Shown here one piece after another: positions 1-64,000 of a stretch of DNA of 64,000 nt (position 1 is the stretch's first letter; each line of letters begins with the position of its first letter). Under the pieces are notes generated by a model, which worked only from the letters and a program-made list of their open reading frames with translations, was not told the DNA's origin and made no database searches. Location of the stretch: NCBI GenBank assembly GCA_035577965.1, contig DATJYX010000081.1, positions 11,726 to 75,725 of the forward strand. Reading direction: 5' to 3'. Origin of the DNA: Vicinamibacteria bacterium (lineage in GTDB: Bacteria; Acidobacteriota; Vicinamibacteria; Fen-336). Made by a program: the position numbers and the translations under genes.

Positions 1-2
1 TG

Positions 3-779
3 TCAAGGGGACGGGGACTCGGCCTCGAGAGTCGCCCGGAACGTCTCGACGTTGCGCATCCTGCGCTTCACGTAGTCCATCGTCCCGCGGTCCTGGCGGA
101 GGCGCAGGCGCGCCACGGCGCCGGAGGCGAGGACGACGTCGCTCTCGGCGATGACGACGTCGCGCCACGCGGGGGCGGTGGAGCTGCCGTCGTCGACCTG
201 GTAGGCGAGGCGGAGCCGGTGCGGGCCGGCGAGCGGCGCCGGCACGGTCAGCGGGAGGCGGATCTCGCCGGCCGCGAGCTCGGGCGGGGCGGCCGCGAAC
301 CCGTCGGCGGCGGTGACGAAGAGCCGCTCGGGCGAGAAAACGAAGGAGTTCACCACGGCCTTCGGCAGGTCCTCGGGGTCGAGGTTCACGTCGGCGTACG
401 TGGCGACCACCCGGCCGTCCAGGCGCATCTCGAGGCGGAGGCTCGGGTCGAGGGGCGCCGACTTCGGGTCCCACGCCTGCCAGAACGCGTTGCCGGTCAC
501 CGCGACCACGAGGCGCGCCGGCGGCGGTGGTGGCGGCGGCGTGGGGGCCGGGGCGGGCGCGACGTTCAGCACCTCCTCCCTCCCGTCGTCGCGGCGGATG
601 CGCTCCACCTTGTCGGCGGGGATGACGAGGACGCCGTAGGGCGTTTCCACCCGCACCCGCCGCGTGATCCGGCCGACCACCTTGCCCGTCACGCGGTCGC
701 CGTTCGTCAGGACGACGACGTCCGCGAGGAGCCGCGGCGCGGCGAGCAGCACGGCCAGCGCGGCGAGGGCGTGGCGCAT
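3..779 (-). CDS. Secreted hypothetical protein with Pro-rich linker
   Basis: Signal-peptide-like MRHALAALAVLLAAPRLLA followed by DVVVLTNGDRVTGKV; ATG at 779 overlaps the upstream stop (TGATG). Confidence 0.75.
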   Translation of the reverse strand: MRHALAALAVLLAAPRLLADVVVLTNGDRVTGKVVGRITRRVRVETPYGVLVIPADKVERIRRDDGREEVLNVAPAPAPTPPPPPPPARLVVAVTGNAFWQAWDPKSAPLDPSLRLEMRLDGRVVATYADVNLDPEDLPKAVVNSFVFSPERLFVTAADGFAAAPPELAAGEIRLPLTVPAPLAGPHRLRLAYQVDDGSSTAPAWRDVVIAESDVVLASGAVARLRLRQDRGTMDYVKRRMRNVETFRATLEAESPSP

Positions 780-2551
780 CAGCCCTTCCGGAAGAGCCGC
801 CCCAGGAGGCCGCCCCCGGCCTCGTCCGGGGGCGCTTCGGGGCCGGGAGCGTTCCGCGAGAGGTAGAGGGCCGCCTCCTCGTGATCCGGCTTCAGCTCGA
901 TCACCCGCCGGTAGGTGCTGAGGGCCCGCGCCTTCAACCCTCTCTCGGCGTAGATCGAGGCGAGGAGGGCCCAGGCGTCGACGGCCTGCGGGCTCTCGCG
1001 GGTGGCCGCGAGCAGCACCTCCTCCGCCTCCTTGACCCACTTGGGGTTCTTCGCCTTGCTGCGGGCCAGGAGGAGCTGGCCGCGAAGGCGGACCTTCCCC
1101 TGTGTCGCGGGGAGGGCCGGCTCGAGGAGCTGGATGGCCTCCCAGTACTTCTCCTGCTCCACGAGCTTGGCCGCCCTGCGGACCGCCTCCTCGGCGAGAC
1201 GCGCCTCCTCCGCAGGGTCGCGAGGGGGCTCGGGCGCGGCGGCCTGTGCGGGCGCCGCCGCCGCGGGCCCCGCCGCCGCACCCGGAGGCTCGGACGGCAC
1301 GCGACGCACGCGGCCCAGCCGCTCTTCGTAGTCGGCCCTCTTGCGCGGGTCGCGCAGCACGTCGTAGGCCTCGCCGAGGCGGATGAACACCGCCTCGAGC
1401 TTGTCCCGCAGGTCGCCGAGGGAGGCCCCGTGGTGGACGTCGGGGTGGAAGCGCTTGGCGAGGCGGAAGTAGGCCTCCTTGACCTCGGCCTCCCCGACCG
1501 AGCGCGCGAGCCCCAGGACCTCGAAGTGCGTGCGCGTCTTGAGCCCCTCCCAGGCCGCGAGGATCTCCTGGCGCCGCTCGGCGCCCTTCTCGTCGGCCGG
1601 ACCGGCGGGAGCGGCCGGCGTCGCCGCTGCGGCCGGAGGGGGGGGAGGGGCGGTCGGTGCGGCATGCGGCGGCGAGGAAGCCGGCCTCGTCGGCGCAGCC
1701 GGTCTCGGCGGCTCGTGCGCCGGCGGAGGAGAGACGGGCCGCGGCGGCTCAGGCGCCGGTGGCGAGGGGTGGGCTCCGGCCGGTGGCGTCGGCGGCACGG
1801 GCGCGGACGACGTGGCGCCGGCCGGCGCGGCCGCGGTGCGCGGGCGCCGGGCCTCCGTGAACTGGACGACTCCCGTCGACATCAGGCCGAGCAGGCAGCG
1901 CTGCGTCTTCTCGGACGCCAGCGGGATCATCTGCACGACCTCCCGCGCGCTCGCCACCCCGTCGATGCGCGACAGCACGAACCCGTCCTCCGGCGACAGG
2001 GTGAGCTTCTGGAAGCGGAGCAACGGGTCGGAGGAGAGGGCGAGGACCCGGTCGATGTCGCCGAGGGAGTAGCGGACCACGTCCGGATCGCGGATCGCCC
2101 GCACCGCCTCCAGGATGAGGTCGCCCGTGGAGAGCTTGAGGGTGAGCTCGCTCGGCCCGGCGTCGGGCTCCTCCGCGAACGCGTAGGTGCCGTCGGGCCA
2201 GGTGAACATCTTCGACAGCATCTCGTGGACGTGCAGCGCAACCGCGTCCTCGAGGCCGCTCGCGTCCAGGAGGCCCAGCTCGGCCAGCACCTCTCCGAGC
2301 CGTCTCTTGTCGCGGACCACGATGGCCGTCGCGCGCTCGAGGTCGGCGGCGGTGAGGAGCTGCCGCCGCACCAGCATCTCCCCGAGCCGCTCCTCCACGA
2401 CGTTCGTGTGGGCGTTCACGATGTGGCCGTGGCGGAAGCGCAGGCTCTGCCGCTCCGGTCCGCGGACGAGCGTGAGGTTGCCGGTCCGCCGACCGACGTA
2501 GATCTCGCGGAGGAGGCCGGGGACGACTCCTTCGGCGAGGTCGCCCTTCAT
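779..2551 (-). CDS. DUF4388 - Pro-rich linker - DnaJ domain - TPR protein
   Basis: N-terminal MKGDLAEG...TG.L.L...F..G.I pattern (DUF4388); J-domain HFEVLGL...AYFRLAKRFHPD with intact HPD; C-terminal TPR-like helices. Confidence 0.85.
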   Translation of the reverse strand: MKGDLAEGVVPGLLREIYVGRRTGNLTLVRGPERQSLRFRHGHIVNAHTNVVEERLGEMLVRRQLLTAADLERATAIVVRDKRRLGEVLAELGLLDASGLEDAVALHVHEMLSKMFTWPDGTYAFAEEPDAGPSELTLKLSTGDLILEAVRAIRDPDVVRYSLGDIDRVLALSSDPLLRFQKLTLSPEDGFVLSRIDGVASAREVVQMIPLASEKTQRCLLGLMSTGVVQFTEARRPRTAAAPAGATSSAPVPPTPPAGAHPSPPAPEPPRPVSPPPAHEPPRPAAPTRPASSPPHAAPTAPPPPPAAAATPAAPAGPADEKGAERRQEILAAWEGLKTRTHFEVLGLARSVGEAEVKEAYFRLAKRFHPDVHHGASLGDLRDKLEAVFIRLGEAYDVLRDPRKRADYEERLGRVRRVPSEPPGAAAGPAAAAPAQAAAPEPPRDPAEEARLAEEAVRRAAKLVEQEKYWEAIQLLEPALPATQGKVRLRGQLLLARSKAKNPKWVKEAEEVLLAATRESPQAVDAWALLASIYAERGLKARALSTYRRVIELKPDHEEAALYLSRNAPGPEAPPDEAGGGLLGRLFRKG

Positions 2552-2577
2552 GCCGGGGTGCCGCGGACCCGCACGCT

Positions 2578-3615
2578 CTAGCGTTTCCGGGTCGGGGCGG
2601 CCGCGAGGTCCTGCGGGTTCAGCGAGTGGACGAGCGGCAGGTCCTTCACGGTGAGCAGGCCGGCCGGGGCGGCGAGCACCTTCGGGAGGCTGTTCAGGAG
2701 CACGGCCGCGGCGGCCATGTCGCCGTTGACGCCCCCCGCGATCGTGGCGTCCACCGGGGGGTCGCCGTCCACGAGGACGTGGTCGCGGGGGGACTCCGCC
2801 CCGACGTAGACCTGCAGGTCGAGGCTGATCGCGAGCTCGCCCTCGCGGTAGGCGCGCACCCCCTGCTTGATGCCGGCCGCGGCGCCGGCCGGGATGCGCA
2901 GGTACTCGGTGTCGAGGTCGCGGGGGGCGATCGCGGGCTCGAGGGTCTCGTCCACGCGGTCGAGCTTCCAGCCGAGGGCGTCCGCGATCATGTGCGCCGA
3001 CTCGACGAGCCCCACGTGCCGCACCGCGCCCTCGGTGACCGCGCGGCGGAACTGCCCGAGGTTGAGCCCCGCCCCGACGCGCCGCTGGAGGGGCAGCTTG
3101 CGCGCCGCCGCGTCCACCACGCGGCTCACCGACACCCTCCGCACCCGGGCGCAGGGCGCGGTGAGGGTCAGGGCCAGAGCGTCCATGGCGAAGCCGGGGT
3201 TCACCCCCGTCGCGAGCACCGACACCTTCTTCTTCCGGGCGAGACGATCCAGCTCCTTGAAGCCGGCGGCGTGGGACGGCACCGGCCAGGCCAGCTCCTC
3301 GCAGGTGGTGAGGACGTTGATCCGCCGGGCCACGAGGGCGGCGATCTGCGGCTTCACCTCCTTGAGCAGGGACGACGTGCACACGAAGGCGACGTCGGCC
3401 CGCACCCTCTTGAAGAACCGGTCCGGGTTCCCCTCCACCTTGACCTTCAGCTTCCGCGGGAGGCCGAGGACGGTGCCCACGTCCTTGCCCGCGTGGAGGG
3501 GCGAAGGGTCGACGGCCGCCACCAGCTTCAGGGCCGGCGTCTGAAGCACGGCGCGCGCGACCGACTGGCCGACCGGCCCCAGCCCGGCGATCGCGACCTT
3601 CAGCGTCCGAGCCAT
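2578..3615 (-). CDS. NAD(P)-dependent amine dehydrogenase / 2,4-diaminopentanoate dehydrogenase (Ord)-like, DapB-fold family, paralog 1
   Basis: GLGPVG Rossmann motif, TTCEEL, GVNPGFAMD, GGVNGD. Confidence 0.8.
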   Translation of the reverse strand: MARTLKVAIAGLGPVGQSVARAVLQTPALKLVAAVDPSPLHAGKDVGTVLGLPRKLKVKVEGNPDRFFKRVRADVAFVCTSSLLKEVKPQIAALVARRINVLTTCEELAWPVPSHAAGFKELDRLARKKKVSVLATGVNPGFAMDALALTLTAPCARVRRVSVSRVVDAAARKLPLQRRVGAGLNLGQFRRAVTEGAVRHVGLVESAHMIADALGWKLDRVDETLEPAIAPRDLDTEYLRIPAGAAAGIKQGVRAYREGELAISLDLQVYVGAESPRDHVLVDGDPPVDATIAGGVNGDMAAAAVLLNSLPKVLAAPAGLLTVKDLPLVHSLNPQDLAAAPTRKR

Positions 3616-3630
3616 GCCCGCGCCCGCCGC

Positions 3631-3861
3631 CTAGCGCTCCACCTCGATCGACGAGACCTCGGCCTCCGGCCGCGTGGCGATGATCGCGGTCGCGGCGATG
3701 GGCAGGAGGGTCGTGTAGCTGCCGCCCTGGAGGGCCAACGTGACCTCGTAGTAGCCCTCGGGCGAGACGCGCACGAGGCGGCCGTTCGCGGCCTTGGTGC
3801 CCCCGAGCAGGTTCGCCAGGAGGTCGCTGCTGATCTTGACCGTCGCCTCGCGCTCGATCAT
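3631..3861 (-). CDS. Small hypothetical protein (76 aa)
   Basis: MIEREATVKISSDLL...IEVER starts 2 nt after the lat stop and fills the gap between lat and the Ord-like gene; GC-rich third codon positions. Confidence 0.75.
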   Translation of the reverse strand: MIEREATVKISSDLLANLLGGTKAANGRLVRVSPEGYYEVTLALQGGSYTTLLPIAATAIIATRPEAEVSSIEVER

Positions 3862-3863
3862 CG

Positions 3864-5201
3864 CTACAACTCCTTCAGGCTCTTGCGCACGATCTCCAGG
3901 GCGGCGTCCGCCTCGGCGGGGGCGAGGTCGAGGGGCGGGCGGAAGCGGATCGACCGCGTCCCGCACGCGAGCAGCAGGAGGCCGTTCGCGAGCAGGAGGT
4001 CCTGCGCCTTGTCGCGCCGCTCCGGCGTGTCGAGGTCGAAGGCGATCATCAGCCCCCGGCCCCGGGCGTTCGTCATGACCCCGCCGAGCTCCGCCTCGAC
4101 CCCGCGCAGCCCGTCGAGGAGCCAGTCCCCGACGACGCGGGCGTTCTCGACGAGCCGGTCCTCGTGGATCACCTCGAGGTAGCGAGCGGCCCGGACCATG
4201 TCGGTGAGCCCGCCGCCCCACGTGGAGTTGATGCGCGAGGACACCTTGAAGACGTTCTCCGGCTCCTCGTCGACCCGCGGGCCGACCATGCAGCCGCAGA
4301 CCTGCATCTTCTTGCCGAAGGCGACCGCGTCCGGCTCGAGGCCGAAGTGCTCGTGGGCCCACATCTTCCCGGTGAGGCCGACCCCCGTCTGCACCTCGTC
4401 GACGATGAAGAAGGCGTCGTGCTCCCGCGCCTTGCGCTGCAGGGCCTGCAGGAAGGGCGCGCGGAAGTGGACGTCGCCGCCCTCGGCCTGGATGGGCTCG
4501 ATGATGACGGCCGCCACGTCGTCCGGGTTGTCGGCGAAGGCCCGGTCGATCTGGTCGAGCGCCCGCTCCTCGGCCGCCGCCACGTCCCTCTCCACCTCGG
4601 GCGTCACGGGGAAGCGCAGGCCGGGGTTGTCGATCCTCGGCCACTTGAACTTCGGGAAGAGGTCGGTCTTCTTCGGGTCGGTGTTGGTGAGCGAGAGCGT
4701 GTAGCCCGAGCGCCCGTGGAAGGCCCGCCTGAAGTGGATGACCTGCTGCCCCTTCTCGCCGGGGATGCCCTTCGCCCGGTTCCGGCGCACCTTCCAGTCG
4801 AAGGCGGTCTTGAGCGCGTTCTCGACACCCAGCGCTCCCCCTTCGATGAAGAAGGCGTAGCGCATGTGCGCAGGCATGGCGAGGCGGCCGAACACGTCCA
4901 CGAACCACGCGTACTCGACGCTGTAGAGGTCCGACAGGGAGGGCTTGAGCAGCGCCACGCGGTGGAGGACCTTCAGGAACTCGGGGTCCTTCATCTTCGG
5001 GTGGTTGTGGCCGACGGGGTTCGAGCCGAAGAAGGAGCAGAAGTCGAGGAGGTCGCGCCCGGCGCGGGCGTCGTGGAGCCAGGCGCCGTGGCTCTTCTCG
5101 ATGTCGAAAACGATGTCGAAGCCGTCGGCGAGAGTGTGCCGGGCGAGGACCTCGTGGACCTCGGCCGGGGAAGGGGACTTGTAGGTCGTCGCTAGGGTCA
5201 T
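3864..5201 (-). CDS. lat: L-lysine 6-transaminase (class III PLP aminotransferase)
   Basis: FIEGGALGVENALKTAFDWK, AFHGRSGYTLSLTNT, EPIQAEGGD, DEVQTG, FGKK (PLP Lys), INSTWGG. Confidence 0.92.
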   Translation of the reverse strand: MTLATTYKSPSPAEVHEVLARHTLADGFDIVFDIEKSHGAWLHDARAGRDLLDFCSFFGSNPVGHNHPKMKDPEFLKVLHRVALLKPSLSDLYSVEYAWFVDVFGRLAMPAHMRYAFFIEGGALGVENALKTAFDWKVRRNRAKGIPGEKGQQVIHFRRAFHGRSGYTLSLTNTDPKKTDLFPKFKWPRIDNPGLRFPVTPEVERDVAAAEERALDQIDRAFADNPDDVAAVIIEPIQAEGGDVHFRAPFLQALQRKAREHDAFFIVDEVQTGVGLTGKMWAHEHFGLEPDAVAFGKKMQVCGCMVGPRVDEEPENVFKVSSRINSTWGGGLTDMVRAARYLEVIHEDRLVENARVVGDWLLDGLRGVEAELGGVMTNARGRGLMIAFDLDTPERRDKAQDLLLANGLLLLACGTRSIRFRPPLDLAPAEADAALEIVRKSLKEL

Positions 5202-5366
5202 CGTGGAGCTCCTTTGGGGTAGGCCATGGCCAGGATGGGCGGTCGTGAGGCTCCGCCCTAGGTCATTCCCCGGTCGTATTGCGACAAGAGCTCTCGATTC
5301 AGTGCTTTAGCCACGACAGACCTGCTTGGACGCGGAGTGCCCGTCCCAGGTTTGTCCAATGCTAGC
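5202..5366 (-). promoter_or_regulatory. Extended -10 promoter (TGcTAGCAT) and ~150-nt structured 5' leader of lat
   Basis: Reverse strand reads TGCTAGCAT near 5358-5366, then several hairpins and an AAAGGAG SD before the lat ATG. Confidence 0.45.
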
Positions 5367-5421
5367 ACAGGTTTAGGGCGGGAGGCGGGTCCCGCCGCGG
5401 CGGTATAATCGCGCTCCCTTC

Positions 5422-6411
5422 ATGGACGAGCCCATCGATCCCGGCTTCCTGCGCTCCTCCGAGCTCTTCGAGAACCAGCCGCCGGAGGTCGTTCGAGCGG
5501 TGCTCGCCCAGGGGCAGCTCCTCGAGTTCGGCCCCGGCGACGTCGTCTTCCGGCAGGGGGACCAGGGGGACCGGCTCTTCGTGGTGAAGAGCGGCGTCCT
5601 CGAGGTCGTGACCGTTCCCTCCGACGGCTCGGACCCGGTCGTGGTCGCCTACCTGGGCACCGGGGAGGTGATCGGGGAGCTCGCCCTCCTCACCGGCTCG
5701 CCGCGGAGCGCCACCGTTCGCTCACCGGAGCACGCCGAGCTCTTCGCGGTGGAGAAGCCCGTCTTCCTCGACCTCATGGACGTCCTGCCCGCCTTCGCCC
5801 GCAACCTGTCGGTCGTGCTGGCGAAGCGGCTGGAGACGACCACTCTCAAGGTGCCGCGCGCCTCGGGGAAGCAGCTCCAGGGCAACCTCCGGTTCTTCGA
5901 CCTCGCCACCGTCATCCAGACCCTCATCGGCTCCCACCAGACGGGGGCTCTCGTCGTGAGCCAGGACAAGCACCGGCTCGCCGAGATCTTCTTCCTCCGG
6001 GGGAACATCGCCCGCGCGCGATACCGGCAGCTGGTCGGGGACGACGCGGTCTTCCAGCTCTTCCAGAGCCCGGTCGAGGGCGAGTTCTCCTTCACCGGGC
6101 GGGAGGTGCGGGAGGACGAGGTGCAGACCGAGATCTCGATGCCCGCGATCTCCCTGCTCATGGAGTCCGTCCGGCTCCAGGACGAGCTGCCCGTGCTCCA
6201 GGAGCGGATCGGCGATCCGCGGAGGGTCTTCCGCCAGAAGACCGCGCAGCTCGCGTGGGAGGACCCCGACACGATCGAGCTGGCGGCGGCGGTCTGGTCG
6301 CGGCTCAAGAAGGGGGCGAGCGTCGAGGACCTGCAGCGAGAGGTGGCGCGCTCCTCGTACGCGATCTACCGCACCCTCGTGACGCTGCTGGACGGGGGGC
6401 AGATCGGCTGA
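5422..6411 (+). CDS. Cyclic-nucleotide-binding domain + DUF4388 protein
   Basis: cNMP motifs VFRQGDQGDRLFVVKSG and GEVIGELALLTGSPRSATV; LQGNL..FDLATVIQ DUF4388 start; TATAAT at 5404-5409. Confidence 0.88.
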   Translation: MDEPIDPGFLRSSELFENQPPEVVRAVLAQGQLLEFGPGDVVFRQGDQGDRLFVVKSGVLEVVTVPSDGSDPVVVAYLGTGEVIGELALLTGSPRSATVRSPEHAELFAVEKPVFLDLMDVLPAFARNLSVVLAKRLETTTLKVPRASGKQLQGNLRFFDLATVIQTLIGSHQTGALVVSQDKHRLAEIFFLRGNIARARYRQLVGDDAVFQLFQSPVEGEFSFTGREVREDEVQTEISMPAISLLMESVRLQDELPVLQERIGDPRRVFRQKTAQLAWEDPDTIELAAAVWSRLKKGASVEDLQREVARSSYAIYRTLVTLLDGGQIG

Positions 6412-6581
6412 TGCACCGGAGCGAGCCGACACGCCGCGCTTCGCGGCGTAGGGGGAGGCTCGCGAGGGATCTAGGCCAACGCGTGACCGCTCGGTGAGAC
6501 CCCCCTTCGAGGTACTCTTTCCGCCGGCTCAGATTCTTCGGGTGCCTCCCGGCGGCCGGGACATCTTCCTCGTCGGCACCC

Positions 6582-7085
6582 TCAGATGCGGGTCGCCTCC
6601 CTGATCTGCTGCCGGAGCTTCGCCCCCTCGCCGCGCGCCTCCTCGATCTCCTTCGAGAGCCGCGTGATCGCGCTTCGCTTGGCGAGGAACGACCAGTTGG
6701 CCGCCTCGAGCAGGAGCCCGGAGACGAGAGCGATCGCCACGGCGTTCACGAGCAGGCTGGTCGAGAGCGGGGCGCCCCTCATCCCCACCTGGTAGACGAG
6801 GAAGATGACCCCGATGCCGATGCCGTTCGCGCCGATGCCGAAGCTCGCCCGGGCGTGGGCGAGCTCGGCCTCGAGGCGGTCGACGAGCTGCTGGTTCTGG
6901 CCGAGCGCGTCGCGGAGCGGCGCCACGTCCGCCAGCACGAGGCGGAGGCGGTCCCCTCGGACGACCTTGTGCTTCGTCCCGCACGCGCCGCACTTGATGT
7001 GGTCGCCGTGGGCGTAGCTGTCGGGGACGGAGACCTCCTCCCGACAGTGCGTGCAGCGGGCCTTCTGGGATCCGGTCTCGTTCAT
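6582..7085 (-). CDS. Zinc-ribbon membrane protein (CxxC...CxxC, coiled coil, 2 TM, coiled coil)
   Basis: CTHC and CGAC pairs; two hydrophobic segments GIGIGVIFLVY and VAIALVSGLLL. Confidence 0.8.
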   Translation of the reverse strand: MNETGSQKARCTHCREEVSVPDSYAHGDHIKCGACGTKHKVVRGDRLRLVLADVAPLRDALGQNQQLVDRLEAELAHARASFGIGANGIGIGVIFLVYQVGMRGAPLSTSLLVNAVAIALVSGLLLEAANWSFLAKRSAITRLSKEIEEARGEGAKLRQQIREATRI

Positions 7086-7170
7086 CCCGAATCCCCCGGC
7101 CTCGGCCGGGGCCTCCCGGCAAGACTAGCAGAGCCGCGCATCCGCGGACAAGAAGTGCGAGACTTGGGCC

Positions 7171-7608
7171 GTGCCGCCGACGGTCTCCTGCCCCCGCTGC
7201 GGGGCCGCGAACCGGGTGAGCGCGGAGCGCCTCCGGCGCGGCGCACAGGCGGTCTGCGGCCGGTGCCGGGCGCCGCTCCCCGCGCCCTCGGAGGTGCTCG
7301 AGGTCAGCGACCGGCACTTCGACGAGCAGGTGCTCTCCTCGCCCCTCCCCGTGCTCCTCGACGTGTGGGCGCCCTGGTGCGTGCCCTGCCGGGGGATGGA
7401 GTCCGTGATCGAGGAGCTCGCGTCGTCCCTCGCCGGCCGCGTCCGCGTGGCGAAGCTCAACATCGACCGGAGCCCCGAGGCGATGGGGCGCCTCCGCATC
7501 CAGGGCGTGCCCACGTTCATCGTCTTCAAGGACGGGCACGAGGTCTCGCGGATGGTGGGCTCCCGGGGCAGGGCCGATCTCCTGCGGGTCCTCGCCGGCG
7601 TGGCATGA
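7171..7608 (+). CDS. trxC: Thioredoxin 2 (TrxC-type) with N-terminal zinc finger
   Basis: CPRC...CGRC zinc site; active site WAPWCVPC; cis-Pro motif IQGVPT. Confidence 0.85.
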   Translation: MPPTVSCPRCGAANRVSAERLRRGAQAVCGRCRAPLPAPSEVLEVSDRHFDEQVLSSPLPVLLDVWAPWCVPCRGMESVIEELASSLAGRVRVAKLNIDRSPEAMGRLRIQGVPTFIVFKDGHEVSRMVGSRGRADLLRVLAGVA

Positions 7609-8468
7609 GCGCCGTCGAGAGGACCGAAGCCGAGCTCGTCGCGGCCGCCCGCTCCGGCAGCGGCGAGGCGCTCGAGTCCCTGCTGAAGCGGCACGAGGCC
7701 CGCCTCTACCGCTTCGCGCGGCGCCTGTGCCGCCACCGCGAGGACGCGGAGGACGTCCTGCAGGAGTCGCTCCTCGCCGCCGCCCGCGGGCTCCGCTCCT
7801 TCCGGGGCGCCTCGTCGGTCAGCACGTGGCTGTACGCCATCGCCCGCAGCTTCTGCATCAAGAAGAGGCGGCGCCGCGTCTTCGCCCCGGCCGAGGTCTC
7901 GCTGGACACCGACGCGTCGCTCGCCGCCCGCGGAGTGCCCGACCCCGCCCCGCCCCCGGACGAGGCCCTCGAGGCCTCCCGCCTCGAAGCGGCCCTCGAG
8001 CGGGCGATCGCCGGCCTCGACCGCCCGTACCGGGAGGTGCTCCTGCTGCGCGACGTCGAGGGCCTCTCCTCGGCCGAGGTCGCGCGGGTGACCGGCCTCA
8101 GCGTCCCCGCCGTCAAGACCCGCCTCCACCGCGCGCGCCGCCGGCTCCGCGAGACTCTCGCTCCGCTCGTGGCGCCTCGGGGCGCCGCGCTGGCCGGGGA
8201 CAGCCGGTCGTGCCCCGACATCGTGCGGCTCTTCTCCCGCCACCTCGAAGGGGACATCTCGGCCCGGACCTGCGCCCGGATGGAGGAGCACCTCGCTGGC
8301 TGCGCGCCGTGCCGGGCCTCCTGCGACGGACTCAAGGAGGTGCTCCGGATGTGCCGGACGGCGCCCGAGCCCGCGGTCCCCGCCGGGCTGCAGGAGAAGG
8401 TGCGCGGCGCCGTCCACGGGCTCCTCGCCGAGGGCCGCGCCCGCGGCAAGGCGCGTCGATCGTCTTGA
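7605..8468 (+). CDS. ECF sigma-70 factor with fused C-terminal anti-sigma zinc finger (zf-HC2/ZAS)
   Basis: Region 2 DAEDVLQE...STWLYAIARS; region 4 VKTRLHRARRRLRE; C-terminal HLAGCAPC (HxxxCxxC); ATGA overlap with the trxC stop. Confidence 0.88.
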   Translation: MSAVERTEAELVAAARSGSGEALESLLKRHEARLYRFARRLCRHREDAEDVLQESLLAAARGLRSFRGASSVSTWLYAIARSFCIKKRRRRVFAPAEVSLDTDASLAARGVPDPAPPPDEALEASRLEAALERAIAGLDRPYREVLLLRDVEGLSSAEVARVTGLSVPAVKTRLHRARRRLRETLAPLVAPRGAALAGDSRSCPDIVRLFSRHLEGDISARTCARMEEHLAGCAPCRASCDGLKEVLRMCRTAPEPAVPAGLQEKVRGAVHGLLAEGRARGKARRSS

Positions 8469-8493
8469 CCGGCCGCCGGGCGGCCGCTACCCT
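8465..8493 (+). promoter_or_regulatory. sigma70-type promoter
   Basis: TTGACC-17nt-TACCCT upstream of the SBP gene. Confidence 0.55.
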
Positions 8494-8520
8494 GTCGCCG
8501 AAACGTCGCGAGGGTGTCAT

Positions 8521-9519
8521 ATGAAGCGCACTGCATTCGTCGCGTTCGTGGGGGCGAGCCTCCTCTACTCGATCGCGAGCGCCGCTCCCCGTGAGCTGAA
8601 GATCGCCGTCGTCGCCAAGAGCTCGTCGAACTTCGTCTTCCTGCCCGCCCGCCGAGGGGCCGAGGACGCTGCGCAGGCGCTCTCCCGCACGCTCGGCGCC
8701 CGCATCGAGGTGGCCTGGCTGACCCCCGACCACGAAGACGCCGCGCTGCAGGCCGAGGCGGTCCGACAGGCGGTGAGCCAGGGGATGGGCGCGGTCCTGA
8801 TCGCCTGCTCCGAAGCCGGCACCCTCACCCCGGCGATCAACCAGGCGGTCGAGAGGGGCCTGGCCGTGATGACTTTCGACAGCGACGCCCCCGGCTCCAG
8901 GCGCTTCGCCTTCTACGGCGCCGACGACGCCGACGTCGGCGAGAAGGTGATGGCCGAGGTGGCCGGCCTGCTGTCCGGGCGGGGAAAGGTCGCCGTGCTC
9001 GCCGGCAATGCCGCCGCGCCCAACCTGAAGGCACGGGCCGACGCGGCGCGGCGGACGGCGGGCCGCTTCCCCGGCCTCGAGGTCGTCGAGGTGGTCCACC
9101 ACGTCGAGACGCCCCAGGACGCCGTGGCCGCGGTTCTCAAGACCGAGGCCGCCCATCCCGATCTCGCGGGCTGGGCGATGGTCGGAGGCTGGCCGCTCTT
9201 CCGCTCCAGCCAGAGCCTGGCCTTCATGGAAGACCTGAAGAAGCGCGGCCTCAAGGTGGTCGCGGTCGACGCCCTGCCCGAGCAGCTCAGCTACGTGGAT
9301 CGAGGGCTCGTGCCCGTGCTGTGGGCCCAGCCGACCTACCTCTGGGGCAAGGTCGGGGTCGAGTCCATCGTCGACAAGGTCCTCCTCGGGAAGACGGTGC
9401 CGGAGCGAGTCACGATGGACCTGGTGCGGGTCTCGCGCCAGAACCTGGGCTCGTGGTCGCGCCAGCTCAAGGGCTGGGGGTTCAGCGGCATCCCCGACGA
9501 GTATCTCCGGCTGGAGTAG
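8521..9519 (+). CDS. Periplasmic sugar-binding protein (RbsB/LacI-type SBP), orphan
   Basis: Signal peptide; VMTFDSDAP, FYGADDADVG, VLWAQPTYLWG patterns. Confidence 0.85.
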   Translation: MKRTAFVAFVGASLLYSIASAAPRELKIAVVAKSSSNFVFLPARRGAEDAAQALSRTLGARIEVAWLTPDHEDAALQAEAVRQAVSQGMGAVLIACSEAGTLTPAINQAVERGLAVMTFDSDAPGSRRFAFYGADDADVGEKVMAEVAGLLSGRGKVAVLAGNAAAPNLKARADAARRTAGRFPGLEVVEVVHHVETPQDAVAAVLKTEAAHPDLAGWAMVGGWPLFRSSQSLAFMEDLKKRGLKVVAVDALPEQLSYVDRGLVPVLWAQPTYLWGKVGVESIVDKVLLGKTVPERVTMDLVRVSRQNLGSWSRQLKGWGFSGIPDEYLRLE

Positions 9520-9643
9520 CCCCGACGGGACGGGTCGAGCATCCGCGCGGCGAGAGGCCGATCAGCGTGCTGAGGGCGAGGGCGGGGGGGACGTGCGCGG
9601 CCGAGCCGCCGCCCTTCGCCGCCCGCAGCGGCTCAAGGCGATC

Positions 9644-10582
9644 TCACTCGAAGCGCAGGCCGATCGTCTCTCCCACGGACCGCACCCGGTCGCGGGCCGC
9701 GTCGTACTCCGACTCGCTCGGGAGATGCTCGAGCATGAGGGGCGCGTCGGGGCAGTGGCGGCCGTGCTCGGAGAGGAAGACGGCGTAATCGATCGAGCCC
9801 TGGCCGACGCGGACCTCCCGGAAGTGGACGGCCATCTCCACGTCCCAGGTCAGGTCCTTGGCGTGCACGCTCGCGATGCGCGGGCCGAGCTTGGCGTAGC
9901 ACTCGCGGAGGAGGTCGCTCGAGCGGTAGTAGCGCTCCGGCGATTGGACGAGGTTGCAGGGGTCGAGGTGGACGGCGAAGGCCTTCCGCTCCACGGCCTT
10001 CAGCATCCGCAGGCACGCGTCGGGGCTGTCCGGGAGAGACCAGCCCATCATCTCGTAGCAGAAGGTGGTCCGCGTGGGCCGGACGGCGTCGAGGATCTTC
10101 CGGGCGTTCTCGACGGCGGCGTCGAAGAAACGGTCGGAGAGGTTGTCGGGGTGGGGGCCGAACCAGCTCGTTGGGCTGAACGACCCCGCAATGTCGACGC
10201 AGCAGCGCGCGCCCGCCGCCTCGGCGAGGGCGAGGCCGTCCGTGACCGTAGCGAGGTTCTTCCTTCGGGCCTCGGGGTCGGGATCGAGGAGGTTCACCCA
10301 GCGGCCGACCTCGGCGATCGCGACGTCGTGGCGGGCGAAGGCCGCGACCGTCGCCCGGATCCGCTCGCGGTCGTCGAGGCGGATCGTGGGACAGTAGGCG
10401 GCGCGGTAGCCCTTGGCGCGATGGGCCGCGGCGAGCGCCTCGGGATCGTCGCCGGGCACGGAGAGCGGCGCGCCGAGGCGGAGGCGGGCGGAGGGCGCCT
10501 CCGGGGCGGCGGTGGCGAAGGCGCCGGCCGCCGCGGAGCCGCAGGCGGCGAGGAACGTGCGGCGATCGAGGAAGGAGTGCAT
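9644..10582 (-). CDS. Sugar phosphate isomerase/epimerase (AP_endonuc_2 TIM barrel) with Tat-like signal
   Basis: DRRTFLAACG twin-Arg leader; EMMG, HLDPCN, HAKD, MLEH metal-ligand motifs; TAGAAT -10 at 10620-10625 (minus). Confidence 0.85.
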   Translation of the reverse strand: MHSFLDRRTFLAACGSAAAGAFATAAPEAPSARLRLGAPLSVPGDDPEALAAAHRAKGYRAAYCPTIRLDDRERIRATVAAFARHDVAIAEVGRWVNLLDPDPEARRKNLATVTDGLALAEAAGARCCVDIAGSFSPTSWFGPHPDNLSDRFFDAAVENARKILDAVRPTRTTFCYEMMGWSLPDSPDACLRMLKAVERKAFAVHLDPCNLVQSPERYYRSSDLLRECYAKLGPRIASVHAKDLTWDVEMAVHFREVRVGQGSIDYAVFLSEHGRHCPDAPLMLEHLPSESEYDAARDRVRSVGETIGLRFE

Positions 10583-10685
10583 GGCGCTTCTCCCGGAGCC
10601 GGCCGTCGCCGGCCGACGTATTCTACGGAGGAACCCCGCCGGCGGCTCGCGCGTTCTGGTTGTTACGGGTCCAGAAGGGGGAAGT

Positions 10686-11423
10686 ATGCGGCGAGCGCGA
10701 TCCCTGTTCGTGACGGTGTGGCTGGCGGGGTCGCCCTGGGCCCTGGCCGCGCAGGAGCCCGCTCCGGAGCCACCGCCCGCCACCGCGCCGGCGCCTCCTC
10801 CCGCCGCCGAACCGGCACCCCCGGCCCCGGCCCCGGCGTCCGACGCCGCGCCGCCCCCGGCCGTCACGGAGCAGCCGCCCGCGCCGGTCGGGGAGCGCCC
10901 GCCCGCGCCCGCCGCCGGGCCTCCGGGCCTGCCGAACCCCGCCCTGCCCGCCGACACCGAGATCACGATCGACAAGGGGACCCAGGTCGCGGCCGGGATC
11001 GGCTTCGGCGGCCCCATCGGCGCGGCGGCGAGCTTCAGGTTCCTGCACGGGCTCGGGGCCGACGTCCGCACCCACGACGACCGGGTGAAGGCCGTTTGCG
11101 CGCTGCCCATCCCGCACTGCGCGCAGGGATTCACGTTCCAGGCCGATGCCGGCACGGGCGGCGGCAAGCTCAGCCTGGGCGTCGGGGCGCGGGCGCACGT
11201 CGAGACGGATGGCTTCCACGGTACGGCGGGCGTCGGCCTCCGGCTCTCCCTCGCCCACACCTGGGGCCATCCGATCGGCACCGAGCCCGGCCTCACGTAC
11301 CTGGGTCCGGAGCTCGACCTCTCGGTCATCCGGGCGAACCTCACTCTGGGGGTGCTGTGGCGGGTGGCCGGCCAGGGAGGCTCGTCGGCTCTCTTCAGCT
11401 GGGGGCTCGGATTCGGCCTCTGA
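10686..11423 (+). CDS. Secreted Pro-rich protein with beta-strand-rich (outer-membrane-like) C-terminus
   Basis: Signal peptide, Pro/Ala tract, alternating amphipathic strands ending SWGLGFGL. Confidence 0.65.
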   Translation: MRRARSLFVTVWLAGSPWALAAQEPAPEPPPATAPAPPPAAEPAPPAPAPASDAAPPPAVTEQPPAPVGERPPAPAAGPPGLPNPALPADTEITIDKGTQVAAGIGFGGPIGAAASFRFLHGLGADVRTHDDRVKAVCALPIPHCAQGFTFQADAGTGGGKLSLGVGARAHVETDGFHGTAGVGLRLSLAHTWGHPIGTEPGLTYLGPELDLSVIRANLTLGVLWRVAGQGGSSALFSWGLGFGL

Positions 11424-11486
11424 ACCGGCCGCCCTTGACCCGGCCGCGGCCCGGGACGTAACGTGCCGCGCGTCCCTGGAGGTCGG

Positions 11487-11804
11487 ATGGCCGGGAGCCT
11501 GCTCGTCGTCCACGTCCACGCGCGCGTCAAGGCGGGAGCCGAGGAGGCGTTTCGCGCGGCCTCCCGCGCCAACGCGGAAGCCAGCCGTCGCGAGCCGGGC
11601 GTCGTCCGCTTCGACCTCCTCGCCGACCGCGAGGACTCGGGCCACTTCGTCCTCGTCGAGATCTACCGCGACGCCGCGGCAGCCACCGCGCACAAGGAGA
11701 CCGCCCACTACGCCGCCTGGCGCGACGCCGTGGCCGGCCTCATGGCCGAGCCGCGGAGGAGCGAGCGGTTCGTCAACCTCTCTCCCGGCGACGAGGGCTG
11801 GTAG
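11487..11804 (+). CDS. Antibiotic biosynthesis monooxygenase (ABM)/LsrG-like protein
   Basis: NAEASRREPGVVRFDLL...FVLVEIY...HKETAHY..WRD; promoter TTGACC-18-TAACGT at 11435-11464. Confidence 0.85.
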   Translation: MAGSLLVVHVHARVKAGAEEAFRAASRANAEASRREPGVVRFDLLADREDSGHFVLVEIYRDAAAATAHKETAHYAAWRDAVAGLMAEPRRSERFVNLSPGDEGW

Positions 11805-11811
11805 CGCGAGG

Positions 11812-12966
11812 GTGCGCTTCGAGTTCGCCACCGCGACCCGCATCGTCTTCGGCCCGGGCGCCGTCGCCGAGCTCGGAGCCGTCGCCTCGCCCCTCGGGCG
11901 CCGGGCGCTCCTCGTCACCGGCCGCTCGCCCGAGCGCGCGGAAGCCGCCTCCGGCGCCCTGACGGCGGCCGGCGTTGCGGTGGTTCCGTTCCCGGCCGTC
12001 GGGGAGCCGACGCTCGACACCGTCCGGACGGGAGTGGATGCGGCGCGCCGGGAGGGCGCCGACCTCGTCGTCGCCTGCGGGGGCGGGAGCGCGATCGACG
12101 CCGGCAAGGCCGTCGCGGCTCTCCTCGCCAACGGCGGCGATCCGCTCGACTACCTGGAGGTCGTCGGCCGGGGAAGGCCGATCGAGCGGCCGTCGCTGCC
12201 GTTCGTCGCCGTCCCGACCACCGCCGGTACCGGGTCCGAGGTGACTCGCAACGCCGTCCTCGCCTCGCCGGAGCACGGCGTGAAGGCGAGCCTGCGCAGC
12301 CCCCTCATGCTGGCCCGGGCCGCGATCGTGGACCCCGACCTGCTCGTCGGCCTCCCGCCCCCCGTCGTGGCCGCGGGTGGCCTCGACGCGCTCGCCCAGC
12401 TCGTGGAGCCGTTCGTCTCCGTCCGCGCCAATCCCCTGGTCGACGCCCTCTGCCGCGAAGGCCTCGCCCGGTCCGCCCGGTCGCTACGGCGGGCCTTCGC
12501 CGGCGACGCGGCCTCGTCCGTCCGCGTCGACCTCGCGCTGGCGAGCCTCTTCGGCGGGCTGGCCCTGGCCAACGCCGGCCTCGGCGCGGTGCACGGCATC
12601 GCGGCGCCCGTCGGCGGCCTCTTCGACGCGCCCCACGGCGCGGCCTGCGCGGCCCTCCTCCCCGCAGTCCTCCGCGTGAACCTCCGTGCCCTCGCGGAGC
12701 GCCGGCCGGGGAGCCCCGCTCTCGCGCGATACCGCGAGGTCGCGGCAATCCTCTCTGGCCGGTCCGAGGCCGAGGCGGCGGACGGCGTCGCCTGGGTCGA
12801 GGCGCTCGTGCGCGAGCTTTCGGTCCCCGGCCTCTCGCGCTGGGGAGCGACCGAGGCGGACGTCGACCGCGTCGTCGCCAGGGCGCGCTCGGCGAGCAGC
12901 ATGAAGGGGAACCCGATCGAGCTGGACGACGGCGAGCTGGCGGACATCGTCCGGGCGTCCCTCTAG
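11812..12966 (+). CDS. Iron-containing alcohol dehydrogenase
   Basis: GGGSAIDAGK, VPTTAGTGSEVT, IVDPDL, GLGAVHGIAAP, HGAACA. Confidence 0.9.
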   Translation: MRFEFATATRIVFGPGAVAELGAVASPLGRRALLVTGRSPERAEAASGALTAAGVAVVPFPAVGEPTLDTVRTGVDAARREGADLVVACGGGSAIDAGKAVAALLANGGDPLDYLEVVGRGRPIERPSLPFVAVPTTAGTGSEVTRNAVLASPEHGVKASLRSPLMLARAAIVDPDLLVGLPPPVVAAGGLDALAQLVEPFVSVRANPLVDALCREGLARSARSLRRAFAGDAASSVRVDLALASLFGGLALANAGLGAVHGIAAPVGGLFDAPHGAACAALLPAVLRVNLRALAERRPGSPALARYREVAAILSGRSEAEAADGVAWVEALVRELSVPGLSRWGATEADVDRVVARARSASSMKGNPIELDDGELADIVRASL

Positions 12967-13072
12967 CCTGCGTCAGCCTCGCGGCCCGCGTCGGCGGCAT
13001 GAGCCGTCCGGGCGCCGCTCGACGAGCCGGGCGGGTTAGACTGGGGCTCACCCCGTCGTCGGGGAGGGCCAC

Positions 13073-13885
13073 ATGGTGCGGGCGCTCGCAGTCTTCCTGC
13101 TGGTCGGGTCGGGGAGCGCCGTGGCCGCAGCCGAGGAGCCGTACGGCCTGCCGCTCTCCGGCGAGGCCGCCGAGACGTTCCTGCGGACGGCCCGGCTCGT
13201 GAGCAGGAGACCGCTCGGCCGCGGGATCACGCACTCCGAGCAGTACACGCTCGACGACGGGACGAGGACCTGCAAGGCCGTCCGGAAAACGATCGACACG
13301 TTCAAGCGGGGCGTCACGAGCCTCGAGGGGGGCGGGGTCTACGTCGACTTCACGGACTCCTGGAAGAACGAGGTGGCCGCCTACGAGCTCGACAAGCTGA
13401 TCGGGACAGGCCTCGTGCCTCCGACCGTCGAGCGCACCTTCTCCGGGACGAAGGGGTCGCTCCAACTCTGGGTGGAGGGGGCGATGACGGAGGCCGAGCG
13501 CATCCGGAAGAAGCTCACTCCGCCCGACCCGCATGCCTGGAACGAGCGGATGTACGCGGTGCGGCTGCTGCACCGGCTCGCCTTCGACACCGACTACCGC
13601 AACCTCACCAACCTCATCCTGGACCCCTCGTTCCGGGTCTACGCGATCGACTTCTCGCGGGCCTTCCTCCACTACAACGACCTGCTTGCCGAGAAGGAGC
13701 TCACCCGGTTCTCCCGCTCTGCCCTCGAGGGCCTGAGGGCTCTCGACCGGCCCCTCCTCGACGCGAAGCTCGGCCGTTGGCTCAACGGACCGCAGATCGA
13801 AGGCGTGCTCAAGCGGCGGGACAAGATCCTCGCCCTCGCTGCGCGGCGCGTCCAGGAGCAGGGGGAAGGGGCGGTCCTGTACTGA
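13073..13885 (+). CDS. Secreted stand-alone atypical kinase-fold protein (PI3/4K- or HipA-like)
   Basis: Signal peptide; KAVRK, NEVAAYELD, LVPPTVER, GSLQLW, DYRNLTN, IDFSRAF. Confidence 0.7.
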   Translation: MVRALAVFLLVGSGSAVAAAEEPYGLPLSGEAAETFLRTARLVSRRPLGRGITHSEQYTLDDGTRTCKAVRKTIDTFKRGVTSLEGGGVYVDFTDSWKNEVAAYELDKLIGTGLVPPTVERTFSGTKGSLQLWVEGAMTEAERIRKKLTPPDPHAWNERMYAVRLLHRLAFDTDYRNLTNLILDPSFRVYAIDFSRAFLHYNDLLAEKELTRFSRSALEGLRALDRPLLDAKLGRWLNGPQIEGVLKRRDKILALAARRVQEQGEGAVLY

Positions 13886-13989
13886 GGGGAGCGGGGTCCG
13901 AGAGGCCGAGAGGGCCGCCGGTTCGAGCCCCTGCCGGCGGTAGAATCGGCCCAACGGGAGGAGGCGGGCCGGCCGCCCGAAGTCCGAAC

Positions 13990-16900
13990 GTGCGAACCGC
14001 AGGCGTGGCGTGGCTCCTGCTGCCCGCGGGCCTCTTGCCCCTTCAGGCGCCTGCCCCATCGCCTCCGCGCTTCCCGGCGGCCGTCGAGCAGGTCGTCGTG
14101 GACGCGGTGGTCCTCGACGAGCGCGGCGCCGCCGTGACCGGCCTCTCGCGCGACGACTTCCTCCTGGCCGAGGACGGCGCTCGACAGGAGATCGCGAGCT
14201 TCGAGGCCGTGGACCTCGGCCCGCGGACGGCCGGCGCGCCGCCGGCCGCGCATACCGGTGCGCCCTCGGCATCGAGCGTCGTTCCTCCGTCCCCCGGTGT
14301 GCGGCGCACGGTGTTCATCGTGTTCGACGACCTCGGCCTCACCGCGCCCCAAGGCGAGCGGGCGCGGGCGGCGGTGGCCGACTTCGTGAAGACGGGAGTC
14401 GGAGGCGGCGACCAGCTCGCCCTCCTGTCCACGAGCGGCCGGGATCGCTGGGTGGCGCGCACCGAGGAGGAGACGAAGGACCTCCTCGAGGTGGTGGCGC
14501 GCCTGCGGGGTCTCGCGGTGCCCGACGCCTTGGCGGAGCGGATGACCGACGAGGAGGCCTACCGGATCCACGTGGAGCGAGACCCCGGGACGGCGGAGCG
14601 GGTGGCCGAGCGATACCGTGCGGCCGGGGCAACGATGGGGCGAGCGCTCGGAGAGCTGGTGAGCGCGAACGCCGGCGCGGCGTACCGGCGGTCCTCCGTC
14701 CGGGCGCAACAGGCGCTCGCCACCCTCGAGCGCTCCGCGCGGTCCCTTCAGGGGGTGCGCGGCCGCAAGGCGCTCGTCCTCGTCTCGCCCGGCTTCTTCC
14801 TGGAGCCGGGGGCCGGAGCGGCCCGCGGCGTCCTCGAGGCCTGCCGCGAGGCCAACGTCGCCGTCTACGTCCTCGGCGCCTCCGGGCTCGACGCGATCCC
14901 GGCGGACCTCGGCACCCCGTCGCCGTTGCCGTTCCGACTGCTCGAAGGCCAGCCGCCGGCGGGGGCGCCGGGTGCGGAGCAGGAAGCCCTGGCGGATGCC
15001 TTCCCGACGCGGGACCGCGCCGCCACCGCTGGGTCCGACGGCGTCGCGGAGGACACGGGCGGCTTCGTGGTGCGCGGCACGAACGACCTCGCCGGCGGCC
15101 TCCGCCGGATCGCGGAGGACTCGCGGGCCTACTACCTCCTGGGCTACGTCTCGACGAACCTCGCCCGCGACGGCCGCTTCCGGAAGATCACCGTCCGGCT
15201 CTCGCCGGGCGCGGGTGCGAGCCACGGCGCGCGGAGAGTCCGGGCCCGCCGGGGCTACTACGCTCCGACCGAAGGGGAGCCTGTGCGGACGACGGACCCC
15301 GCCGAGGAGATGCGACGGGCTCTCGATTCGCCCGCCGACCGGAGCGAGCTTCCCGTGCGGCTCGCTGCCACCCTGCTCGGGGACTCGACGAAGACGCCGG
15401 GCGCGGTCCGGTGTCTCCTCGTGGCGGAGGTGGACGCACGGGCAGGAACGTTCGAGGCCCGACGGCAGGGGGACGCCGGCCTCGACGTCGCCTTCGAGAC
15501 CCTCCCCCGGACCGGGGGCGACGGCGAGCGGGCGCTGAAACGGGTGAAGCCGGTGGCGGGCATTCCCGCCGGCGACTCCCTCCGCGTCGAGCAGGAGGTG
15601 GCGCTCGCGCCCGGTGTCCATCGTGCGACCGTGGCGGCTCGCGACGCGGCCTCCCACCGGTCCGGCAGCGCCTCCGTGCGCGTGGACGTGCCCGCGATCG
15701 GCACGTTCCGCATCTCCCCGCCGGTCGTGTCCGCCGCGGGCGATGTCAGGTCGAAGGAGCGTCCGACGCCGGCCGGGCGTCGCACGTTCGCCTCGGGCGA
15801 CCGCGTCCGGGTCGCGTTCGAGATCTACGGCGCGCACGGCGATCCGGCATCCGGCCGGCCGCGTGTGTCGGTGGCCTGCGCGGTCGTGTCCGCGGGCGCC
15901 TCCGCGGCGTCGCGGGCGACGCTCACGCCCGTCGCCTCGGACCCGGCGTCGCTCCAGCGTTTCGTGGAGTTCGAGCTCACCGGCGTCGCGGCCGGGGACT
16001 ACATGTTCCTCGGCCGGGTCGTGGACGAGGTCGCCGCGCGCCCGCTGACGTTCGCCGAGCCCTTCGCGGTGACGGCGGCGGAGAGGCGGCCCGCCGATGC
16101 TCCGGCAACACGGGCGACGAGCGACCCCGAGCTCGCCGCCCTGCTGGAGAAGGCGGGCCGCTACGTCGTCGAGTACGAGGACGCGTTCCACGACATCGCC
16201 GCCGAGGAGGAGTACACCCAGCACGCGCCGTTGGGGACGTTGCCCTCCTCGATCCGGCCGGGAATGAGCCGTACCGGGTCGGTCGCGAGCTCCGCGAGCC
16301 CCACCGGCGATGGGCTGGGACCCGATTGGCGCCGGACCCGGGCCGACGTCGTGTTCGCCCGGCTCGCACCGCCCTTTCCCTGGGCGACGTTCCGGGACGT
16401 GTACGAGGTGAACGGCACGCCGGTGCGAGACCGCGACGGACGTCTGGAGCGGGCCTTCCGCGAGAGCCCCGGCACCGCCGTCGCGCGGGCGGAGGCCATC
16501 CTCGCCGAGAGCGCCCGCTACAACATCGGGCCGCAGCGCACGATCAACCTCCCCACGCTGCCCCTGCACTTCCTCCATCCCGCGAACCAGGCGCGTTTCG
16601 CGTTCACGCGCGAGCGAGGGGGGAAGGGCAGCGCGGGCGTGGAGGTCGCGTTTCGCGAGGAGGCGCGGCCGACGATGATCCGCGGGATCGCCGGGTCGGA
16701 GCTCGACGCGATGTCCCGTACCGCGCAGGACGGAGGCGACCTGCCCGCCGAGGGAAGGTTCTGGATCGACCCGCACCAGGGCACCATCCTGCGAAGCGAG
16801 GTCCGCTTCCGGTTCGCCTTCGACGCGACGGCCACGATCGCGACCACGTACCGGGCCGAGCCGAAGCTGGCCGTGTGGGTCCCGGTCGAGATGAAGGAGC

Positions 16901-17013
16901 GATACGAGGGGGGAGGGTTCGGCGACGGCACCGACGCCGTCGCTCGCTACACCCGGTTCCGGAAGTTCCAGGTCACGGTCGAGGAGGGTGACGTCCGCCT
17001 CCCGCCGCCGTGA
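13990..17013 (+). CDS. VWFA-related acidobacterial domain protein with additional C-terminal domain
   Basis: VVVDAVVLDERGAAVTGLSRDDF..EDG..QEI.SF; VFDDL; GRKALVLVSPGF; YYLLGY; RVRARRGYY; second domain with FWIDP..G.ILR and ARYTRFRKF; TAGAAT at 13941-13946. Confidence 0.82.
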   Translation: MRTAGVAWLLLPAGLLPLQAPAPSPPRFPAAVEQVVVDAVVLDERGAAVTGLSRDDFLLAEDGARQEIASFEAVDLGPRTAGAPPAAHTGAPSASSVVPPSPGVRRTVFIVFDDLGLTAPQGERARAAVADFVKTGVGGGDQLALLSTSGRDRWVARTEEETKDLLEVVARLRGLAVPDALAERMTDEEAYRIHVERDPGTAERVAERYRAAGATMGRALGELVSANAGAAYRRSSVRAQQALATLERSARSLQGVRGRKALVLVSPGFFLEPGAGAARGVLEACREANVAVYVLGASGLDAIPADLGTPSPLPFRLLEGQPPAGAPGAEQEALADAFPTRDRAATAGSDGVAEDTGGFVVRGTNDLAGGLRRIAEDSRAYYLLGYVSTNLARDGRFRKITVRLSPGAGASHGARRVRARRGYYAPTEGEPVRTTDPAEEMRRALDSPADRSELPVRLAATLLGDSTKTPGAVRCLLVAEVDARAGTFEARRQGDAGLDVAFETLPRTGGDGERALKRVKPVAGIPAGDSLRVEQEVALAPGVHRATVAARDAASHRSGSASVRVDVPAIGTFRISPPVVSAAGDVRSKERPTPAGRRTFASGDRVRVAFEIYGAHGDPASGRPRVSVACAVVSAGASAASRATLTPVASDPASLQRFVEFELTGVAAGDYMFLGRVVDEVAARPLTFAEPFAVTAAERRPADAPATRATSDPELAALLEKAGRYVVEYEDAFHDIAAEEEYTQHAPLGTLPSSIRPGMSRTGSVASSASPTGDGLGPDWRRTRADVVFARLAPPFPWATFRDVYEVNGTPVRDRDGRLERAFRESPGTAVARAEAILAESARYNIGPQRTINLPTLPLHFLHPANQARFAFTRERGGKGSAGVEVAFREEARPTMIRGIAGSELDAMSRTAQDGGDLPAEGRFWIDPHQGTILRSEVRFRFAFDATATIATTYRAEPKLAVWVPVEMKERYEGGGFGDGTDAVARYTRFRKFQVTVEEGDVRLPPP

Positions 17014-17109
17014 CGCCGGCAGCGGGAGTGCGGACTCCACAGTCGAAGCTCGTCCTGCCCTTACATCCTGCGTAACCGAGTTACGCCGGTCGTCGGCGGA
17101 TGTCCCGGC

Positions 17110-17532
17110 TCAGTAGCCTCCTCCGCCGCCGCTCGAGCCCCCGTTGAGGCTCGCCACCATGCCCGGGTGGAACATGCAGTGGTACTTGAGGGCGGTTGTG
17201 TTGGAGATGGTGATGGCCTTGCTCGTGGCGCCGGCAGGGATCGGTCCCGTGTCGAAGGTGCCGCCGTCCTGCGTCGCCGAGTGGCTCACGGCGTCGGCGT
17301 TCTTCCACGCGACCGTCTGTCCCGCCTGGACCGCCACGCTGTTGGGAGAGAACGACATGCCGGCGATGGTGATCACCACGTCCGCACCGGCCGGGCTCGG
17401 CGCCGGCGTCGGCGCCGAGGGCGCCGCGGGATTGCCGCCGCCGTACCCGCCACCGCCTCCTCCGCCCCCGCAGCTCACCATCAGCATGCCGGCCGCGAAT
17501 GCGGCAAGGCTCCCGGCGCGACCTTTCGACAT
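17110..17532 (-). CDS. Plastocyanin/cupredoxin-like lipoprotein
   Basis: Lipobox LMVSC; FSPNSV.V..GQTV.W.N.D..SH; type-1 Cu motif YHCMFHPGM. Confidence 0.88.
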   Translation of the reverse strand: MSKGRAGSLAAFAAGMLMVSCGGGGGGGGYGGGNPAAPSAPTPAPSPAGADVVITIAGMSFSPNSVAVQAGQTVAWKNADAVSHSATQDGGTFDTGPIPAGATSKAITISNTTALKYHCMFHPGMVASLNGGSSGGGGGY

Positions 17533-17614
17533 GATCGATCTCCTCCCTCCGCCCACCTCTGCGGCTCTGCTCGTCGTCGCTCGGGCTCCGAGAGGTTGGG
17601 CTGCCCCGTCGATG

Positions 17615-17630
17615 TGCAAGGGCAGTGCCT
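17615..17630 (-). promoter_or_regulatory. sigma54 (-24/-12) promoter of the cupredoxin gene
   Basis: Reverse strand AGGCAC-TGCCC-TTGCA: GG-10nt-GC spacing with CAC and TTGCA consensus. Confidence 0.65.
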
Positions 17631-17678
17631 TTGGACGACGCGGCCGACTCGCCGGAACCGGCAGCCGAAGAGACGCGG

Positions 17679-18593
17679 CTAGGGAGTCCAGGCTCGAACG
17701 AACCCGGCGAGGTTCGGCACGAGGTCGGCCCAGCCGTGGAGGAGAACGACGAGCAGCAGGCTGCGCGTGCGCGCCCACAGGACGCCGAAGGCCAGGCCGA
17801 TCGGCGAGACGACCACGACCGAGTAGGCGGCGGCGGTCAGCGGGTCGGGCGCCTGAGCGAAGCCCTCCATGGCGTGGGCCCCGCGCAGCACGTAGCCGGG
17901 CGCGTGCGCGAGGCCGAAGAGCAGGGCCATCGCGACGAGACCGGCGGTCTCGGACCGCAGCCACGCCGCGGCGCGGGTCTGGAACGCGAGGCGGAAGAGG
18001 AACTCCTCGGTCAGGCCGGCCTCGAGGCACATCCAGGCGAGTGCGAACGGGGCGGCGAGACCGATCACCCAGGCCGGCTGCGGGAGAGCGGCGAGCATCT
18101 GGGGTCCGCGCCCGGCGAAGAGCTGGAGGAGCAGGAGCAGCGTGCCCATGACGAGGAGGGCCCGGCGCTCGACGCGATCCGGCCGATCGAAGCGGAGGAG
18201 CTCGCGGGGGCGACACCCCATCCAGGCGAGGAGGGCGGCTGGCAGGAGGACCATCGCGGCCACCTTGGCCCCCAGCAGGACGACCTCCTGCGCCGGATGG
18301 CCGGGACAGGCGGCGCGCAGGGCGCTCAGTCCCCAGCCGAGGAAGCCCACCGCGAAGAGGACCATGTAGGAGCCGACCGCCGCGAGCTCACGCCCCGCGT
18401 GGCGCATCTCGACCGGCCGGGGCGCCGCCCCCCGGGTCACCCAGAAGGCCACGAGGGAGAAGAAGAGGCCGAAGACGATCATCCCCGCCACGGCCTCGCC
18501 GGCGGCGAAGCCCGGCCGGGGCCCGAGCCGGGCGAGGCTCAGTGCGAGGAGCAGGACGTAGATCGCGATCGCGACGGAGCCGCGCATGTCCAT
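17679..18593 (-). CDS. CPBP (Abi/CAAX) family intramembrane metalloprotease
   Basis: EAGLTEEFLFR, FGLAH, LHGWAD motifs; multiple TM helices. Confidence 0.88.
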   Translation of the reverse strand: MDMRGSVAIAIYVLLLALSLARLGPRPGFAAGEAVAGMIVFGLFFSLVAFWVTRGAAPRPVEMRHAGRELAAVGSYMVLFAVGFLGWGLSALRAACPGHPAQEVVLLGAKVAAMVLLPAALLAWMGCRPRELLRFDRPDRVERRALLVMGTLLLLLQLFAGRGPQMLAALPQPAWVIGLAAPFALAWMCLEAGLTEEFLFRLAFQTRAAAWLRSETAGLVAMALLFGLAHAPGYVLRGAHAMEGFAQAPDPLTAAAYSVVVVSPIGLAFGVLWARTRSLLLVVLLHGWADLVPNLAGFVRAWTP

Positions 18594-18651
18594 CTGCGGG
18601 AACGAGACCGTCCCCGGCGCGGTTCGACTTCCTGAGTCAGGCGGGAGCCCG

Positions 18652-20412
18652 TCAGGCCGGCACGGCCTCCAGCCGGCGCTCGCCCACCTGCTGCCGCCAC
18701 ATCGCGAAGTAGAGCCCCTTGGCCGCGAGGAGGCTCTCGTGCCGGCCCTCCTCCACGATGCGGCCCTGCTCGAGGACGTAGATCCGGTCCGCGTGCATCA
18801 CCGTGGAGAGGCGGTGGGCGATGAGCACCGTCATCACCCGGCGGTCGCGGGCCACCTCGCGGATCGTGCGGCTCACCTCGTCCTCGGTCAGGGAGTCGAG
18901 CGAGGAGGTGGCCTCGTCGAACACCAGGAGGTGCGGCTTCCGGAGGAGGGCGCGCGCGATCGAGAGGCGCTGCTTCTCGCCCCCCGACACCTTCACCCCG
19001 CCCTCGCCGATGAGCGTGTCGAGGCCCTTGTCGGCGCGGGCGAGGAGGCCCTCGCAGGCCGACCGGCCCAGCACGTCCAGGCATTCGGCGTCGGTCGCCT
19101 GGGGGCGCACGAAGCGGAGGTTGTCGCGGATCGAGCCGGAGAAGAGCTGGGTGTCCTGGGTCACGAATCCGATCCTCTCGCGCAGCTTCTCGAGGTCGAC
19201 CCGGTCCTGTGGCTGGCCGTCGTACAGGATGCGGCCGGCCGCCGGGCGATAGAGGCCGACGAGGAGCTTGACGAGGGTCGTCTTCCCCGCGCCCGACGGC
19301 CCGACGAAGGCCACCGTCTCGCCTCGCCGCACCTCGAAGCTCACCTCCTGGACCGCCCGCGTCGCGACCGAGAGGTGCGAGAAGGAGACGCGCTCGAAGG
19401 CGAGGTGCTTCAGGTCGCCGACCTCGACCGGGTCGGCCGGCCTCGGCTCCCGCGGGGCGTCGAGGATCGCCTGGAAGTTCGCGAGGGAGGCCTCGGTCTC
19501 CCGGTAGACGCCGATCACGCTGCCGAGCTCCTGGAGGGGGCCGAAGATGAAGAAGGAGTAGATCCAGAGGGCGAAGAACTGGCCGACCGTGATCTCGCGG
19601 GCGAAGATGAGGTAGAGCATGAGGAAGAGGATCGAGGTCCGGAGGGCGTTGACGGACGTGCCCTGGACGAAGCTCAGGCTGCGCAGGTAGCGCACCTTCC
19701 GCAGCTCGAGGCCGAGGATGCGGTCGGTGGTGGCGTTGAGGCGGGCCACCTCCTGGGCCCCGAGGCCCATGCTCTTCACGAGTTCGATGTTCCGGAGCGA
19801 TTCCGTGGTCGACCCGGCGAGGGCGGTCGTCTCGGCCACGATCGTCTTCTGGACGGCCTTGATCCTCCGGGAGAGGACGGACGAGAGCCAGCCCAGGAGG
19901 GGCACCGTCGCGAAGTAGATGGGCGCGATCAGCCAGTGGACGCTGAACGCGTAGACGACGACGAAGAGGACGCCCACCAGCGTCTGGAAGACGATGTTGA
20001 TCGCCGACGTCACCAGCTTCTCGACGTCCGTCCGCACCTTCTGGAGCTTGCCGAGCGTCTCGCCGCTCCGCTGGTCCTCGAAGAGCTGGTAGGGCAGCTC
20101 GAGCGAGTGCCGGATGCCGTCCGAGTAGAGCTGCGCCCCGAGCCGCTGGGTGACCACGTTGACGAAGTAGTCCTGGAAGTTCTTGGCCACCCGGGAGACG
20201 AAGGCCACCCCGACCGCGGCCAGGAGGAGGAGCGTCACCCCGCGCAGGAACTGGGCGGTCGTGTAGTGGTCGAAGCGGGTCGCGTACTGGTCGATGACGT
20301 GGCGGAAGATCAGCGGGTCGAGGAGCGAGAAGACCTGGTTGATCGCGGCCAGGATGAGGGCGAGGAGGACGAGCCTCCAGTGCGGACGGAGGTACGACAG
20401 GAGGAGCTTCAT
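18652..20412 (-). CDS. ABC transporter, fused permease/ATPase (type IV exporter)
   Basis: TMD followed by GPSGAGKT, VSGGEKQR, VFDEATS, IAHRLST. Confidence 0.93.
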   Translation of the reverse strand: MKLLLSYLRPHWRLVLLALILAAINQVFSLLDPLIFRHVIDQYATRFDHYTTAQFLRGVTLLLLAAVGVAFVSRVAKNFQDYFVNVVTQRLGAQLYSDGIRHSLELPYQLFEDQRSGETLGKLQKVRTDVEKLVTSAINIVFQTLVGVLFVVVYAFSVHWLIAPIYFATVPLLGWLSSVLSRRIKAVQKTIVAETTALAGSTTESLRNIELVKSMGLGAQEVARLNATTDRILGLELRKVRYLRSLSFVQGTSVNALRTSILFLMLYLIFAREITVGQFFALWIYSFFIFGPLQELGSVIGVYRETEASLANFQAILDAPREPRPADPVEVGDLKHLAFERVSFSHLSVATRAVQEVSFEVRRGETVAFVGPSGAGKTTLVKLLVGLYRPAAGRILYDGQPQDRVDLEKLRERIGFVTQDTQLFSGSIRDNLRFVRPQATDAECLDVLGRSACEGLLARADKGLDTLIGEGGVKVSGGEKQRLSIARALLRKPHLLVFDEATSSLDSLTEDEVSRTIREVARDRRVMTVLIAHRLSTVMHADRIYVLEQGRIVEEGRHESLLAAKGLYFAMWRQQVGERRLEAVPA

Positions 20413-20537
20413 GGGACGCTTCCGTCCAGCATACCAGCGCCCGGCCGGGCAGTGTGGTCCGCGGCGCCAGGCCCGGCTCCGGCGTCCGGTGGGAGAATCG
20501 GGGTCGGCCGCCGGGTTTCTGACGATCGCCGACGGAC

Positions 20538-21206
20538 TCAGCCGCCGACGAGCTCCTCGAACGCGCGCGCAGGCAGGGCGTCGAGGGAAGGAACGACGAG
20601 GTCGGCGTCGAGCGCCTTGTGGTGGGAGGAGAGGACGCCGATCGACGGCATTCCTGCCCGGCGCGCCCCCTCGATGCCCGCGGGCGCGTCTTCCACGACG
20701 ACGCACCGCGCGGGCGGCAGTCCCAGGCGTCGCGCCGCTTCGAGGAAGATGGCCGGGTCGGGCTTCCCCCGCCCCACCTCGTCCGCCGAGACGACGGTGT
20801 CGAGGAACCGCCCGAGGCGCAGGACCTCGAAGACCGCGTCGATGTTCGGCTGCGGGGCGGAGGAGGCGAGAGCCTGCCTCCAGCCGGCCTCCCGCAGCCT
20901 CTCGAGCCAGGGCAGCGCGCCCGGGAGGGGCTCGAGGCCCTTCTCGCGGAGCAGTCGGCGGTAGGCCCGCTCCTTCGTCTCGCTCACCCGCTCGATCCAC
21001 TCCGGCGTGAGGTGCGTCCCCATGAGCTCCCGGAGGATCTCGTCGTTGCGCTTGCCGAAGGTGTTCACGAAGTCGGACGGCTGGACCGACCGGCCCTCCG
21101 CGGCGAGGGTGTCCCGCCAGGCCACCCAGTGGTGGCCCGCCGAGTCGATCAGGGTGCCGTCGAGGTCCCAGAGGACGCCGCCCGGCGGTCCGGCGGTGTG
21201 GCCCAC
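20538..21206 (-). CDS. HAD-superfamily phosphatase (beta-phosphoglucomutase-like)
   Basis: WDLDGTLID, ASSA, GKPDP, VVEDAPAGIEGA. Confidence 0.9.
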   Translation of the reverse strand: MGHTAGPPGGVLWDLDGTLIDSAGHHWVAWRDTLAAEGRSVQPSDFVNTFGKRNDEILRELMGTHLTPEWIERVSETKERAYRRLLREKGLEPLPGALPWLERLREAGWRQALASSAPQPNIDAVFEVLRLGRFLDTVVSADEVGRGKPDPAIFLEAARRLGLPPARCVVVEDAPAGIEGARRAGMPSIGVLSSHHKALDADLVVPSLDALPARAFEELVGG

Positions 21207-21301
21207 GGGCCGAGGATACCAGCCCGAGGCGGATCGGCCGGAGTGTGCGCTAAACTTCACCCCCAACCGGCCCCCGTGCGGCAGGGGGTGAAGGGGGGAC
21301 G

Positions 21302-22039
21302 ATGAGGGCTCGCAGCTGGCTCACCGCGACGGTCGTGGCCGGACTCCTGGCTCCCGGTGTCGCGCGAGCGGAAGGCCTGGAGGGGCGATTCGCCGTCGCC
21401 TTCCAGGTCGGAACGCAGTCGGAGATCTCGGGCGACCTCATCAAGGGCACCCAGGGCGAGTTGGTCGACCGCCCCATCAGCATCGACTCGAAGCGCTACA
21501 AGGACGTGTACGCCCCGGACGTGCGGCTGCAGGGCCTCGTCGGCTACGGCGTGGGCACGAAGGAGGAGATCGTCGTCCGCGGCACCTACTACAAGGCGAA
21601 CGGCACCGCGCTCGAGGTCGGCACCCTCAACGGCCACCCGCTGGCCGTCTACTTCGACCCGTACGGGGCCTACAAGGAGGCGGGCATCGAGGCCAGCTTC
21701 CGCTACTACCTCGCGTCCACGGGACGGCTGAAGTCCTACATCGCGCCGGTCGCCGGGGCGCGATTCATCTCCCAGATCCTCGTCACCTTCTCGGTGCAGG
21801 ACGCCGGGATCTCGATCCAGAACGTGCCCTTCAGCCAGAAGAGCACGGTGCCGGTCTTCGGCCTCGACCTGGGCTTCACGTTCGACCTGGGAAAGCACGT
21901 CTTCGTCGGCCTCGAGAGCGCCATTCGCTACAACTCGCCGCCCAAGCAGTTCAACTCGCTCCAGAGCATCCCGCAGTTCGACGACAGCGACGGCCGGTGG
22001 TCGGCCCCCGTCGTGGCGTCCGTCGGCGCGAGGTTCTGA
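21302..22039 (+). CDS. Outer-membrane beta-barrel protein
   Basis: Signal peptide, amphipathic strands, terminal ...SVGARF. Confidence 0.75.
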   Translation: MRARSWLTATVVAGLLAPGVARAEGLEGRFAVAFQVGTQSEISGDLIKGTQGELVDRPISIDSKRYKDVYAPDVRLQGLVGYGVGTKEEIVVRGTYYKANGTALEVGTLNGHPLAVYFDPYGAYKEAGIEASFRYYLASTGRLKSYIAPVAGARFISQILVTFSVQDAGISIQNVPFSQKSTVPVFGLDLGFTFDLGKHVFVGLESAIRYNSPPKQFNSLQSIPQFDDSDGRWSAPVVASVGARF

Positions 22040-22150
22040 GCCGAGAGCCCGCGCCGCGTGGCCGGCTCGGCCTGATCCCGCGGCCGCTCCTACGGAGGAC
22101 GTCGTGGAGTGCCGGCGAGCGGGCGTCCTCCTTCGATCCGGGCGCGAATC

Positions 22151-22178
22151 TTGACTAATTCGTAGAGATTGATAGGCT
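22151..22178 (+). promoter_or_regulatory. sufB promoter with putative Rrf2 operator
   Basis: TTGACT-AATTCGTAGAGATTGA-TAGGCT; ATG follows the -10 by 6 nt. Confidence 0.7.
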
Positions 22179-22184
22179 GAGATC

Positions 22185-23623
<1,439 letters not shown>

Positions 23624-23627
<4 letters not shown>

Positions 23628-24376
23628 GCGGCCCGGCCCCCGCCCCGTCCGGGCCGTCGGGGCAGCAGGTGCCGCCGGGCGTTCAGGACGAGGCCGATGA
23701 CCCGCCCCGGCCGCAGCCGGGCCGCGGCCTCCCGGACGGTCTCCCGAGCCGCGTGCCGCGCCCGCACCACGAAGACGAACCCGTCGAAGAGGTCCGGCAG
23801 CGGCGTCGCGTCCGCCGTGCCGACGAGAGGGGGGCAGTCGACGACCACGCGGTCGAAGACACGGTCCGCGCCCTTGAGGAGCGCTTCGAGGCGTGGCGAG
23901 GAGAAGAGATCCCTTCGCCGCGGAGGCGAGTCGCCGGCCGACAGCAGCCAGAAGCCCCCCGACAGACGCCGTACGACCGGGGTCTCGCCCTTGCCGTCGA
24001 GGTACTCGCGGAGGCCGACCTCCGGCGGGCCCAGGCCGAGGGCGAGGTCGAGAGCCGGCCGGTCCAGGTCCAGCTCCAGGAGCAGCACGCGCCCCCGCCG
24101 TTCGGAGGCCAGCGCCTCGGCGAGGCCGAGCGCCACCGTGCTCGCTCCCTCGCCGGCCGTTGCGCCCACGATGCCGATGCGGCGCAGCCTCTTGTCCCGG
24201 CCGAGCGCCCGTAGCCGGGTTGCCAGCAGCCGGAGCTGCTCGCCCTGCGCGGAGCCGCCGTCGAGGACCGACCGGGCGACGGGCCCCGGGCTCGGGGAGA
24301 CGCGAGTCTCCTCCTCGAACGCGGGCGGCATGTCGAAGACGGGGATGTCGGCGGCCGGCGTCTCTCTCCCGCTCAC
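23624..24376 (-). CDS. CpsD/CapB (BY-kinase/MinD-like) P-loop protein with degenerate Walker A
   Basis: [10 protein letters not shown] (Lys absent), [21 protein letters not shown]; GTGA overlap with the upstream response regulator. Confidence 0.75.
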
Positions 24377-25719
24377 GTCTTCGCCCGGCGGAGCACCCGG
24401 TCGTAGAACCCCATCCGCTCGAGCTCGAGAGAGTGGCGGCGCGTCGCCTGCCGCACCGGCTCCAGGATCCGCTCCACCTCCGCCTGGAGCGTCGCCGTCG
24501 CGAACGCCCGGCACCAGCCGGCGACGGCGCGCACCGCCCGCCGGGGCACCCGGCCTCCCTCGCCGGGGCCCACCACGACGCGCCCCGCGGGCGTGACGCG
24601 GAAGGCGCGCAGGGAGCCCTCCTCGAGGAGGGCCCGCTCGTGCGTGAGGCGCAGCTGCCGGGCGGTCTCGTCGGTGCCGGCCTCCGCCTCGGCCACCTGG
24701 GCCACGGCCGACATGGTCCAGGCGAGCACGGAGGCGTCGACGCTTCGGCTCTGGTCGGACCAGATCACGCGGCGCGGGGTGTGGTCGAGGACCAGCTCGT
24801 CGAGACGCTGCAGCGTGTCGTCGTGTTGCAGGTCGAGCTGGCGGCGCACGACGTCACGGTCCTCCTCGCGTGCGAGGGGGTGGGGCAGCGCGGACTCGAT
24901 CCTCCGCAGCGGCACCCCCTTCTCCGTGATGATGGTGGTGACGGTGAACTTCGGCTGGGCGACCGCTTCCGTGAGGACGACGAACGAGCGGCCTCGCGCT
25001 TCGACCCGCGTGAAGCGCCCGAAGCCGAGATCGGCATCGGGCGGACGAAGCTCCACCCGGCGCACGGCGTCCGTCCCCTTCGCCGGAGCGGCGGCGGGCG
25101 AGGGCGGCGTCACCACCACCCGCACGGGCGAGAGGCGCACGGACGTGACGGCCGAGGGCGCGGCCGCGGGCGGGGGGACCGGCGGAGGAGCGGCGGGGAC
25201 GCGAGGAGCGGGCGCGGGTGGGGCCGGCGCCTCGACCGGTGGCTTCCTTCGGATCGCGGCCGTGCTCCGCGTGTGCGGCATCGTGATCACCGGCCGGGTC
25301 GGCATCGTGTAGTCGCTGGTTCGCTCCCTCTCCGGCCGGCGTGCCGCCTTCTCCAGCAGGGCCCGCACCTTCTCGAGCAGGTCGCGGAGCGGGAACGGCT
25401 TCAGCAGGAAAGCGTCCGCGCCGGCGGCGAGCACCGCCCGGATCCTCGCTTCGGAGCGCACCGCGGAGACGGCGATGAACGGAACCCGCTCGAGCCCGGG
25501 CACCGCCCGCATCGCGCGCAGGAGGCCCTCGCCGTCCATGTCCGGCATCAGGATGTCGCTCACCACGCAGTCGGGGCGGATCGCGGCGACCCGCTCCAGA
25601 GCGGCCGCCCCGGTCGGAAAGGAGTGGGTCTCGAACTCCGGCGCGCGGAAGGCGCGCTCGAGGAGCAGGCGCACCTTCGAGTCGTCGTCGACCACGACCA
25701 TTCGTCGGGGCGCGTTCAT
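24373..25719 (-). CDS. Response regulator: REC + Pro-rich linker + unknown C-terminal domains
   Basis: VVVDDD, VSDILMPDMDG, SA, KPF intact; promoter TTGACA-18-GAGTAT at 25794-25765. Confidence 0.85.
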   Translation of the reverse strand: MNAPRRMVVVDDDSKVRLLLERAFRAPEFETHSFPTGAAALERVAAIRPDCVVSDILMPDMDGEGLLRAMRAVPGLERVPFIAVSAVRSEARIRAVLAAGADAFLLKPFPLRDLLEKVRALLEKAARRPERERTSDYTMPTRPVITMPHTRSTAAIRRKPPVEAPAPPAPAPRVPAAPPPVPPPAAAPSAVTSVRLSPVRVVVTPPSPAAAPAKGTDAVRRVELRPPDADLGFGRFTRVEARGRSFVVLTEAVAQPKFTVTTIITEKGVPLRRIESALPHPLAREEDRDVVRRQLDLQHDDTLQRLDELVLDHTPRRVIWSDQSRSVDASVLAWTMSAVAQVAEAEAGTDETARQLRLTHERALLEEGSLRAFRVTPAGRVVVGPGEGGRVPRRAVRAVAGWCRAFATATLQAEVERILEPVRQATRRHSLELERMGFYDRVLRRAKT

Positions 25720-25824
25720 TCCAGTGCTCGCGGACGAGACGGCCCGGGGACACGGGGCGCACCGATACTCTCAGACGGCGGAACGGGGTGTCAACGGCGC
25801 GGGGGCCGCGCGTATCATGGCCCG

Positions 25825-26121
25825 GTGTTCATCGTCGCGTGGGAGGGCCGCCCTCCTCCGGACAAGGCCGAGTGGATCAGGGTCCTCCGCGAGGTGCTGG
25901 CGGCGGAGCTCGGGTCCTACCGGGTCGTCTTCCGGAGGCACGCGACCGGCTGGCGGTTCTCCCTCGAGTGGCGCGAGGACGACGAGGCAGGAGAGGAAGC
26001 GCTCGTCTCCAACAGCCCCGAGAGCGTGGCCTACAACATCTACGCGAACCTGGCCGGAGGAGGGATGCCTCTCGACGCGTCGTGGAAGCCCGAGGCGCGG
26101 CACGAGGCCGGCCGAGGATGA
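25825..26121 (+). CDS. Hypothetical protein (98 aa)
   Basis: Protein-like tail of a long shadow ORF (VFIVAWEG...YNIYANL); TATCAT -10 lies 6 nt before the GTG. Confidence 0.6.
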   Translation: MFIVAWEGRPPPDKAEWIRVLREVLAAELGSYRVVFRRHATGWRFSLEWREDDEAGEEALVSNSPESVAYNIYANLAGGGMPLDASWKPEARHEAGRG

Positions 26122-26179
26122 GAGTCGAGGACGACGAGACCCCTCGCCCGCCCGTCCGGGCCGGAGCGGGCTCGGGGGA

Positions 26180-26671
26180 CTAGGGCCGCGTCCTCTTCGC
26201 GAGCCGCACGACCGAGCCGCCCCGCCTGGGGAAGACGAACGAGACGCGGTCGGTGAAGCAGCGCATGTAGTAGATCCCGCGCCCGTTGCCGCGCTCGATG
26301 TTCTCGTCCCGGCACGGGTCCGGCACCCGCTCGGGGTCGAAGCCGGGCCCCCGATCGCGGACCGTGATCACGAGGCTGTCCGGCGTGAGGTGGAGGCCGA
26401 TCCGGGTCGGTGCCCCGTCGTCGCTGCGGCCGTGGCGAAACGCGTTCACCACGGCCTCGCGGAGAGCGACGCCCACGAACACCGCCTCGTCCTGGACGAG
26501 GCCGCCGGCGCGGCCCATGCACACCGCGAGGTCCTCGATGTGGTCGAGGGCAGCCTCGCCGCCCGGTCCCGGGTCGAGGACGAACCGGGCCGACCAGGTG
26601 CCGCTCCGCGGGTGGCGCCGGAACCGGCCCAGCCGCAGCGCTTCGGAGTCGAGATCGGCCATCGGGACCAT
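26180..26671 (-). CDS. Anti-sigma factor/Ser kinase RsbW-like (HATPase_c_2)
   Basis: LREAVVNAFRHG, VRDRGPGFD, GNGRGIYYM, VDRV-like TDRV; start may be 26671 or 26662. Confidence 0.8.
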   Translation of the reverse strand: MVPMADLDSEALRLGRFRRHPRSGTWSARFVLDPGPGGEAALDHIEDLAVCMGRAGGLVQDEAVFVGVALREAVVNAFRHGRSDDGAPTRIGLHLTPDSLVITVRDRGPGFDPERVPDPCRDENIERGNGRGIYYMRCFTDRVSFVFPRRGGSVVRLAKRTRP

Positions 26672-26801
26672 CGCCATTATGGACGAGCCCGGGCGGCTGA
26701 GGTTCCGCAAAACCCCGTTGCCAACGGCTTTTTTGGATGCGGATGGCGGCCCGGGCGGGGAGGAAAGCGGTAAGATTCCGTCCCTGCCCGGAAAGGGGAG
26801 A

Positions 26802-28385
26802 ATGAGCGGCTTCAAGGTCAGGCTGGGCGACGGCAGCGAGATCGGTCCGATGGACCTGGCGGCCCTTCGGACCTGGGTGGCCCAGGGTCTCGTGGACGGG
26901 TCGAGCCCGGTGATGCGTCCCGGGACGCGGAAATGGGTCCCCCTGTCCGCGGTCCCCGAGCTGAAGGGCACCCTCGGCGCCTCTCGCCCCAAGGTGGCGG
27001 CGCGGGCGAGACGCGCCCAGAGCCCGGAGGCCGAGCCGGGGGAGGCCGCGGAGCCGTCGGGCGTCGATCGCGGGCGCGTGAGGCTCGTCGGCGTCCTTCT
27101 GCTCGCCGCCGCCGCGGTGTTCGGCATCCTCGCCTGGCGTCCGGCCGCGGCGGCCCCGGGCCTCGACGGCGCGCCGTGGCTCCAGCTGGCGCTCGGCGCC
27201 CTCGCCCTGGGCCTCGCGTTGCAGCTCCGCTTCGACCTCGCGCGCCGCGTGGTGCGGATCGCGCTCTTCCTCGTGGCCTTCGCTCTCTTCCCCCTGGCCG
27301 GCATCCTCATCGCCCAGGGCGAGCGCGGGGCGGGCCTCTTCGCGCTCGGCTCGGCGTGGCTCCTCGTGTCCGGCCTCTTCGCCCTCCTCCCCCGCGTCCT
27401 CGGCTGGATGGGGGCGGTCCTCGCGCTCGTCCCGGTCCTGGCCGGCAGCTATGGCGCCTACCGCTTCGGCCTCGCCCCCGAGAGCGAGGCCACCGGCCGC
27501 GTGCAGGAGTGGGCGTCGCCCGATCGCCGTTTCACCGACGACTCGCTCGGTGTCACCCTCGACGTCCCGGCGGGCTGGTACGCACTGCGGCCCGGGAACC
27601 CGCTCGTGGCCGCGCCCGCCGAGGCCCGGCTCACGCTGATGCAGCCCCGGCACGGCGGCTCCGCCTACCTCGTCGCCGAGCCCGCTCCGCGCGGCGTGGC
27701 GACACCCGACCAGTACCTCGACCGCCTGTCCTCCCGCCGCGGCCCGGCGCGCCCGGGGTTCCAGCCGGGGCCGCGGTCGAACGCGGTCCTGGGCTCGCTG
27801 TCCGGCCGCCGTCTCGAGTCGACCTGGCTCGACGGCTCGACGCGGCAGCGCGAGATCGTCCTCGCCGGCCTCGACGGATGGATGGGCTTCGGCCTCGTGG
27901 CCTGGATGCCGGAGGCGACGGCGTCACGGCCCGACGGCCTCGACGCGCTGGCCGGGGGTCTCGCCGCGCGCGGCCTGCTCGCCGGGCGCCTCCGCTCGTC
28001 CGTGGAGGCGGCGCTGGCCGCCGTCCCCCACCTCTCTGCCCCCGCGGCCGAGCAGCTCATGGCGCAGAGCGAGGCCCGCGTCCTCGAGCCCGACCAGGCC
28101 TTCCGCCGCTCGCTCGCCGCCCTCGCCCGCCTCCTGCCCTCGCTCTCCAAGGGCGAGACCGCCGAGCTCTCGTCGCTGACCACGGCCACGTATGCCGGTG
28201 TCCCCTGGGCCGACCGAACCCGTCTCGCCGCCTACGTCGAGCGCGTCCGGAAGGGCGATTCGACCCGCCCGGCGGAAGACCACGAGATGGCCGTCCTCAT
28301 GAAGGCGGCGGAGGACCGGCTCGCCCCCGTCCGAAGGCTCCGGCTCCAGGCGTACTACGAGAAGGCGATCCGGGCCGAAAATTGA
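26802..28385 (+). CDS. GYF_2 (DUF4339)-domain membrane protein
   Basis: N-terminal GPMDLAALRTWVAQG...V.R.G...WVPL.AVPEL; about 5-6 TM helices; periplasmic-type domain; SD GGGGAG before the ATG. Confidence 0.75.
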   Translation: MSGFKVRLGDGSEIGPMDLAALRTWVAQGLVDGSSPVMRPGTRKWVPLSAVPELKGTLGASRPKVAARARRAQSPEAEPGEAAEPSGVDRGRVRLVGVLLLAAAAVFGILAWRPAAAAPGLDGAPWLQLALGALALGLALQLRFDLARRVVRIALFLVAFALFPLAGILIAQGERGAGLFALGSAWLLVSGLFALLPRVLGWMGAVLALVPVLAGSYGAYRFGLAPESEATGRVQEWASPDRRFTDDSLGVTLDVPAGWYALRPGNPLVAAPAEARLTLMQPRHGGSAYLVAEPAPRGVATPDQYLDRLSSRRGPARPGFQPGPRSNAVLGSLSGRRLESTWLDGSTRQREIVLAGLDGWMGFGLVAWMPEATASRPDGLDALAGGLAARGLLAGRLRSSVEAALAAVPHLSAPAAEQLMAQSEARVLEPDQAFRRSLAALARLLPSLSKGETAELSSLTTATYAGVPWADRTRLAAYVERVRKGDSTRPAEDHEMAVLMKAAEDRLAPVRRLRLQAYYEKAIRAEN

Positions 28386-28410
28386 CTTTTTCGTACGGAT
28401 TGCCTAACCT
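28382..28410 (+). promoter_or_regulatory. sufC operon promoter with putative Rrf2 operator
   Basis: TTGACT-TTTTCGTACGGATTGCC-TAACCT; 17 of the first 21 nt are identical to the sufB promoter. Confidence 0.7.
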
Positions 28411-28468
28411 GTGACCGGGTCGGTCCCCGATGGACCCCGGCCCCGCTCCGAGTCCGGAGAAACCACGC

Positions 28469-29230
28469 ATGCTCGAGATCAAGAACCTCCACGCGAAGGC
28501 GGGGGAGAGCGACATCCTGCGCGGCCTCGACCTGACGGTCCGGGCGGGCGAGGTGCACGCCATCATGGGCCCGAACGGCTCGGGGAAGAGCACGCTCGCC
28601 CACGTCCTCGCCGGCCGGCCCGGCTACACGGTCACCGACGGCAAGGTGCTCTACAAGGGGAAGGACCTCCTCGCTCTCGCCCCCGAGGAACGGGCTCGCG
28701 AGGGCGTCTTCCTCGCCTTCCAGTACCCGGTCGAGATCGCGGGCGTGAGCAACGTCTACTTCCTGAAGGCGGCCACGAACGCGATCCGGAAGCACCGGGG
28801 CCTGCCGGAGCTCGACGCCCTGGACTTCCTCGCCCTCGTGAAGGAGAAGGCCAAGGTGGTCGACCTCGACGAGGAGCTCGTGAAGCGGTCGGTCAACGAG
28901 GGCTTCTCGGGCGGCGAGAAGAAGCGGAACGAGATCTTCCAGATGGCGGTGCTCGAGCCCGCGCTGGCCATCCTCGACGAGACCGACTCCGGCCTCGACA
29001 TCGACGCCCTGCGCATCGTCGCCGGGGGGGTGAACCGGCTGCGCAGCCCGGAGAGGGCGATGATCGTGGTGACCCACTACCAGCGCCTGCTGAACTACAT
29101 CGTCCCCGACTTCGTGCACGTGCTGGTGGAGGGCCGGATCGTGCGCTCGGGTGGCAAGGAGATGGCGCTCGAGCTCGAGGAGAAGGGCTACTCCTGGCTC
29201 GAGAGGGAGCCGGCCGCGGCCGGCCGCTGA
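28469..29230 (+). CDS. sufC: Fe-S cluster assembly ATPase SufC
   Basis: GPNGSGKST, FLAFQYP, NEGFSGGEKKRNE, LDETDSGLDIDAL, THYQRLL. Confidence 0.97.
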   Translation: MLEIKNLHAKAGESDILRGLDLTVRAGEVHAIMGPNGSGKSTLAHVLAGRPGYTVTDGKVLYKGKDLLALAPEERAREGVFLAFQYPVEIAGVSNVYFLKAATNAIRKHRGLPELDALDFLALVKEKAKVVDLDEELVKRSVNEGFSGGEKKRNEIFQMAVLEPALAILDETDSGLDIDALRIVAGGVNRLRSPERAMIVVTHYQRLLNYIVPDFVHVLVEGRIVRSGGKEMALELEEKGYSWLEREPAAAGR

Positions 29231-29236
29231 CGCGCG

Positions 29237-30577
29237 ATGCCCGCGATCGCCGAGGACCGCGACGCCTACCGGGCGAGCTTCGAGCGCTTCGCCGCCGCTC
29301 ACGCGGCCTCGGACCCGGCCTGGCTCCGGGAGCGGCGCACCGCCGCCATCGCCCGCTTCGTCGAGAAGGGCCTGCCCACGGCCAGGGACGAGGCGTGGCG
29401 CCACACGCCGGTCGCGCCTCTCGCCCGGCCGTGCTTCGAGCCCGCCGACCCCGAAGCCGAGGCGCCGTCGGCCGCCCTCGCCGCCGTGTCGCTCGAAGGC
29501 TTCCCGGGCCCGCGCCTCGTGTTCGTGAACGGGCGCTTCTCGCCCGGCCTCTCGTCGGCGCGCCCCGCCTCCGGCGTCGAGGTGACGAGCCTCCGCGAGC
29601 TCCTGCGGACGGAGCCGGGACGCCTCGAGCCGTGGCTCTCCCGCCTCGCCACCGGCCAGGCCGGGGTGTTCGCCGACCTGAACGCGGCCTTCGCGGAGGA
29701 CGGGGCGGTCGTGATCGTGGCCCCGGGCGCGGCCCCGGAGGACGCCGTCCTCGTCGGCCACGTCGCGGCGCGTAACGGTGCGCCCACGGTCTCGTACCTC
29801 CGCACCCTCGTCGTGGCCGGGGCGGGCAGCCGGTGCCGGGTCGTCGAGGCCTTCGCCTCGCCCGACGGGAGCGCCTCGCTCGTGAACGCGGTGACCGAGG
29901 TCGTGGTCGAGGACGGCGCCCGGGTGGACCACTACAAGCTCCAGCGGGAGGGGGAGGACCAGCTCCACGTCGCCACCCTCGCCGCGCGTCTCGCCCGCGA
30001 CGCCCGATTCTCCGACCACTCGCTCGCCCTCGGGGCCGCCCTCTCCCGCAACGACATCGACGTCCGGTTCGAGGGCGAGGGAGGCGAGTGCACCCTCGAC
30101 GGCCTGTTCGTGCTCGACGGCCGACGGGTCGCCGACACGCACTCCCGCATCGACCACGCGCGGCCGCACTGCTCGAGCCGGGAGCACTACCGCGGGATCG
30201 TGGACGGGCAGGGGCGGGGCATCTTCAACGGGCTCGTGGTCGTGCGTCCGGGGGCCCAGAAGACCGACGCCTACCAGATGAACCAGAACCTCCTGCTCTC
30301 GCGGCAGGCCCTCGTGCACTCGACGCCGCAGCTCGAGATCCTCGCCGACGACGTGAAGTGCAAGCACGGCTCGACCACCGGCCAGCTCGACGCGGCGGCG
30401 CTCTTCTACCTCCGCTCGCGCGGGCTCTCCGAAGGGGCGGCGCGCAGCCTCCTCACCTGGGCCTTCGCGAGCGACCTCGTCCGGAAGATGGAGATCGGGC
30501 CCCTGCGACGGGTCGTGGAGCGGCACCTCCAGGCGCACCTGCCCGACGCCTCCGGCCTCGCGGAGGCCCTCCCGTGA
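29237..30577 (+). CDS. sufD: Fe-S cluster assembly protein SufD
   Basis: LNAAFAEDG, GIFNGLVVV, PQLEILADDVKCKHGSTTGQLD, LFYLRSRG. Confidence 0.93.
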   Translation: MPAIAEDRDAYRASFERFAAAHAASDPAWLRERRTAAIARFVEKGLPTARDEAWRHTPVAPLARPCFEPADPEAEAPSAALAAVSLEGFPGPRLVFVNGRFSPGLSSARPASGVEVTSLRELLRTEPGRLEPWLSRLATGQAGVFADLNAAFAEDGAVVIVAPGAAPEDAVLVGHVAARNGAPTVSYLRTLVVAGAGSRCRVVEAFASPDGSASLVNAVTEVVVEDGARVDHYKLQREGEDQLHVATLAARLARDARFSDHSLALGAALSRNDIDVRFEGEGGECTLDGLFVLDGRRVADTHSRIDHARPHCSSREHYRGIVDGQGRGIFNGLVVVRPGAQKTDAYQMNQNLLLSRQALVHSTPQLEILADDVKCKHGSTTGQLDAAALFYLRSRGLSEGAARSLLTWAFASDLVRKMEIGPLRRVVERHLQAHLPDASGLAEALP

Positions 30578-31818
30578 GCGCGCCCGCGGGGACGAAGGCC
30601 GCCTTCGACGTGGAGGCGATCCGCCGGGAGTTCCCGGTGCTCGAGGAGAAGGTCCACGGCCGGCCGCTCGTCTACCTCGATAGCGCGGCGAGCGCGCAGA
30701 AGCCGCGGGCCGTGATCGACGCCGAGCGGGAGGTCTACGAGCGTGCCTACTCGAACGTCCACCGCGGCGTCCACCACCTCTCGGTGGTCGCGACGGACGC
30801 CTACGAGAAGGCACGGGGGAAGGTCCGGAGGTTCCTCGGCGCCGCGGCGAGCCGGGAGATCGTCTGCCTGCGCGGCACCACGGAAGCGGTGAACCTCGTC
30901 GCCCAGTCGTACGGCCGTAAGCACGTGGGGGCGGGCGACGAGGTGCTCGTCACCGGCCTCGAGCACCACTCGAACATCGTGCCCTGGCAGCTCCTCTGCG
31001 AGGAGAAGGGCGCCTCGCTCAGGGTCGCCCCGATCGACGACGCGGGCGAGGTCGACCTCGTGGCCTTCGAGCGGCTGCTGTCGCCCCGCACCCGGATCGC
31101 CTCCTTCGCCCACGTCTCGAACGCCCTCGGCACGGTGAACCCCGTCCGCCGCATGACCGAGCTCGCTCACGCCGCGGGAGCGGTGGCGATGGTCGACGGC
31201 GCGCAGGCGGCGCCCCACCTCCCCGTGGACGTGCAGGCGATCGGCTGCGACTTCTACGCGTTCTCCGGGCACAAGGTCTACGGACCGTCCGGCGCCGGCG
31301 CCCTCTACGGCAAGGCCGCCCTCCTCGAGGCGATGCCGCCCTGGCAGGGCGGGGGGGACATGATCGCCTCCGTGACCTTCGAGAAGTCCACCTGGAACGA
31401 GCTGCCCTACAAGTTCGAGGCGGGCACGCCGAACATCGCGGGGGCGATCGCCCTCGGGGCGGCGATCGACTGGGTGGGGAGAGTCGGGCTCGGCGCCATC
31501 GCCGCCCACGAGCACGAGCTGCTCCTTTACGGAACGGGGCTCCTCGAGGACCTCCCCGGCCTGCGGCTCGTCGGCAGCGCGCGCGAAAAGGCGGGTGTCC
31601 TCTCCTTCGTCCTCGACGGCGTCCACCCCCACGACGTGGGGACGGTGCTCGACCACGAAGGCATCGCGGTGCGGACGGGCCACCACTGCGCGCAGCCGGT
31701 GATGGACCGCTTCGGCATCCCGGCCACGACGCGCGCCTCCCTCGCCTGCTTCAATACCCGCGAGGAGCTGGACGCGCTCGTCCGCGGCCTCCGCAAGGTC
31801 CAGGAGATGTTCCGATGA
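30574..31818 (+). CDS. sufS: Cysteine desulfurase SufS
   Basis: YLDSAASAQKP, NVHRG, EHHSNIVPW, FSGHKVYGP, FEAGTPN, RTGHHCAQP. Confidence 0.96.
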   Translation: MSAPAGTKAAFDVEAIRREFPVLEEKVHGRPLVYLDSAASAQKPRAVIDAEREVYERAYSNVHRGVHHLSVVATDAYEKARGKVRRFLGAAASREIVCLRGTTEAVNLVAQSYGRKHVGAGDEVLVTGLEHHSNIVPWQLLCEEKGASLRVAPIDDAGEVDLVAFERLLSPRTRIASFAHVSNALGTVNPVRRMTELAHAAGAVAMVDGAQAAPHLPVDVQAIGCDFYAFSGHKVYGPSGAGALYGKAALLEAMPPWQGGGDMIASVTFEKSTWNELPYKFEAGTPNIAGAIALGAAIDWVGRVGLGAIAAHEHELLLYGTGLLEDLPGLRLVGSAREKAGVLSFVLDGVHPHDVGTVLDHEGIAVRTGHHCAQPVMDRFGIPATTRASLACFNTREELDALVRGLRKVQEMFR

Positions 31819-31850
31819 CGGTCGCTTGCCGCGGCCGGGGCCGGTGAGAC

Positions 31851-32303
31851 ATGGACGACCTGCGCGAGCTCTACCAGGAGACGATCCTCGACCACTCGAA
31901 GCGCCCGCGGAACTTCCACCCCCTGGCGGGGGCGAACCGCAGCGCGAACGGCCACAACCCGCTCTGCGGCGACCGCACGACCGTCTACCTGCACGTCGCG
32001 GACGACGTCGTGCGCGACGTGAGCTTCCAGGGCGCGGGTTGCTCGATCTCGACCGCCTCCGCCTCGATGATGACCGACGCCCTCAAGGGGAAGACGGTGG
32101 CCGAGGCGAAGGCGCTCTTCGAGCGGTTCCACGAGCTCGTGACCGCCGACCCCGCGAAGGCGGTCTCCGCCCCGGCCGAGCTCGGCAAGCTCGCGGTGTT
32201 CGCCGGGGTCCACGAGTTCCCGATCCGGGTGAAGTGCGCGTCGCTTCCCTGGCACACGATGAAGGCCGCCCTCGAGGGCGGGGACCGGGCCACGACGGAG
32301 TAG
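31851..32303 (+). CDS. sufU: SUF system NifU/IscU-like protein SufU
   Basis: LYQE.ILDH, NPLCGD, GCSISTAS, RVKCASLPWH. Confidence 0.93.
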   Translation: MDDLRELYQETILDHSKRPRNFHPLAGANRSANGHNPLCGDRTTVYLHVADDVVRDVSFQGAGCSISTASASMMTDALKGKTVAEAKALFERFHELVTADPAKAVSAPAELGKLAVFAGVHEFPIRVKCASLPWHTMKAALEGGDRATTE

Positions 32304-32307
32304 CGGC

Positions 32308-32853
32308 ATGGTGATGGGCGAGGCGCGGGCCCTCTCCCGCGACGTCGAGGTGGCGGCGATCCCGTACGGGGACCGCATCACCCTCGCCGCGGGCACGACC
32401 GTCTTCATCACCCAGGCCCTCGGCGGCTCCTACACCGCCATGACCGACCACGGCTACCTCGTGCGCATCGAGGGCAAGGACGCGGACGCGATCGGCGAGC
32501 AGCCCGTGCTGCCGATGACCGCCGAGGACGCGAAGGGCCGCAGCACGCGGGAGCTGGCCTGGGAGCAGCTCAAGACGTGCTTCGACCCGGAGATCCCGGT
32601 CAACATCGTGGACCTCGGCCTCGTCTACCGGTGCGAGGTGGCGCCCCTCGACGGGGACGGTGAGAAGGTGCTCGTGGAGTTCACCCTCACCGCACCCGGG
32701 TGCGGCATGGGCGACTTCCTGCGCCAGGACGTGCGGCACAAGCTCCTCGCGATCCCGGGGGTGAAGGAGGCGGACGTGCAGGTGGTTCTCGACCCGCCGT
32801 GGGACCAGAGCATGATGTCGGACTCGGCTCGCCTCCAGCTGGGGCTGATGTAG
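32308..32853 (+). CDS. sufT: Fe-S assembly protein SufT (DUF59 with N-terminal extension)
   Basis: TQALGGSYT; DPEIPVNIVDLGLVY; TLTAPGCGMG; PPW...MMSD.ARLQLG. Confidence 0.88.
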   Translation: MVMGEARALSRDVEVAAIPYGDRITLAAGTTVFITQALGGSYTAMTDHGYLVRIEGKDADAIGEQPVLPMTAEDAKGRSTRELAWEQLKTCFDPEIPVNIVDLGLVYRCEVAPLDGDGEKVLVEFTLTAPGCGMGDFLRQDVRHKLLAIPGVKEADVQVVLDPPWDQSMMSDSARLQLGLM

Positions 32854-32855
32854 CC

Positions 32856-33335
32856 ATGAAGCTCAGCTCGCAGGAGGAGTACGGGCTCCGCTGCCTGCTC
32901 CAGCTCGCCCGCGCGGGCGTCGGAGCGAGCCTGACGATCGCCGAGATGAGCGAGCGGGAGGGGATCTCCGCTCCGAACGTGGCCAAGATCATGCGCATCC
33001 TGCGGCGGGGCGGCCTGGTGAGGAGCACCCGGGGCAAGGCGGGCGGCTACGCCCTCGCCCGCCCGGCCGCCGAGGTGCGCGCCCTCGACGCGCTCTCCGC
33101 CCTCGGCGGGCGCCTCTTCGACACCGACTTCTGCGACCGCCACGCCGGCCTGGAGCGGCACTGCCTCAACACGCGCGACTGCTCGATCCGCCCCGTGCTG
33201 CGCGGCCTGCAGCAGGCGGTGGACCACGTGCTGGGCGAGCTGACCCTGGCCAGCCTCCTGCCGAGCGAGGACGAGGTCACGGTCACCCTCCGCCCGAAGT
33301 CGGTCAAGCTGCCCATCGCTCGACGGGCGAGCTGA
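32856..33335 (+). CDS. Rrf2-family transcriptional regulator with three Cys (IscR/SufR-like)
   Basis: EYGLRCLL, S.RG..GGY.LARP, C-x9-C-x5-C. Confidence 0.9.
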   Translation: MKLSSQEEYGLRCLLQLARAGVGASLTIAEMSEREGISAPNVAKIMRILRRGGLVRSTRGKAGGYALARPAAEVRALDALSALGGRLFDTDFCDRHAGLERHCLNTRDCSIRPVLRGLQQAVDHVLGELTLASLLPSEDEVTVTLRPKSVKLPIARRAS

Positions 33336-33386
33336 TCCTCCCGCGGGCTGCGGGAGGCGGGCTTCGATGGTCGCGGGAGGGGGACG

Positions 33387-33479
33387 ATGACACCAGGGCA
33401 AGCGGTCGCACTTCGAGGTCTCAGTCCCCTCGGGAAGAGCCTGCTGCACGAGCGGAAGGTCCCCTCGTCGAGGAACTGA
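33387..33479 (+). CDS. Possible 30-aa small ORF
   Basis: GGAGGGGG SD 4-5 nt before the ATG; MTPGQAVALRGLSPLGKSLLHERKVPSSRN; no homology recognised. Confidence 0.25.
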   Translation: MTPGQAVALRGLSPLGKSLLHERKVPSSRN

Positions 33480-33496
33480 CCCGGAGGGAGGACGTC

Positions 33497-33850
33497 ACGG
33501 CGAAGAGGCCCCGTACGATCGACGACTACCTCGCCGGGCTCGATGAGGAGACCCGCGGCGCGCTCCAGAGGGTGCGCAGAGCCATCCACGCCGCGGCGCC
33601 CGAGGCGGAGGAGTGCATCAGCTACGGGATGCCCGCGTTCCGCCTGAACGGCAGGTGCATCGCCGGCTTCCGGGCGGCCAGGGAGCACTGCTCCTTCCAC
33701 CCCATGAGCGGCGCCACGGTCGCGACACTCGCCGACGAGCTCGTCGACTACGACACGAGCCCGGGGACGATTCGGTTCCCCCCCCGCGCGCCCCTGCCGG
33801 CGGCTCTCGTTCGCAGGCTGGTGAAGGCGAGGATCGCGGAGCTCGAGTAG
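33497..33850 (+). CDS. DUF1801 (YdhG-like) protein, apparent ACG start
   Basis: (T)AKRPRTIDDYLAGL...AAPEAEECISYGMPAF...HCSFHP...GTIRFP...LP..LV..LVKARIAE; GGAGG SD 5 nt before the ACG. Confidence 0.8.
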   Translation, partial: TAKRPRTIDDYLAGLDEETRGALQRVRRAIHAAAPEAEECISYGMPAFRLNGRCIAGFRAAREHCSFHPMSGATVATLADELVDYDTSPGTIRFPPRAPLPAALVRRLVKARIAELE

Positions 33851-33987
33851 GGCCCGCGTCGAGCCGAAGAGGGCGATCGGAATGAGCGCGGCTCGCCGCC
33901 GCCGCCGCGAGCTCACGCGGGTGTCGGCGGATCCCGAGAGAGGCAGCAGAAGGAGGCCGACGTGAGGACGTCAGGACGGAGGACGCG

Positions 33988-34560
33988 CTACGGGTCGCGG
34001 GCCGTCGCTCCGCACATGAACTCCTCGGCCCCCTTCGGATCGGGCCATGGCGGAATCTGCTCCAGACGGAGCGGCTTGCCGGCCAGAAGATCCTCGATCA
34101 CCTCGCCCGTCAGCGCCTCCGGCCCGATCACGCTCGCGACCCGCGAGTCGTGGCCCAGGAGCGCGATCCGAGGCAGGCCCCAGGCCTGGTAGGCCCGGAA
34201 CGTCCGGCAGCCGTTGTCGAGGGCGACCGTCGTCCGCAAGGGGAACTTCTCGAGGACCGGCCTGACGATCGCCGCCGCCTCGTGAGTGACGGAGACGAAC
34301 CGGACGGCTCTGCCCTTGAACTGCTCGACCAGGGCGTTCATGTGCGGAAAGGACTGCAGGCAGGGTGCGCACCACGTGGCCCAGAAGTCGAGGACGACCA
34401 CCCCCCCCTTCAGAGAATCGAGCGTCAGGCCGTGCGACGGCTCGTCCAGCAGGCTCGCGTCGATCGCGGGAGCGGCATCACCCGGGCGAAGGGGTGGCGC
34501 CGCGGACGAGCCCTGGGCCAAGCCGGAGAGGAGAGCCATGAAGACGACGAGGCCGACCAT
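33988..34560 (-). CDS. TlpA-family disulfide reductase/redoxin
   Basis: Signal peptide; LDFWATWCAPC; WGLP. Confidence 0.85.
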   Translation of the reverse strand: MVGLVVFMALLSGLAQGSSAAPPLRPGDAAPAIDASLLDEPSHGLTLDSLKGGVVVLDFWATWCAPCLQSFPHMNALVEQFKGRAVRFVSVTHEAAAIVRPVLEKFPLRTTVALDNGCRTFRAYQAWGLPRIALLGHDSRVASVIGPEALTGEVIEDLLAGKPLRLEQIPPWPDPKGAEEFMCGATARDP

Positions 34561-34675
34561 GCTGTCTCCTGACCTCTGAGACGAGGCTCGGTGCCGACGA
34601 CCTCTTCTGGCCGGAAGCAGTGCGGAGCATACTATTCCACTCGAGAAGAAGGGAAGCAAGACGAGGAGGAGACCG

Positions 34676-35155
34676 ATGCGAGACGCGATCCTGGTGACGA
34701 CCGCGGCCCTGGCCCTCGTGACCGGCGGGCTCCAGGCCGATCCCCCCAACCTGCGTCCGGACGTCGGGCCGGGCCGGGTCGCCTGGTTCGACATCACGAC
34801 CACCAATCTGTCCCAGTCCAAGGAGTTCTACGGCAAGCTCCTCGCTTGGGAATTCACCCCGGTGAGGGGGACCGATCTGGCGGTTCAGATCGTCGCGCAG
34901 GGTGCGGAGATCGGGTCGCTGCGCGTCGCCGAGGGCAAGCTCAGCCCGTTCAATGGAGTGATCTACGTCCAGGTGAGCGACCTCCAGGCGAGCTGCAGGA
35001 AGTCGAAGGAGCTCGGGGGGACCATCGTACCCGGGTTCCCCTTCGACCTGCCCGACGGCAGAGGAGCGATCGCCCTCGTTCTCGATCCCGCCGGCCACCC
35101 CGTGGGCCTGTACTCGAGGACGCCCCTCCCGTCGGCGGCGCCCGCAGCCAGGTGA
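34676..35155 (+). CDS. VOC (glyoxalase/bleomycin resistance) family protein
   Basis: AWFDI, FYG.LL.W, IYVQV.DL, A...DP.G..VGL; signal-like N-terminus; GGAGGAG SD. Confidence 0.85.
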   Translation: MRDAILVTTAALALVTGGLQADPPNLRPDVGPGRVAWFDITTTNLSQSKEFYGKLLAWEFTPVRGTDLAVQIVAQGAEIGSLRVAEGKLSPFNGVIYVQVSDLQASCRKSKELGGTIVPGFPFDLPDGRGAIALVLDPAGHPVGLYSRTPLPSAAPAAR

Positions 35156-35192
35156 CGCCTCGAACGACGCAGAGGCCGAGGCCGGGATCAGG

Positions 35193-36005
35193 ATGATCCC
35201 GAAGCCCGCGCACCTCGGCCCTCGCTACGCCGCGCAGTTCGAGGACGAGTCGGTGGCCCGCGCGTATCACACCCGACCCCCGTACCCGGACGCGCTGTTC
35301 GACATCCTGGAGGGCCTCATGCCTCCGGGACCGAGGACCGTGCTCGATCTGGGTTGCGGGACGGGTGATCTGGCCGTGGGCTTCGTCGGACGCGCGGAGC
35401 GCATCGACGCGGTGGACCCCTCGCGCGCCATGCTGCAGGTCGCGCGATACCGGCACCCGTCGGGCCGCCTGGGTCTCCATTGGGTCGAGTCCACCGCCGA
35501 GGCCTACCGGCCCGATCGGCGCTATTCCGTGATCGTGGCCGCCGAGAGCCTGCACTGGATGGAATGGCAGGATGTCCTCTCGTGGATCCCGCGGGCTCTC
35601 GCGCCGGAGGCAGCGCTCGCCCTCGTGTCGGGTCGGGAGCTCGGCCCTCTGCCCTGGTCCCGCGAGCTGAGCGAGCTCCTGCCGGCGTTCTCGACGAATC
35701 GGGAGTACCGTCCCTACGATCTGGTCGAAGAGCTGGAGGCGAGGAGCCTGTTCTGCGAGCGCGGACGAGCGTCGACGGCGCCCGTCGCCTGTGCTCAGCC
35801 GGTCGACGACTACGTCGAGTCCTTCCACACGAGGAACGGCTTCTCGCGGGAGCGGATGGCCGCCTCCGCAGCGGAGGCCTTCGACGACGCGCTGAGGCGA
35901 CTCGTCGCGCCCCACTGTCCCGACGGCTGGATCCGGTCGGAGACGGCGGCGACCGTCGTCTGGGGCCTTCCGCGAGAACGCACGATGAGAGGAGGGTGCA
36001 CGTGA
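35193..36005 (+). CDS. Class I SAM-dependent methyltransferase
   Basis: RPPYP, VLDLGCGTG, VDPS..ML, ESLHWM. Confidence 0.88.
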   Translation: MIPKPAHLGPRYAAQFEDESVARAYHTRPPYPDALFDILEGLMPPGPRTVLDLGCGTGDLAVGFVGRAERIDAVDPSRAMLQVARYRHPSGRLGLHWVESTAEAYRPDRRYSVIVAAESLHWMEWQDVLSWIPRALAPEAALALVSGRELGPLPWSRELSELLPAFSTNREYRPYDLVEELEARSLFCERGRASTAPVACAQPVDDYVESFHTRNGFSRERMAASAAEAFDDALRRLVAPHCPDGWIRSETAATVVWGLPRERTMRGGCT

Positions 36006-36703
36006 CCTCGATCCGCAGGAAGGCCAGGGTCGCCGGGCTTCTCTATCTCCTGCTCACGATCGCCGCCCCCTTCCGCCTCCTCTACATCCCCGGCGTCCTG
36101 TTCGTGCGCGGGAACGCGACCGCGACCGCCCAGAAGATCGCCGCTCACGAGACCCTCTTCCGCCTCGGCATCGTCGGCGATCTCTTCTGCGGAGTGATCG
36201 TGGTCTTCCTCACGCTCGCTCTCTACCGCCTGTTCGAGGGAGTGGACCGGACCCAGGCCGTGCTGATGGTGATCCTGGGCGGGCTCCTGCCGGCCGCCAT
36301 CGACTTCGTCAACGTCGTGAACGACGCGGCCGCCCTCGTTCTCGTGCGGGGGGCCGCCTTCCTGTCCGTCTTCGAGAAGCCCCAGCGCGACGCCCTGGCC
36401 GTGCTGTTCCTCACGCTGCACCGCCAGGAGATCGTCGCCGCGGAGATCCTCTGGGGGCTGTGGCTCTTCCCGCTGGCCATCCTCGTGATCCGGTCGGGCT
36501 TCCTCCCCCGCTTCCTCGGCGTGTGGCTCGTCGCCAACGGCTTCGCCTACGTGGCCATGAGCCTCACGGGCCTGCTCCTGCCACAATACGAGGAGCGGGT
36601 CTCGAACCTCGCCTTCCCCGCCCTCCTCGGGGAGATCGCAGTCATGCTCTGGCTGCTGATCGTGGGCGCGAGGGCTCGCGCGGAGAGCGAGTCGGCCGCC
36701 TGA
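36002..36703 (+). CDS. DUF4386 family membrane protein
   Basis: ARVAGLLYL, ATAQKI.AHETLFRLG, FWG-like LWGLWLFPL, SGFLPR.LG; GTGA coupling. Confidence 0.82.
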   Translation: MTSIRRKARVAGLLYLLLTIAAPFRLLYIPGVLFVRGNATATAQKIAAHETLFRLGIVGDLFCGVIVVFLTLALYRLFEGVDRTQAVLMVILGGLLPAAIDFVNVVNDAAALVLVRGAAFLSVFEKPQRDALAVLFLTLHRQEIVAAEILWGLWLFPLAILVIRSGFLPRFLGVWLVANGFAYVAMSLTGLLLPQYEERVSNLAFPALLGEIAVMLWLLIVGARARAESESAA

Positions 36704-36750
36704 TCGGCGGCGCGGTGCGGGTCGGGACTTCCGGGAAGGGAGCGAGCGAG

Positions 36751-37800
36751 GTGCGTTTCGAGACCTTGGCCGTGCACGCGGCGGGCGATCCCGATCCCCA
36801 CAGTCGCGCCCTGGCGCCCGCGATCCACCCGTCGACCACCTTCGAGCGCGCGGCCGACGGGTCGTTTCCCTCCGGCTTCACCTACGTCCGCGACGGCAAC
36901 CCGAACCGCCGGTCCCTGGAGACGGCGATCTCGTCGCTCGAAGGCGGCGAGGCGGCGGTCGCCTTCGCCTCGGGGATGGCGGCCACGATGGCGGTCTTCC
37001 AGTGCCTCGACCCCGGTGACCACGTCGTCGTCCCCCTCGACGCCTACTTCGGCACCTCGACGCTGCTCCGTGAGCACTTCTCCCGGTGGGGTCTCGCGGT
37101 GTCCTTCGTCGACATGACGGACGTCCCGGCGGTGCAGGCGGCCGTTCGTCCGCGGACCCGGCTGATCTGGACCGAGACCCCCTCGAACCCGACGATCGCC
37201 GTCACGGACCTCGGAGCGGTGGCCGCGGTAGCGAGGACGGCCGGCGCGCTCCTGGCGTGCGACAACACCTGGGCGACTCCCTTCCTGCAGAGGCCCCTGG
37301 CGCTCGGCGCCGACCTCGTGATGCACTCGACCACGAAGTACCTCTCCAGCCACTGCGACGCCATGGGCGGGGTCGTGGTGACCCGGCAAGCCGACCGCGT
37401 GAGCGAGCGCCTCCGGTCGATGCAGGCGACGGGCGGCGCGGTCCCCTCGCCGTTCGACTCGTGGCTGGTCCTGAGGGGCATTCGGACCCTGCCCTGGCGC
37501 ATGCGCGCCCACTGCGGCAACGCCGCCGCCGTCGGCGCGTTCCTGTCGGAGCACCCCCGCGTGGCGCGGGTCCACTACCCGGGCCTCGAGAGCGATCCGG
37601 GCCACACGGTGGCGGCGAAGCACCGCCTCTTCACCCGCGCCACGAGCCTCGGCGGTCCCGAGAGCCTCGTCGAGCACCGCGCCTCGATCGAGGGCCCCGA
37701 GACGCGGGCGCCCGAGGGCCTGCTCCGGCTGTCGATCGGGCTCGAGCACCACGAGGACCTGATCGCCGATCTACGCCAGGCGCTCGGCGACCGGGCGTGA
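36751..37800 (+). CDS. Cystathionine gamma-synthase/lyase family PLP enzyme with apparent internal in-frame deletion
   Basis: YVRDGNPN, AFASGMAA, ETPSNP, DNTWATP, HSTTKY, SLGG.ESL, LRLSIGLE; the segment between VAAK and RLF that family members carry is missing. Confidence 0.85.
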   Translation: MRFETLAVHAAGDPDPHSRALAPAIHPSTTFERAADGSFPSGFTYVRDGNPNRRSLETAISSLEGGEAAVAFASGMAATMAVFQCLDPGDHVVVPLDAYFGTSTLLREHFSRWGLAVSFVDMTDVPAVQAAVRPRTRLIWTETPSNPTIAVTDLGAVAAVARTAGALLACDNTWATPFLQRPLALGADLVMHSTTKYLSSHCDAMGGVVVTRQADRVSERLRSMQATGGAVPSPFDSWLVLRGIRTLPWRMRAHCGNAAAVGAFLSEHPRVARVHYPGLESDPGHTVAAKHRLFTRATSLGGPESLVEHRASIEGPETRAPEGLLRLSIGLEHHEDLIADLRQALGDRA

Positions 37801-37820
37801 CGGATAGAGTCGCCGGCCGT

Positions 37821-38852
37821 ATGGCCAGGGACATCCGCGTCGCGCTCGTCGGGTTCGGGAACGTGGGCCGCCGGTTCGCCGAGCGCCTTCGGGGAGAGTA
37901 CGCGCGGGTCCTGAGGGCGGAAGGCGTCCGGGTCCGCGTGACCGGCATCGCCACCGCGCACCACGGGCTCGCGGTCGACGGGCGTGGGATCGACCTCGCC
38001 CGGGCCCTGCGCCTCGCGGCGAGGGGGCGGTCGCTCGCAGCCCTCGACCGGGGCCCTCGCGTCGCGGACGTGCGGGCCTTCGTGGCGCGGGTGCCGGCGG
38101 ACGTCCTCGTCGAGACGACGCCGCTCGACCCCCGGAGCGGCCAGCCCGCGATCGACCACGTGCGGCGGGCCCTCGCCCGCGGCCTGCACGTCGTCACCGC
38201 GAACAAGGGGCCGGTCGCCTTCGGCCTCCGCAGGCTGAAGGCCCTCGCCGAGCGCAGGGGGCGGCTCTTCCTCCACGAGGGCGCGGTCATGGACGGCACG
38301 CCCGTCTTCAACCTCGCCGAGCGCTGCCTGCGCGGTGCGCGCGTCGACGGGTTCCGGGGCACGCTCAACTCCACGACCAACCTCGTCCTGTCGCGCATGG
38401 AGGAGGGGCTCACGGCGAGCGCGGCGGTCAGGGAGGCGCAGGCCCTCGGCATCGCGGAGGCCGACCCGCGCCACGACCTCGAGGGGTGGGACGCGGCGGT
38501 GAAGGGCTGCGCGATCGCGAACGGCCTGATGGGCGCCTCGGTGCGGCCGGCGCAGGTGCGGCGGCGGGGGATCACCGGCCTGACCGGGCTCGACGTGCGG
38601 CGCGCGGCGCGGGCGGGGACGCGGCTGCGCCTGGTGGTGCGGGGCGTCCGGCAGGGGAGGAAGGTCCGGGTCAGCGTGCGGCCCGAGCGCGTGCCCTTCG
38701 GCGACCCGCTGTCGGGCTCCGGGCCCGACGCCGCGCTCGTGCTCGAGACGGACCTCCTGGGCGAGATCGGGGTATTCGAGCGTGGCGCGAGCCTCGACCA
38801 GACGGCCTACGCTCTCCTCTCGGACCTCGTCGAGATCGTCCGCCGCCGCTGA
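37821..38852 (+). CDS. hom: Homoserine dehydrogenase
   Basis: GFGNVG, HVVTANKGP, EGAVMDGTP, GTLNSTTN, GIAEADP..DLEGWDAAVK; alternative GTG at 37797 overlaps the upstream stop. Confidence 0.88.
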   Translation: MARDIRVALVGFGNVGRRFAERLRGEYARVLRAEGVRVRVTGIATAHHGLAVDGRGIDLARALRLAARGRSLAALDRGPRVADVRAFVARVPADVLVETTPLDPRSGQPAIDHVRRALARGLHVVTANKGPVAFGLRRLKALAERRGRLFLHEGAVMDGTPVFNLAERCLRGARVDGFRGTLNSTTNLVLSRMEEGLTASAAVREAQALGIAEADPRHDLEGWDAAVKGCAIANGLMGASVRPAQVRRRGITGLTGLDVRRAARAGTRLRLVVRGVRQGRKVRVSVRPERVPFGDPLSGSGPDAALVLETDLLGEIGVFERGASLDQTAYALLSDLVEIVRRR

Positions 38853-38876
38853 ACGCCGCCGGGCGACCCCGCGCCG

Positions 38877-39125
38877 TCAGACCGCCCGGCCGAGCCCTCC
38901 CGCGAGCTCGGCGGAGAGGATCTGGTGGCAGGCCGGGCAGACGATCACGTAGCCCCGTCGGGGCAGCATCGAGATGAAGTTCACCCGCGTGCGGACGAGG
39001 CGGAGGACCTGGACGGTGGAGATCGTGTCCTTGCAGTGAGGGCACTTGAGGGGGGACTCCAGGGCGTACTCCGCCTCGAAGGAGGGCGGGGCGGGCAAGG
39101 GCTCCGTGAGCTCGGGCAAGGGCAC
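38877..39125 (-). CDS. Small zinc-finger protein (CPHC...CPAC)
   Basis: 82-aa ORF with two CxxC pairs; GGAGG upstream. Confidence 0.7.
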   Translation of the reverse strand: MPLPELTEPLPAPPSFEAEYALESPLKCPHCKDTISTVQVLRLVRTRVNFISMLPRRGYVIVCPACHQILSAELAGGLGRAV

Positions 39126-39240
39126 CTCCGCGACCAGGCCGGGGGCGTCCGGCCGACGCAGGGTAGCTCACCCCTGGCGGGCGCGCCAGAGTCGAGGGAT
39201 CCCCGGGTCAAGGGAGCCGGGCCGCGCGCCGGGGCGCGCC

Positions 39241-39426
39241 TCAACAGCAGCGGTCCGGACGGCCCGAGTGGTAGCGGCGGCAGAGACCGTCCAGGTAGAA
39301 CTCCTCGCGGGTGAGGGGCTCTCCTCCTCCGCGCCGGGCGAGGTACGTCTCGTAGGCGGCGTCCCCGCTCCACTCGCGGACCCTCCACCAGAGGATGCGC
39401 AGGGCGGCCCGCAGGCGGGCCCTCAC
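39241..39426 (-). CDS. YbdD/YjiX-family small protein (CstA-associated)
   Basis: GD.AYE.YL...P.TREEFY...RCC terminus; GTGA overlap with the cstA stop. Confidence 0.8.
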   Translation of the reverse strand: MRARLRAALRILWWRVREWSGDAAYETYLARRGGGEPLTREEFYLDGLCRRYHSGRPDRCC

Positions 39427-41483
39427 GACGACGAGCCCTCCGCCCACCGCGTCCTCACGTACGGGCTCTCCGTCGACGCTGCCGCCCTCCGCCCGGCGAG
39501 TATGCCGTGCCACTCGGTGGCTGCCTCCGCGAGCAGGGCGAGGATCAGCAGGGCGAAGAAGGCGGTGACGGCGGCGTCCAGCCGGGCGTTGAAGACGACC
39601 CGCCGGGCCTCCGCCGCCTTCGCCTCCGGCATCTCCGGGATCTGCCGCTCCAGGGCCGAGGCCTGGGCCAGGAACCCGATGCGCGGGCTCTCGTGGAGCA
39701 CCTTCTGCCAGCTTCCGGCGAGCGTCACCGTGACGAGCCACGCCATCGGCAAGAGCGTCACCCACAGGTAGCGCCGCTTGCCCATCTTGATGAGGATGGT
39801 CGTCGCCACGACCAGCGCCACCGAGGCCAGGATCTGGTTGGCGATCCCGAAGAGGGGCCAGAGCGAGTTGATGCCGCCGAGGGGATCGAGGACGCCCTGG
39901 TAGAGGAAGTAGCCCCAGGCGCCCACGATGATGGCGCTCGTCACCAGGGTGCCCGCCCAGCCGGGGCGCGCGATCCCCGGGAGCGCCCGGCCCAGGAGCT
40001 CCTGCACCATGAAGCGGCCCACCCTCGTGCCGGCGTCGAGGACGGTGAGGATGAAGAGGGCCTCGAACATGATGGCGAAGTGGTACCAGATCCCGAGCAG
40101 GCTCTCGCCTCCGATCGTGCCGCTGAAGATGTGGGCCATCCCCACCGCGAGCGACGGCGCGCCGCCGGTGCGGTTCAGGAGGGTCTCCTCGCCGACCCGG
40201 CGCGCGAGCTCGTGCATCGCCCCCGCGTCGAGGGGGAAGCCCCAGGCCGAGATCGTCGCCGCCGCGCGCTCCGCCCCCGCGCCCACGATGCCGGCCGGGC
40301 TATTGATCGCGAAGTAGACCCCGGGCTCGAGGGCGCAGGCGGCCACCATCGCCATGACGCCGACGAAGGACTCCATGAGCATCGAGCCGTAGCCCACGAG
40401 CCGCGCGTCGCTCTCGCGCGTGAGCAGCTTGGGGGTCGTGCCCGAGGCGATGAGGGCGTGGAAGCCGGAGACCGCCCCGCAGGCGATGGTGATGAAGCAG
40501 AAGGGGAAGACCCCGCCCGCGAACACGGGGCCCGTCCCGTCGACGAAGCGGGTGAGGGCCGGCATCTGGATCGTCGGGCGGACGAGAACGATGCCCGCCG
40601 CGAGGGCGAGGACGACGCCGACCTTGATGAAGGCCGACAGGTAGTCGCGCGGCGCGAGGAGGAGCCACACCGGCAGCGCCGAGGCCGCGAAGCCATAAAC
40701 GATCACCGCCACCGCGAGGGCGGGCCCGGTGAGGGTGAAGACCCGGGCCCACTCGGGGGAATGCGCGACCCACTGGCCGGCGACCACGGCGAGGAGGATC
40801 AGGAGGAACCCGAGGGCCGAGGCTTCGATGACGCGCCCCGGGCGGAAGTAGCGCATGTAGAGGCCCATCACTATCGCGATCGGGACGGTCGCGGCCAGGG
40901 TGGAGGCGGCCCAGGGGGACTGCTTGAGCGCGTTGACGACCACGAGGGCCACCACCGCGAGCAGGATGACCATGATGGCGAGGACCGAGACCATGGCCAG
41001 GAGGCCGGCCCGGCGGCCCACCTCGTCGCGTGCCATCTGGCCCAGGGAGCGGCCGTCGCGGCGGAGCGAGAAGAAGAGGACCACGAAGTCCTGGACGCAG
41101 CCCCCCAGGACGGCGCCGGCCACGAGCCAGAGCGTCCCCGGCAGGTAGCCGAACTGCGCGGCGAGGGTCGGGCCGACGAGCGGACCGGGGCCGGCGATGG
41201 CGGCGAAGTGGTGGCCGAGCACCACCCACCGGTTCGTGGGCACGAAGTCGCGGCCGTCGTCGAGCCGCTCCGCCGGTGTCGCCCGCGTCGGGTCGAGCGA
41301 GAGGACGCGGGCCGCGAGGAAGGCCGAGTAGAACCGGTAGGCGACAAGGTAGGTGCAGCCGGCGCCGACCACGAAGAAGATCCCGTTCACGGGCTCGCCG
41401 CGGCGGAGCGCGATCGCGCCCAGGGCGCCCGCCCCGAGGCACGCCACGGCGAGCCAGGCGAGCGACGACACGAGCCTTCGCAT
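39423..41483 (-). CDS. cstA: Carbon starvation protein A (CstA/BtsT) peptide/pyruvate transporter
   Basis: GHHFAAIAGPGPLVGP, LPVWLLLAPRDYLS, FITIACGAVSGFH, LWPLFGIANQ; TATACT -10 at 41520-41515. Confidence 0.95.
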   Translation of the reverse strand: MRRLVSSLAWLAVACLGAGALGAIALRRGEPVNGIFFVVGAGCTYLVAYRFYSAFLAARVLSLDPTRATPAERLDDGRDFVPTNRWVVLGHHFAAIAGPGPLVGPTLAAQFGYLPGTLWLVAGAVLGGCVQDFVVLFFSLRRDGRSLGQMARDEVGRRAGLLAMVSVLAIMVILLAVVALVVVNALKQSPWAASTLAATVPIAIVMGLYMRYFRPGRVIEASALGFLLILLAVVAGQWVAHSPEWARVFTLTGPALAVAVIVYGFAASALPVWLLLAPRDYLSAFIKVGVVLALAAGIVLVRPTIQMPALTRFVDGTGPVFAGGVFPFCFITIACGAVSGFHALIASGTTPKLLTRESDARLVGYGSMLMESFVGVMAMVAACALEPGVYFAINSPAGIVGAGAERAAATISAWGFPLDAGAMHELARRVGEETLLNRTGGAPSLAVGMAHIFSGTIGGESLLGIWYHFAIMFEALFILTVLDAGTRVGRFMVQELLGRALPGIARPGWAGTLVTSAIIVGAWGYFLYQGVLDPLGGINSLWPLFGIANQILASVALVVATTILIKMGKRRYLWVTLLPMAWLVTVTLAGSWQKVLHESPRIGFLAQASALERQIPEMPEAKAAEARRVVFNARLDAAVTAFFALLILALLAEAATEWHGILAGRRAAASTESPYVRTRWAEGSSS

Positions 41484-41628
41484 CGGGCCGCTGATCCTCC
41501 CAGGAAAGTGCGTGAGTATAGCGTGGAGGAGCAGAGGCGGGCCGGGGACGACGAGGGGACGAAGGACGCGATCGGGGCGCCCTGTCCCGAGGCCCCCGAG
41601 ACGCCCGGGGGCCTCGGGATGGCGGGGC

Positions 41629-42597
41629 TCAGCGATTGTCGACCACGATCTTGGTGGCCAGCACGTATCCTTCCGGCTTGCTCCAGCCGCCGACCGCGGC
41701 CACGTCGCCGGCCACGATGGCGTAGGGGTCGAGGGCGCTGCCGTCGGACCACTTGAAGACGGTCGATCCGTTGGTCTCGACGTCGCGCCCGGCGACCGTC
41801 AGCCTGAGGTCGCACGAGCGGTGGACGCCCGCCTCGTCGAGGGCCGCGACGCCTCCGCCAGCGCCGAGCGAGGCCACGCTCTGCACCACACCCTTGAAGG
41901 AGACCCACGTGCCGCCGCTGCCGCCCGGGCCGGTGGTGAGGGCGGCGATCTCCTCCGCCACGACGACACCGTCCCCGCGCAGGGTGCCCCAGACCTTGAC
42001 CTTCTCGCCGACCTGGAGGTCGGAGAGCTGGATGCGCCGGTCGCCGCGCCACACCTTCTGGACCTGGCTCGCGTCCACCGGCCTCCCGGCCACGACGAGC
42101 TGCGTGCCCGCCATCTGATCGAGCGTGCCCGAGAAGAACGTGTCGGCCGTGGGGGCGCAGGTCGGCGGAGTCGTGAGCTGGGCGGCGCCACCGGAGATCC
42201 GGACCTCGACCGAGGTGACCTGCCGGTCGACGAGCCCGGTCACCTGGACCTGCGCGCTCACGCCCGGCCCCTCGACGCGCAAGCCGACGCTGCCCGCGGG
42301 GACGCCGGACAACGTGAAGCGGCCGTCCTCGTCGACCGCTGCCGCGAGCGAGGTGCCGGCGATGCTCACGCTCCAGCCGGTGTCGCCGGCGAGGGCGTGC
42401 ACGGGAGCGCCGACCGAGGTGCCGGTGCCGGCGAGGCCGGTCCCGAGGATCGTGCCCTGGAGGACGGCCGCGCCACTCGTGGCCGCGGGGGCGGCCCGGT
42501 CCGGGCCGGTGGCGGCCGAGGATCCGCCGCAGCCGGCCGCGCAGAGAGCGGCGGCGAGCCCGGCCAGGGACGAACGGAGCGACAGACGACGATGCAT
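41629..42597 (-). CDS. DUF5666-domain lipoprotein
   Basis: Lipobox AAGC; carboxypeptidase-regulatory-like Ig segment (DEDGRFTLSGVPAG); two OB-like repeats (LSDLQVGEKVKVWG...VVAEEI; IVAGDVAAVGG...VLATKI). Confidence 0.75.
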   Translation of the reverse strand: MHRRLSLRSSLAGLAAALCAAGCGGSSAATGPDRAAPAATSGAAVLQGTILGTGLAGTGTSVGAPVHALAGDTGWSVSIAGTSLAAAVDEDGRFTLSGVPAGSVGLRVEGPGVSAQVQVTGLVDRQVTSVEVRISGGAAQLTTPPTCAPTADTFFSGTLDQMAGTQLVVAGRPVDASQVQKVWRGDRRIQLSDLQVGEKVKVWGTLRGDGVVVAEEIAALTTGPGGSGGTWVSFKGVVQSVASLGAGGGVAALDEAGVHRSCDLRLTVAGRDVETNGSTVFKWSDGSALDPYAIVAGDVAAVGGWSKPEGYVLATKIVVDNR

Positions 42598-42612
42598 GAC
42601 ATGGCCTCCTTT

Positions 42613-42701
42613 CTCCTGGCGGCTCGGCTGACCCCGGAGGGAGGGTGGGGGTCCCGTTGCTCTGCGTCCCCGGGTTGCCCCGGGTTTGCTCTGAGCAGGA
42701 G
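42613..42701 (-). ncRNA. Cyclic dinucleotide riboswitch, GEMM-I class (A at Vc2 position 20, C at position 92)
   Basis: Reverse strand: CUCCUG-CUCAG-A-GC-AAA-CC-CGGG-GCAA-CCCG-GG-GAC-GC-AGAGC-AACGG-GACCCC-loop-GGGGUC-AG-CCG-AGCCG-C-CAGGAG, then SD AAAGGAGG. P1, P2 (GNRA loop) and P3 all pair. Confidence 0.88.
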
Positions 42702-43030
42702 GTCTCTCGTCCCCTCCGGCGTGGGGACCGGCGGGGATCCCGGGCCCTTGCCCGGGCGCCTGCACGCTATCCGCGCTCCCGGCGGTTCGGCGGTGAGGGA
42801 GGTCACCGATCCCGCCGCATGTGCGCGCACGCACGCTCCGCCGCCACGCAAGACGGATATCGCGGCGGGGCGAGGGTCGGCGGAGGGCGCCGCGGGAGCG
42901 TCGAGCCCGCCAGAGTGCTCCAGAGCACCACCCCGACCAGGGAGAACGGGACGGCGAAGGTCGTGACATCCCTGCCGTCGGAGGCCGGCCCCGATGCAGC
43001 GGGTCGCGAATCCGGCTAGACTCCGCCTCG

Positions 43031-45889
43031 GTGCTCAGAGTCCTCGTCGCCGGCCCGGAATCCCTGTCCGGGGTGCTCGGCCCCACCATCCTCGGACGTC
43101 CGGACATCGATCGGTTCCACGCGCCCACGTCCGAGGAAGCGCTCGCCGCGGCCGGGCGGGTCCTCCCGAACATGGTCGTGATCGACCTGCCGCGCGCGGA
43201 GGCGGTCGTGCTCGCCGAGCGGCTGCGCCGGAACCCGGCGACCCGGCCCACCGCCATCGTCTGGCTCGACCGCGAGGGGGTGCCCGACGCCGGCGCCGAG
43301 CTCACCGACGCCGGGGTGAACGCCGTCATCCCGCTGCCGGTGGATCCCTTCCTGTGGGACCGTCGGCTCGAAGAGCTCCTGAGCGTCCCCGCCCGCCGCA
43401 ACCGTCGCTTCCCGGCGAAGCTGCGCGACTGGTCGCGCTTCGTGAGCGGGGCCGACGAGGAGGAGGGCTCGGTCGTCAACATCGGGGCCCGGGGCGTGCT
43501 CCTCGAGAGCCCGCGCGAGCTCGCGCTCGGCACCAAGGTGGGGCTCACCCTCGAGCTGCCGGGCCAGTCCACGCCGGCCGCCGTGGTGGGCCAGGTGGTG
43601 CGGCTGGCCGGGGAGGAGAAGGGTCTCTTCCGCGTGGGGATCGAGTTCCTCGTCTACCGCGGCGACGCCCGCGAGCGCATCACCGCCTTCGTCGAGTCGG
43701 AGCCCCAGCCCGCCGACCGCCCGGGCGCGCCCGCCGTGCCGCTCCCCCTCACCGTCCGCCCCTTCCAGGAGGCGCGGGAGTGGGAGGAGGAGCTGCGGGC
43801 GAGCGAGATCAGGAAGGCGCTCATCCTGGACTCCGCCCTCGACTGCATCCTCACCGCCGACCACGAGGGCCGGGTCATCGAGTTCAACGCCTCGGCCCGA
43901 AGGCTCTTCGGCTACACGCGCTCCGAGATCCTGGGCCGCGACGTGGCCGACACCATCGTCCCCCCCGCGCTGCGGGACGAGCTGCGGCGCCAGCTGCGCG
44001 ACTTCGTGCGGACGGGCGACAGCCCCGACCTCGGCCGCCAGCGCGAGACGGCCCTCATGCGCGCCGACGGCTCGCTCGTGCCGGTGGAGGTCGTCGTCGT
44101 GCCGGCATACGTGAAGGGGCGGGTCATCCTGACCGCGTACATCCGTGACCTCACCGAGGCGCGGCGCCGCGAGCGCCTGACCGCCGCCCGCCAGCGCGCC
44201 ACCCATGCCCTCACCGCCTCGCTGTCGCTCGCCGAGGCCGTCCCGGCGGTTCTCGACACCCTCGTCCAGGGCCTCGGCGGCACGGAGGCGCGGCTGTGGG
44301 TGGCGGACGGCGACCCGCCGGCGCCGACGCTCGCCGGAACGACCGGCGAGCCGGAGGCAGCCCTGCCCCCGCCGCCCGACGACTCTCTCGCCCGCCGGAC
44401 CCTCGAGGAGGGCGCCGCGGTGTGGTCGGGCCCGGGCAAGGGCGGAGTGTCGGTCGCCGTGCCGGTGCGCGCCGGGGGCCAGGTCATGGGCGTCCTCGAG
44501 ATGCACAGCGACGTCGCGCGCTCGCGCGAAGCCGACTGGCTGCCCGCCCTCGCCGACACGGGGAGCCTCCTCGCCCTCTTCCTCAAGCGGCAGCGGGCGG
44601 AGGCGGACCTGCAGCGGTTCGCCCGCTACGACAGCCTCACCGGCCTCCCCAACCGCTCGTTCTTCCTCGACACCCTCGAGCGAACGCTGTCCCGGGCCAG
44701 CCGGCAGCGCACGCGCAGCGCCCTGGTGTTCGTCGACCTCGACGGCTTCAAGGCCGTGAACGACGGCCTCGGCCACGCAGCCGGGGACACGGTGCTGCAG
44801 ACGATGGCGGAGAGGCTGCGGTCGGGGACGCGCAGCTCCGACCTCGTGGCCCGCATCGGCGGCGACGAGTTCACCGTCCTCGTGCAGAACCTCGCCCGGC
44901 CCGACGACGCCGCCCTCGTGGCCAGAGGGCTCCTCGACCGCGTCGCCCGCCCGTGCCGGGCCGACGAGCACGAGCTGACCCTCAGCGCGAGCGCGGGCAT
45001 CAGCGTCTACCCCGACGACGGGACCGACGCCGCCACGCTCCTCCGCAACGCCGACCTCGCGATGTACCGGGCGAAGCAGGAGGGCAAGAACACCTACCGC
45101 TTCTTCACCGCCGAGATGAGCGAGCGCGCCCTCGAGCGGATGCTGCTCCTCGACAGCCTCCGGGTGGCCCTCGAGCGCGACCAGTTCGACATCGTCTACC
45201 TGCCCGTCGTCCACAAGGAACGCCCGCCCTCGCTCGAGGCCCTCCTCCGCTGGCGCCACCCCAAGCTGGGGCTGGTCTCCCCGCCCACCTTCATCGCCCA
45301 CGCCGAGGAGAGCGGGCTCATCCTGCCCATCGGGGCCGGGGTCCTGCGGGGGGCGACCCGCTTCGCGGCCGCCCTCGAGCGGAAGGACGTGCGGGTCGTC
45401 GTCAACCTCTCGGCGCGGCAGTTCCTCCAGCCAAACCTCGTCGAGGTCGTCCGCGACGCTCTGGCCGAGAGCGGACTCGATCCGTCGCGCCTGGAGCTCG
45501 ACCTCACCGAGCCCACCGTGATGACCGAGGGCGAGGAGACGACGGAGCAGCTCCGGCAGCTGCGGGAGCTCGGGGTGCAGCTCGCCCTCGACGATTTCGG
45601 CACCGGGTACTTTTCGATCGGCCGGATCCGGGACATGGGCTTCCGCCGCCTCAAGATCGACCGCTCGCTCGTGTCGGGGCTGCCCGACGACGCGCAGCGG
45701 GCCGCCCACGTCGTGGCCATCCTCGGCCTCGGCCGCAGCCTCGGCCTCGACGTGGTGGCGGAGGGCGTCGAGACGGAGGGCCAGCGCGCCTTCCTCGAGG
45801 CGAACGGCTGCACCGGCCTCCAGGGCTACCTGCTCAGCCCGCCCCTCGCGGCGGCGGACGTCCCGGCCTTCCTGGCCAGGATGCGCTGA
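43031..45889 (+). CDS. Diguanylate cyclase/phosphodiesterase: degenerate REC-PilZ-PAS-GAF-GGDEF-EAL
   Basis: PilZ RRNRR and NIGARG; PAS DCILTAD..G.VIEFN.SA; DLDGFKAVND.LGH.AGD; RSSD I-site; GGDEF; EAL, DDFGTG, AEGVE, QGY. Confidence 0.92.
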   Translation: MLRVLVAGPESLSGVLGPTILGRPDIDRFHAPTSEEALAAAGRVLPNMVVIDLPRAEAVVLAERLRRNPATRPTAIVWLDREGVPDAGAELTDAGVNAVIPLPVDPFLWDRRLEELLSVPARRNRRFPAKLRDWSRFVSGADEEEGSVVNIGARGVLLESPRELALGTKVGLTLELPGQSTPAAVVGQVVRLAGEEKGLFRVGIEFLVYRGDARERITAFVESEPQPADRPGAPAVPLPLTVRPFQEAREWEEELRASEIRKALILDSALDCILTADHEGRVIEFNASARRLFGYTRSEILGRDVADTIVPPALRDELRRQLRDFVRTGDSPDLGRQRETALMRADGSLVPVEVVVVPAYVKGRVILTAYIRDLTEARRRERLTAARQRATHALTASLSLAEAVPAVLDTLVQGLGGTEARLWVADGDPPAPTLAGTTGEPEAALPPPPDDSLARRTLEEGAAVWSGPGKGGVSVAVPVRAGGQVMGVLEMHSDVARSREADWLPALADTGSLLALFLKRQRAEADLQRFARYDSLTGLPNRSFFLDTLERTLSRASRQRTRSALVFVDLDGFKAVNDGLGHAAGDTVLQTMAERLRSGTRSSDLVARIGGDEFTVLVQNLARPDDAALVARGLLDRVARPCRADEHELTLSASAGISVYPDDGTDAATLLRNADLAMYRAKQEGKNTYRFFTAEMSERALERMLLLDSLRVALERDQFDIVYLPVVHKERPPSLEALLRWRHPKLGLVSPPTFIAHAEESGLILPIGAGVLRGATRFAAALERKDVRVVVNLSARQFLQPNLVEVVRDALAESGLDPSRLELDLTEPTVMTEGEETTEQLRQLRELGVQLALDDFGTGYFSIGRIRDMGFRRLKIDRSLVSGLPDDAQRAAHVVAILGLGRSLGLDVVAEGVETEGQRAFLEANGCTGLQGYLLSPPLAAADVPAFLARMR

Positions 45890-45918
45890 AGGTCCTGGGG
45901 CCGCACGCTCCGGCGCGA

Positions 45919-47052
45919 TCACTCTCCGGGCTCGGGCACGGCGCGCCGGAGCCCGGGGCCCGCGGCCTCCAGCCCCTCGAGGAGGCGGATCTGCGTCCGG
46001 GTCCGGTCGAGGTTGTGGCCGGGGCGGGTCGTCCGGTAGTAGCGGTCGCCGTCGAGGTGGTCGGCCAGGAAGCGCAGGGCCTGCTCGTAGACGATGACCT
46101 CGGCGCCGGTCACGAGGAGCGCCCGCTCGGCGGGGGAGAGCGCGTCCCCGGCCCCGTCGACGAAGCCCCGGGCGAGGGCGGCGAAGACCGGGACGCGGAC
46201 CACGACCCGCGAGAGGTCGCGCTCGTCCTCCGCGGAGTCGCTCACCGTCGAGCGGGCGAGGTCGCCGAAGTCGTGGAGGGACAGGCCGGGCATGACGGTG
46301 TCCAGGTCCACGACGCACACGGCCTCGCCGGTCGCTCCGTCGAAGAGGACGTTCGCGATCTTCGCGTCGTTGTGGGTGGGGCGCACCGGGATCTCGCCGC
46401 GGGCGGCGGCTCCGGCGAGCGCCGAGGCCAGAGGCTGGCGGTCGAGGAGGGCGTCGATCTCGGCCCGGCAGGAGGCGGCGCGCGAGGCGCGGTCTTCGGC
46501 CAGCGTGCGCTCGAAGGTGGCGAGCCTCGCGGGGGTGTCGTGGAAGGCCAGGATCGTCTCGTGGAGCGGCGGTCCCGGCAGATCCTGGAGCTGAGCGAGG
46601 AACCTCCCGAAGGCCCGGGCCGTCTCCCGGGCCTCCGCCTCCGTCGCCGCCCGCTCCCTGGCCTGGGTCCCCTCGACCCACGGCACGAGCCTCCAGGTCT
46701 CGCCCGCCGCGTCCACGTGGTGGGAGGCGCCCTCGCTAGTCGGGACCAGGGAGAGCACGCGCCGCGCCGCGTCACGCGCGCCATCGCGCGCGAGACGGAG
46801 GCCGATGTGGCGGGTGACCCGCTCCATGTTCGCCATCACCTCGCCCGGACGGTGGAAGACGTGGCGGTTGATCTGCTGGAGGAAGCAGCGGCGGCGGCCG
46901 TCGGGGGCGTCGAACGTCGCCAGCCAGGAGTGGTTGATGAGGCCGCTCGTGTGGGGATCGAGGGACACGAGCCGGCCGGGGGCCGCGAAGCACGCGACGG
47001 CGGCCCTCGCGTCCTCCCCGCTCGGGATGCGGAGGGCCGGGCGGTCGGTCAC
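45919..47052 (-). CDS. APH-family sugar kinase (N-acetylhexosamine 1-kinase/AmgK-like)
   Basis: GLINHSW, LQQINRHVF, FHDTP, HNDAKIANVLF, DLDTVMPG...DFGD; GTGA coupling. Confidence 0.82.
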   Translation of the reverse strand: MTDRPALRIPSGEDARAAVACFAAPGRLVSLDPHTSGLINHSWLATFDAPDGRRRCFLQQINRHVFHRPGEVMANMERVTRHIGLRLARDGARDAARRVLSLVPTSEGASHHVDAAGETWRLVPWVEGTQARERAATEAEARETARAFGRFLAQLQDLPGPPLHETILAFHDTPARLATFERTLAEDRASRAASCRAEIDALLDRQPLASALAGAAARGEIPVRPTHNDAKIANVLFDGATGEAVCVVDLDTVMPGLSLHDFGDLARSTVSDSAEDERDLSRVVVRVPVFAALARGFVDGAGDALSPAERALLVTGAEVIVYEQALRFLADHLDGDRYYRTTRPGHNLDRTRTQIRLLEGLEAAGPGLRRAVPEPGE

Positions 47053-47954
47053 GGCCACAGGCTCGCCGGGTACTCGCCCCGCGCGGTGAGCGACTCGAGG
47101 AGGGCCACGAGACGCGGCCGGTCGCCGGGGTAGGTGAGGCCGCCCCAGGGCCCGCCGCCGCCGAGGACGCGCACCCGCGCCTCGCCCGCGTCGACGAGCG
47201 CCTGGACGGCGGAGTTCAGGAAGAACTCGGCGTTCGTGCTGCCGGCGTGGCGGTCGAGGAAGCGATCGAAGGCCTCCGCGAGGCCGGCCAGGAGGGCCGG
47301 GGTGAAGCCCCAGAAGTTGAGGGAGACCGGGGTGGTCCCGGGGATCGGCCGCCACACGCCCGCCTCGTCGAGGCCGCGGGCGTCCTCTCCGTCCCGCTCG
47401 ACCTTCAGCACCTCGCGGATGGACACGAGGAAGCCCGTCCCGTCGACCGCGCACACGCCCCGGCTGACCGGGCCGTCCGGGCTCAGGGTCGTCGCGAGCG
47501 GAAAGCCGACGATCGCGAACTCGGGTCGAGGGCCGTCCTGCGGCCGCCGGAGGTACCCGGCGAGGACGCGGTAGCTGCCCGCCCCGTAGAAGTCGTCGGC
47601 GTTGATGACTGCGAAGGGGCCGTCCAGGAGCGGGGCTGCGGCGAGGGCCGCATGGCCGGTGCCCCACGGCTTGGCGCGGCCCGGCGGCGGGACGAGCCCC
47701 CGCGGGAGGGCGCTGCCCTGGACCGCGTAGTCGAGCCGGACGTGCCGTCCGATGCGCGCGCCCGCCTCCGCGCGGACCTCGGCCTCCATGCCTTCCCGCA
47801 CGACGAGGACCACCCGCTCGAAGCCGGCCCGGCGGGCGTCGAACGCCGCGTAGTCCAGCAGCGTCGCGCCCCCGGGGCCGACGCGGTCGAGCTGCTTGGG
47901 GCCGCCGTAGCGGCTGCCCACGCCGGCGGCGAGGACGACGAGGGTCAGGCCCAT
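47049..47954 (-). CDS. Sugar-phosphate nucleotidyltransferase
   Basis: LAAGVGSRYGG.KQLD, KPWGTGHA, INADDFYG, SLNFWGF, W.G.TY..D. Confidence 0.87.
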   Translation of the reverse strand: MGLTLVVLAAGVGSRYGGPKQLDRVGPGGATLLDYAAFDARRAGFERVVLVVREGMEAEVRAEAGARIGRHVRLDYAVQGSALPRGLVPPPGRAKPWGTGHAALAAAPLLDGPFAVINADDFYGAGSYRVLAGYLRRPQDGPRPEFAIVGFPLATTLSPDGPVSRGVCAVDGTGFLVSIREVLKVERDGEDARGLDEAGVWRPIPGTTPVSLNFWGFTPALLAGLAEAFDRFLDRHAGSTNAEFFLNSAVQALVDAGEARVRVLGGGGPWGGLTYPGDRPRLVALLESLTARGEYPASLWP

Positions 47955-47965
47955 CCCCGGCGTTC

Positions 47966-48760
47966 CTACTGCGGCTCGCGCCTCCGCCCGAGGACGAGCG
48001 GGGCCTGCTCGCCGAAGTACTTCACGAGCAGGAGGTTCCACGACGCGCTCTTGCGGACGTTGGCGAGGTGCTCGTCGAGGGCGGTCCGGAGGGCCACGTC
48101 CTCCTTGCGGACGGCCCAGGCGACGCTCCCGGTCGCGCCGACGGTCGTCCCCGCCGTGAGCCGCCTCTCGCTCTTCGCGGCGAGAGCGAACTCGGAGATC
48201 GGCATCACGAGCGCGGTGACCTCTCCCGAAGCGAGGGCGGCGATCATCTCCTTCGACGATCCGAAGCTCCGGGGCGAGGCGACACCCGCCGCGGGCAGCT
48301 CCTCAGCCGGCGCCGTGCCCCGCTTGACGCCGACCTTCTCCCGCCGGAGCTCGTCGAGGGACTTCGGGGCCGCCTTCGGCGAGAGGGTCACCGAGACGGT
48401 GTAGGTCGGCATGACCTCCGACGTGAAGGCCACCTGCTGGCGCCTCTCCGGCGTGTCGAAGATGGCCACGATCACGTCGCCCTTGTCGGCGAGGAGGAGG
48501 GGGATGCGGTCCGGGTACGACCTGGCGGAGACGACCTCGACCTTCAGTCCCTGGTGGTGGGCGAAGGTCTCGACGAGCTCCCGCTCGAAGCCGGGTCGGG
48601 AGCCGCCCTTCGAGTCGAAGGTCTCCGGCGCCTCGTCCGCGGCGACGACGACACGGATCGCCCCGCGAGCCTTGATGGCGCCGAGGTCGGCCGCGAAGAG
48701 GACGGGGACGCCGGGGAGCGAGGTCGCGGCGAGGACGAGCACGAGACAGGCTCTGGGCAC
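47966..48760 (-). CDS. Amino-acid-type substrate-binding protein (SBP_bac_3), orphan
   Basis: IKARGAIRV, GFERELVE.FA...G, RIP.L...KGDVI, AWAVRK; TATAAT at 48789-48784. Confidence 0.8.
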   Translation of the reverse strand: MPRACLVLVLAATSLPGVPVLFAADLGAIKARGAIRVVVAADEAPETFDSKGGSRPGFERELVETFAHHQGLKVEVVSARSYPDRIPLLLADKGDVIVAIFDTPERRQQVAFTSEVMPTYTVSVTLSPKAAPKSLDELRREKVGVKRGTAPAEELPAAGVASPRSFGSSKEMIAALASGEVTALVMPISEFALAAKSERRLTAGTTVGATGSVAWAVRKEDVALRTALDEHLANVRKSASWNLLLVKYFGEQAPLVLGRRREPQ

Positions 48761-48868
48761 GGTTCGGCCTCCTTGGAGTCGGGATTATAGGGGACGGCGC
48801 CCGCGCCGCCTTGACAGGGGCGGAGGCGGGGCGGAGGATCCGGTCGTCCCGGAGTCGAGGAGCGCGCC

Positions 48869-49453
48869 ATGCGAACGGGATCCGAGCTGCGACCGCGGAT
48901 GACCCTCCGCGTCGACGGGGCGCTCGTGCGCGTCGTCTCCGCCGACTACCACGGGGGCCAGGGCAAGATGGGCGGGGTCATGCACGCGAAGCTGCGCGAC
49001 CTTCGGACCGGGAAGGAGCGCGAGCGGCGCTTCCGGGCCGAGGAGGCGGTGGAGGACGTCCCGCCCGACCGGCAGAGCCTGCAGTTCCTCTACGCCGACG
49101 GCGGGGTGAGCACGTTCATGAACCCGGAGTCCTTCGAGCAGGTCGCGATCGACACCGTCCGGCTCGGGAAGGCGGCGGCCTGGCTGACCGGGGACACGAT
49201 CGTCCCCGTCGAGCTCGTGGACGGGGAGCCGGTCGGCATCGTCTTCCCCGAGATCGCCGAGGGGCGGGTGGCGGAGACCGCCGCCCCCTACCACACGCCG
49301 GGCACCGACAACGTGTGGAAGGAGGCGAGGCTCGACAACGGGGTCACGGTCATGGTCCCGCCGTTCGTCGACGTGGGCGAGTGGGTCCGGGTCGACGTCG
49401 AGAGCGGCCGGTACGTCGAGCGGGCGAAGGCGAAGGGACGGCCGTCGGGTTAG
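48869..49453 (+). CDS. efp: Elongation factor P-like protein with atypical loop (HGGQGKMGG)
   Basis: Three-domain EF-P pattern: A.LR.L.TG...RFR, LQFLY.DG...FMN.E.FEQ, K.A.L.NG..V.VP.FV..GE..RVD...G.Y.ER. Confidence 0.85.
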   Translation: MRTGSELRPRMTLRVDGALVRVVSADYHGGQGKMGGVMHAKLRDLRTGKERERRFRAEEAVEDVPPDRQSLQFLYADGGVSTFMNPESFEQVAIDTVRLGKAAAWLTGDTIVPVELVDGEPVGIVFPEIAEGRVAETAAPYHTPGTDNVWKEARLDNGVTVMVPPFVDVGEWVRVDVESGRYVERAKAKGRPSG

Positions 49454-49465
49454 CATGGGCGCTCC

Positions 49466-50242
49466 ATGAGCGAGCGCCCGCGCATCCTCGTCTCGAACGA
49501 CGACGGCTACCACTCGGACGGCCTCCGGGCCCTCGCGGCCGCGATGGAGGAGCTGGGGGAAGTCTGGGTCGTGGCGCCGGAGGTGGAACAGAGCGCCACC
49601 TCGCACGCCATCTCGATCCACCGCCCCCTGCGGCTGCGGGAGGTGCGGCCGCGATGGTACGCGGTCGACGGAACGCCGACCGACTGCGCCTGGCTCGGCA
49701 TCCACCACCTCCTCCGCGGCCGCCGCCCGCGGATCCTCGCCTCCGGCATCAACCACGGGCCGAACCTCGCCGACGACGTCACGTACTCCGGGACGCTGGC
49801 CGCGGCCATGGAGGCCTCGATCATCGGCGTGCCGGCGATGGCGTTCAGCCTCGCCGGACGCGACGTTTCGGACTTCGGCCCCGCCGCCCGCTTCGCCCGA
49901 GCCCTCGCCGCCGCGGCCCTCAGCCGCGACCTGCCGCCCGGCCTGCTCCTGAACGTCAACGTGCCGGCGGGCGTGGAGCCCCAGGGCTACGCGGTGACCC
50001 GCCTCGGGAAACACTCGTACGGCTCCGACGTCGTCGAGAAGAAGGACCCCCGGGGCCGCTCGTATTTCTGGATCGGGGGCAACGAGTACCAGCACGAGGA
50101 CATCCCGGGCAGCGACTGCAACGTCGTGCTGCGGGAGAGGCGCGTCTCCGTCACGCCGCTCAGCCTCGACCTGACGGACGACAGGATGCGGGAGGTCGTC
50201 TCGACCTGGTCGATCGAGGGCTTCGCGCCGCACCGGGGCTGA
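49466..50242 (+). CDS. surE: 5'/3'-nucleotidase SurE
   Basis: ILVSNDDG, VVAP..EQS..SH, DGTPTDC, SGIN.G.N, YSGTLAAAME, LLLNVNVP. Confidence 0.95.
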   Translation: MSERPRILVSNDDGYHSDGLRALAAAMEELGEVWVVAPEVEQSATSHAISIHRPLRLREVRPRWYAVDGTPTDCAWLGIHHLLRGRRPRILASGINHGPNLADDVTYSGTLAAAMEASIIGVPAMAFSLAGRDVSDFGPAARFARALAAAALSRDLPPGLLLNVNVPAGVEPQGYAVTRLGKHSYGSDVVEKKDPRGRSYFWIGGNEYQHEDIPGSDCNVVLRERRVSVTPLSLDLTDDRMREVVSTWSIEGFAPHRG

Positions 50243-50266
50243 AGGGTCCCCGGCGGGCCCCGGTGC

Positions 50267-51268
50267 CTACTTGCCGCCGGCGAAGGAGGGGAGGGCCAGG
50301 CTCCGCATCGTGTGGAGGCCGGGGGGCGCGGCGAGGGCCTTCGGGATCGTGTTCACGGCGATCGAGTGGGTGGCGACGTCCCCGTGGTACCCGCCGAGCG
50401 CCTTCACGTGCAGGGCCGGCGAGCCCTCGATCTCGACGCTGTCGTAGGTCTCCGGCGCGCCCAGGTACGCCTCCATGTGGAGGGTGATCACGGGCTTGCC
50501 CTTGACGTAGCCCACGCCGTCCTGGACGATGCCGCAGACCTTCCCCGCCTCGACTCGGAGGAACTGGCTCTCGACCGGCGCCCCGGCGATCTTCGGCTGG
50601 ATCTCGTCGGTGATGCGATCGAGCTTCCAGCCGAGGCCGTCCGCGATCATCGCCACCGACTCGGTGAGCCCCACGTGGCGCACGGTGAGGGCCTTGACCT
50701 TCTCCGCGAACTCCGCGGGGGTGAGGCCGGAGCCGATCTTCTGCTGGAAGGGCAGGCGGCGGATCCGCGCGTCCTGGACGCGCTCGACGTGCACCGCGTC
50801 GACCCGCTCGCAGATGGCGGTGAGGGTGAGGGGCAGGGCGTCCATGGCGAACCCGGGGTTGACCCCCGTCCCGACCACCGCCACCTTCGCCTTCTTCGCC
50901 GCGGCGTCGATCTTCCGCGCGAGGGGCCGGTTCGAGTACCAAGGGTAGGACAGCTCCTCCGTCGTCGAGACGATCGGGACCTTGTGCCTCAGGACGGCCT
51001 CGACCTGCGGCCACACCTTCTTGAGGGCCGAGCTCGTGCAGAGGACGGCGACCTGCGGCCTCGTCCTCCTGATCGCGGCCGCGGGGTCGGTCCCGACCTC
51101 GATCCCGCTCTTCTTCCCGAGGCCCACCACGTCGCCCAGGTCCCGGCCGGCCTTGCCGGGGTCGATGTCCACCGCGGACACGATCTTGAAGTTCTTCCGG
51201 GCCGCGAGCTGGCGGGCGACGCCCGCCCCGATCGGCCCCAGGCCCATGATCATCACCTTGGTCGGCAT
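50267..51268 (-). CDS. NAD(P)-dependent amine dehydrogenase / Ord-like, paralog 2
   Basis: GLGPIG, STTEEL, GVNPGFAMD, RLPFQQKIGSG, GGYHGDVAT. Confidence 0.85.
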   Translation of the reverse strand: MPTKVMIMGLGPIGAGVARQLAARKNFKIVSAVDIDPGKAGRDLGDVVGLGKKSGIEVGTDPAAAIRRTRPQVAVLCTSSALKKVWPQVEAVLRHKVPIVSTTEELSYPWYSNRPLARKIDAAAKKAKVAVVGTGVNPGFAMDALPLTLTAICERVDAVHVERVQDARIRRLPFQQKIGSGLTPAEFAEKVKALTVRHVGLTESVAMIADGLGWKLDRITDEIQPKIAGAPVESQFLRVEAGKVCGIVQDGVGYVKGKPVITLHMEAYLGAPETYDSVEIEGSPALHVKALGGYHGDVATHSIAVNTIPKALAAPPGLHTMRSLALPSFAGGK

Positions 51269-51401
51269 CGTTCTCGGCTCCTTGCCGGTACACGCGGCCC
51301 CGGACGGCGAGGCGACCGATCATAACCCCGGCTGGAGAGCGCCGCCTGAGCCAGGAGCCCGATGCGCGGCCGGCTGCCCGCGCTCGGCGCCTGCTCGCGC
51401 G

Positions 51402-52232
51402 TCACCTCAGGTGCTTGATCAGGATCACCTCGTTCGCGCGCTCGTTGTGGATCATCTCGTCCACGACCTGACGGGCGAGCAGGAGGCCGAAGCCGCCCGG
51501 CCGCAGGCCACGCGCCTCGCGCGCCTCGGCCACCGCGAGGGGGTCCTCGGGCCGGCCCAGGGCGGCGTGGGGCAGCGCGCCGAGGTCGAAGCCGGGACCG
51601 GGGTCGCGCAGGTGGAAGACCAGGGTGCGAGCGGTGCGCACTGCCACGACCTCCACCACCCGGTCCGGGTCGAAGCCGCCGCCGTACTCCATGGCGTTCA
51701 GGAGCACCTCGCGGAAGGCGAGCATGAGGTCGTCGCGGGGGGCCTCGGGCACGTCGGAGCGGAGCTCGGTGAGGAAATTCAAGAGGCGCTCCGCGCTCAG
51801 GAGGGCGCAGTTCACGCGCACCGAGATCCAGTCGGGCTTCGCGAACACGACCTCGATACCGTCCTTCCAGGAGTCGGCCCCGGCGGCCCGGGCCAGCATG
51901 TCGCCGATCTCGGCCGGGTCGAAGGGCGCGCTGAAGCAGGCGAAGGCCCTCCGCCGCAGGGCGAGGATCACGGCCTCGGGTGTCGCGCGCGGGGCGAGGA
52001 GGACGACCCTGACCCCGGGCCGGGCGCGGCGCACGTCGTCGAGGATCGCCGCGTCCTCCTCCAGGCTGGTCTCCGGCGAGGTGACGAGGACGTCGAAGGC
52101 CCGTCCGCGGAGCCGGCGGAGGGCGGCCGCGTCGCCCGACGCAACGTCGATCGGGTGGCCCTCCAGGAGGGGCGACGACCGCAGCGCCTTCAGGAGGGCG
52201 TCCTCGGGCGCGACCATCAGGATGCGGGCCAC
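51402..52232 (-). CDS. REC-like + RsbW-type HATPase_c_2 protein
   Basis: Degenerate receiver (FDVLVT, AVILALRRRAF...PF), then FREVLLNAMEYG, DPGPGFD, PGGFGLLLA..VDE; SD GGAGG before the GTG. Confidence 0.8.
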   Translation of the reverse strand: MARILMVAPEDALLKALRSSPLLEGHPIDVASGDAAALRRLRGRAFDVLVTSPETSLEEDAAILDDVRRARPGVRVVLLAPRATPEAVILALRRRAFACFSAPFDPAEIGDMLARAAGADSWKDGIEVVFAKPDWISVRVNCALLSAERLLNFLTELRSDVPEAPRDDLMLAFREVLLNAMEYGGGFDPDRVVEVVAVRTARTLVFHLRDPGPGFDLGALPHAALGRPEDPLAVAEAREARGLRPGGFGLLLARQVVDEMIHNERANEVILIKHLR

Positions 52233-52298
52233 GGCTGACCTCCGTGGAGGCATCTTACCCGGCCCCCGCCTTCCCGGGCCTCCGAGGACGCCCACGGA

Positions 52299-52706
52299 CT
52301 ACCGTCGCAGGTTGCGGAGGAGAGCCCGCAGCGTCGGGGCGAGCCCTTGCAGCTCCGCGCGGTGCGCGCCGGCGAGGCGGGCCAGGGCCGAGTCGCCTCG
52401 GGCCGTCGTCGACAGGTCGACCCGCCGCCGATCCGCCGCGTCGGCGTGGCGGCGCAGGAGCCGGAGGGCGACGAGCCGGTCGACCAGCCCCACCGCGCTG
52501 TGGTGGCGGATCTCCAGCTCGCGGGCGAGGTCCCCGATCGTGAGCGGGCGGGCCCGGGCGCCCCGCACGGCGAGGAGGGCCTGGTACTGCCTCGGGGTGA
52601 GCCCGGCCGCCGCCGCCGCGTCCTCGCTGAAGCGCAGGAAGAGGCGCAGCCCCCGCCGGAACCCGGCCAGGGTCCGGTAGTCGGCGTCGGTCAGCGGTCG
52701 GGCCAT
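52299..52706 (-). CDS. MarR-family transcriptional regulator
   Basis: GLTPRQYQALL, TIGDLA..L.IRHHSAVGLVDRL, DRRRV..T.RG. Confidence 0.9.
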   Translation of the reverse strand: MARPLTDADYRTLAGFRRGLRLFLRFSEDAAAAAGLTPRQYQALLAVRGARARPLTIGDLARELEIRHHSAVGLVDRLVALRLLRRHADAADRRRVDLSTTARGDSALARLAGAHRAELQGLAPTLRALLRNLRR

Positions 52707-52719
52707 GGCCGCCAAGATT

Positions 52720-52736
52720 ATATCGTGTTACGATAT
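52720..52736. promoter_or_regulatory. Perfect 7-3-7 inverted repeat, putative MarR operator over divergent promoters
   Basis: ATATCGT-GTT-ACGATAT in a 45-bp AT-rich spacer; overlaps TATAAT (minus, 52722-52717) and TACGAT (plus, 52729-52734). Confidence 0.8.
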
Positions 52737-52751
52737 GTTGTGGCGGCGGTC

Positions 52752-54572
52752 GTGACGAACGCACGGACGAAGACGGCGGCGGAGCGGCTCGGCGACTTCA
52801 CCGCCGACTGGCGGGTGATCCCCTGCTCGGCCCTGGCGGTGGCGATCGGGGCCCTGGCCTCCCTCGTCGCGGTGGGTCTCCTCCGGCTGATCGGGCTCTT
52901 CACCAACCTCTTCTTCTTCCAGCGCTGGGAGACGACGCTCGTCTCGCCGGCCGGCCACCACCTCGGAGGGCTGGTGGTGCTCGTGCCGGTGGCCGGCGCG
53001 CTCGTGATCGGCCTCATGAGCCGGTACGGCTCCGACCGCATCCGCGGCCACGGCATCCCCGAGGCGATCGAGGCCATCCTCCTGAAGGGCGGGCGCGTCG
53101 AGCCGAAGGTGGCCCTCCTCAAGCCGCTCTCGGCTGCGGTCTCGATCGGCTCCGGCGGGCCGTTCGGCGCCGAGGGCCCGATCATCATGACCGGGGGCGC
53201 GTTCGGGTCCCTCGTGGCCCAGGTCGTGCGCCTCACCGCTGCCGAGCGGCGCACGCTGCTCGTGGCCGGCGCCGCGGCCGGCATGTCGGCCACGTTCGCC
53301 ACGCCCCTCGCCGCGGTGCTCCTGTCCGTCGAGCTGCTCCTCTTCGAGTGGAAGCCGCGCAGCCTGATCCCGGTCGCGCTGGCGAGCGCGACGGCGGCGG
53401 TGGCCCGGCGCTACCTCCTCGGCCCCGGGCCGCTCTTCCCGGTACCGGCCCACGCGGCTCTCGTCGCTCCGCAGGCGCTCCTCGGCTGCGCCGCGGCCGG
53501 CCTCCTCGCGGGCGCGCTCTCGGCCCTCTTGACGCTCGCCGTCTACTCGGCCGAGGACGCCTTCGCGAAGCTGCCCGTGCACTGGATGTGGTGGCCGGCC
53601 CTCGGCGGGATCGTGGTCGGCGTGGGGGGCCTCGTCTTCCCGCCCGCGCTCGGAGTCGGCTACGACACGATCGGGGCCCTCCTGCAGGGCGACGCGCCCC
53701 TGCGCGTGATCGTCGGCGTGCTGCTCGTGAAGTCGGTGATGTGGGCGGTCTCGCTCGGGTCGGGCACGTCGGGAGGCGTGCTGGCCCCCCTGCTGATGAT
53801 GGGCGGCGCGCTGGGCGGCCTCGAGGCGCTGGTCCTGCCCGCCCAGGGGGCCGGGTTCTGGCCGCTCGTGAGCATGGGCGCGATCCTCGGCGGCACGATG
53901 CGCTCGCCCCTCACCGGGATCGCCTTCGCGATCGAGCTGACCCACGACCTCGACATGATCCTGCCCCTGCTCGTGGCCACGAGCGTCGCCCACGCCTTCA
54001 CGGTGCTCCTGCTCCGGCGCTCGATCCTGACCGAGAAGATCAGCCGCCGCGGCTACCACCTGAGCCGCGAGTACGCCGTCGACCCGCTCGAGATCCTGTT
54101 CGTGCGCGAGGTGATGCGCACGAACGTGGTCGCCCTCCCGGCCGAGGCGCGCCTCGGCGACCTGGCCGCCCTCCGCGGCGACGGTCACGGCGGCCAGCGG
54201 CTCTACCCGGTCGTGGACGACGGGCGGGTGGTGGGGGTGCTCGGCCGGGGCGCGCTGCGGGAGCTGTTCCGCGACGGCGGGTCGCGGCAGCGGCGCCTGG
54301 GCGAGGTGGCCGGTCCCGCCGTCGCGACGGCTCGTCCCGACGAACCCCTCCGGGCCGTGGTCTACCGCATGGCCGAGACGGGTCGCACGCTCCTGCCGGT
54401 CGTCGACGGCGACGGGGACCGGCTGCTCGGGCTGGTCTCGCTCGAGGACCTGCTCAAGGCCCGGAGCCTGAACCTGGAGGCCGAGCGCCGGCGCGAGCGC
54501 GTCCATCCCATGCGACTCCTCTTCCCGCCCCGGACGCGCCCGGGCGGGGACGCCCTGCCCGCGGGCGGGTAG
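52752..54572 (+). CDS. CLC-family anion channel/transporter with two CBS domains
   Basis: GHGIPE, IGSGGPFGAEGP, GAAAGMSATF.TP, GTSGGVLAP, EIT-like ELTHD; CBS pair at the C-terminus. Confidence 0.92.
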   Translation: MTNARTKTAAERLGDFTADWRVIPCSALAVAIGALASLVAVGLLRLIGLFTNLFFFQRWETTLVSPAGHHLGGLVVLVPVAGALVIGLMSRYGSDRIRGHGIPEAIEAILLKGGRVEPKVALLKPLSAAVSIGSGGPFGAEGPIIMTGGAFGSLVAQVVRLTAAERRTLLVAGAAAGMSATFATPLAAVLLSVELLLFEWKPRSLIPVALASATAAVARRYLLGPGPLFPVPAHAALVAPQALLGCAAAGLLAGALSALLTLAVYSAEDAFAKLPVHWMWWPALGGIVVGVGGLVFPPALGVGYDTIGALLQGDAPLRVIVGVLLVKSVMWAVSLGSGTSGGVLAPLLMMGGALGGLEALVLPAQGAGFWPLVSMGAILGGTMRSPLTGIAFAIELTHDLDMILPLLVATSVAHAFTVLLLRRSILTEKISRRGYHLSREYAVDPLEILFVREVMRTNVVALPAEARLGDLAALRGDGHGGQRLYPVVDDGRVVGVLGRGALRELFRDGGSRQRRLGEVAGPAVATARPDEPLRAVVYRMAETGRTLLPVVDGDGDRLLGLVSLEDLLKARSLNLEAERRRERVHPMRLLFPPRTRPGGDALPAGG

Positions 54573-54601
54573 GCGGGAGGAGCCGCCAAAGGGAGGTGGG
54601 G

Positions 54602-56887
54602 ATGCGCGAGCCGCAGACGCCGCTCTCGCCGTGGTGGCGGCACTCCGTCGTCATCGTCATGGCTCTCGGATTCGCCGTGCTGAGCCTGGTCACGGTGAGG
54701 AGCTACCGCGACGCGCCACCCGTACCGGAGCGGATCGACGACCCGGCGGGCGTCACGCTCTTCACCCGGGAGGACGTCGAGCGCGGCCAGGAAGTCTTCC
54801 TGAAGCACGCCCTCATGGAGCACGGCACCCTCTGGGGCCACGGCGCCTACCTCGGCCCCGACTACAGCGCGGAGTACCTGCACCGTCTGGCCGAGATCGC
54901 CCGCGACACCCTGGCCGCGTCGCGCTTCGGGGTGCCGTTCGGCAGGCTTCCGGCTCCCGCTTCGCTGGAGGTCGGGGAGGCGACCGTGCGGTCGCTCCGG
55001 GAGAACCGGTACGACGCGACGACGGGGACTCTCCGCTTCACGGCCGGCGAGACGGCCGCGTACCGGACGCAGACGAAGGAATGGAGCGACTACTTCTCGG
55101 GACCGAGCCCGGCTCCCGGGCTGCCGGCCGGCTACATCCGGGACTCGACCGAGCTCCGGGCCCTCACCTCCTTCTTCGCCTGGGCCGCCTGGGCGTCCGT
55201 CGCTCGCCGGCCCGGCCAGGACGACTCGTACACCAACAACTTCCCCTACGACAAGGAGGCTGGGAACGGACCGAGCGCCGCGACCTACCTCTGGAGCGCG
55301 CTCAGCCTCGTCGTGCTGCTCGTAGGCCTCGGGGCGGCGCTCTTCGCCTTCGGACGGTTCGACTACCTCGGCTGGCACGCCCCCGGAGGGGAAGGGCCGG
55401 GGCACGCCCATGGCTTGGCGCGGCCCGGCTCGCGGCCCACTCCCAGCCAGCGGGCGACCGGCCTCTTCCTGGGGGTCGTCGCGCTCCTCTTCCTGCTCCA
55501 GACGCTCGTGGGGGGCGGCCTCGCCCACTACCGCGTCGAGCCGGGCGCCTTCTACGGCTTCGACCTCGCCCGCCTGCTTCCCTACAACCTCCTCCGGACC
55601 TTCCACCTCCAGCTCGCCATCTTCTGGATCGCGACGGCGTGGGTGGCGGGGGGCCTCTTCCTCGCCCCGATCGTGGGCGGGGCCGAGCCGCGGGGCCAGC
55701 GCGCGGGCGTCCTCGCCCTGCTCGCCGCCCTCGCCGTGGTGGTCGCAGGGAGCCTCGGCGGCGAGTGGCTGGGCGTCGGCGGGCACCTCGGCCGGCTCTG
55801 GTTCTGGCTGGGGCACCAGGGCTCCGAGTACCTGGACCTCGGGCGGCTCTGGCAGCTCCTTCTGGCGGCCGGTCTCGCCGGCTGGCTCGTCCTCATGTCC
55901 CGCGCCCTGCGGCCGGCGATCCGGGACGGTCGCTCCGACCTGGCCTCCCTCTTCCTCTACAGCGCGGCCGCGATCCCGCTCTTCTACCTCCCCGCCCTCT
56001 TCTACGGCCCGCGCACCAACTTCACGATCATCGACAACTGGCGGTTCTGGATCATCCACCTCTGGGTGGAGGGGTTCTTCGAGCTCTTCGCGACCGTGCT
56101 CGTGGCGGTCATGTTCACGGTCCTCGGCCTCGTCACCGTGAAGACGGCCACGCGCGTCGTGTACCTGGACGCGATCCTCTACCTGGCCGGGGGGATCGTC
56201 GGCACCGGGCACCACTGGTACTTCACCGGCCAGGGCACCCTGAACATGGGCCTCGCGGCCTGCTTCTCGGCGCTCGAGGTCGTGCCCCTCGCCCTCCTGA
56301 CCCTCGACGCCTGGGATTTCATCCGGCTGCGCAAGAGGCGCTGCGCGGAATGCGGCGAGGCGCTCGCCGAGCGCCACCGATGGGCGATCCAGTTCCTGAT
56401 GGCGGTCGGCTTCTGGAACTTCGTCGGCGCAGGGGTCTTCGGCTTCCTGATCAACCTGCCGATCGTCTCCTACTTCGAGGTCGGCACCGCGCTCACCAAC
56501 AACCACGGCCACGCCGCTCTCTTCGGCGTCTTCGGGATGCTGGCCCTCGCCGTGGTCGTCTTCTGCCTGCGCTCGCTCACGGACGACGCGGACTGGGCCC
56601 GTGCGGAGAGGCTCGTCGGGACGGGCTTCTGGGGCCTGAACGCCGGCCTCGCGCTCATGGTCCTCCTCGACCTCTTTCCGGGCGGCGTCCTCCAGCTTCG
56701 CGACGCCATCACGAACGGCTACTGGCACGCGCGCCGGCTCGGCTTCCTCATGAGCGGGACCTTCCACACCCTCGAGTGGGCGCGCGCGGCCGCGGACGGG
56801 CTCTTCCTGGTCCTGGGCGTCTTCCCGCTCGTCGCCGCGACCCTGTGGCTGGTGGCGCGCCTCCCGCGGGCGGCGGAGCCGGAGTGA
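54602..56887 (+). CDS. norB: Quinol-dependent nitric oxide reductase (qNOR, NorB/NorZ)
   Basis: GHGAYLGPD, HLQLAIFWIAT, HLWVEGFFE, GTGHHWY, ALEVVPL, VGFWNFVGAG.FGFLINLP..SY, HGHAALFGVFG. Confidence 0.95.
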   Translation: MREPQTPLSPWWRHSVVIVMALGFAVLSLVTVRSYRDAPPVPERIDDPAGVTLFTREDVERGQEVFLKHALMEHGTLWGHGAYLGPDYSAEYLHRLAEIARDTLAASRFGVPFGRLPAPASLEVGEATVRSLRENRYDATTGTLRFTAGETAAYRTQTKEWSDYFSGPSPAPGLPAGYIRDSTELRALTSFFAWAAWASVARRPGQDDSYTNNFPYDKEAGNGPSAATYLWSALSLVVLLVGLGAALFAFGRFDYLGWHAPGGEGPGHAHGLARPGSRPTPSQRATGLFLGVVALLFLLQTLVGGGLAHYRVEPGAFYGFDLARLLPYNLLRTFHLQLAIFWIATAWVAGGLFLAPIVGGAEPRGQRAGVLALLAALAVVVAGSLGGEWLGVGGHLGRLWFWLGHQGSEYLDLGRLWQLLLAAGLAGWLVLMSRALRPAIRDGRSDLASLFLYSAAAIPLFYLPALFYGPRTNFTIIDNWRFWIIHLWVEGFFELFATVLVAVMFTVLGLVTVKTATRVVYLDAILYLAGGIVGTGHHWYFTGQGTLNMGLAACFSALEVVPLALLTLDAWDFIRLRKRRCAECGEALAERHRWAIQFLMAVGFWNFVGAGVFGFLINLPIVSYFEVGTALTNNHGHAALFGVFGMLALAVVVFCLRSLTDDADWARAERLVGTGFWGLNAGLALMVLLDLFPGGVLQLRDAITNGYWHARRLGFLMSGTFHTLEWARAAADGLFLVLGVFPLVAATLWLVARLPRAAEPE

Positions 56888-56906
56888 TCGGACGGACGGA
56901 GGCCGG

Positions 56907-57659
56907 TCAGCGGCGCGGCCGCCAGACGCTCGCCGCCCGGGCGAGCTCGGGGCCGCCGCCGTCCGCCCGCAGCTCGTGAGCGAAGGCGGCGCCGTCGCCG
57001 CCGAGGCGCCGGGTCCGGGCGACGACCGTGTCGCCGTAGACGGCCTCGCGCCGGAATTCGATCTCGAAGGCCGAGGGCCGCGAGCATCCCTGCACCTCGT
57101 CCGGCACCGTCTCGAGCGCCCACTCGACGTAGCGGGTGTTGTTCACGTGGCGCACCACGTCGAGGTCCCCGCGTCGGACATCGAACCGCCGCTCCAGGTC
57201 GGCCGGGTCGGCCGGCTCGAGAGCCGCCGGCGTCCGGTCGAGAGCGAGGGGACGCTCGGGCACGGGCGAGCGGCGGACGAAGTCGGGAAGCCGCACGAGC
57301 CGGCGCGATTCCCGGTCCACGACCGCCCAGCGGCTCGTGCCCACCGCCACGCGGCCGCTGGCTCCGTCCACGACGTCGAACTCGCGGAAGGCGAGCGCCC
57401 GGCCGAACGGCCGGGCCCAGGTGGTCACGGCGACCGTCTCGCCCCGGCCCGGGTAGCGGGAGACCTCCACCCGCATCCACTGGATGACCCACACGAGGCC
57501 CTCCTCGGCGAGGCGCTCCATCGCGTAGCCGCCGCGCGCGGCATCGCCGCCGGCCGCTTCCTGCAGGAACGCGCAGAGCGCACGTGGGGCGAGGAGCCCT
57601 TCGGTGTCCACCTCGTAGGAGTGGACGGGGAATTCCTGGGAGTGCAGGGGATCGGGCAT
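56907..57659 (-). CDS. Acyl-ACP thioesterase (FatA/FatB-like double hotdog)
   Basis: FLQEAA, WV..MRVEV.RYP, TW..., DLD...HVNN.RY.EW.LE, I.F.RE...GD. Confidence 0.88.
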   Translation of the reverse strand: MPDPLHSQEFPVHSYEVDTEGLLAPRALCAFLQEAAGGDAARGGYAMERLAEEGLVWVIQWMRVEVSRYPGRGETVAVTTWARPFGRALAFREFDVVDGASGRVAVGTSRWAVVDRESRRLVRLPDFVRRSPVPERPLALDRTPAALEPADPADLERRFDVRRGDLDVVRHVNNTRYVEWALETVPDEVQGCSRPSAFEIEFRREAVYGDTVVARTRRLGGDGAAFAHELRADGGGPELARAASVWRPRR

Positions 57660-57742
57660 CCGCGTTCTCCACCGCCGCGAGCGGCCCCATTCTAGGTGCA
57701 AAGAGGCTTCGCTCTCGGCCACAATCGGGCGAGGGAGGTCTT

Positions 57743-58708
57743 ATGCACAGGAGGGAGTTCGTAGCCCGCGCGACCGGGGCCGGCGCCGCGATGTCGATCT
57801 TCCCCGCGGGCCTTCAGGGCTTGGAGCGGGAGAAGGGGCCGGGCGGCCTGGAGCGGCGGGCCCTCGGGAAGACGGGCGAGAAGCTCTCGATCGTCGGCTT
57901 CGGCGGGATCGTGGTGATGAACGCCACGGCGGAGCAGGCGGCGGAGCGGGTGCGGTCGGCGATCGAGGCCGGCGTCAACTACTTCGACGTCGCCCCGAGC
58001 TACGGCAACGCCGAGGACATGCTGGGCCCCGCTCTCGAGCCCTTTCGGAAGAGCGTCTTCCTCGCCTGCAAGACCCAGGGGCGGACGAAGGAGGCGGCGA
58101 GCGCCGAGCTCGACAGCTCCCTCAAGAGGATGCGGACCGACCACTTCGACCTCTACCAGCACCACGCGGTGACGAAGAAGGGCGACGTGGAGAAGATCCT
58201 CGGCCCCGGCGGGGCGATGGAGGCCTTCGAGGTGGCGAGGAAGGCGGGCAAGGTCCGCTTCCTCGGCTTCTCGGCCCACTCCGTGGAGGCCGCTTCGGCT
58301 CTCCTGGACGGCTTCGCCTTCGACACCATCCTCTTCCCGGTCAACTACGCGACCTGGCACGCGGGAGGCTTCGGTCCCCAGGTGCTGGCCCGCGCGAAGG
58401 AGAAGGGCATGGGGATCCTCTGCCTGAAGGCGATGGCGAAGGGACCGTTGCCGGACGGGGCGAAGAAGCGGTACGACAAGTGCTGGTACCAGCCCCTCGA
58501 CGCTCCCGAGGACGCGGCCATGGGCCTGCGCTTCACGCTCTCGCACCCCGTGACGGCCGCGATCCCTCCCGGGGACGAGACGCTCTTCGCGATGGCCCTG
58601 AAGATCGCCACCGGCTTCCAGCCGCTCTCGCCGGCCGAGGTCGAGACGATCAAGGTGCGGGGAGCCGCCGCGACCCCGCTCTTCCGCTACCCGAGCCCGG
58701 ACGCGTAG
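57743..58708 (+). CDS. Aldo/keto reductase with Tat-like leader
   Basis: MHRREFV leader; LGKTG..LS.VGFG, NYFDVAPSYG, LACKT, DLYQHH, GFSAH. Confidence 0.88.
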   Translation: MHRREFVARATGAGAAMSIFPAGLQGLEREKGPGGLERRALGKTGEKLSIVGFGGIVVMNATAEQAAERVRSAIEAGVNYFDVAPSYGNAEDMLGPALEPFRKSVFLACKTQGRTKEAASAELDSSLKRMRTDHFDLYQHHAVTKKGDVEKILGPGGAMEAFEVARKAGKVRFLGFSAHSVEAASALLDGFAFDTILFPVNYATWHAGGFGPQVLARAKEKGMGILCLKAMAKGPLPDGAKKRYDKCWYQPLDAPEDAAMGLRFTLSHPVTAAIPPGDETLFAMALKIATGFQPLSPAEVETIKVRGAAATPLFRYPSPDA

Positions 58709-58824
58709 GCGGCGAGGACGGCGAGGAGTCGCCGATCGCCACGGTCGAGCTGGCCCACCGGCCTCACGAAGTCCGTCCGTCACGACGGACAGTCGAGGAG
58801 ACTGTAGAGTAGACGGCGCCCGCC

Positions 58825-60195
58825 ATGACCGCCCGCGTCTTCAGTCCCTCGGCCGTCGCCGCTCTCTTCCTGGAGCGCCAGCACCTCGCGAGGCCGCGGT
58901 CCCGGCGGCTCACCGCCTCGTCCCTGGTCACATTCGTGGAGGACGTGGGGGGCCTCCAGATCGACTCGATCAACGTGGTCGAGCGCGGCCACCACCTGAC
59001 GCTGTGGAGCCGCTTCGGGCCCTACGGCCGGGGGGCCCTCGAGCGGATCGTCTACCGTCGGCGCCTCCTGTTCGAGTACTGGGCGCACGCCGCGTGCCTG
59101 GTCCCGGCGTCGCACTACCCGGCCTGGCGGCGGGCCATGCTCGACTACTCGCTGCGAAGCCGGGCGTGGGGCTTGTGGCTCCAGAAGAACCGACGCGTGC
59201 TGGCGGCGGTGGAGGCCGCCATCGCCTCCCGCGGCCCCCTGGGGAGCGCCGATTTCGAGCACCGGCGAAAGGGCGCGTCCGGCGGATGGTGGGACTGGAA
59301 GCCCGCCACCCACGCCCTCGACTACCTGTGGATGAGCGGGCGCACCCTGGTCCACTCGCGGACGCACTTCCGCAAGCGCTTCGACCTGGCCGAGCGCGTC
59401 ATGCCCGAGGCCGGCGCCGTCGAGGCCCTGACCCGGGACGACTTCCAGAGCTGGCACCTCCGGCGGTCGCTCCACGCCCTCGGCGCCGCGAGCGAGGCCG
59501 ATCTGCGGATGTACCTGACCTTTCCGCGTACCACGGCCTCCGACCGGGCCCGTGCGCTGCGCGAGGCCCTCGACAGGGGAGAGGTCGTCGAGGTCGAGGT
59601 GGAGGGCGAGCGTGACCGCTGGCTGGCGCTCGCCGAAGACCTGGCCTCGCTCGAGGCGGCGGGACGGCGGCGTCGTGCGTCCGCGGGCACCACGCTGCTG
59701 TCGCCCTTCGACTCCTTCCTCTGGCACCGCGACCGCGTGCGCCGCCTGTTCGGCTACGACTACAAGCTGGAGGTCTACACGCCGGGGCACGCGAGGAGCC
59801 ACGGCTACTACTCGCTGCCCATCCTCCACGACGGCCACCTCGTCGGCCGTCTCGATCCCAAGGTCCACCGGCAGGAGGGGCGGCTCGAGGTGAAGGCCGT
59901 TCACTTCGAGCCCTGGTTCGCGAAGGGGGTCGCGCCTCCCGCCGCATCCTGGGGCGCCGTGGACCGTGACGCGACCCTCGCGGGCATCGGCGAGGCTCTG
60001 CGATCGCTCGCGAGGTTCGTCGGCGCCGAGGACGTGACCGTCGGCCGCGTGACGCCGAGGTCCCTGTCTCCGGCGCTCCGGCGCGTCGTCTCGATCGCCC
60101 GCGCGCTCCCGCGCCCAGCGATGCTCCCTTCCGGTCGGCCACTCCGGCCGGCGGGTCAGCGGCGGGCGTCGAGGGCGGAGAGCGCGAACGCGTAG
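58825..60195 (+). CDS. YcaQ/AlkZ-family (HTH_42) DNA glycosylase-like protein
   Basis: LQIDSINVVER.HHL.L.SR.G.Y, FEYWAH.A, LSPFD..LW.R.R...LFG..Y.LE.Y.P...R.HGYY.LPIL; the 3' end overlaps the ROK gene by 40 nt. Confidence 0.88.
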   Translation: MTARVFSPSAVAALFLERQHLARPRSRRLTASSLVTFVEDVGGLQIDSINVVERGHHLTLWSRFGPYGRGALERIVYRRRLLFEYWAHAACLVPASHYPAWRRAMLDYSLRSRAWGLWLQKNRRVLAAVEAAIASRGPLGSADFEHRRKGASGGWWDWKPATHALDYLWMSGRTLVHSRTHFRKRFDLAERVMPEAGAVEALTRDDFQSWHLRRSLHALGAASEADLRMYLTFPRTTASDRARALREALDRGEVVEVEVEGERDRWLALAEDLASLEAAGRRRRASAGTTLLSPFDSFLWHRDRVRRLFGYDYKLEVYTPGHARSHGYYSLPILHDGHLVGRLDPKVHRQEGRLEVKAVHFEPWFAKGVAPPAASWGAVDRDATLAGIGEALRSLARFVGAEDVTVGRVTPRSLSPALRRVVSIARALPRPAMLPSGRPLRPAGQRRASRAESANA

Positions 60196-61265
60196 GCGCC
60201 GAGCGCGGTCGCCCGGCTCGTGCCGAGGCGGCTGAGGCCGACGCCGACCCGCTTCAGGGGGTCGTAGGCCGCCTTCCGCCCGGAGCCAGGGACCGCCACC
60301 TCGCTCGCCGCGCCCTTCACGAAGCCCTCCCGCTCGGCCGGGTCCTCGAGGTTGAAGGCCTTCACCTCGAGGCGCGGGACCTCTCCGGACGGCGTCTCGA
60401 AGGCGCCGTTCATCTCGGCCACGAGCGCGGGCAGGAATAGCTCGGCGGCGCCGGTCAGGCCGCCGCCGATCGCGACGACGCCGTCGACGAGCGTGACCAC
60501 CGAGGCGAGCGCGTCGCCCGCCGCCTCGCCCATGCGCCGGAAGGCCTCGACCGCGGCGGCCCGCGGGCCCGGCTTCTCGCCCTTGCCGATCGCGAAGATC
60601 TCCTTCGGGTCCGGGGCCGCTTCGAGGGCGATCCCCGCCTCCCGCGCGTACACCCGCCGGACGGCCCGTATCGAGACCGACTCCTCGACGTTCCGGCGCG
60701 GGTCGAGCTTGTCGCGGAGGAGCCAGATCTCGCCGCCGGCCGAGTTGTCGCCGATCCAGAGCCGGCCGTCCCGCACGATGCCGCCCCCGAAGCCGGTGCC
60801 GAAGGTGGCGCCGAAGAGGTTGCGGAAGCGCTTGGGGCTCCGGCCTTCCGTGAGGAGCGCGTTGACCCACGGCAGCAGGCCCAGGGTCGCCTCCCCGAAC
60901 GCGAAGAGGTCCCCGTCGTTGTTGAGGAAGACGGGGATGCCGAAGCGGTCGGCGAGCATCGGCCCGAGGGCGACGCCGCCCTCCTTGAACGCGGGCAGGT
61001 TGCCGAGGCTGCCGATGATGCCGGCCGGGTAGTCGGCGGGGCCGGGGAACGCGAAGCTGATCGCGGAAGGGGCGGCGGGGGCCCTCTCCTTCACCTTCGC
61101 GAAGCCCTCGACGATCGTCTCCAGGCACAGCTCGAGGTCGTGGGCGTTCGAGGGAAGGGTGACCGGCTCGACGACCTCGCGCTCCCCCCGCACCGCCGAG
61201 AAGACGAAGTTCGTGCCCCCGGCGTCGAGAGCCAGGACGACGCGCGGATCGCCCGCGTAGCCCAC
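60156..61265 (-). CDS. ROK-family sugar kinase lacking the Cys-Zn motif
   Basis: LDAGGTNF, FAFPGPADY..GII, NNDGDLFA.GE, GTGFGGGIV, GGEIW, GGGL. Confidence 0.87.
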   Translation of the reverse strand: MGYAGDPRVVLALDAGGTNFVFSAVRGEREVVEPVTLPSNAHDLELCLETIVEGFAKVKERAPAAPSAISFAFPGPADYPAGIIGSLGNLPAFKEGGVALGPMLADRFGIPVFLNNDGDLFAFGEATLGLLPWVNALLTEGRSPKRFRNLFGATFGTGFGGGIVRDGRLWIGDNSAGGEIWLLRDKLDPRRNVEESVSIRAVRRVYAREAGIALEAAPDPKEIFAIGKGEKPGPRAAAVEAFRRMGEAAGDALASVVTLVDGVVAIGGGLTGAAELFLPALVAEMNGAFETPSGEVPRLEVKAFNLEDPAEREGFVKGAASEVAVPGSGRKAAYDPLKRVGVGLSRLGTSRATALGAYAFALSALDARR

Positions 61266-61266
61266 C

Positions 61267-62448
61267 TCAGGCCGCCTTCGCCGGGCTCTTGGCGCCGCCC
61301 CGCATCGCGAGCGCGAGCAGGTAGGCGAAGGCGGCGAGGGGGACGAGGAACGCGGTGCCGAGGCCGACCGTGTCGGCGACGCGGCCCATGAGCGGCGGCA
61401 GCACCGCGCCGCCGAAGATGGCCATGCACATGAGGCCCGACAGCTCCGCGCTCCGCTCCGGCCGCGCTTCGACGGTGAGGGAGAACAGCACCGGCCAGAT
61501 GTTCCCGAAGCCGAGGCCCGCGAGCAGCACACCCGCCACCGCGAGCGCCGGCACGCCGGAGAGAACGCCGAGGATGCCGACGAAGCCCAGGGTGGCGCTC
61601 AGGCGGAAGAACGTCTTCGCCGCGATCGTCCGCAGGACGCCGCTGCCGAGGAGCCGGCCGGACGTGAGGCCCACGAAGAAGAGGGTCGAGCCGAGCGCCG
61701 TCGACGCGCGACCCAGGTCGAGGCCGAAGAAGGTGAAGCGCTCGGCGGTGAAGCCGAGGGACTCGAGCCGCGGGCCGAGCCAGGTGTTCATGCCGACCTC
61801 GGCGCCCACGTAGAGGAAGATCCCGAGCACCGCGAGGCCGAATGCCGGCTCGCCGAGCAGGGACAGGCTCGAGCCGACGCTCGGCGGCACCTCCGCCCGC
61901 GTCTCCTTGACCTTGAGCACCATCACGGACACGAGGGTCACGACCGTGAGGGCCAGGAAGACCGGGAAGATCCGCCGCCAGCCGAGCTCGCCCACGGCGA
62001 GGCGGCCGACCAGGTAGGTGCTGCCGACGCTGCCCACACCCTTCACGAACTGGGCGAGGCTCAGGTTGCTCGCGAAGCGGCCCTCCCCGGACACGTCGCG
62101 CATGATCGGGTTGCCCGCGACCTGCAGGAGCGTCGTCCCCACCCCCAGCACGAACACCGACGCGAGGAGGAGCGCGAAGCCGGGCACCACGGCCGTGGGC
62201 ACGAGGACGCCCAGTCCGCTCAGGACGAGGGCGAGGACGAGCAGGTTCCTCTTCCCGATCCGGGCGGCGAGGACGCCCCCCGGCACGCTGAAGATCGCGA
62301 AGGCCACGAAGGCGAACGCGGGCAGGAGCCCGGCCATGAAGCCGGAGAGCGAGTACTGCTTCTGGATGGTGCTCGCGAGCGGGCCCATGGCGTCCACGAA
62401 GCCCATCGCGAAGAAGGCGAGGAAGATCGGCAGCGTCCGCAATCTCAT
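61267..62448 (-). CDS. MFS sugar transporter (GluP/FucP-like)
   Basis: FFAMGF, LQVAGNP, GIFLYVGAEVG, N.WP..FSL, MAIFGGAVLP. Confidence 0.88.
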   Translation of the reverse strand: MRLRTLPIFLAFFAMGFVDAMGPLASTIQKQYSLSGFMAGLLPAFAFVAFAIFSVPGGVLAARIGKRNLLVLALVLSGLGVLVPTAVVPGFALLLASVFVLGVGTTLLQVAGNPIMRDVSGEGRFASNLSLAQFVKGVGSVGSTYLVGRLAVGELGWRRIFPVFLALTVVTLVSVMVLKVKETRAEVPPSVGSSLSLLGEPAFGLAVLGIFLYVGAEVGMNTWLGPRLESLGFTAERFTFFGLDLGRASTALGSTLFFVGLTSGRLLGSGVLRTIAAKTFFRLSATLGFVGILGVLSGVPALAVAGVLLAGLGFGNIWPVLFSLTVEARPERSAELSGLMCMAIFGGAVLPPLMGRVADTVGLGTAFLVPLAAFAYLLALAMRGGAKSPAKAA

Positions 62449-62519
62449 CGTGTCTCCCCGAGCGCGCGTGCCGCGAGACGGCCGCCCTCGCGGAGGCTAT
62501 GCGAGACGCGCGGGGCGCG

Positions 62520-63821
62520 TCAATGGTGCGCGGACTCGAAGGGCTCGGCGGGGCGGCCGCGCCGCCTCTCGTCGAGGCGACGGCAGCCCTCGAGGAGGAG
62601 GGCGTTGAAGTCCGCCGTCATCGGGGTCCCCTCGACGACGGCGCCGCGGTCGAAGGCGAACTGGCCGTTGGGCCACCCGACGAACTCGAAGACCACCAGG
62701 GCGCCCTCGTGGTCGGGGCCGATCGCGGAGACGATCTGGCCGGCCCGGAACGCGATCCGGACCGAGCGGCTGCCCCGGTGGGCGACCAGCACGCCGGTGA
62801 GCTGGTTGAGGTGGCAGATCTGCAGCACGGCCGGCGCTCCGACCAGCTCGACCGCGCCCTGGAGTGACGCCCCCGGCTCCTGCCCCGTCTCGACGTCCGA
62901 GAAGCGCCGGAGGAGCAGCTCGAGGCGGATGAGCAGCTCGCGGAAGGAGGCCGGCTTGGCGAGGTACTCGTCGGCCCCCGCCTTGAGCGCCTCGTACCGG
63001 GTCGTGCTGTCGTCGCGGGCGGAGAGGAAGACGACGGGCGTGCGGCGGAGCAGGCTGTGGGCGCGCATCTGCCGGCAGAGGGCGAGGCCGCTCTCGTCGG
63101 GCAGCTCCAGCTCGGTGATCACGAGCCAGGGACGCCGCGCCACCGCGAGGCGCAGCGCCTCCCCTGCCGTCGCCGCCTCGTGCACCGAGAAGCCGTGGAG
63201 CACCAGCTCGCCCACGACCGCGCGGCGGTCGGGCTCCTCCGCGTCCACGACGAGCGCGGTCCGGAGAGCGGCGGGCGTGCTCGCGAACGGCGGAGGGGCG
63301 AGCGCCGCGCCCGGCACCGGGCTCGGCTCGGCCGGAGCCGGCGCGGGCACGACGCCTCGGAAGACGGCGTCGAGGCCCTCGACGAGGCCACCCGCCTTCC
63401 ACGGGCGCGGCAGGAACTCGACGGCCGCGAAGCGGCAGGGCGGAGGCGGCTCCGGTCCCGGATCCGCCCGGAGGGTGACGACCGGGAACCGGGACGTGGT
63501 CGCGCCGTTCAGGGGCCGCAGGACGGCGTAGCCGTCGGTGAGGGCGGCCGGGACGCCCCGCCAGGGAACATCGTCGCGGCGGCGCTGCGCGCCGAGGACC
63601 GCCTCGAGGCGATCGAGGCCGAGGTCGACGAGAACGAGGTCGACGGCCGACACCGACGCCACGCGCAGCGCGGCCGCCGCGTCCTCCGTCACGAAGACCC
63701 AGTAGTCCTCGCGGCGCAGGAGGCGCTCGGTGGCGAAGCGGCTGATCGTGTCGCCCTCGACGACGACGACGCGGCGCGCGCCCGACAAGAGGTTCGCTCC
63801 GACCCGAACTGAGGCGTTCAC
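62520..63821 (-). CDS. Tandem receiver domains + DUF4388 protein
   Basis: REC1 VDLVLVDLGL; REC2 WLVITELELPDESG...VVFLSA...GADEYLAKP; DUF4388 LQGAV...LQI..LNQLTG.L; start uncertain. Confidence 0.8.
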   Translation of the reverse strand: MNASVRVGANLLSGARRVVVVEGDTISRFATERLLRREDYWVFVTEDAAAALRVASVSAVDLVLVDLGLDRLEAVLGAQRRRDDVPWRGVPAALTDGYAVLRPLNGATTSRFPVVTLRADPGPEPPPPCRFAAVEFLPRPWKAGGLVEGLDAVFRGVVPAPAPAEPSPVPGAALAPPPFASTPAALRTALVVDAEEPDRRAVVGELVLHGFSVHEAATAGEALRLAVARRPWLVITELELPDESGLALCRQMRAHSLLRRTPVVFLSARDDSTTRYEALKAGADEYLAKPASFRELLIRLELLLRRFSDVETGQEPGASLQGAVELVGAPAVLQICHLNQLTGVLVAHRGSRSVRIAFRAGQIVSAIGPDHEGALVVFEFVGWPNGQFAFDRGAVVEGTPMTADFNALLLEGCRRLDERRRGRPAEPFESAHH

Positions 63822-63915
63822 CGTGGCGCGCCGGGCGGGAGAGAGGGGGGATCCCGCACGAGGCGAGTCTTCCCGCCGCGCTGACGTCGTCTGCTTCTCC
63901 GAAGCTGGAGGCGGA

Positions 63916-63944
63916 ATCATGCGAGCGGCGGCAAGCCCTGTCAA
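63916..63944 (-). promoter_or_regulatory. sigma70-type promoter
   Basis: TTGACA-17nt-CATGAT; the ORF-track starts at 63944 and 63920 fall inside these boxes. Confidence 0.65.
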
Positions 63945-64000
63945 GCCCGATCTTCGGGCCGGCGGTCGCCGAGGGGTCGGCAGCGCCTGCGTGGCCGGGT

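What the first reader, a model, noticed from the sequence alone, without database searches (positions are those of the whole stretch)
2578..5201. Lysine 6-transaminase co-operonic with an amine-dehydrogenase-family enzyme: candidate new lysine catabolic or pipecolate route
Seen: lat, a 76-aa gene and an Ord/native-AmDH-like gene in tandem with gaps of 2 and 15 nt. Established: Lat makes alpha-aminoadipate semialdehyde/P6C, usually followed by an aldehyde dehydrogenase or ProC. The Ord/nat-AmDH family carries out NAD(P)H-linked C=N chemistry with a catalytic Glu, retained here in TTCEEL. Inference: this enzyme may reduce the cyclic imine P6C to pipecolate, or otherwise recycle the semialdehyde.
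Basis: partly seen in the sequence, partly recalled or inferred. Interest (0 to 1): 0.6.

Follow-up and report, generated by a model that had tools for sequence, protein, structure and literature searches.

The report
Lysine transaminase operon with orphan dehydrogenase
A soil Acidobacterium keeps a lysine-degrading transaminase, a tiny unknown protein and an amine dehydrogenase of unknown natural substrate together as one conserved operon, which gives a testable clue to what that orphan enzyme group does.

Summary
On the minus strand lie lat (5201..3864), a 76-aa gene (3861..3631) and an Ord-family gene (3615..2578), with gaps of 2 and 15 nt.

- **Lat:** it passes NCBI's Lat equivalog model and keeps the PLP lysine and substrate residues of M. 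tuberculosis Lat.
- **Third gene:** it is not a 2,4-diaminopentanoate dehydrogenase. It belongs to the 'G1' native amine dehydrogenases (catalytic Glu106, Arg165, Arg172, His200), whose natural substrate is unknown (PMC11164908).
- **Conservation:** the trio is kept in one order of Vicinamibacteria (28 of 30 loci read), including lineages where all flanking genes differ.
- **New finding:** the small protein is mainly a lat companion. Two other Vicinamibacteria families have lat plus a 71-aa homolog and no dehydrogenase.
- **Function:** still open.
  - The pocket is the generic G1 pocket.
  - P6C dehydrogenase (Pcd) coexists with the trio in many genomes.
  - One complete genome keeps small+dehydrogenase without lat.

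First readers noted the same trio in two other genomes (e1-5243785, e1-5228804). Verdict: a real, lineage-restricted variant of a known pathway, of moderate interest.

The parts
3864..5201 (-). lat, L-lysine 6-transaminase (445 aa, P0001)
   Evidence: TIGR03251 scores 619.4 bits against a cut-off of 520.8, and PF00202 also hits. It aligns to M. tuberculosis Lat 2CIN at E 5e-129 and keeps K297 (PLP), E240, R419, R164 and T327. AAGGAG lies at 5214..5209.
3631..3861 (-). 76-aa conserved protein (P0002), a lat companion specific to Vicinamibacteria with an SH3/KOW-like small beta-barrel
   Evidence: No Pfam or NCBIfam family. Found in 97 of 401 Vicinamibacteria genomes. It shows a coding-type substitution pattern. 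The AF2 model has pLDDT 72 and five strands; the nearest folds are SH3, KOW and NdhS, all weak. Lys23, Gly36, Tyr38, Pro54 and Thr58 are kept in all rows shown, and the C-terminal acid-Arg (Glu/Asp75-Arg76) in nearly all. AAGGAG lies at 3875..3870 inside the lat 3' end.
2578..3615 (-). G1-type native amine dehydrogenase (345 aa, P0003), Ord/AmDH4 fold
   Evidence: PF19328 plus an N-terminal Rossmann domain. NF040740 is below its cut-off. The AF2 model has pLDDT 91 and TM 0.88-0.90 to AmDH4 6G1M and TtherAmDH 7XDU. Its pocket, SCEGVNFARVDRLVHVGLVGA, matches G1 rows of PMC11164908 Suppl. Data 5.
5202..5421 (.). 220-nt divergent intergenic region upstream of lat (presumed promoter and operator)
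   Evidence: No Rfam match. No sigma-70 consensus and no terminator in 2300..5500.
5422..6411 (+). divergent cNMP-binding + DUF4388 gene, a recurrent neighbour of lat (possible regulator; membership in the system is uncertain)
   Evidence: Pfam hits. The same architecture lies divergent from lat in family f102 (L163:3319-4407) and in L007, but not in L009.

Best explanation
This is a self-contained three-gene operon found in one order of Vicinamibacteria. SHOWN: Lat is a bona fide lysine 6-transaminase, so it makes 2-aminoadipate semialdehyde, which cyclises to the imine P6C. The small protein is a conserved companion of lat. A G1 native amine dehydrogenase was added behind the older lat-small pair. 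INFERRED: the dehydrogenase uses NAD(P)(H) to interconvert P6C and L-pipecolate. Hydride would go to or come from C6, with Glu106 on the ring nitrogen and Arg165/His200 (or Arg172) holding the carboxylate. In genomes without Pcd, such as this genus, it would drain the PLP-reactive P6C made by a PLP enzyme into pipecolate. Where Pcd exists, it could instead feed pipecolate into P6C and on to 2-aminoadipate. The role of the small protein (a Lat subunit or adaptor) is unknown.
For: - **Conservation.** All three genes are present in 28 of 30 loci of families f1/f99, in f98 (L166) and in L007, L009 and L058.
- **Unit behaviour.** In the roughly 60%-identity lineage only these three genes are shared with the window, and the flanks are unrelated.
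- **Tight packing.** The genes are closely spaced with Shine-Dalgarno boxes.
- **Lat is intact.** All Lat features tested are met.
- **Fit of the chemistry.** The fold family carries out NAD(P)H-linked C=N chemistry. The next-nearest fold is DapB, a cyclic-imine reductase.
- **Amino-oxo acids are accepted.** G1 enzymes with almost the same pocket turn over 2-amino-4-oxopentanoate, for example A0A540X1D9 and MGYP000278574580 (PMC11164908 Suppl. Data 2 and 5).
- **No Pcd in this genus.** Pcd was found in 0 of 16 genomes of the genus, nor in G059 (100% complete) or G278 (99% complete).
- **Larger pocket.** The typical pocket changes of the clade are to smaller residues (P8 Val to Ala, P19 Met to Val), which would suit a larger substrate.
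- **Long stem branch.** The clade sits on a stem of 0.43 with support 1.0, as expected after recruitment to a new job.
- **Reason for a linked sink.** P6C inactivates PLP (established knowledge from ALDH7A1 deficiency), so a sink linked to Lat makes sense.
Against: - No assay exists for this enzyme.
- The pocket is essentially the generic G1 'b' pocket. Some enzymes with no lat nearby share the identical 21 residues.
- The pocket has two arginines, whereas P6C has one carboxylate.
- Pcd coexists with the trio in f99 (13 of 18), f98 and several f1 genera, so the dehydrogenase is not simply a Pcd substitute.
- In the phylum sample, 57 of 128 lat-bearing genomes lack Pcd, and of those only the three f1 genomes carry this dehydrogenase.
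- G415 keeps small+dehydrogenase with no lat.
- ProC, a known P6C reductase, is present in this genome.
- G1 enzymes were inactive on piperidine-2,6-dicarboxylate and several diamino acids.
Confidence: 0.35

Rival explanations
1. The enzyme is a dicarboxylic amino-acid dehydrogenase. It either deaminates the L-glutamate made by Lat back to 2-oxoglutarate, making Lat plus dehydrogenase a net lysine epsilon-deaminating system, or it deaminates 2-aminoadipate to 2-oxoadipate further down the pathway.
For: The pocket has Arg165, Arg172 and His200. The two residues that hold the 2-amino group in Ord (His264, Gln266 of AmDH4) are replaced by Leu and Val. By analogy, 2-oxoglutarate is 4-oxopentanoate with the methyl replaced by a carboxylate, which is the change PMC11164908 infers for G1. 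A universal substrate would explain why the same pocket occurs without lat, why Pcd can coexist and why G415 keeps the enzyme without lat. Asp36 at the end of strand beta-2 suggests NAD+ is accepted, which would suit an oxidative direction.
Against: Canonical glutamate dehydrogenase genes are present in all trio genomes tested and in five G1-bearing Bathyarchaeia, so there is no gap to fill. By analogy with the (4S) amine of AmDH4, the stereochemistry would favour the D-isomer, which is my inference. G1 enzymes do accept an alpha-amino gamma-oxo acid. The 2-aminoadipate version needs an aldehyde dehydrogenase step, and no Pcd was found in this genus.
Confidence: 0.25
2. The enzyme has the same, still unknown, substrate as other G1 enzymes and has nothing to do with lysine. 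The linkage reflects shared regulation or chance fixation in one lineage.
For: The pocket is nearly identical to G1 enzymes without lat. A NetSyn survey found no consensus context for G1. The dehydrogenase is missing from the lat-small pairs of f102/f103, and it survives without lat in G415.
Against: The order and tight spacing are kept down to about 60% identity and across different neighbourhoods. The clade is monophyletic on a long branch and was never found away from the small gene in the loci read.
Confidence: 0.2
3. The enzyme is an epsilon-deaminating L-lysine dehydrogenase or aminoadipate-semialdehyde reductive aminase that works in parallel with Lat.
For: The family performs reductive amination of carbonyls with ammonia. 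G1 members accept amino-oxo acids. G415 has the dehydrogenase and Pcd but no lat, which would still give lysine to 2-aminoadipate.
Against: It would be redundant with Lat, or futile, within one operon. A terminal aldehyde leaves Arg172 without a partner, which is my inference from the pocket.
Confidence: 0.1
4. The enzyme is a true 2,4-diaminopentanoate dehydrogenase (Ord) of ornithine fermentation.
For: Its best NCBIfam hit is Ord, and some G1 enzymes show this activity.
Against: The score of 259 is below the 400 cut-off. Pocket positions P10, P12, P14, P18 and P19 differ from the invariant G2 residues. The neighbouring genes are signalling genes rather than ornithine-fermentation (ora/ort) genes.
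Confidence: 0.03

Closest known systems
G1 group of native amine dehydrogenases (Mayol 2019; Elisee 2024, PMC11164908)
   Same: Same fold, catalytic Glu at P3, Arg at P9 and P12, and His at P15. 19 of 21 pocket residues are identical to MGYP000278574580.
   Different: G1 has no known substrate and no consensus gene context. This clade sits on a long branch and is fixed behind lat and a small gene.
2,4-diaminopentanoate dehydrogenase Ord / AmDH4 (G2; PDB 6G1M, 7XDU)
   Same: TM 0.88-0.90 at 34% identity, with Glu, Arg and His aligned.
   Different: Asn163 becomes Val, Phe168 becomes Arg, Gln176 becomes Val, and His264/Gln266 become Leu/Val. It scores below the Ord cut-off, and the neighbouring genes are signalling genes, not ornithine-fermentation genes.
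Lat-Pcd route from lysine to 2-aminoadipate (Flavobacterium, Streptomyces, M. tuberculosis Rv3290c/Rv3293; from my own knowledge)
   Same: Same first enzyme; Lat residues are conserved.
   Different: No pcd lies next to lat, and none was found in this genus. The second enzyme has a different fold and chemistry, and there is an extra small protein.
Lat + ProC route to L-pipecolate (PMC5369227, PMC12899673)
   Same: Would give the same net reaction if the leading reading is right.
   Different: The reductase would be an AmDH-fold enzyme, not a P5C reductase. ProC is encoded elsewhere in this genome.
LysW amino-group carrier protein with the LysJ class-III transaminase
   Same: A small protein sits next to a class-III aminotransferase.
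   Different: This resemblance was rejected. The fold is an SH3-like barrel rather than a zinc ribbon, the C-terminus is ..VER rather than an acidic EDWGE tail, there is no ATP-grasp ligase nearby, and Lat keeps the residues for free lysine.

Membership tests
L-lysine 6-transaminase (TIGR03251, EC 2.6.1.36) | Score above the curated equivalog cut-off | tested here: met
   619.4 bits against 520.8, over residues 12-443.
L-lysine 6-transaminase (TIGR03251, EC 2.6.1.36) | PLP lysine and substrate residues of M. tuberculosis Lat (K300, E243, R422, R170, T330; numbering from memory) | tested here: met
   K297, E240, R419, R164 and T327 align. They are invariant in 16 Acidobacteriota Lat sequences.
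L-lysine 6-transaminase (TIGR03251, EC 2.6.1.36) | Transamination of the epsilon-amino group of L-lysine with 2-oxoglutarate | not testable with these tools
   Needs an enzyme assay.
2,4-diaminopentanoate dehydrogenase Ord (NF040740; nat-AmDH group G2) | Score above the curated equivalog cut-off | tested here: not met
   259.2 bits against 400.
2,4-diaminopentanoate dehydrogenase Ord (NF040740; nat-AmDH group G2) | G2 pocket: Asn P10, Phe/Tyr P12, Gln P14, His P18, Gln P19 | tested here: not met
   Val167, Arg172, Val180, Leu267 and Val269.
2,4-diaminopentanoate dehydrogenase Ord (NF040740; nat-AmDH group G2) | Ornithine-fermentation gene context (oraSE, ortAB) | tested here: not met
   The neighbours are lat, the small gene and DUF4388 signalling genes. 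The rest of the genome was not searched for ora/ort genes.
Native amine dehydrogenase, group G1 | Rossmann N-domain plus PF19328 C-domain, AmDH fold | tested here: met
   Pfam hits; model pLDDT 91 with TM 0.88-0.90 to 6G1M and 7XDU.
Native amine dehydrogenase, group G1 | Catalytic Glu at P3; Arg at P9, Arg at P12, His at P15 | tested here: met
   Glu106, Arg165, Arg172 and His200. The seven-residue spacing of the two arginines matches R162/R169 of E1QRK4.
Native amine dehydrogenase, group G1 | NAD(P)H-dependent amine/imine redox activity | not testable with these tools
   Needs an assay. Asp36 suggests NAD(H) is accepted.
P5C/P6C reductase ProC (TIGR00112) | Homology to the ProC family | tested here: not met
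   P0003 has no ProC-family hit. The genome's ProC lies on another contig. Any P6C reductase role would be by analogy only.

The most novel reading that the evidence does not exclude
The dehydrogenase is an NAD(P)-dependent P6C/L-pipecolate oxidoreductase. This would be the first natural function assigned to a G1 native amine dehydrogenase, and would suggest that G1 enzymes in general act on cyclic imino acids or their open amino-oxo forms. The 71-76-aa barrel protein would be a previously unknown subunit that couples or protects Lat.
Probability: 0.15. Interest if true: 0.7.

Novelty: new variant of a known kind. Interest (0 to 1): 0.5.

Why it matters
G1 enzymes numbered about 1,400 modelled sequences in 2024. 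They have no known natural substrate and no informative gene context (PMC11164908). This operon is a conserved context for one G1 clade and points to a short list of candidates that can be assayed in a day: P6C/pipecolate, glutamate/2-oxoglutarate, 2-aminoadipate and lysine. If the leading reading holds, it adds a non-homologous enzyme for pipecolate metabolism, a new biocatalyst scaffold for cyclic imines, and an unrecognised small partner of lysine transaminase in abundant soil Acidobacteria. If it fails, the operon is still a clean case of a lineage-specific gene module.

Tried and rejected
- **Complex prediction** (Lat + dehydrogenase + small protein): no verdict, ipSAE 0.00. This is not evidence either way.
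- **Small-protein family searches:** Pfam and NCBIfam gave nothing. The ESM Atlas returned only Acidobacteriota orphan clusters, with DUF4926/DUF4314 below 0.9. Foldseek PDB and Atlas gave only generic SH3, KOW and NdhS barrels at E >= 0.06. The profile search listed only close relatives.
- **LysW-like carrier and OrtA-like subunit ideas:** no support.
- **'Dehydrogenase replaces Pcd':** rejected, because Pcd coexists with the trio in f99, f98 and several f1 genera, and many lat-bearing Acidobacteriota lack both.
- **'G1 fills a missing glutamate dehydrogenase':** rejected.
- **'G1 fills a missing ProC':** inconsistent. ProC was found in G000, G415 and G405 but not in G059 or G278.
- **Neighbourhoods of 76 other G1 loci:** only lineage-specific synteny, with nothing metabolic.
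- **Neighbours of lat in 27 other Acidobacteriota:** lat stands alone or sits next to an Lrp/AsnC regulator or a GGDEF gene, with no small-protein homolog.
- **Sequence signals:** no riboswitch and no consensus promoter or terminator.
- **Literature:** no paper links nat-AmDHs with lat or P6C.
Full report
**What is there.** The window is about 73% G+C, so long spurious ORFs are common. Three minus-strand ORFs stand out by homology. They are lat at 5201..3864, a 76-aa ORF at 3861..3631 and a 345-aa ORF at 3615..2578. AAGGAG boxes precede lat and the small gene (read). The flanking genes are signalling-type: a divergent cNMP-binding+DUF4388 gene upstream and a DUF4388-DnaJ-TPR gene 26 nt downstream. 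No Rfam family, sigma-70 consensus or intrinsic terminator was found. Named close relatives come from Vicinamibacteria MAGs.

**Lat.** P0001 scores 619 bits on the Lat equivalog TIGR03251, whose cut-off is 520.8. It aligns end to end with M. tuberculosis Lat (2CIN, E 5e-129). It keeps the PLP lysine (K297) and the residues I recall as substrate-binding (E240, R419, R164, T327). These are invariant in 16 Acidobacteriota Lat sequences. I accept it as a lysine 6-transaminase.

**The dehydrogenase.** P0003 has the DAP_DH_C domain and a DapB-type Rossmann domain. It scores only 259 bits on the Ord equivalog, whose cut-off is 400. Its AlphaFold model (pLDDT 91) superposes on AmDH4 and TtherAmDH at TM 0.88-0.90 with 34% identity. 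DapB comes far behind at about 0.5.

I mapped the 21 pocket positions published for AmDH4 (PMC11164908, Suppl. Data 5) through the HMMER and MAFFT alignments. This gives SCEGVNFARVDRLVHVGLVGA. The key residues are catalytic Glu106 (P3), Arg165 (P9), Arg172 (P12) and His200 (P15), with Val167, Val180, Leu267 and Val269 at P10, P14, P18 and P19. That is the G1 signature, not the G2 (true Ord) signature.

The paper says the substrates of G1 are unknown. It also says a NetSyn context survey gave no clue, and that diaminopimelate, beta-lysine, 5-hydroxylysine, glutamine and piperidine-2,6-dicarboxylate were inactive. A few G1 enzymes with nearly this pocket do aminate 2-amino-4-oxopentanoate, namely A0A540X1D9 and, weakly, MGYP000278574580. 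Asp36 at the end of strand beta-2, with Ser38 and His41, suggests that NAD(H) is accepted and that dual specificity is possible. A 45%-identical paralog lies at 50267..51268 with another G1 pocket subtype and no lat nearby.

**The small protein.**
- It has no family in Pfam or NCBIfam.
- It is a real gene. About 280 clusters of 75-76 aa were found. Third-position differences dominate, and 53% of differing codons are synonymous in frame, against 17% and 8% out of frame.
- The model (pLDDT 72) is a five-stranded SH3/KOW-like barrel with a floppy C-terminal tail. Fold searches return only generic small barrels.
- Lys23, Gly36, Tyr38, Pro54 and Thr58 are kept in all rows shown, and the C-terminal acid-Arg in nearly all.

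**Is the association conserved?**
- *One representative genome per species.* Only four loci carry an ortholog of P0003 above 60% identity. All four have the small gene just upstream. The three with enough sequence have lat before it. The other 76 G1 loci, at 48% identity or less, have no lat.
- *401 Acidobacteriota genomes.* Lat occurs in 128. This count includes the unpublished genome G024 and its locus L106. Only the two genomes of the window's own family carry the trio. The other 27 lat loci read stand alone or sit by an Lrp/AsnC or GGDEF gene, and none has a small-protein homolog.
- *401 Vicinamibacteria genomes.* The small protein is found in f1 55/58, f98 1/1 and f99 17/18. Of 30 loci fetched, 28 hold all three genes. 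One is cut by a contig end. One (G555) holds a lat remnant with a large internal deletion.
- *Unit behaviour.* L007 is syntenic with the window throughout. In the roughly 60% lineage (L009, L058, L008) only the three genes are shared, and the flanks are unrelated.

**Two unexpected results.** First, families f102 (15/19) and f103 (8/8) have a 71-aa homolog of the small protein. It lies directly after lat in 8 of 11 loci read and within 3.4 kb in two more. These genomes have no ortholog of the dehydrogenase, only a 39-43% paralog far away. So lat-small appears to be the wider, probably older pair, and the dehydrogenase was probably added later. This agrees with the tree. The trio clade is monophyletic (support 1.0) on a stem of 0.43. 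Its sister, at support 0.885 with midpoint rooting, is the Vicinamibacterales paralog group. Second, G415 (99% complete) keeps small+dehydrogenase but has no lat at the locus or elsewhere with this query.

**What does the dehydrogenase do?** I tested three simple predictions.
1. *If it replaces Pcd, the two should exclude each other.* This genome's ALDHs do not reach the Pcd model; the best scores 366 bits against a cut-off of 730. The whole genus lacks it (0/16). But Pcd is present in f99 13/18, in f98, in several f1 genera, and in f102/f103. In the phylum sample, 57 of 128 lat-bearing genomes lack Pcd anyway. The prediction is rejected.
2. *If G1 enzymes are stand-in glutamate dehydrogenases, GDH should be missing.* It is present in all trio genomes tested and in five G1-bearing Bathyarchaeia.
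3. *If it replaces ProC, ProC should be missing.* ProC is present in G000, G415 and G405 but was not found in G059 or G278. This is inconsistent.

The pocket does not separate the trio clade from G1 'b' enzymes elsewhere. Identical 21-residue strings occur in both. The clade typically has the smaller residues Ala at P8 and Val at P19.

**Weighing the readings.**
- *For action on Lat's product:* operon logic, the cyclic-imine chemistry of the fold family, acceptance of amino-oxo acids by G1 relatives, the toxicity of P6C to PLP, the absence of Pcd in this genus and the enlarged pocket.
- *Why pipecolate:* among such reactions, P6C to pipecolate or the reverse is the only one that is neither redundant nor futile with Lat. 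The reverse direction also explains G415 and the genomes that have Pcd.
- *Against:* the generic, two-arginine pocket fits a dicarboxylate such as 2-oxoglutarate/glutamate (Lat's own co-substrate pair) or 2-oxoadipate/2-aminoadipate at least as well. The enzyme can persist without lat.
- *My odds:* P6C/pipecolate 0.35; dicarboxylic amino-acid dehydrogenase 0.25; same unknown G1 substrate unrelated to lysine 0.2; lysine epsilon-dehydrogenase 0.1; true Ord 0.03; the rest for something else.

**Prior records.** I found no paper linking nat-AmDHs with lat or P6C. First readers of this scan noted the same trio in two other genomes. Those notes are unchecked, and my surveys independently show that the trio recurs.

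**Verdict.** The association is conserved but restricted to one order of Vicinamibacteria. The small protein's primary tie to lat is new information.

Noticed in passing
window 50267-51268 (-): A second G1 amine dehydrogenase, 45% identical to P0003, with the pocket subtype STEGVNFARQDRFIHVGMAGT. It lies after an HATPase_c_2 (anti-sigma-kinase-like) gene at 51402-52295. A conserved upstream ORF cluster with no Pfam match recurs in about 36 related loci.
   Followed up: partly
window 5422-6411 (+); L163:3319-4407: A cNMP-binding + DUF4388 gene is divergently transcribed from lat in this family and again in family f102. It may be a cyclic-nucleotide-responsive regulator of the lat operon.
   Followed up: partly
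window 779-2551 (-): A DUF4388-DnaJ-TPR protein starts 26 nt after the dehydrogenase stop. It is syntenic in L007 but not in the more distant trio loci, so it is probably not part of the module.
   Followed up: partly
L171 (G415), L153 (G555), L166 (G405): Signs of lat decay inside the trio. G415 has lost lat altogether. G555 keeps only a fused N- and C-terminal remnant. In G405 lat aligns in two pieces in different frames, which may be a frameshift or a long-read indel error.
   Followed up: partly
L158 (G446): 7239-7448 and 6231-6416: Two copies of the small-protein gene lie about 1 kb apart downstream of lat in one f102 genome.
   Followed up: no
L159 (G454): The small gene lies about 15 kb from lat here. 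Two identical 455-aa ORFs (401-1765 and 9078-10442) lie about 4 kb and 3 kb on either side of it and look like copies of an insertion element.
   Followed up: no
genomes G059 and G278: ProC (TIGR00112) was not found in two 99-100% complete relatives, although it is present in the window's genome on contig C130. The route to proline in those genomes is unexplained.
   Followed up: no

Follow-up and report, generated by a model that had tools for sequence, protein, structure and literature searches.

To our knowledge, Geobacter and its relatives are the only bacteria in which riboswitch-mediated signaling by 3',3'-cGAMP has been demonstrated. The Vc2 aptamer of Vibrio cholerae (RF01051; structures of Vc2 and its G20A mutant, PDB 3MUM and 4YB1) is a three-helix junction in which A48 and U90 form a Hoogsteen pair (PMC11705072), A49 makes an A-minor contact on G45-C22, and A48 is counted among the ligand-recognition nucleotides (both PMC3764141). 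The Vc2 G20A mutant binds c-di-GMP at 53 nM and cGAMP at 120 nM, which is about equal, and for Cbe 1-2, a natural A20 aptamer, the values are 30 nM for c-di-GMP and 463 nM for cGAMP (PMC6140456). [quoted passage not shown]

The locus described here lies in a stretch of 64,000 nucleotides, all of which was analyzed and which we refer to as the window. A sequence-only reading had proposed that it holds a GEMM-I aptamer in the Vc2 register, in a probable Acidobacteriota host. The host does belong to this phylum (class Vicinamibacteria), and a covariance-model search of the whole window (cmscan, Rfam 15) returned a single over-threshold match, to the RF01051 c-di-GMP-I model, at 42700 to 42615 on the minus strand (model positions 1-87, E 1.3e-05), with a score of 45.1 bits against a gathering score of 35 bits. 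The same reading had recommended looking for further copies in the genome; the 5.9-Mb, 91%-complete assembly contains only this one RF01051 match (E 3e-7), and the model had no match in 14 control genomes (0/14). The proposed P1, P2, P3, loop, and junction were all recovered in the Rfam alignment or the sequence, as were A20, C92, and two departures from Vc2, namely, a G at position 48 and a deletion of the receptor bulge at model positions 51-54. The elements of the aptamer are as follows:

42613 to 42701, minus strand: GEMM-I aptamer including the full P1, defined by the RF01051 match (45.1 bits) and covariation
42701 to 42696, minus strand: 5' strand of P1, CUCCUG, pairing with CAGGAG
42690, minus strand: A20, equivalent to G20 of Vc2 (model position 11, Rfam alignment)
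42689 to 42664, minus strand: P2, GC-AAA-CCCGGG-[GCAA]-CCCGGG-GAC-GC, with its GCAA loop at 42678 to 42675
42663, 42662, and 42661, minus strand: A47, G48, and A49 of J2/3 (Rfam alignment)
42660 to 42622, minus strand: P3, CGG/CCG plus GACCCC/GGGGUC, with a 12-nt C/U-rich loop at 42647 to 42636
42621, 42620, and 42619, minus strand: C90, G91, and C92, the last being the first C of 'gCC' in the Rfam alignment
42618 to 42613, minus strand: 3' strand of P1, CAGGAG, pairing with CUCCUG

The Vc2 numbering used throughout was checked against the published pairs G14-C93, G21-C46, C22-G45, A48-U90, G50-U89, and C51-G88 (PMC11705072) and was also fixed by the A49 contact on G45-C22 (PMC3764141); the residue numbers A14 and A41 of Gs1761 are consistent with the same register. 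The three-way-junction fold is supported by covariation across 23 distinct sequences of the subfamily described below, in which 96% of cells were paired and compensatory changes occurred at 14 of the 23 pairs. None of 500 shuffles reached the observed values, and slid controls gave 31-46%. P1 itself covaries and is found in four versions (CUCCUG/CAGGAG, CCUUUG/CAAAGG, GUGCUG/CAGCAC, and CUCCCG/CGGGAG). The P3 receptor bulge 'CUAA' that is deleted in the window copy is retained in the subfamily members of genomes G051 and G192. A GCUC/GAGC helix joining J1/2 to J2/3, also predicted by RNAfold, was rejected as a required element, given that G157, L018, and L006-type members do not keep it and that no compensatory change was seen in it. 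Judged by model score and covariation, the window RNA is a genuine cyclic-dinucleotide riboswitch of the c-di-GMP-I (GEMM-I) family.

Two of the four pocket nucleotides G20, A47, A48, and C92 are changed in the window RNA (G20 to A and A48 to G), and A47 and C92 are retained. The RNA shares with Vc2 the three-helix junction, a GNRA-type loop (GCAA) capping P2, G14-C93, a C-x-C-A-G J1/2, G21-C46, C22-G45, A47, A49, and C92, and it shares with the Vc2 G20A mutant the A at position 20. It differs from Vc2 in carrying A16U, in having G48 and C90 in place of the A48-U90 Hoogsteen pair, in lacking the P3 receptor bulge and ending P3 in the 12-nt C/U-rich loop, and in an expression platform predicted to act on translation via an anti-Shine-Dalgarno (anti-SD) element. 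If J1/2 of Vc2 is C-A-C-A-G, as we take it to be from the Vc2 sequence and its consistency with the published pairs, then J1/2 and the lower P2 of the window RNA are presumably those of Vc2 except for A16U and G20A. The Geobacter GEMM-Ib riboswitches (pilM of G. metallireducens, Gs1761/pgcA, and Gm0970) resemble the window RNA in A20, C92, A47, fold, and ON logic, as well as in having a host that encodes a Ser348 (Hypr-type) GGDEF. Compared with pilM, the one member of that group taken for comparison, the lower P2 is G-C and C-G rather than C-G and U.G, J1/2 is CUCAG-A rather than ACAAU-A, and J2/3 is AGA with C90 rather than AAA with U90; pilM also acts via a terminator. The Geobacter enzyme is a Rec-GGDEF (GacA), whereas the window genome has a GAF-GGDEF, and cGAMP selectivity was measured in Geobacter, whereas the window RNA is known from its sequence. 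Cbe 1-2 of Clostridium beijerinckii is a natural A20/C92 aptamer outside Geobacter, likened to the window RNA by these two positions, and its measured preference is for c-di-GMP. By alignment, then, the closest characterized RNA is the bispecific Vc2 G20A, and the window RNA can best be viewed as a natural 'Vc2 G20A' that also carries A16U, G48, and C90. Given that A48 is among the ligand-recognition nucleotides, this analogy may fail, and the G48:C90 combination could matter.

We read positions 20, 48, 90, and 92 in 127 GEMM-I matches, these being the listed matches at or nearly at the cut-off from a survey of 401 Acidobacteriota genomes, 64 of which had RF01051 matches. G20 was found in 98 of the 127, with G20/A48/U90 in 41 and G20/A48/C90 in 21. 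The combination of the window RNA, A20/G48/C90/C92, accounted for 24 matches and A20/A48/U90/C92 for 5; the remainder had other combinations or were unparsable. The A20/G48/C90 group occurs across several families (f1, f3, f25, and f46), and the triad is invariant in the 23 distinct subfamily sequences, which come from several families. Among the 41 close genomes that make up the order, 15 had RF01051 matches, and every match of the window's own genus reads CUCAG-A-GCAAAC. A20 and G20 copies coexist in five genomes (for example, L006 with A20 and L017 with G20 in G028). On these alignments, the window RNA is a member of an Acidobacteriota subfamily defined by A20 together with G48 and C90, a pocket variant that is common in the phylum and distinct in sequence from the pilM cGAMP riboswitch. 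An invariant triad in a phylum whose GEMM-I RNAs mostly retain G20, together with the five mixed genomes, seems to reflect selection for another specificity rather than drift. A further pocket combination, with G20, G48, C90, and U92, was seen in a GEMM-I copy at G080:C94:93571-93650.

The genes and signals around the aptamer are as follows:

42595 to 42597, minus strand: start codon of the regulated gene, from which translation gives a lipoprotein signal peptide
41629 to 42597, minus strand: regulated gene, encoding a lipoprotein of 322 aa (lipobox AAGC) that combines a CarboxypepD_reg-like Ig domain with two beta-barrels of the DUF5666 type
41586 to 41618, minus strand: 12-bp GC hairpin, CCCGAGGCCCCC-N9-GGGGGCCUCGGG, directly after the stop codon, terminator-like but without a U tract
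39423 to 41483, minus strand: cstA (pyruvate/peptide transporter family; Pfam CstA, E 1e-245), with synteny in at least 10 relatives
43031 to 45889, plus strand: divergent neighbor, a REC-like/PilZ/PAS/GAF/GGDEF/EAL protein with canonical GHAAGD, GGDEF, and EAL motifs

The DUF5666 assignment of the lipoprotein comes from Pfam (E 5e-13), and its AlphaFold (AF2) model is all-beta with a pLDDT of 82. A fold search with this model matched only Ig-like X-modules and OB folds and pointed to no function, and among about 300 homologues none is named. The named relatives of the downstream protein come from Vicinamibacteria and Acidobacteriota MAGs, and the DNA runs containing this stretch are wetland metagenomes. 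At least 12 relatives have a lipoprotein orthologue preceded by the riboswitch (copies from the window's own genus). The divergent GGDEF-EAL gene, whose GGDEF domain matches PF00990 at C81:56346-56816, adjoins the riboswitch in at least 8 relatives, and the whole order, with this gene on one side and riboswitch, lipoprotein, and cstA running in the opposite direction, is kept in at least 8-10. A consensus scan found no U-tract terminator at the hairpin at 41586 to 41618. Upstream of cstA, a TATACT box and an SD can be read in the sequence, so that cstA probably has its own promoter box and ribosome-binding site; with the hairpin after the lipoprotein stop codon, this suggests that control by the switch is probably confined to the lipoprotein gene. 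The CstA proteins of relatives align only from residue 28 of the minus-strand open reading frame at 39423-41483, and the true cstA start may lie 81 nt downstream of the first ATG. In three further copies from the genus, the riboswitch subtype precedes a 111-117-aa secreted protein with the motif ITTTGT(L/V/I)VS...LVV(R/K)IDDH.H (L016, L019, and L020, at G011:C539, G014:C30, and G012:C12), which from its position may be a second regulon member. We found no RNA run of the organism itself; in the metatranscriptome run X9, a 400-nt contig is about 90% identical to the leader and gene start (window positions 42500-42743). The ends of two X9 contigs fall at 42698, close to where the aptamer begins; these sequences derive from relatives and are possibly DNA carry-over.

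The genome encodes 25 GGDEF domains. According to published criteria, Hypr enzymes have Ser at GacA position 348 (PleD-D344), a GGDEF rather than GGEEF motif, and a residue other than Arg at the cross-dimer position 304 (PMC6456294). A search for such enzymes, recommended in the sequence-only reading, yielded two candidates with all three signatures: C45:9359-9829 (LFNSRY, GHLAGS, and GGDEF, with Ser at 304) and C110:48975-49442 (LHNFRY, GHLRGS, and GGDEF, with Phe at 304). The best PDB match of the C45 domain is the Hypr domain of GmGacA (6d9m), at 163 bits versus 111 for the next, and the full protein, a GAF-GGDEF rather than a Rec-GGDEF, shows 85-100% identity over 120 clusters. The CD-NTase route that had also been suggested was rejected, given that a search of the genome found no SMODS cyclase, which leaves the C45 and C110 GGDEFs as the only candidate cGAMP synthases found in it. 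The distribution of these enzymes does not follow that of the RNA. Ser348 GGDEFs are present in all 41 genomes of the order versus the riboswitch in 15, and they are present in 30 of 40 riboswitch-bearing Acidobacteriota, G20 or A20 alike, so that we found no association with A20 riboswitches in either set. In the subfamily genomes G157 and G192, position 348 is Gly, and in a third such genome, G051, Ser348 was absent from the four GGDEF domains read of eight matches. The closest homologues of the GacA-like enzyme in G192 and G157 (L130 at G192:C7:17362-17841 and L131 at G157:C1:98335-98814) are 53-56% identical to it and represent a GGDEF variant with Gly348 (GHLIGG and GHLVGG) and Asn at the cross-dimer site. 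The window's own genome holds two further GGDEFs, at G000:C58:100414-100890 and G000:C33:4300-4776, with Asn for Asp at the base-reading position (GHQEGN and GHLAGN) and GGEEF motifs. As far as enzyme sequences and their distribution indicate, Ser348 GGDEFs make cGAMP possible but do not tie it to the window RNA.

We favor, at a probability of roughly 45%, a bispecific pocket for which c-di-GMP would be the main cellular input. The pocket (A20, A47, G48:C90, and C92, otherwise Vc2-like) should accept a 3',3'-dinucleotide with G as the beta base. Its main input would be c-di-GMP, for whose synthesis and breakdown the genome has about 20 canonical GGDEF or GGDEF-EAL proteins, the conserved neighbor among them, and a possible second input would be 3',3'-cGAMP from the two GacA-like Ser348 GGDEFs. 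Bispecificity is suggested by the affinities of Vc2 G20A and Cbe 1-2 and by the Vc2-like J1/2 and lower P2, and c-di-GMP as the input by the 25 GGDEF domains and the conserved synteny with the GGDEF-EAL gene. The sequence-only reading had instead taken A20 with C92 to mark a cGAMP sensor. A dedicated 3',3'-cGAMP riboswitch, fed by the two GAF-type Hypr GGDEFs and independent of the Geobacter GEMM-Ib lineage, is in our view a possible though less likely alternative. It would account for A20 and C92 both being present, for the invariance of A20, G48, and C90 over 24 matches in several families when G20 prevails in the survey, and for the coexistence of both pocket types in five genomes. The C45 and C110 enzymes add to its appeal, given their three Hypr signatures, GmGacA as the closest solved relative, the strong conservation of the C45 protein, and the lack of an SMODS match in the genome. 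However, A20 by itself yields a bispecific or even c-di-GMP-preferring RNA, as Vc2 G20A and Cbe 1-2 show, and the surrounding context (J1/2 CUCAG, G21-C46, and C22-G45) is that of Vc2. The lower P2, J2/3, and position 90 are unlike those of pilM, and changes to the lower P2 alter selectivity (PMC9262584). The Ser348 enzymes occur throughout the order and regardless of riboswitch type, some subfamily genomes have Gly348 or GGDEFs without Ser at this position, and the enzyme conserved next to the RNA is a canonical DGC-EAL. A20 is needed for reading cGAMP yet insufficient, and its value as a marker is not supported here.

We also considered an ordinary c-di-GMP switch in which A20 and G48 would only lower affinity to suit a higher cellular c-di-GMP level and cGAMP would have no role in vivo. 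The 15-fold better binding of c-di-GMP than cGAMP by Cbe 1-2, the richness of the genome in canonical GGDEF and EAL proteins, and the conserved PilZ-GGDEF-EAL neighbor are all in keeping with this view, as is Cabther_A1065, which is listed among the Hypr GGDEFs from other bacteria and makes more c-di-GMP (PMC6456294). Cabther_A1065 has Arg at the cross-dimer site, however, where C45 and C110 have Ser or Phe, and the strict invariance of the triad together with its coexistence with G20 copies argues for a distinct input, so we regard this alternative as unlikely. A broader proposal is that the A20 and G48:C90 RNAs are a GEMM-I specificity class born in Acidobacteriota, separately from Geobacter GEMM-Ib. 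Here A20 and the exchange of the A48-U90 Hoogsteen pair for a G-C pair would together confer real selectivity for 3',3'-cGAMP or a different mixed dinucleotide, and the synthases would be the near-universal GAF-type Ser348 GGDEFs of Vicinamibacteria; we consider this possible but less likely.

The sequence-only reading had further proposed that ligand binding turns on translation, with the SD abutting P1 and the 5' strand of P1 acting as an anti-SD. The two elements are as follows:

42697 to 42702, minus strand: anti-SD CCUCCU, the 5' strand of P1 shifted by one base, pairing with AGGAGG at 42610 to 42605
42605 to 42609, minus strand: SD GGAGG, 3 nt past P1 and 7 nt ahead of the in-frame ATG at 42597

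Folding predictions agree with this proposal, given that in the minimum free energy structure of the 116-nt leader (-45.5 kcal/mol), CCUCCU at 42702-42697 pairs with AGGAGG at 42610-42605, which slips P1 by 8 nt and closes the SD. The ensemble with P1 proper lies 3.4-8.7 kcal/mol above the free ensemble, varying with the folded length, a predicted gap that is within reach of nanomolar ligand binding. Most P0001-type leaders in the genus keep GGAGGCC ahead of the start codon, and one has UGGAGUC. Of 12 related leaders, 10 gained SD accessibility when the aptamer was enforced (for example, from 0.00 to 0.79 and from 0.06 to 0.84). In long-form relatives, one hairpin consumes GCCGCC and the 3' strand of P1 and is followed by an SD-sequestering hairpin, GGCCUUC-UGGAA-GGAGGCC, and in the subfamily member at G051:C121, C92-C93 and the 3' strand of P1 make up the 5' arm of an intrinsic terminator. 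Such P1-competing terminators and SD-sequestering relays imply ON logic, and the short form in the window appears to have arisen by deletion, leaving the 5' strand of P1 itself to serve as the anti-SD. An out-of-frame ATG at 42600-42602 (minus strand), 2 nt past the SD and 5 nt before the true start, opens a 78-codon frame; it is not conserved (relative L013 reads AAG) and is probably incidental. The 12-nt P3 loop, CACCCUCCCUCC (42636-42647, minus strand), contains two CCUCC anti-SD words. Many relatives have CCCUC in their P3 loops, and some predicted folds show the P3 loop paired with the SD, so this loop may be a second sequestrator or make a tertiary contact.

Based on these predictions and on the ON-type platforms of relatives, the RNA is probably a translational ON switch for the surface lipoprotein. 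Without ligand, the CCUCCU of the P1 5' strand would slip by 8 nt and pair with AGGAGG, or alternatively the SD and the 3' strand of P1 would be paired elsewhere, and in both states the ribosome site would be closed. Ligand bound in the three-way junction would lock P1 as CUCCUG/CAGGAG and leave the SD single-stranded, turning on translation of the monocistronic DUF5666 lipoprotein gene. The opposite direction, in which a ligand-stabilized P1 would compact the leader and hinder 30S binding, draws on the SD beginning just 3 nt after P1 and on the window's own leader, for which the result in a longer context is ambiguous and accessibility falls slightly, from 0.27 to 0.18, with the aptamer enforced. 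That drop stems from a predicted hairpin between the SD and the coding region that is unrelated to the aptamer, most of the related leaders move the other way, and their P1-competing terminators or sequestrators follow ON logic. We therefore consider an OFF switch improbable and retain the translational ON switch as the working model.

In summary, A20 variants of GEMM-I are common, and the bare A20 call is ordinary and would not be surprising by itself; from the sequence comparisons, the co-change of G48:C90 and the near-universal GacA-like enzymes appear to be the noteworthy parts of this system. Acidobacteria are among the most abundant soil phyla. If they do hold an independent cGAMP-reading lineage, the known reach of this signal would widen, and A20 plus G48:C90 would represent a second structural route to selectivity. 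If the specificity class is real, it would amount to a second, soil-wide cGAMP regulon governing DUF5666 surface lipoproteins. Even if the pocket is bispecific, the subfamily would offer a natural test of the contribution of A48-U90 to ligand choice and would suggest that, among the surface proteins of the group, DUF5666 lipoproteins are the main ones under dinucleotide control.
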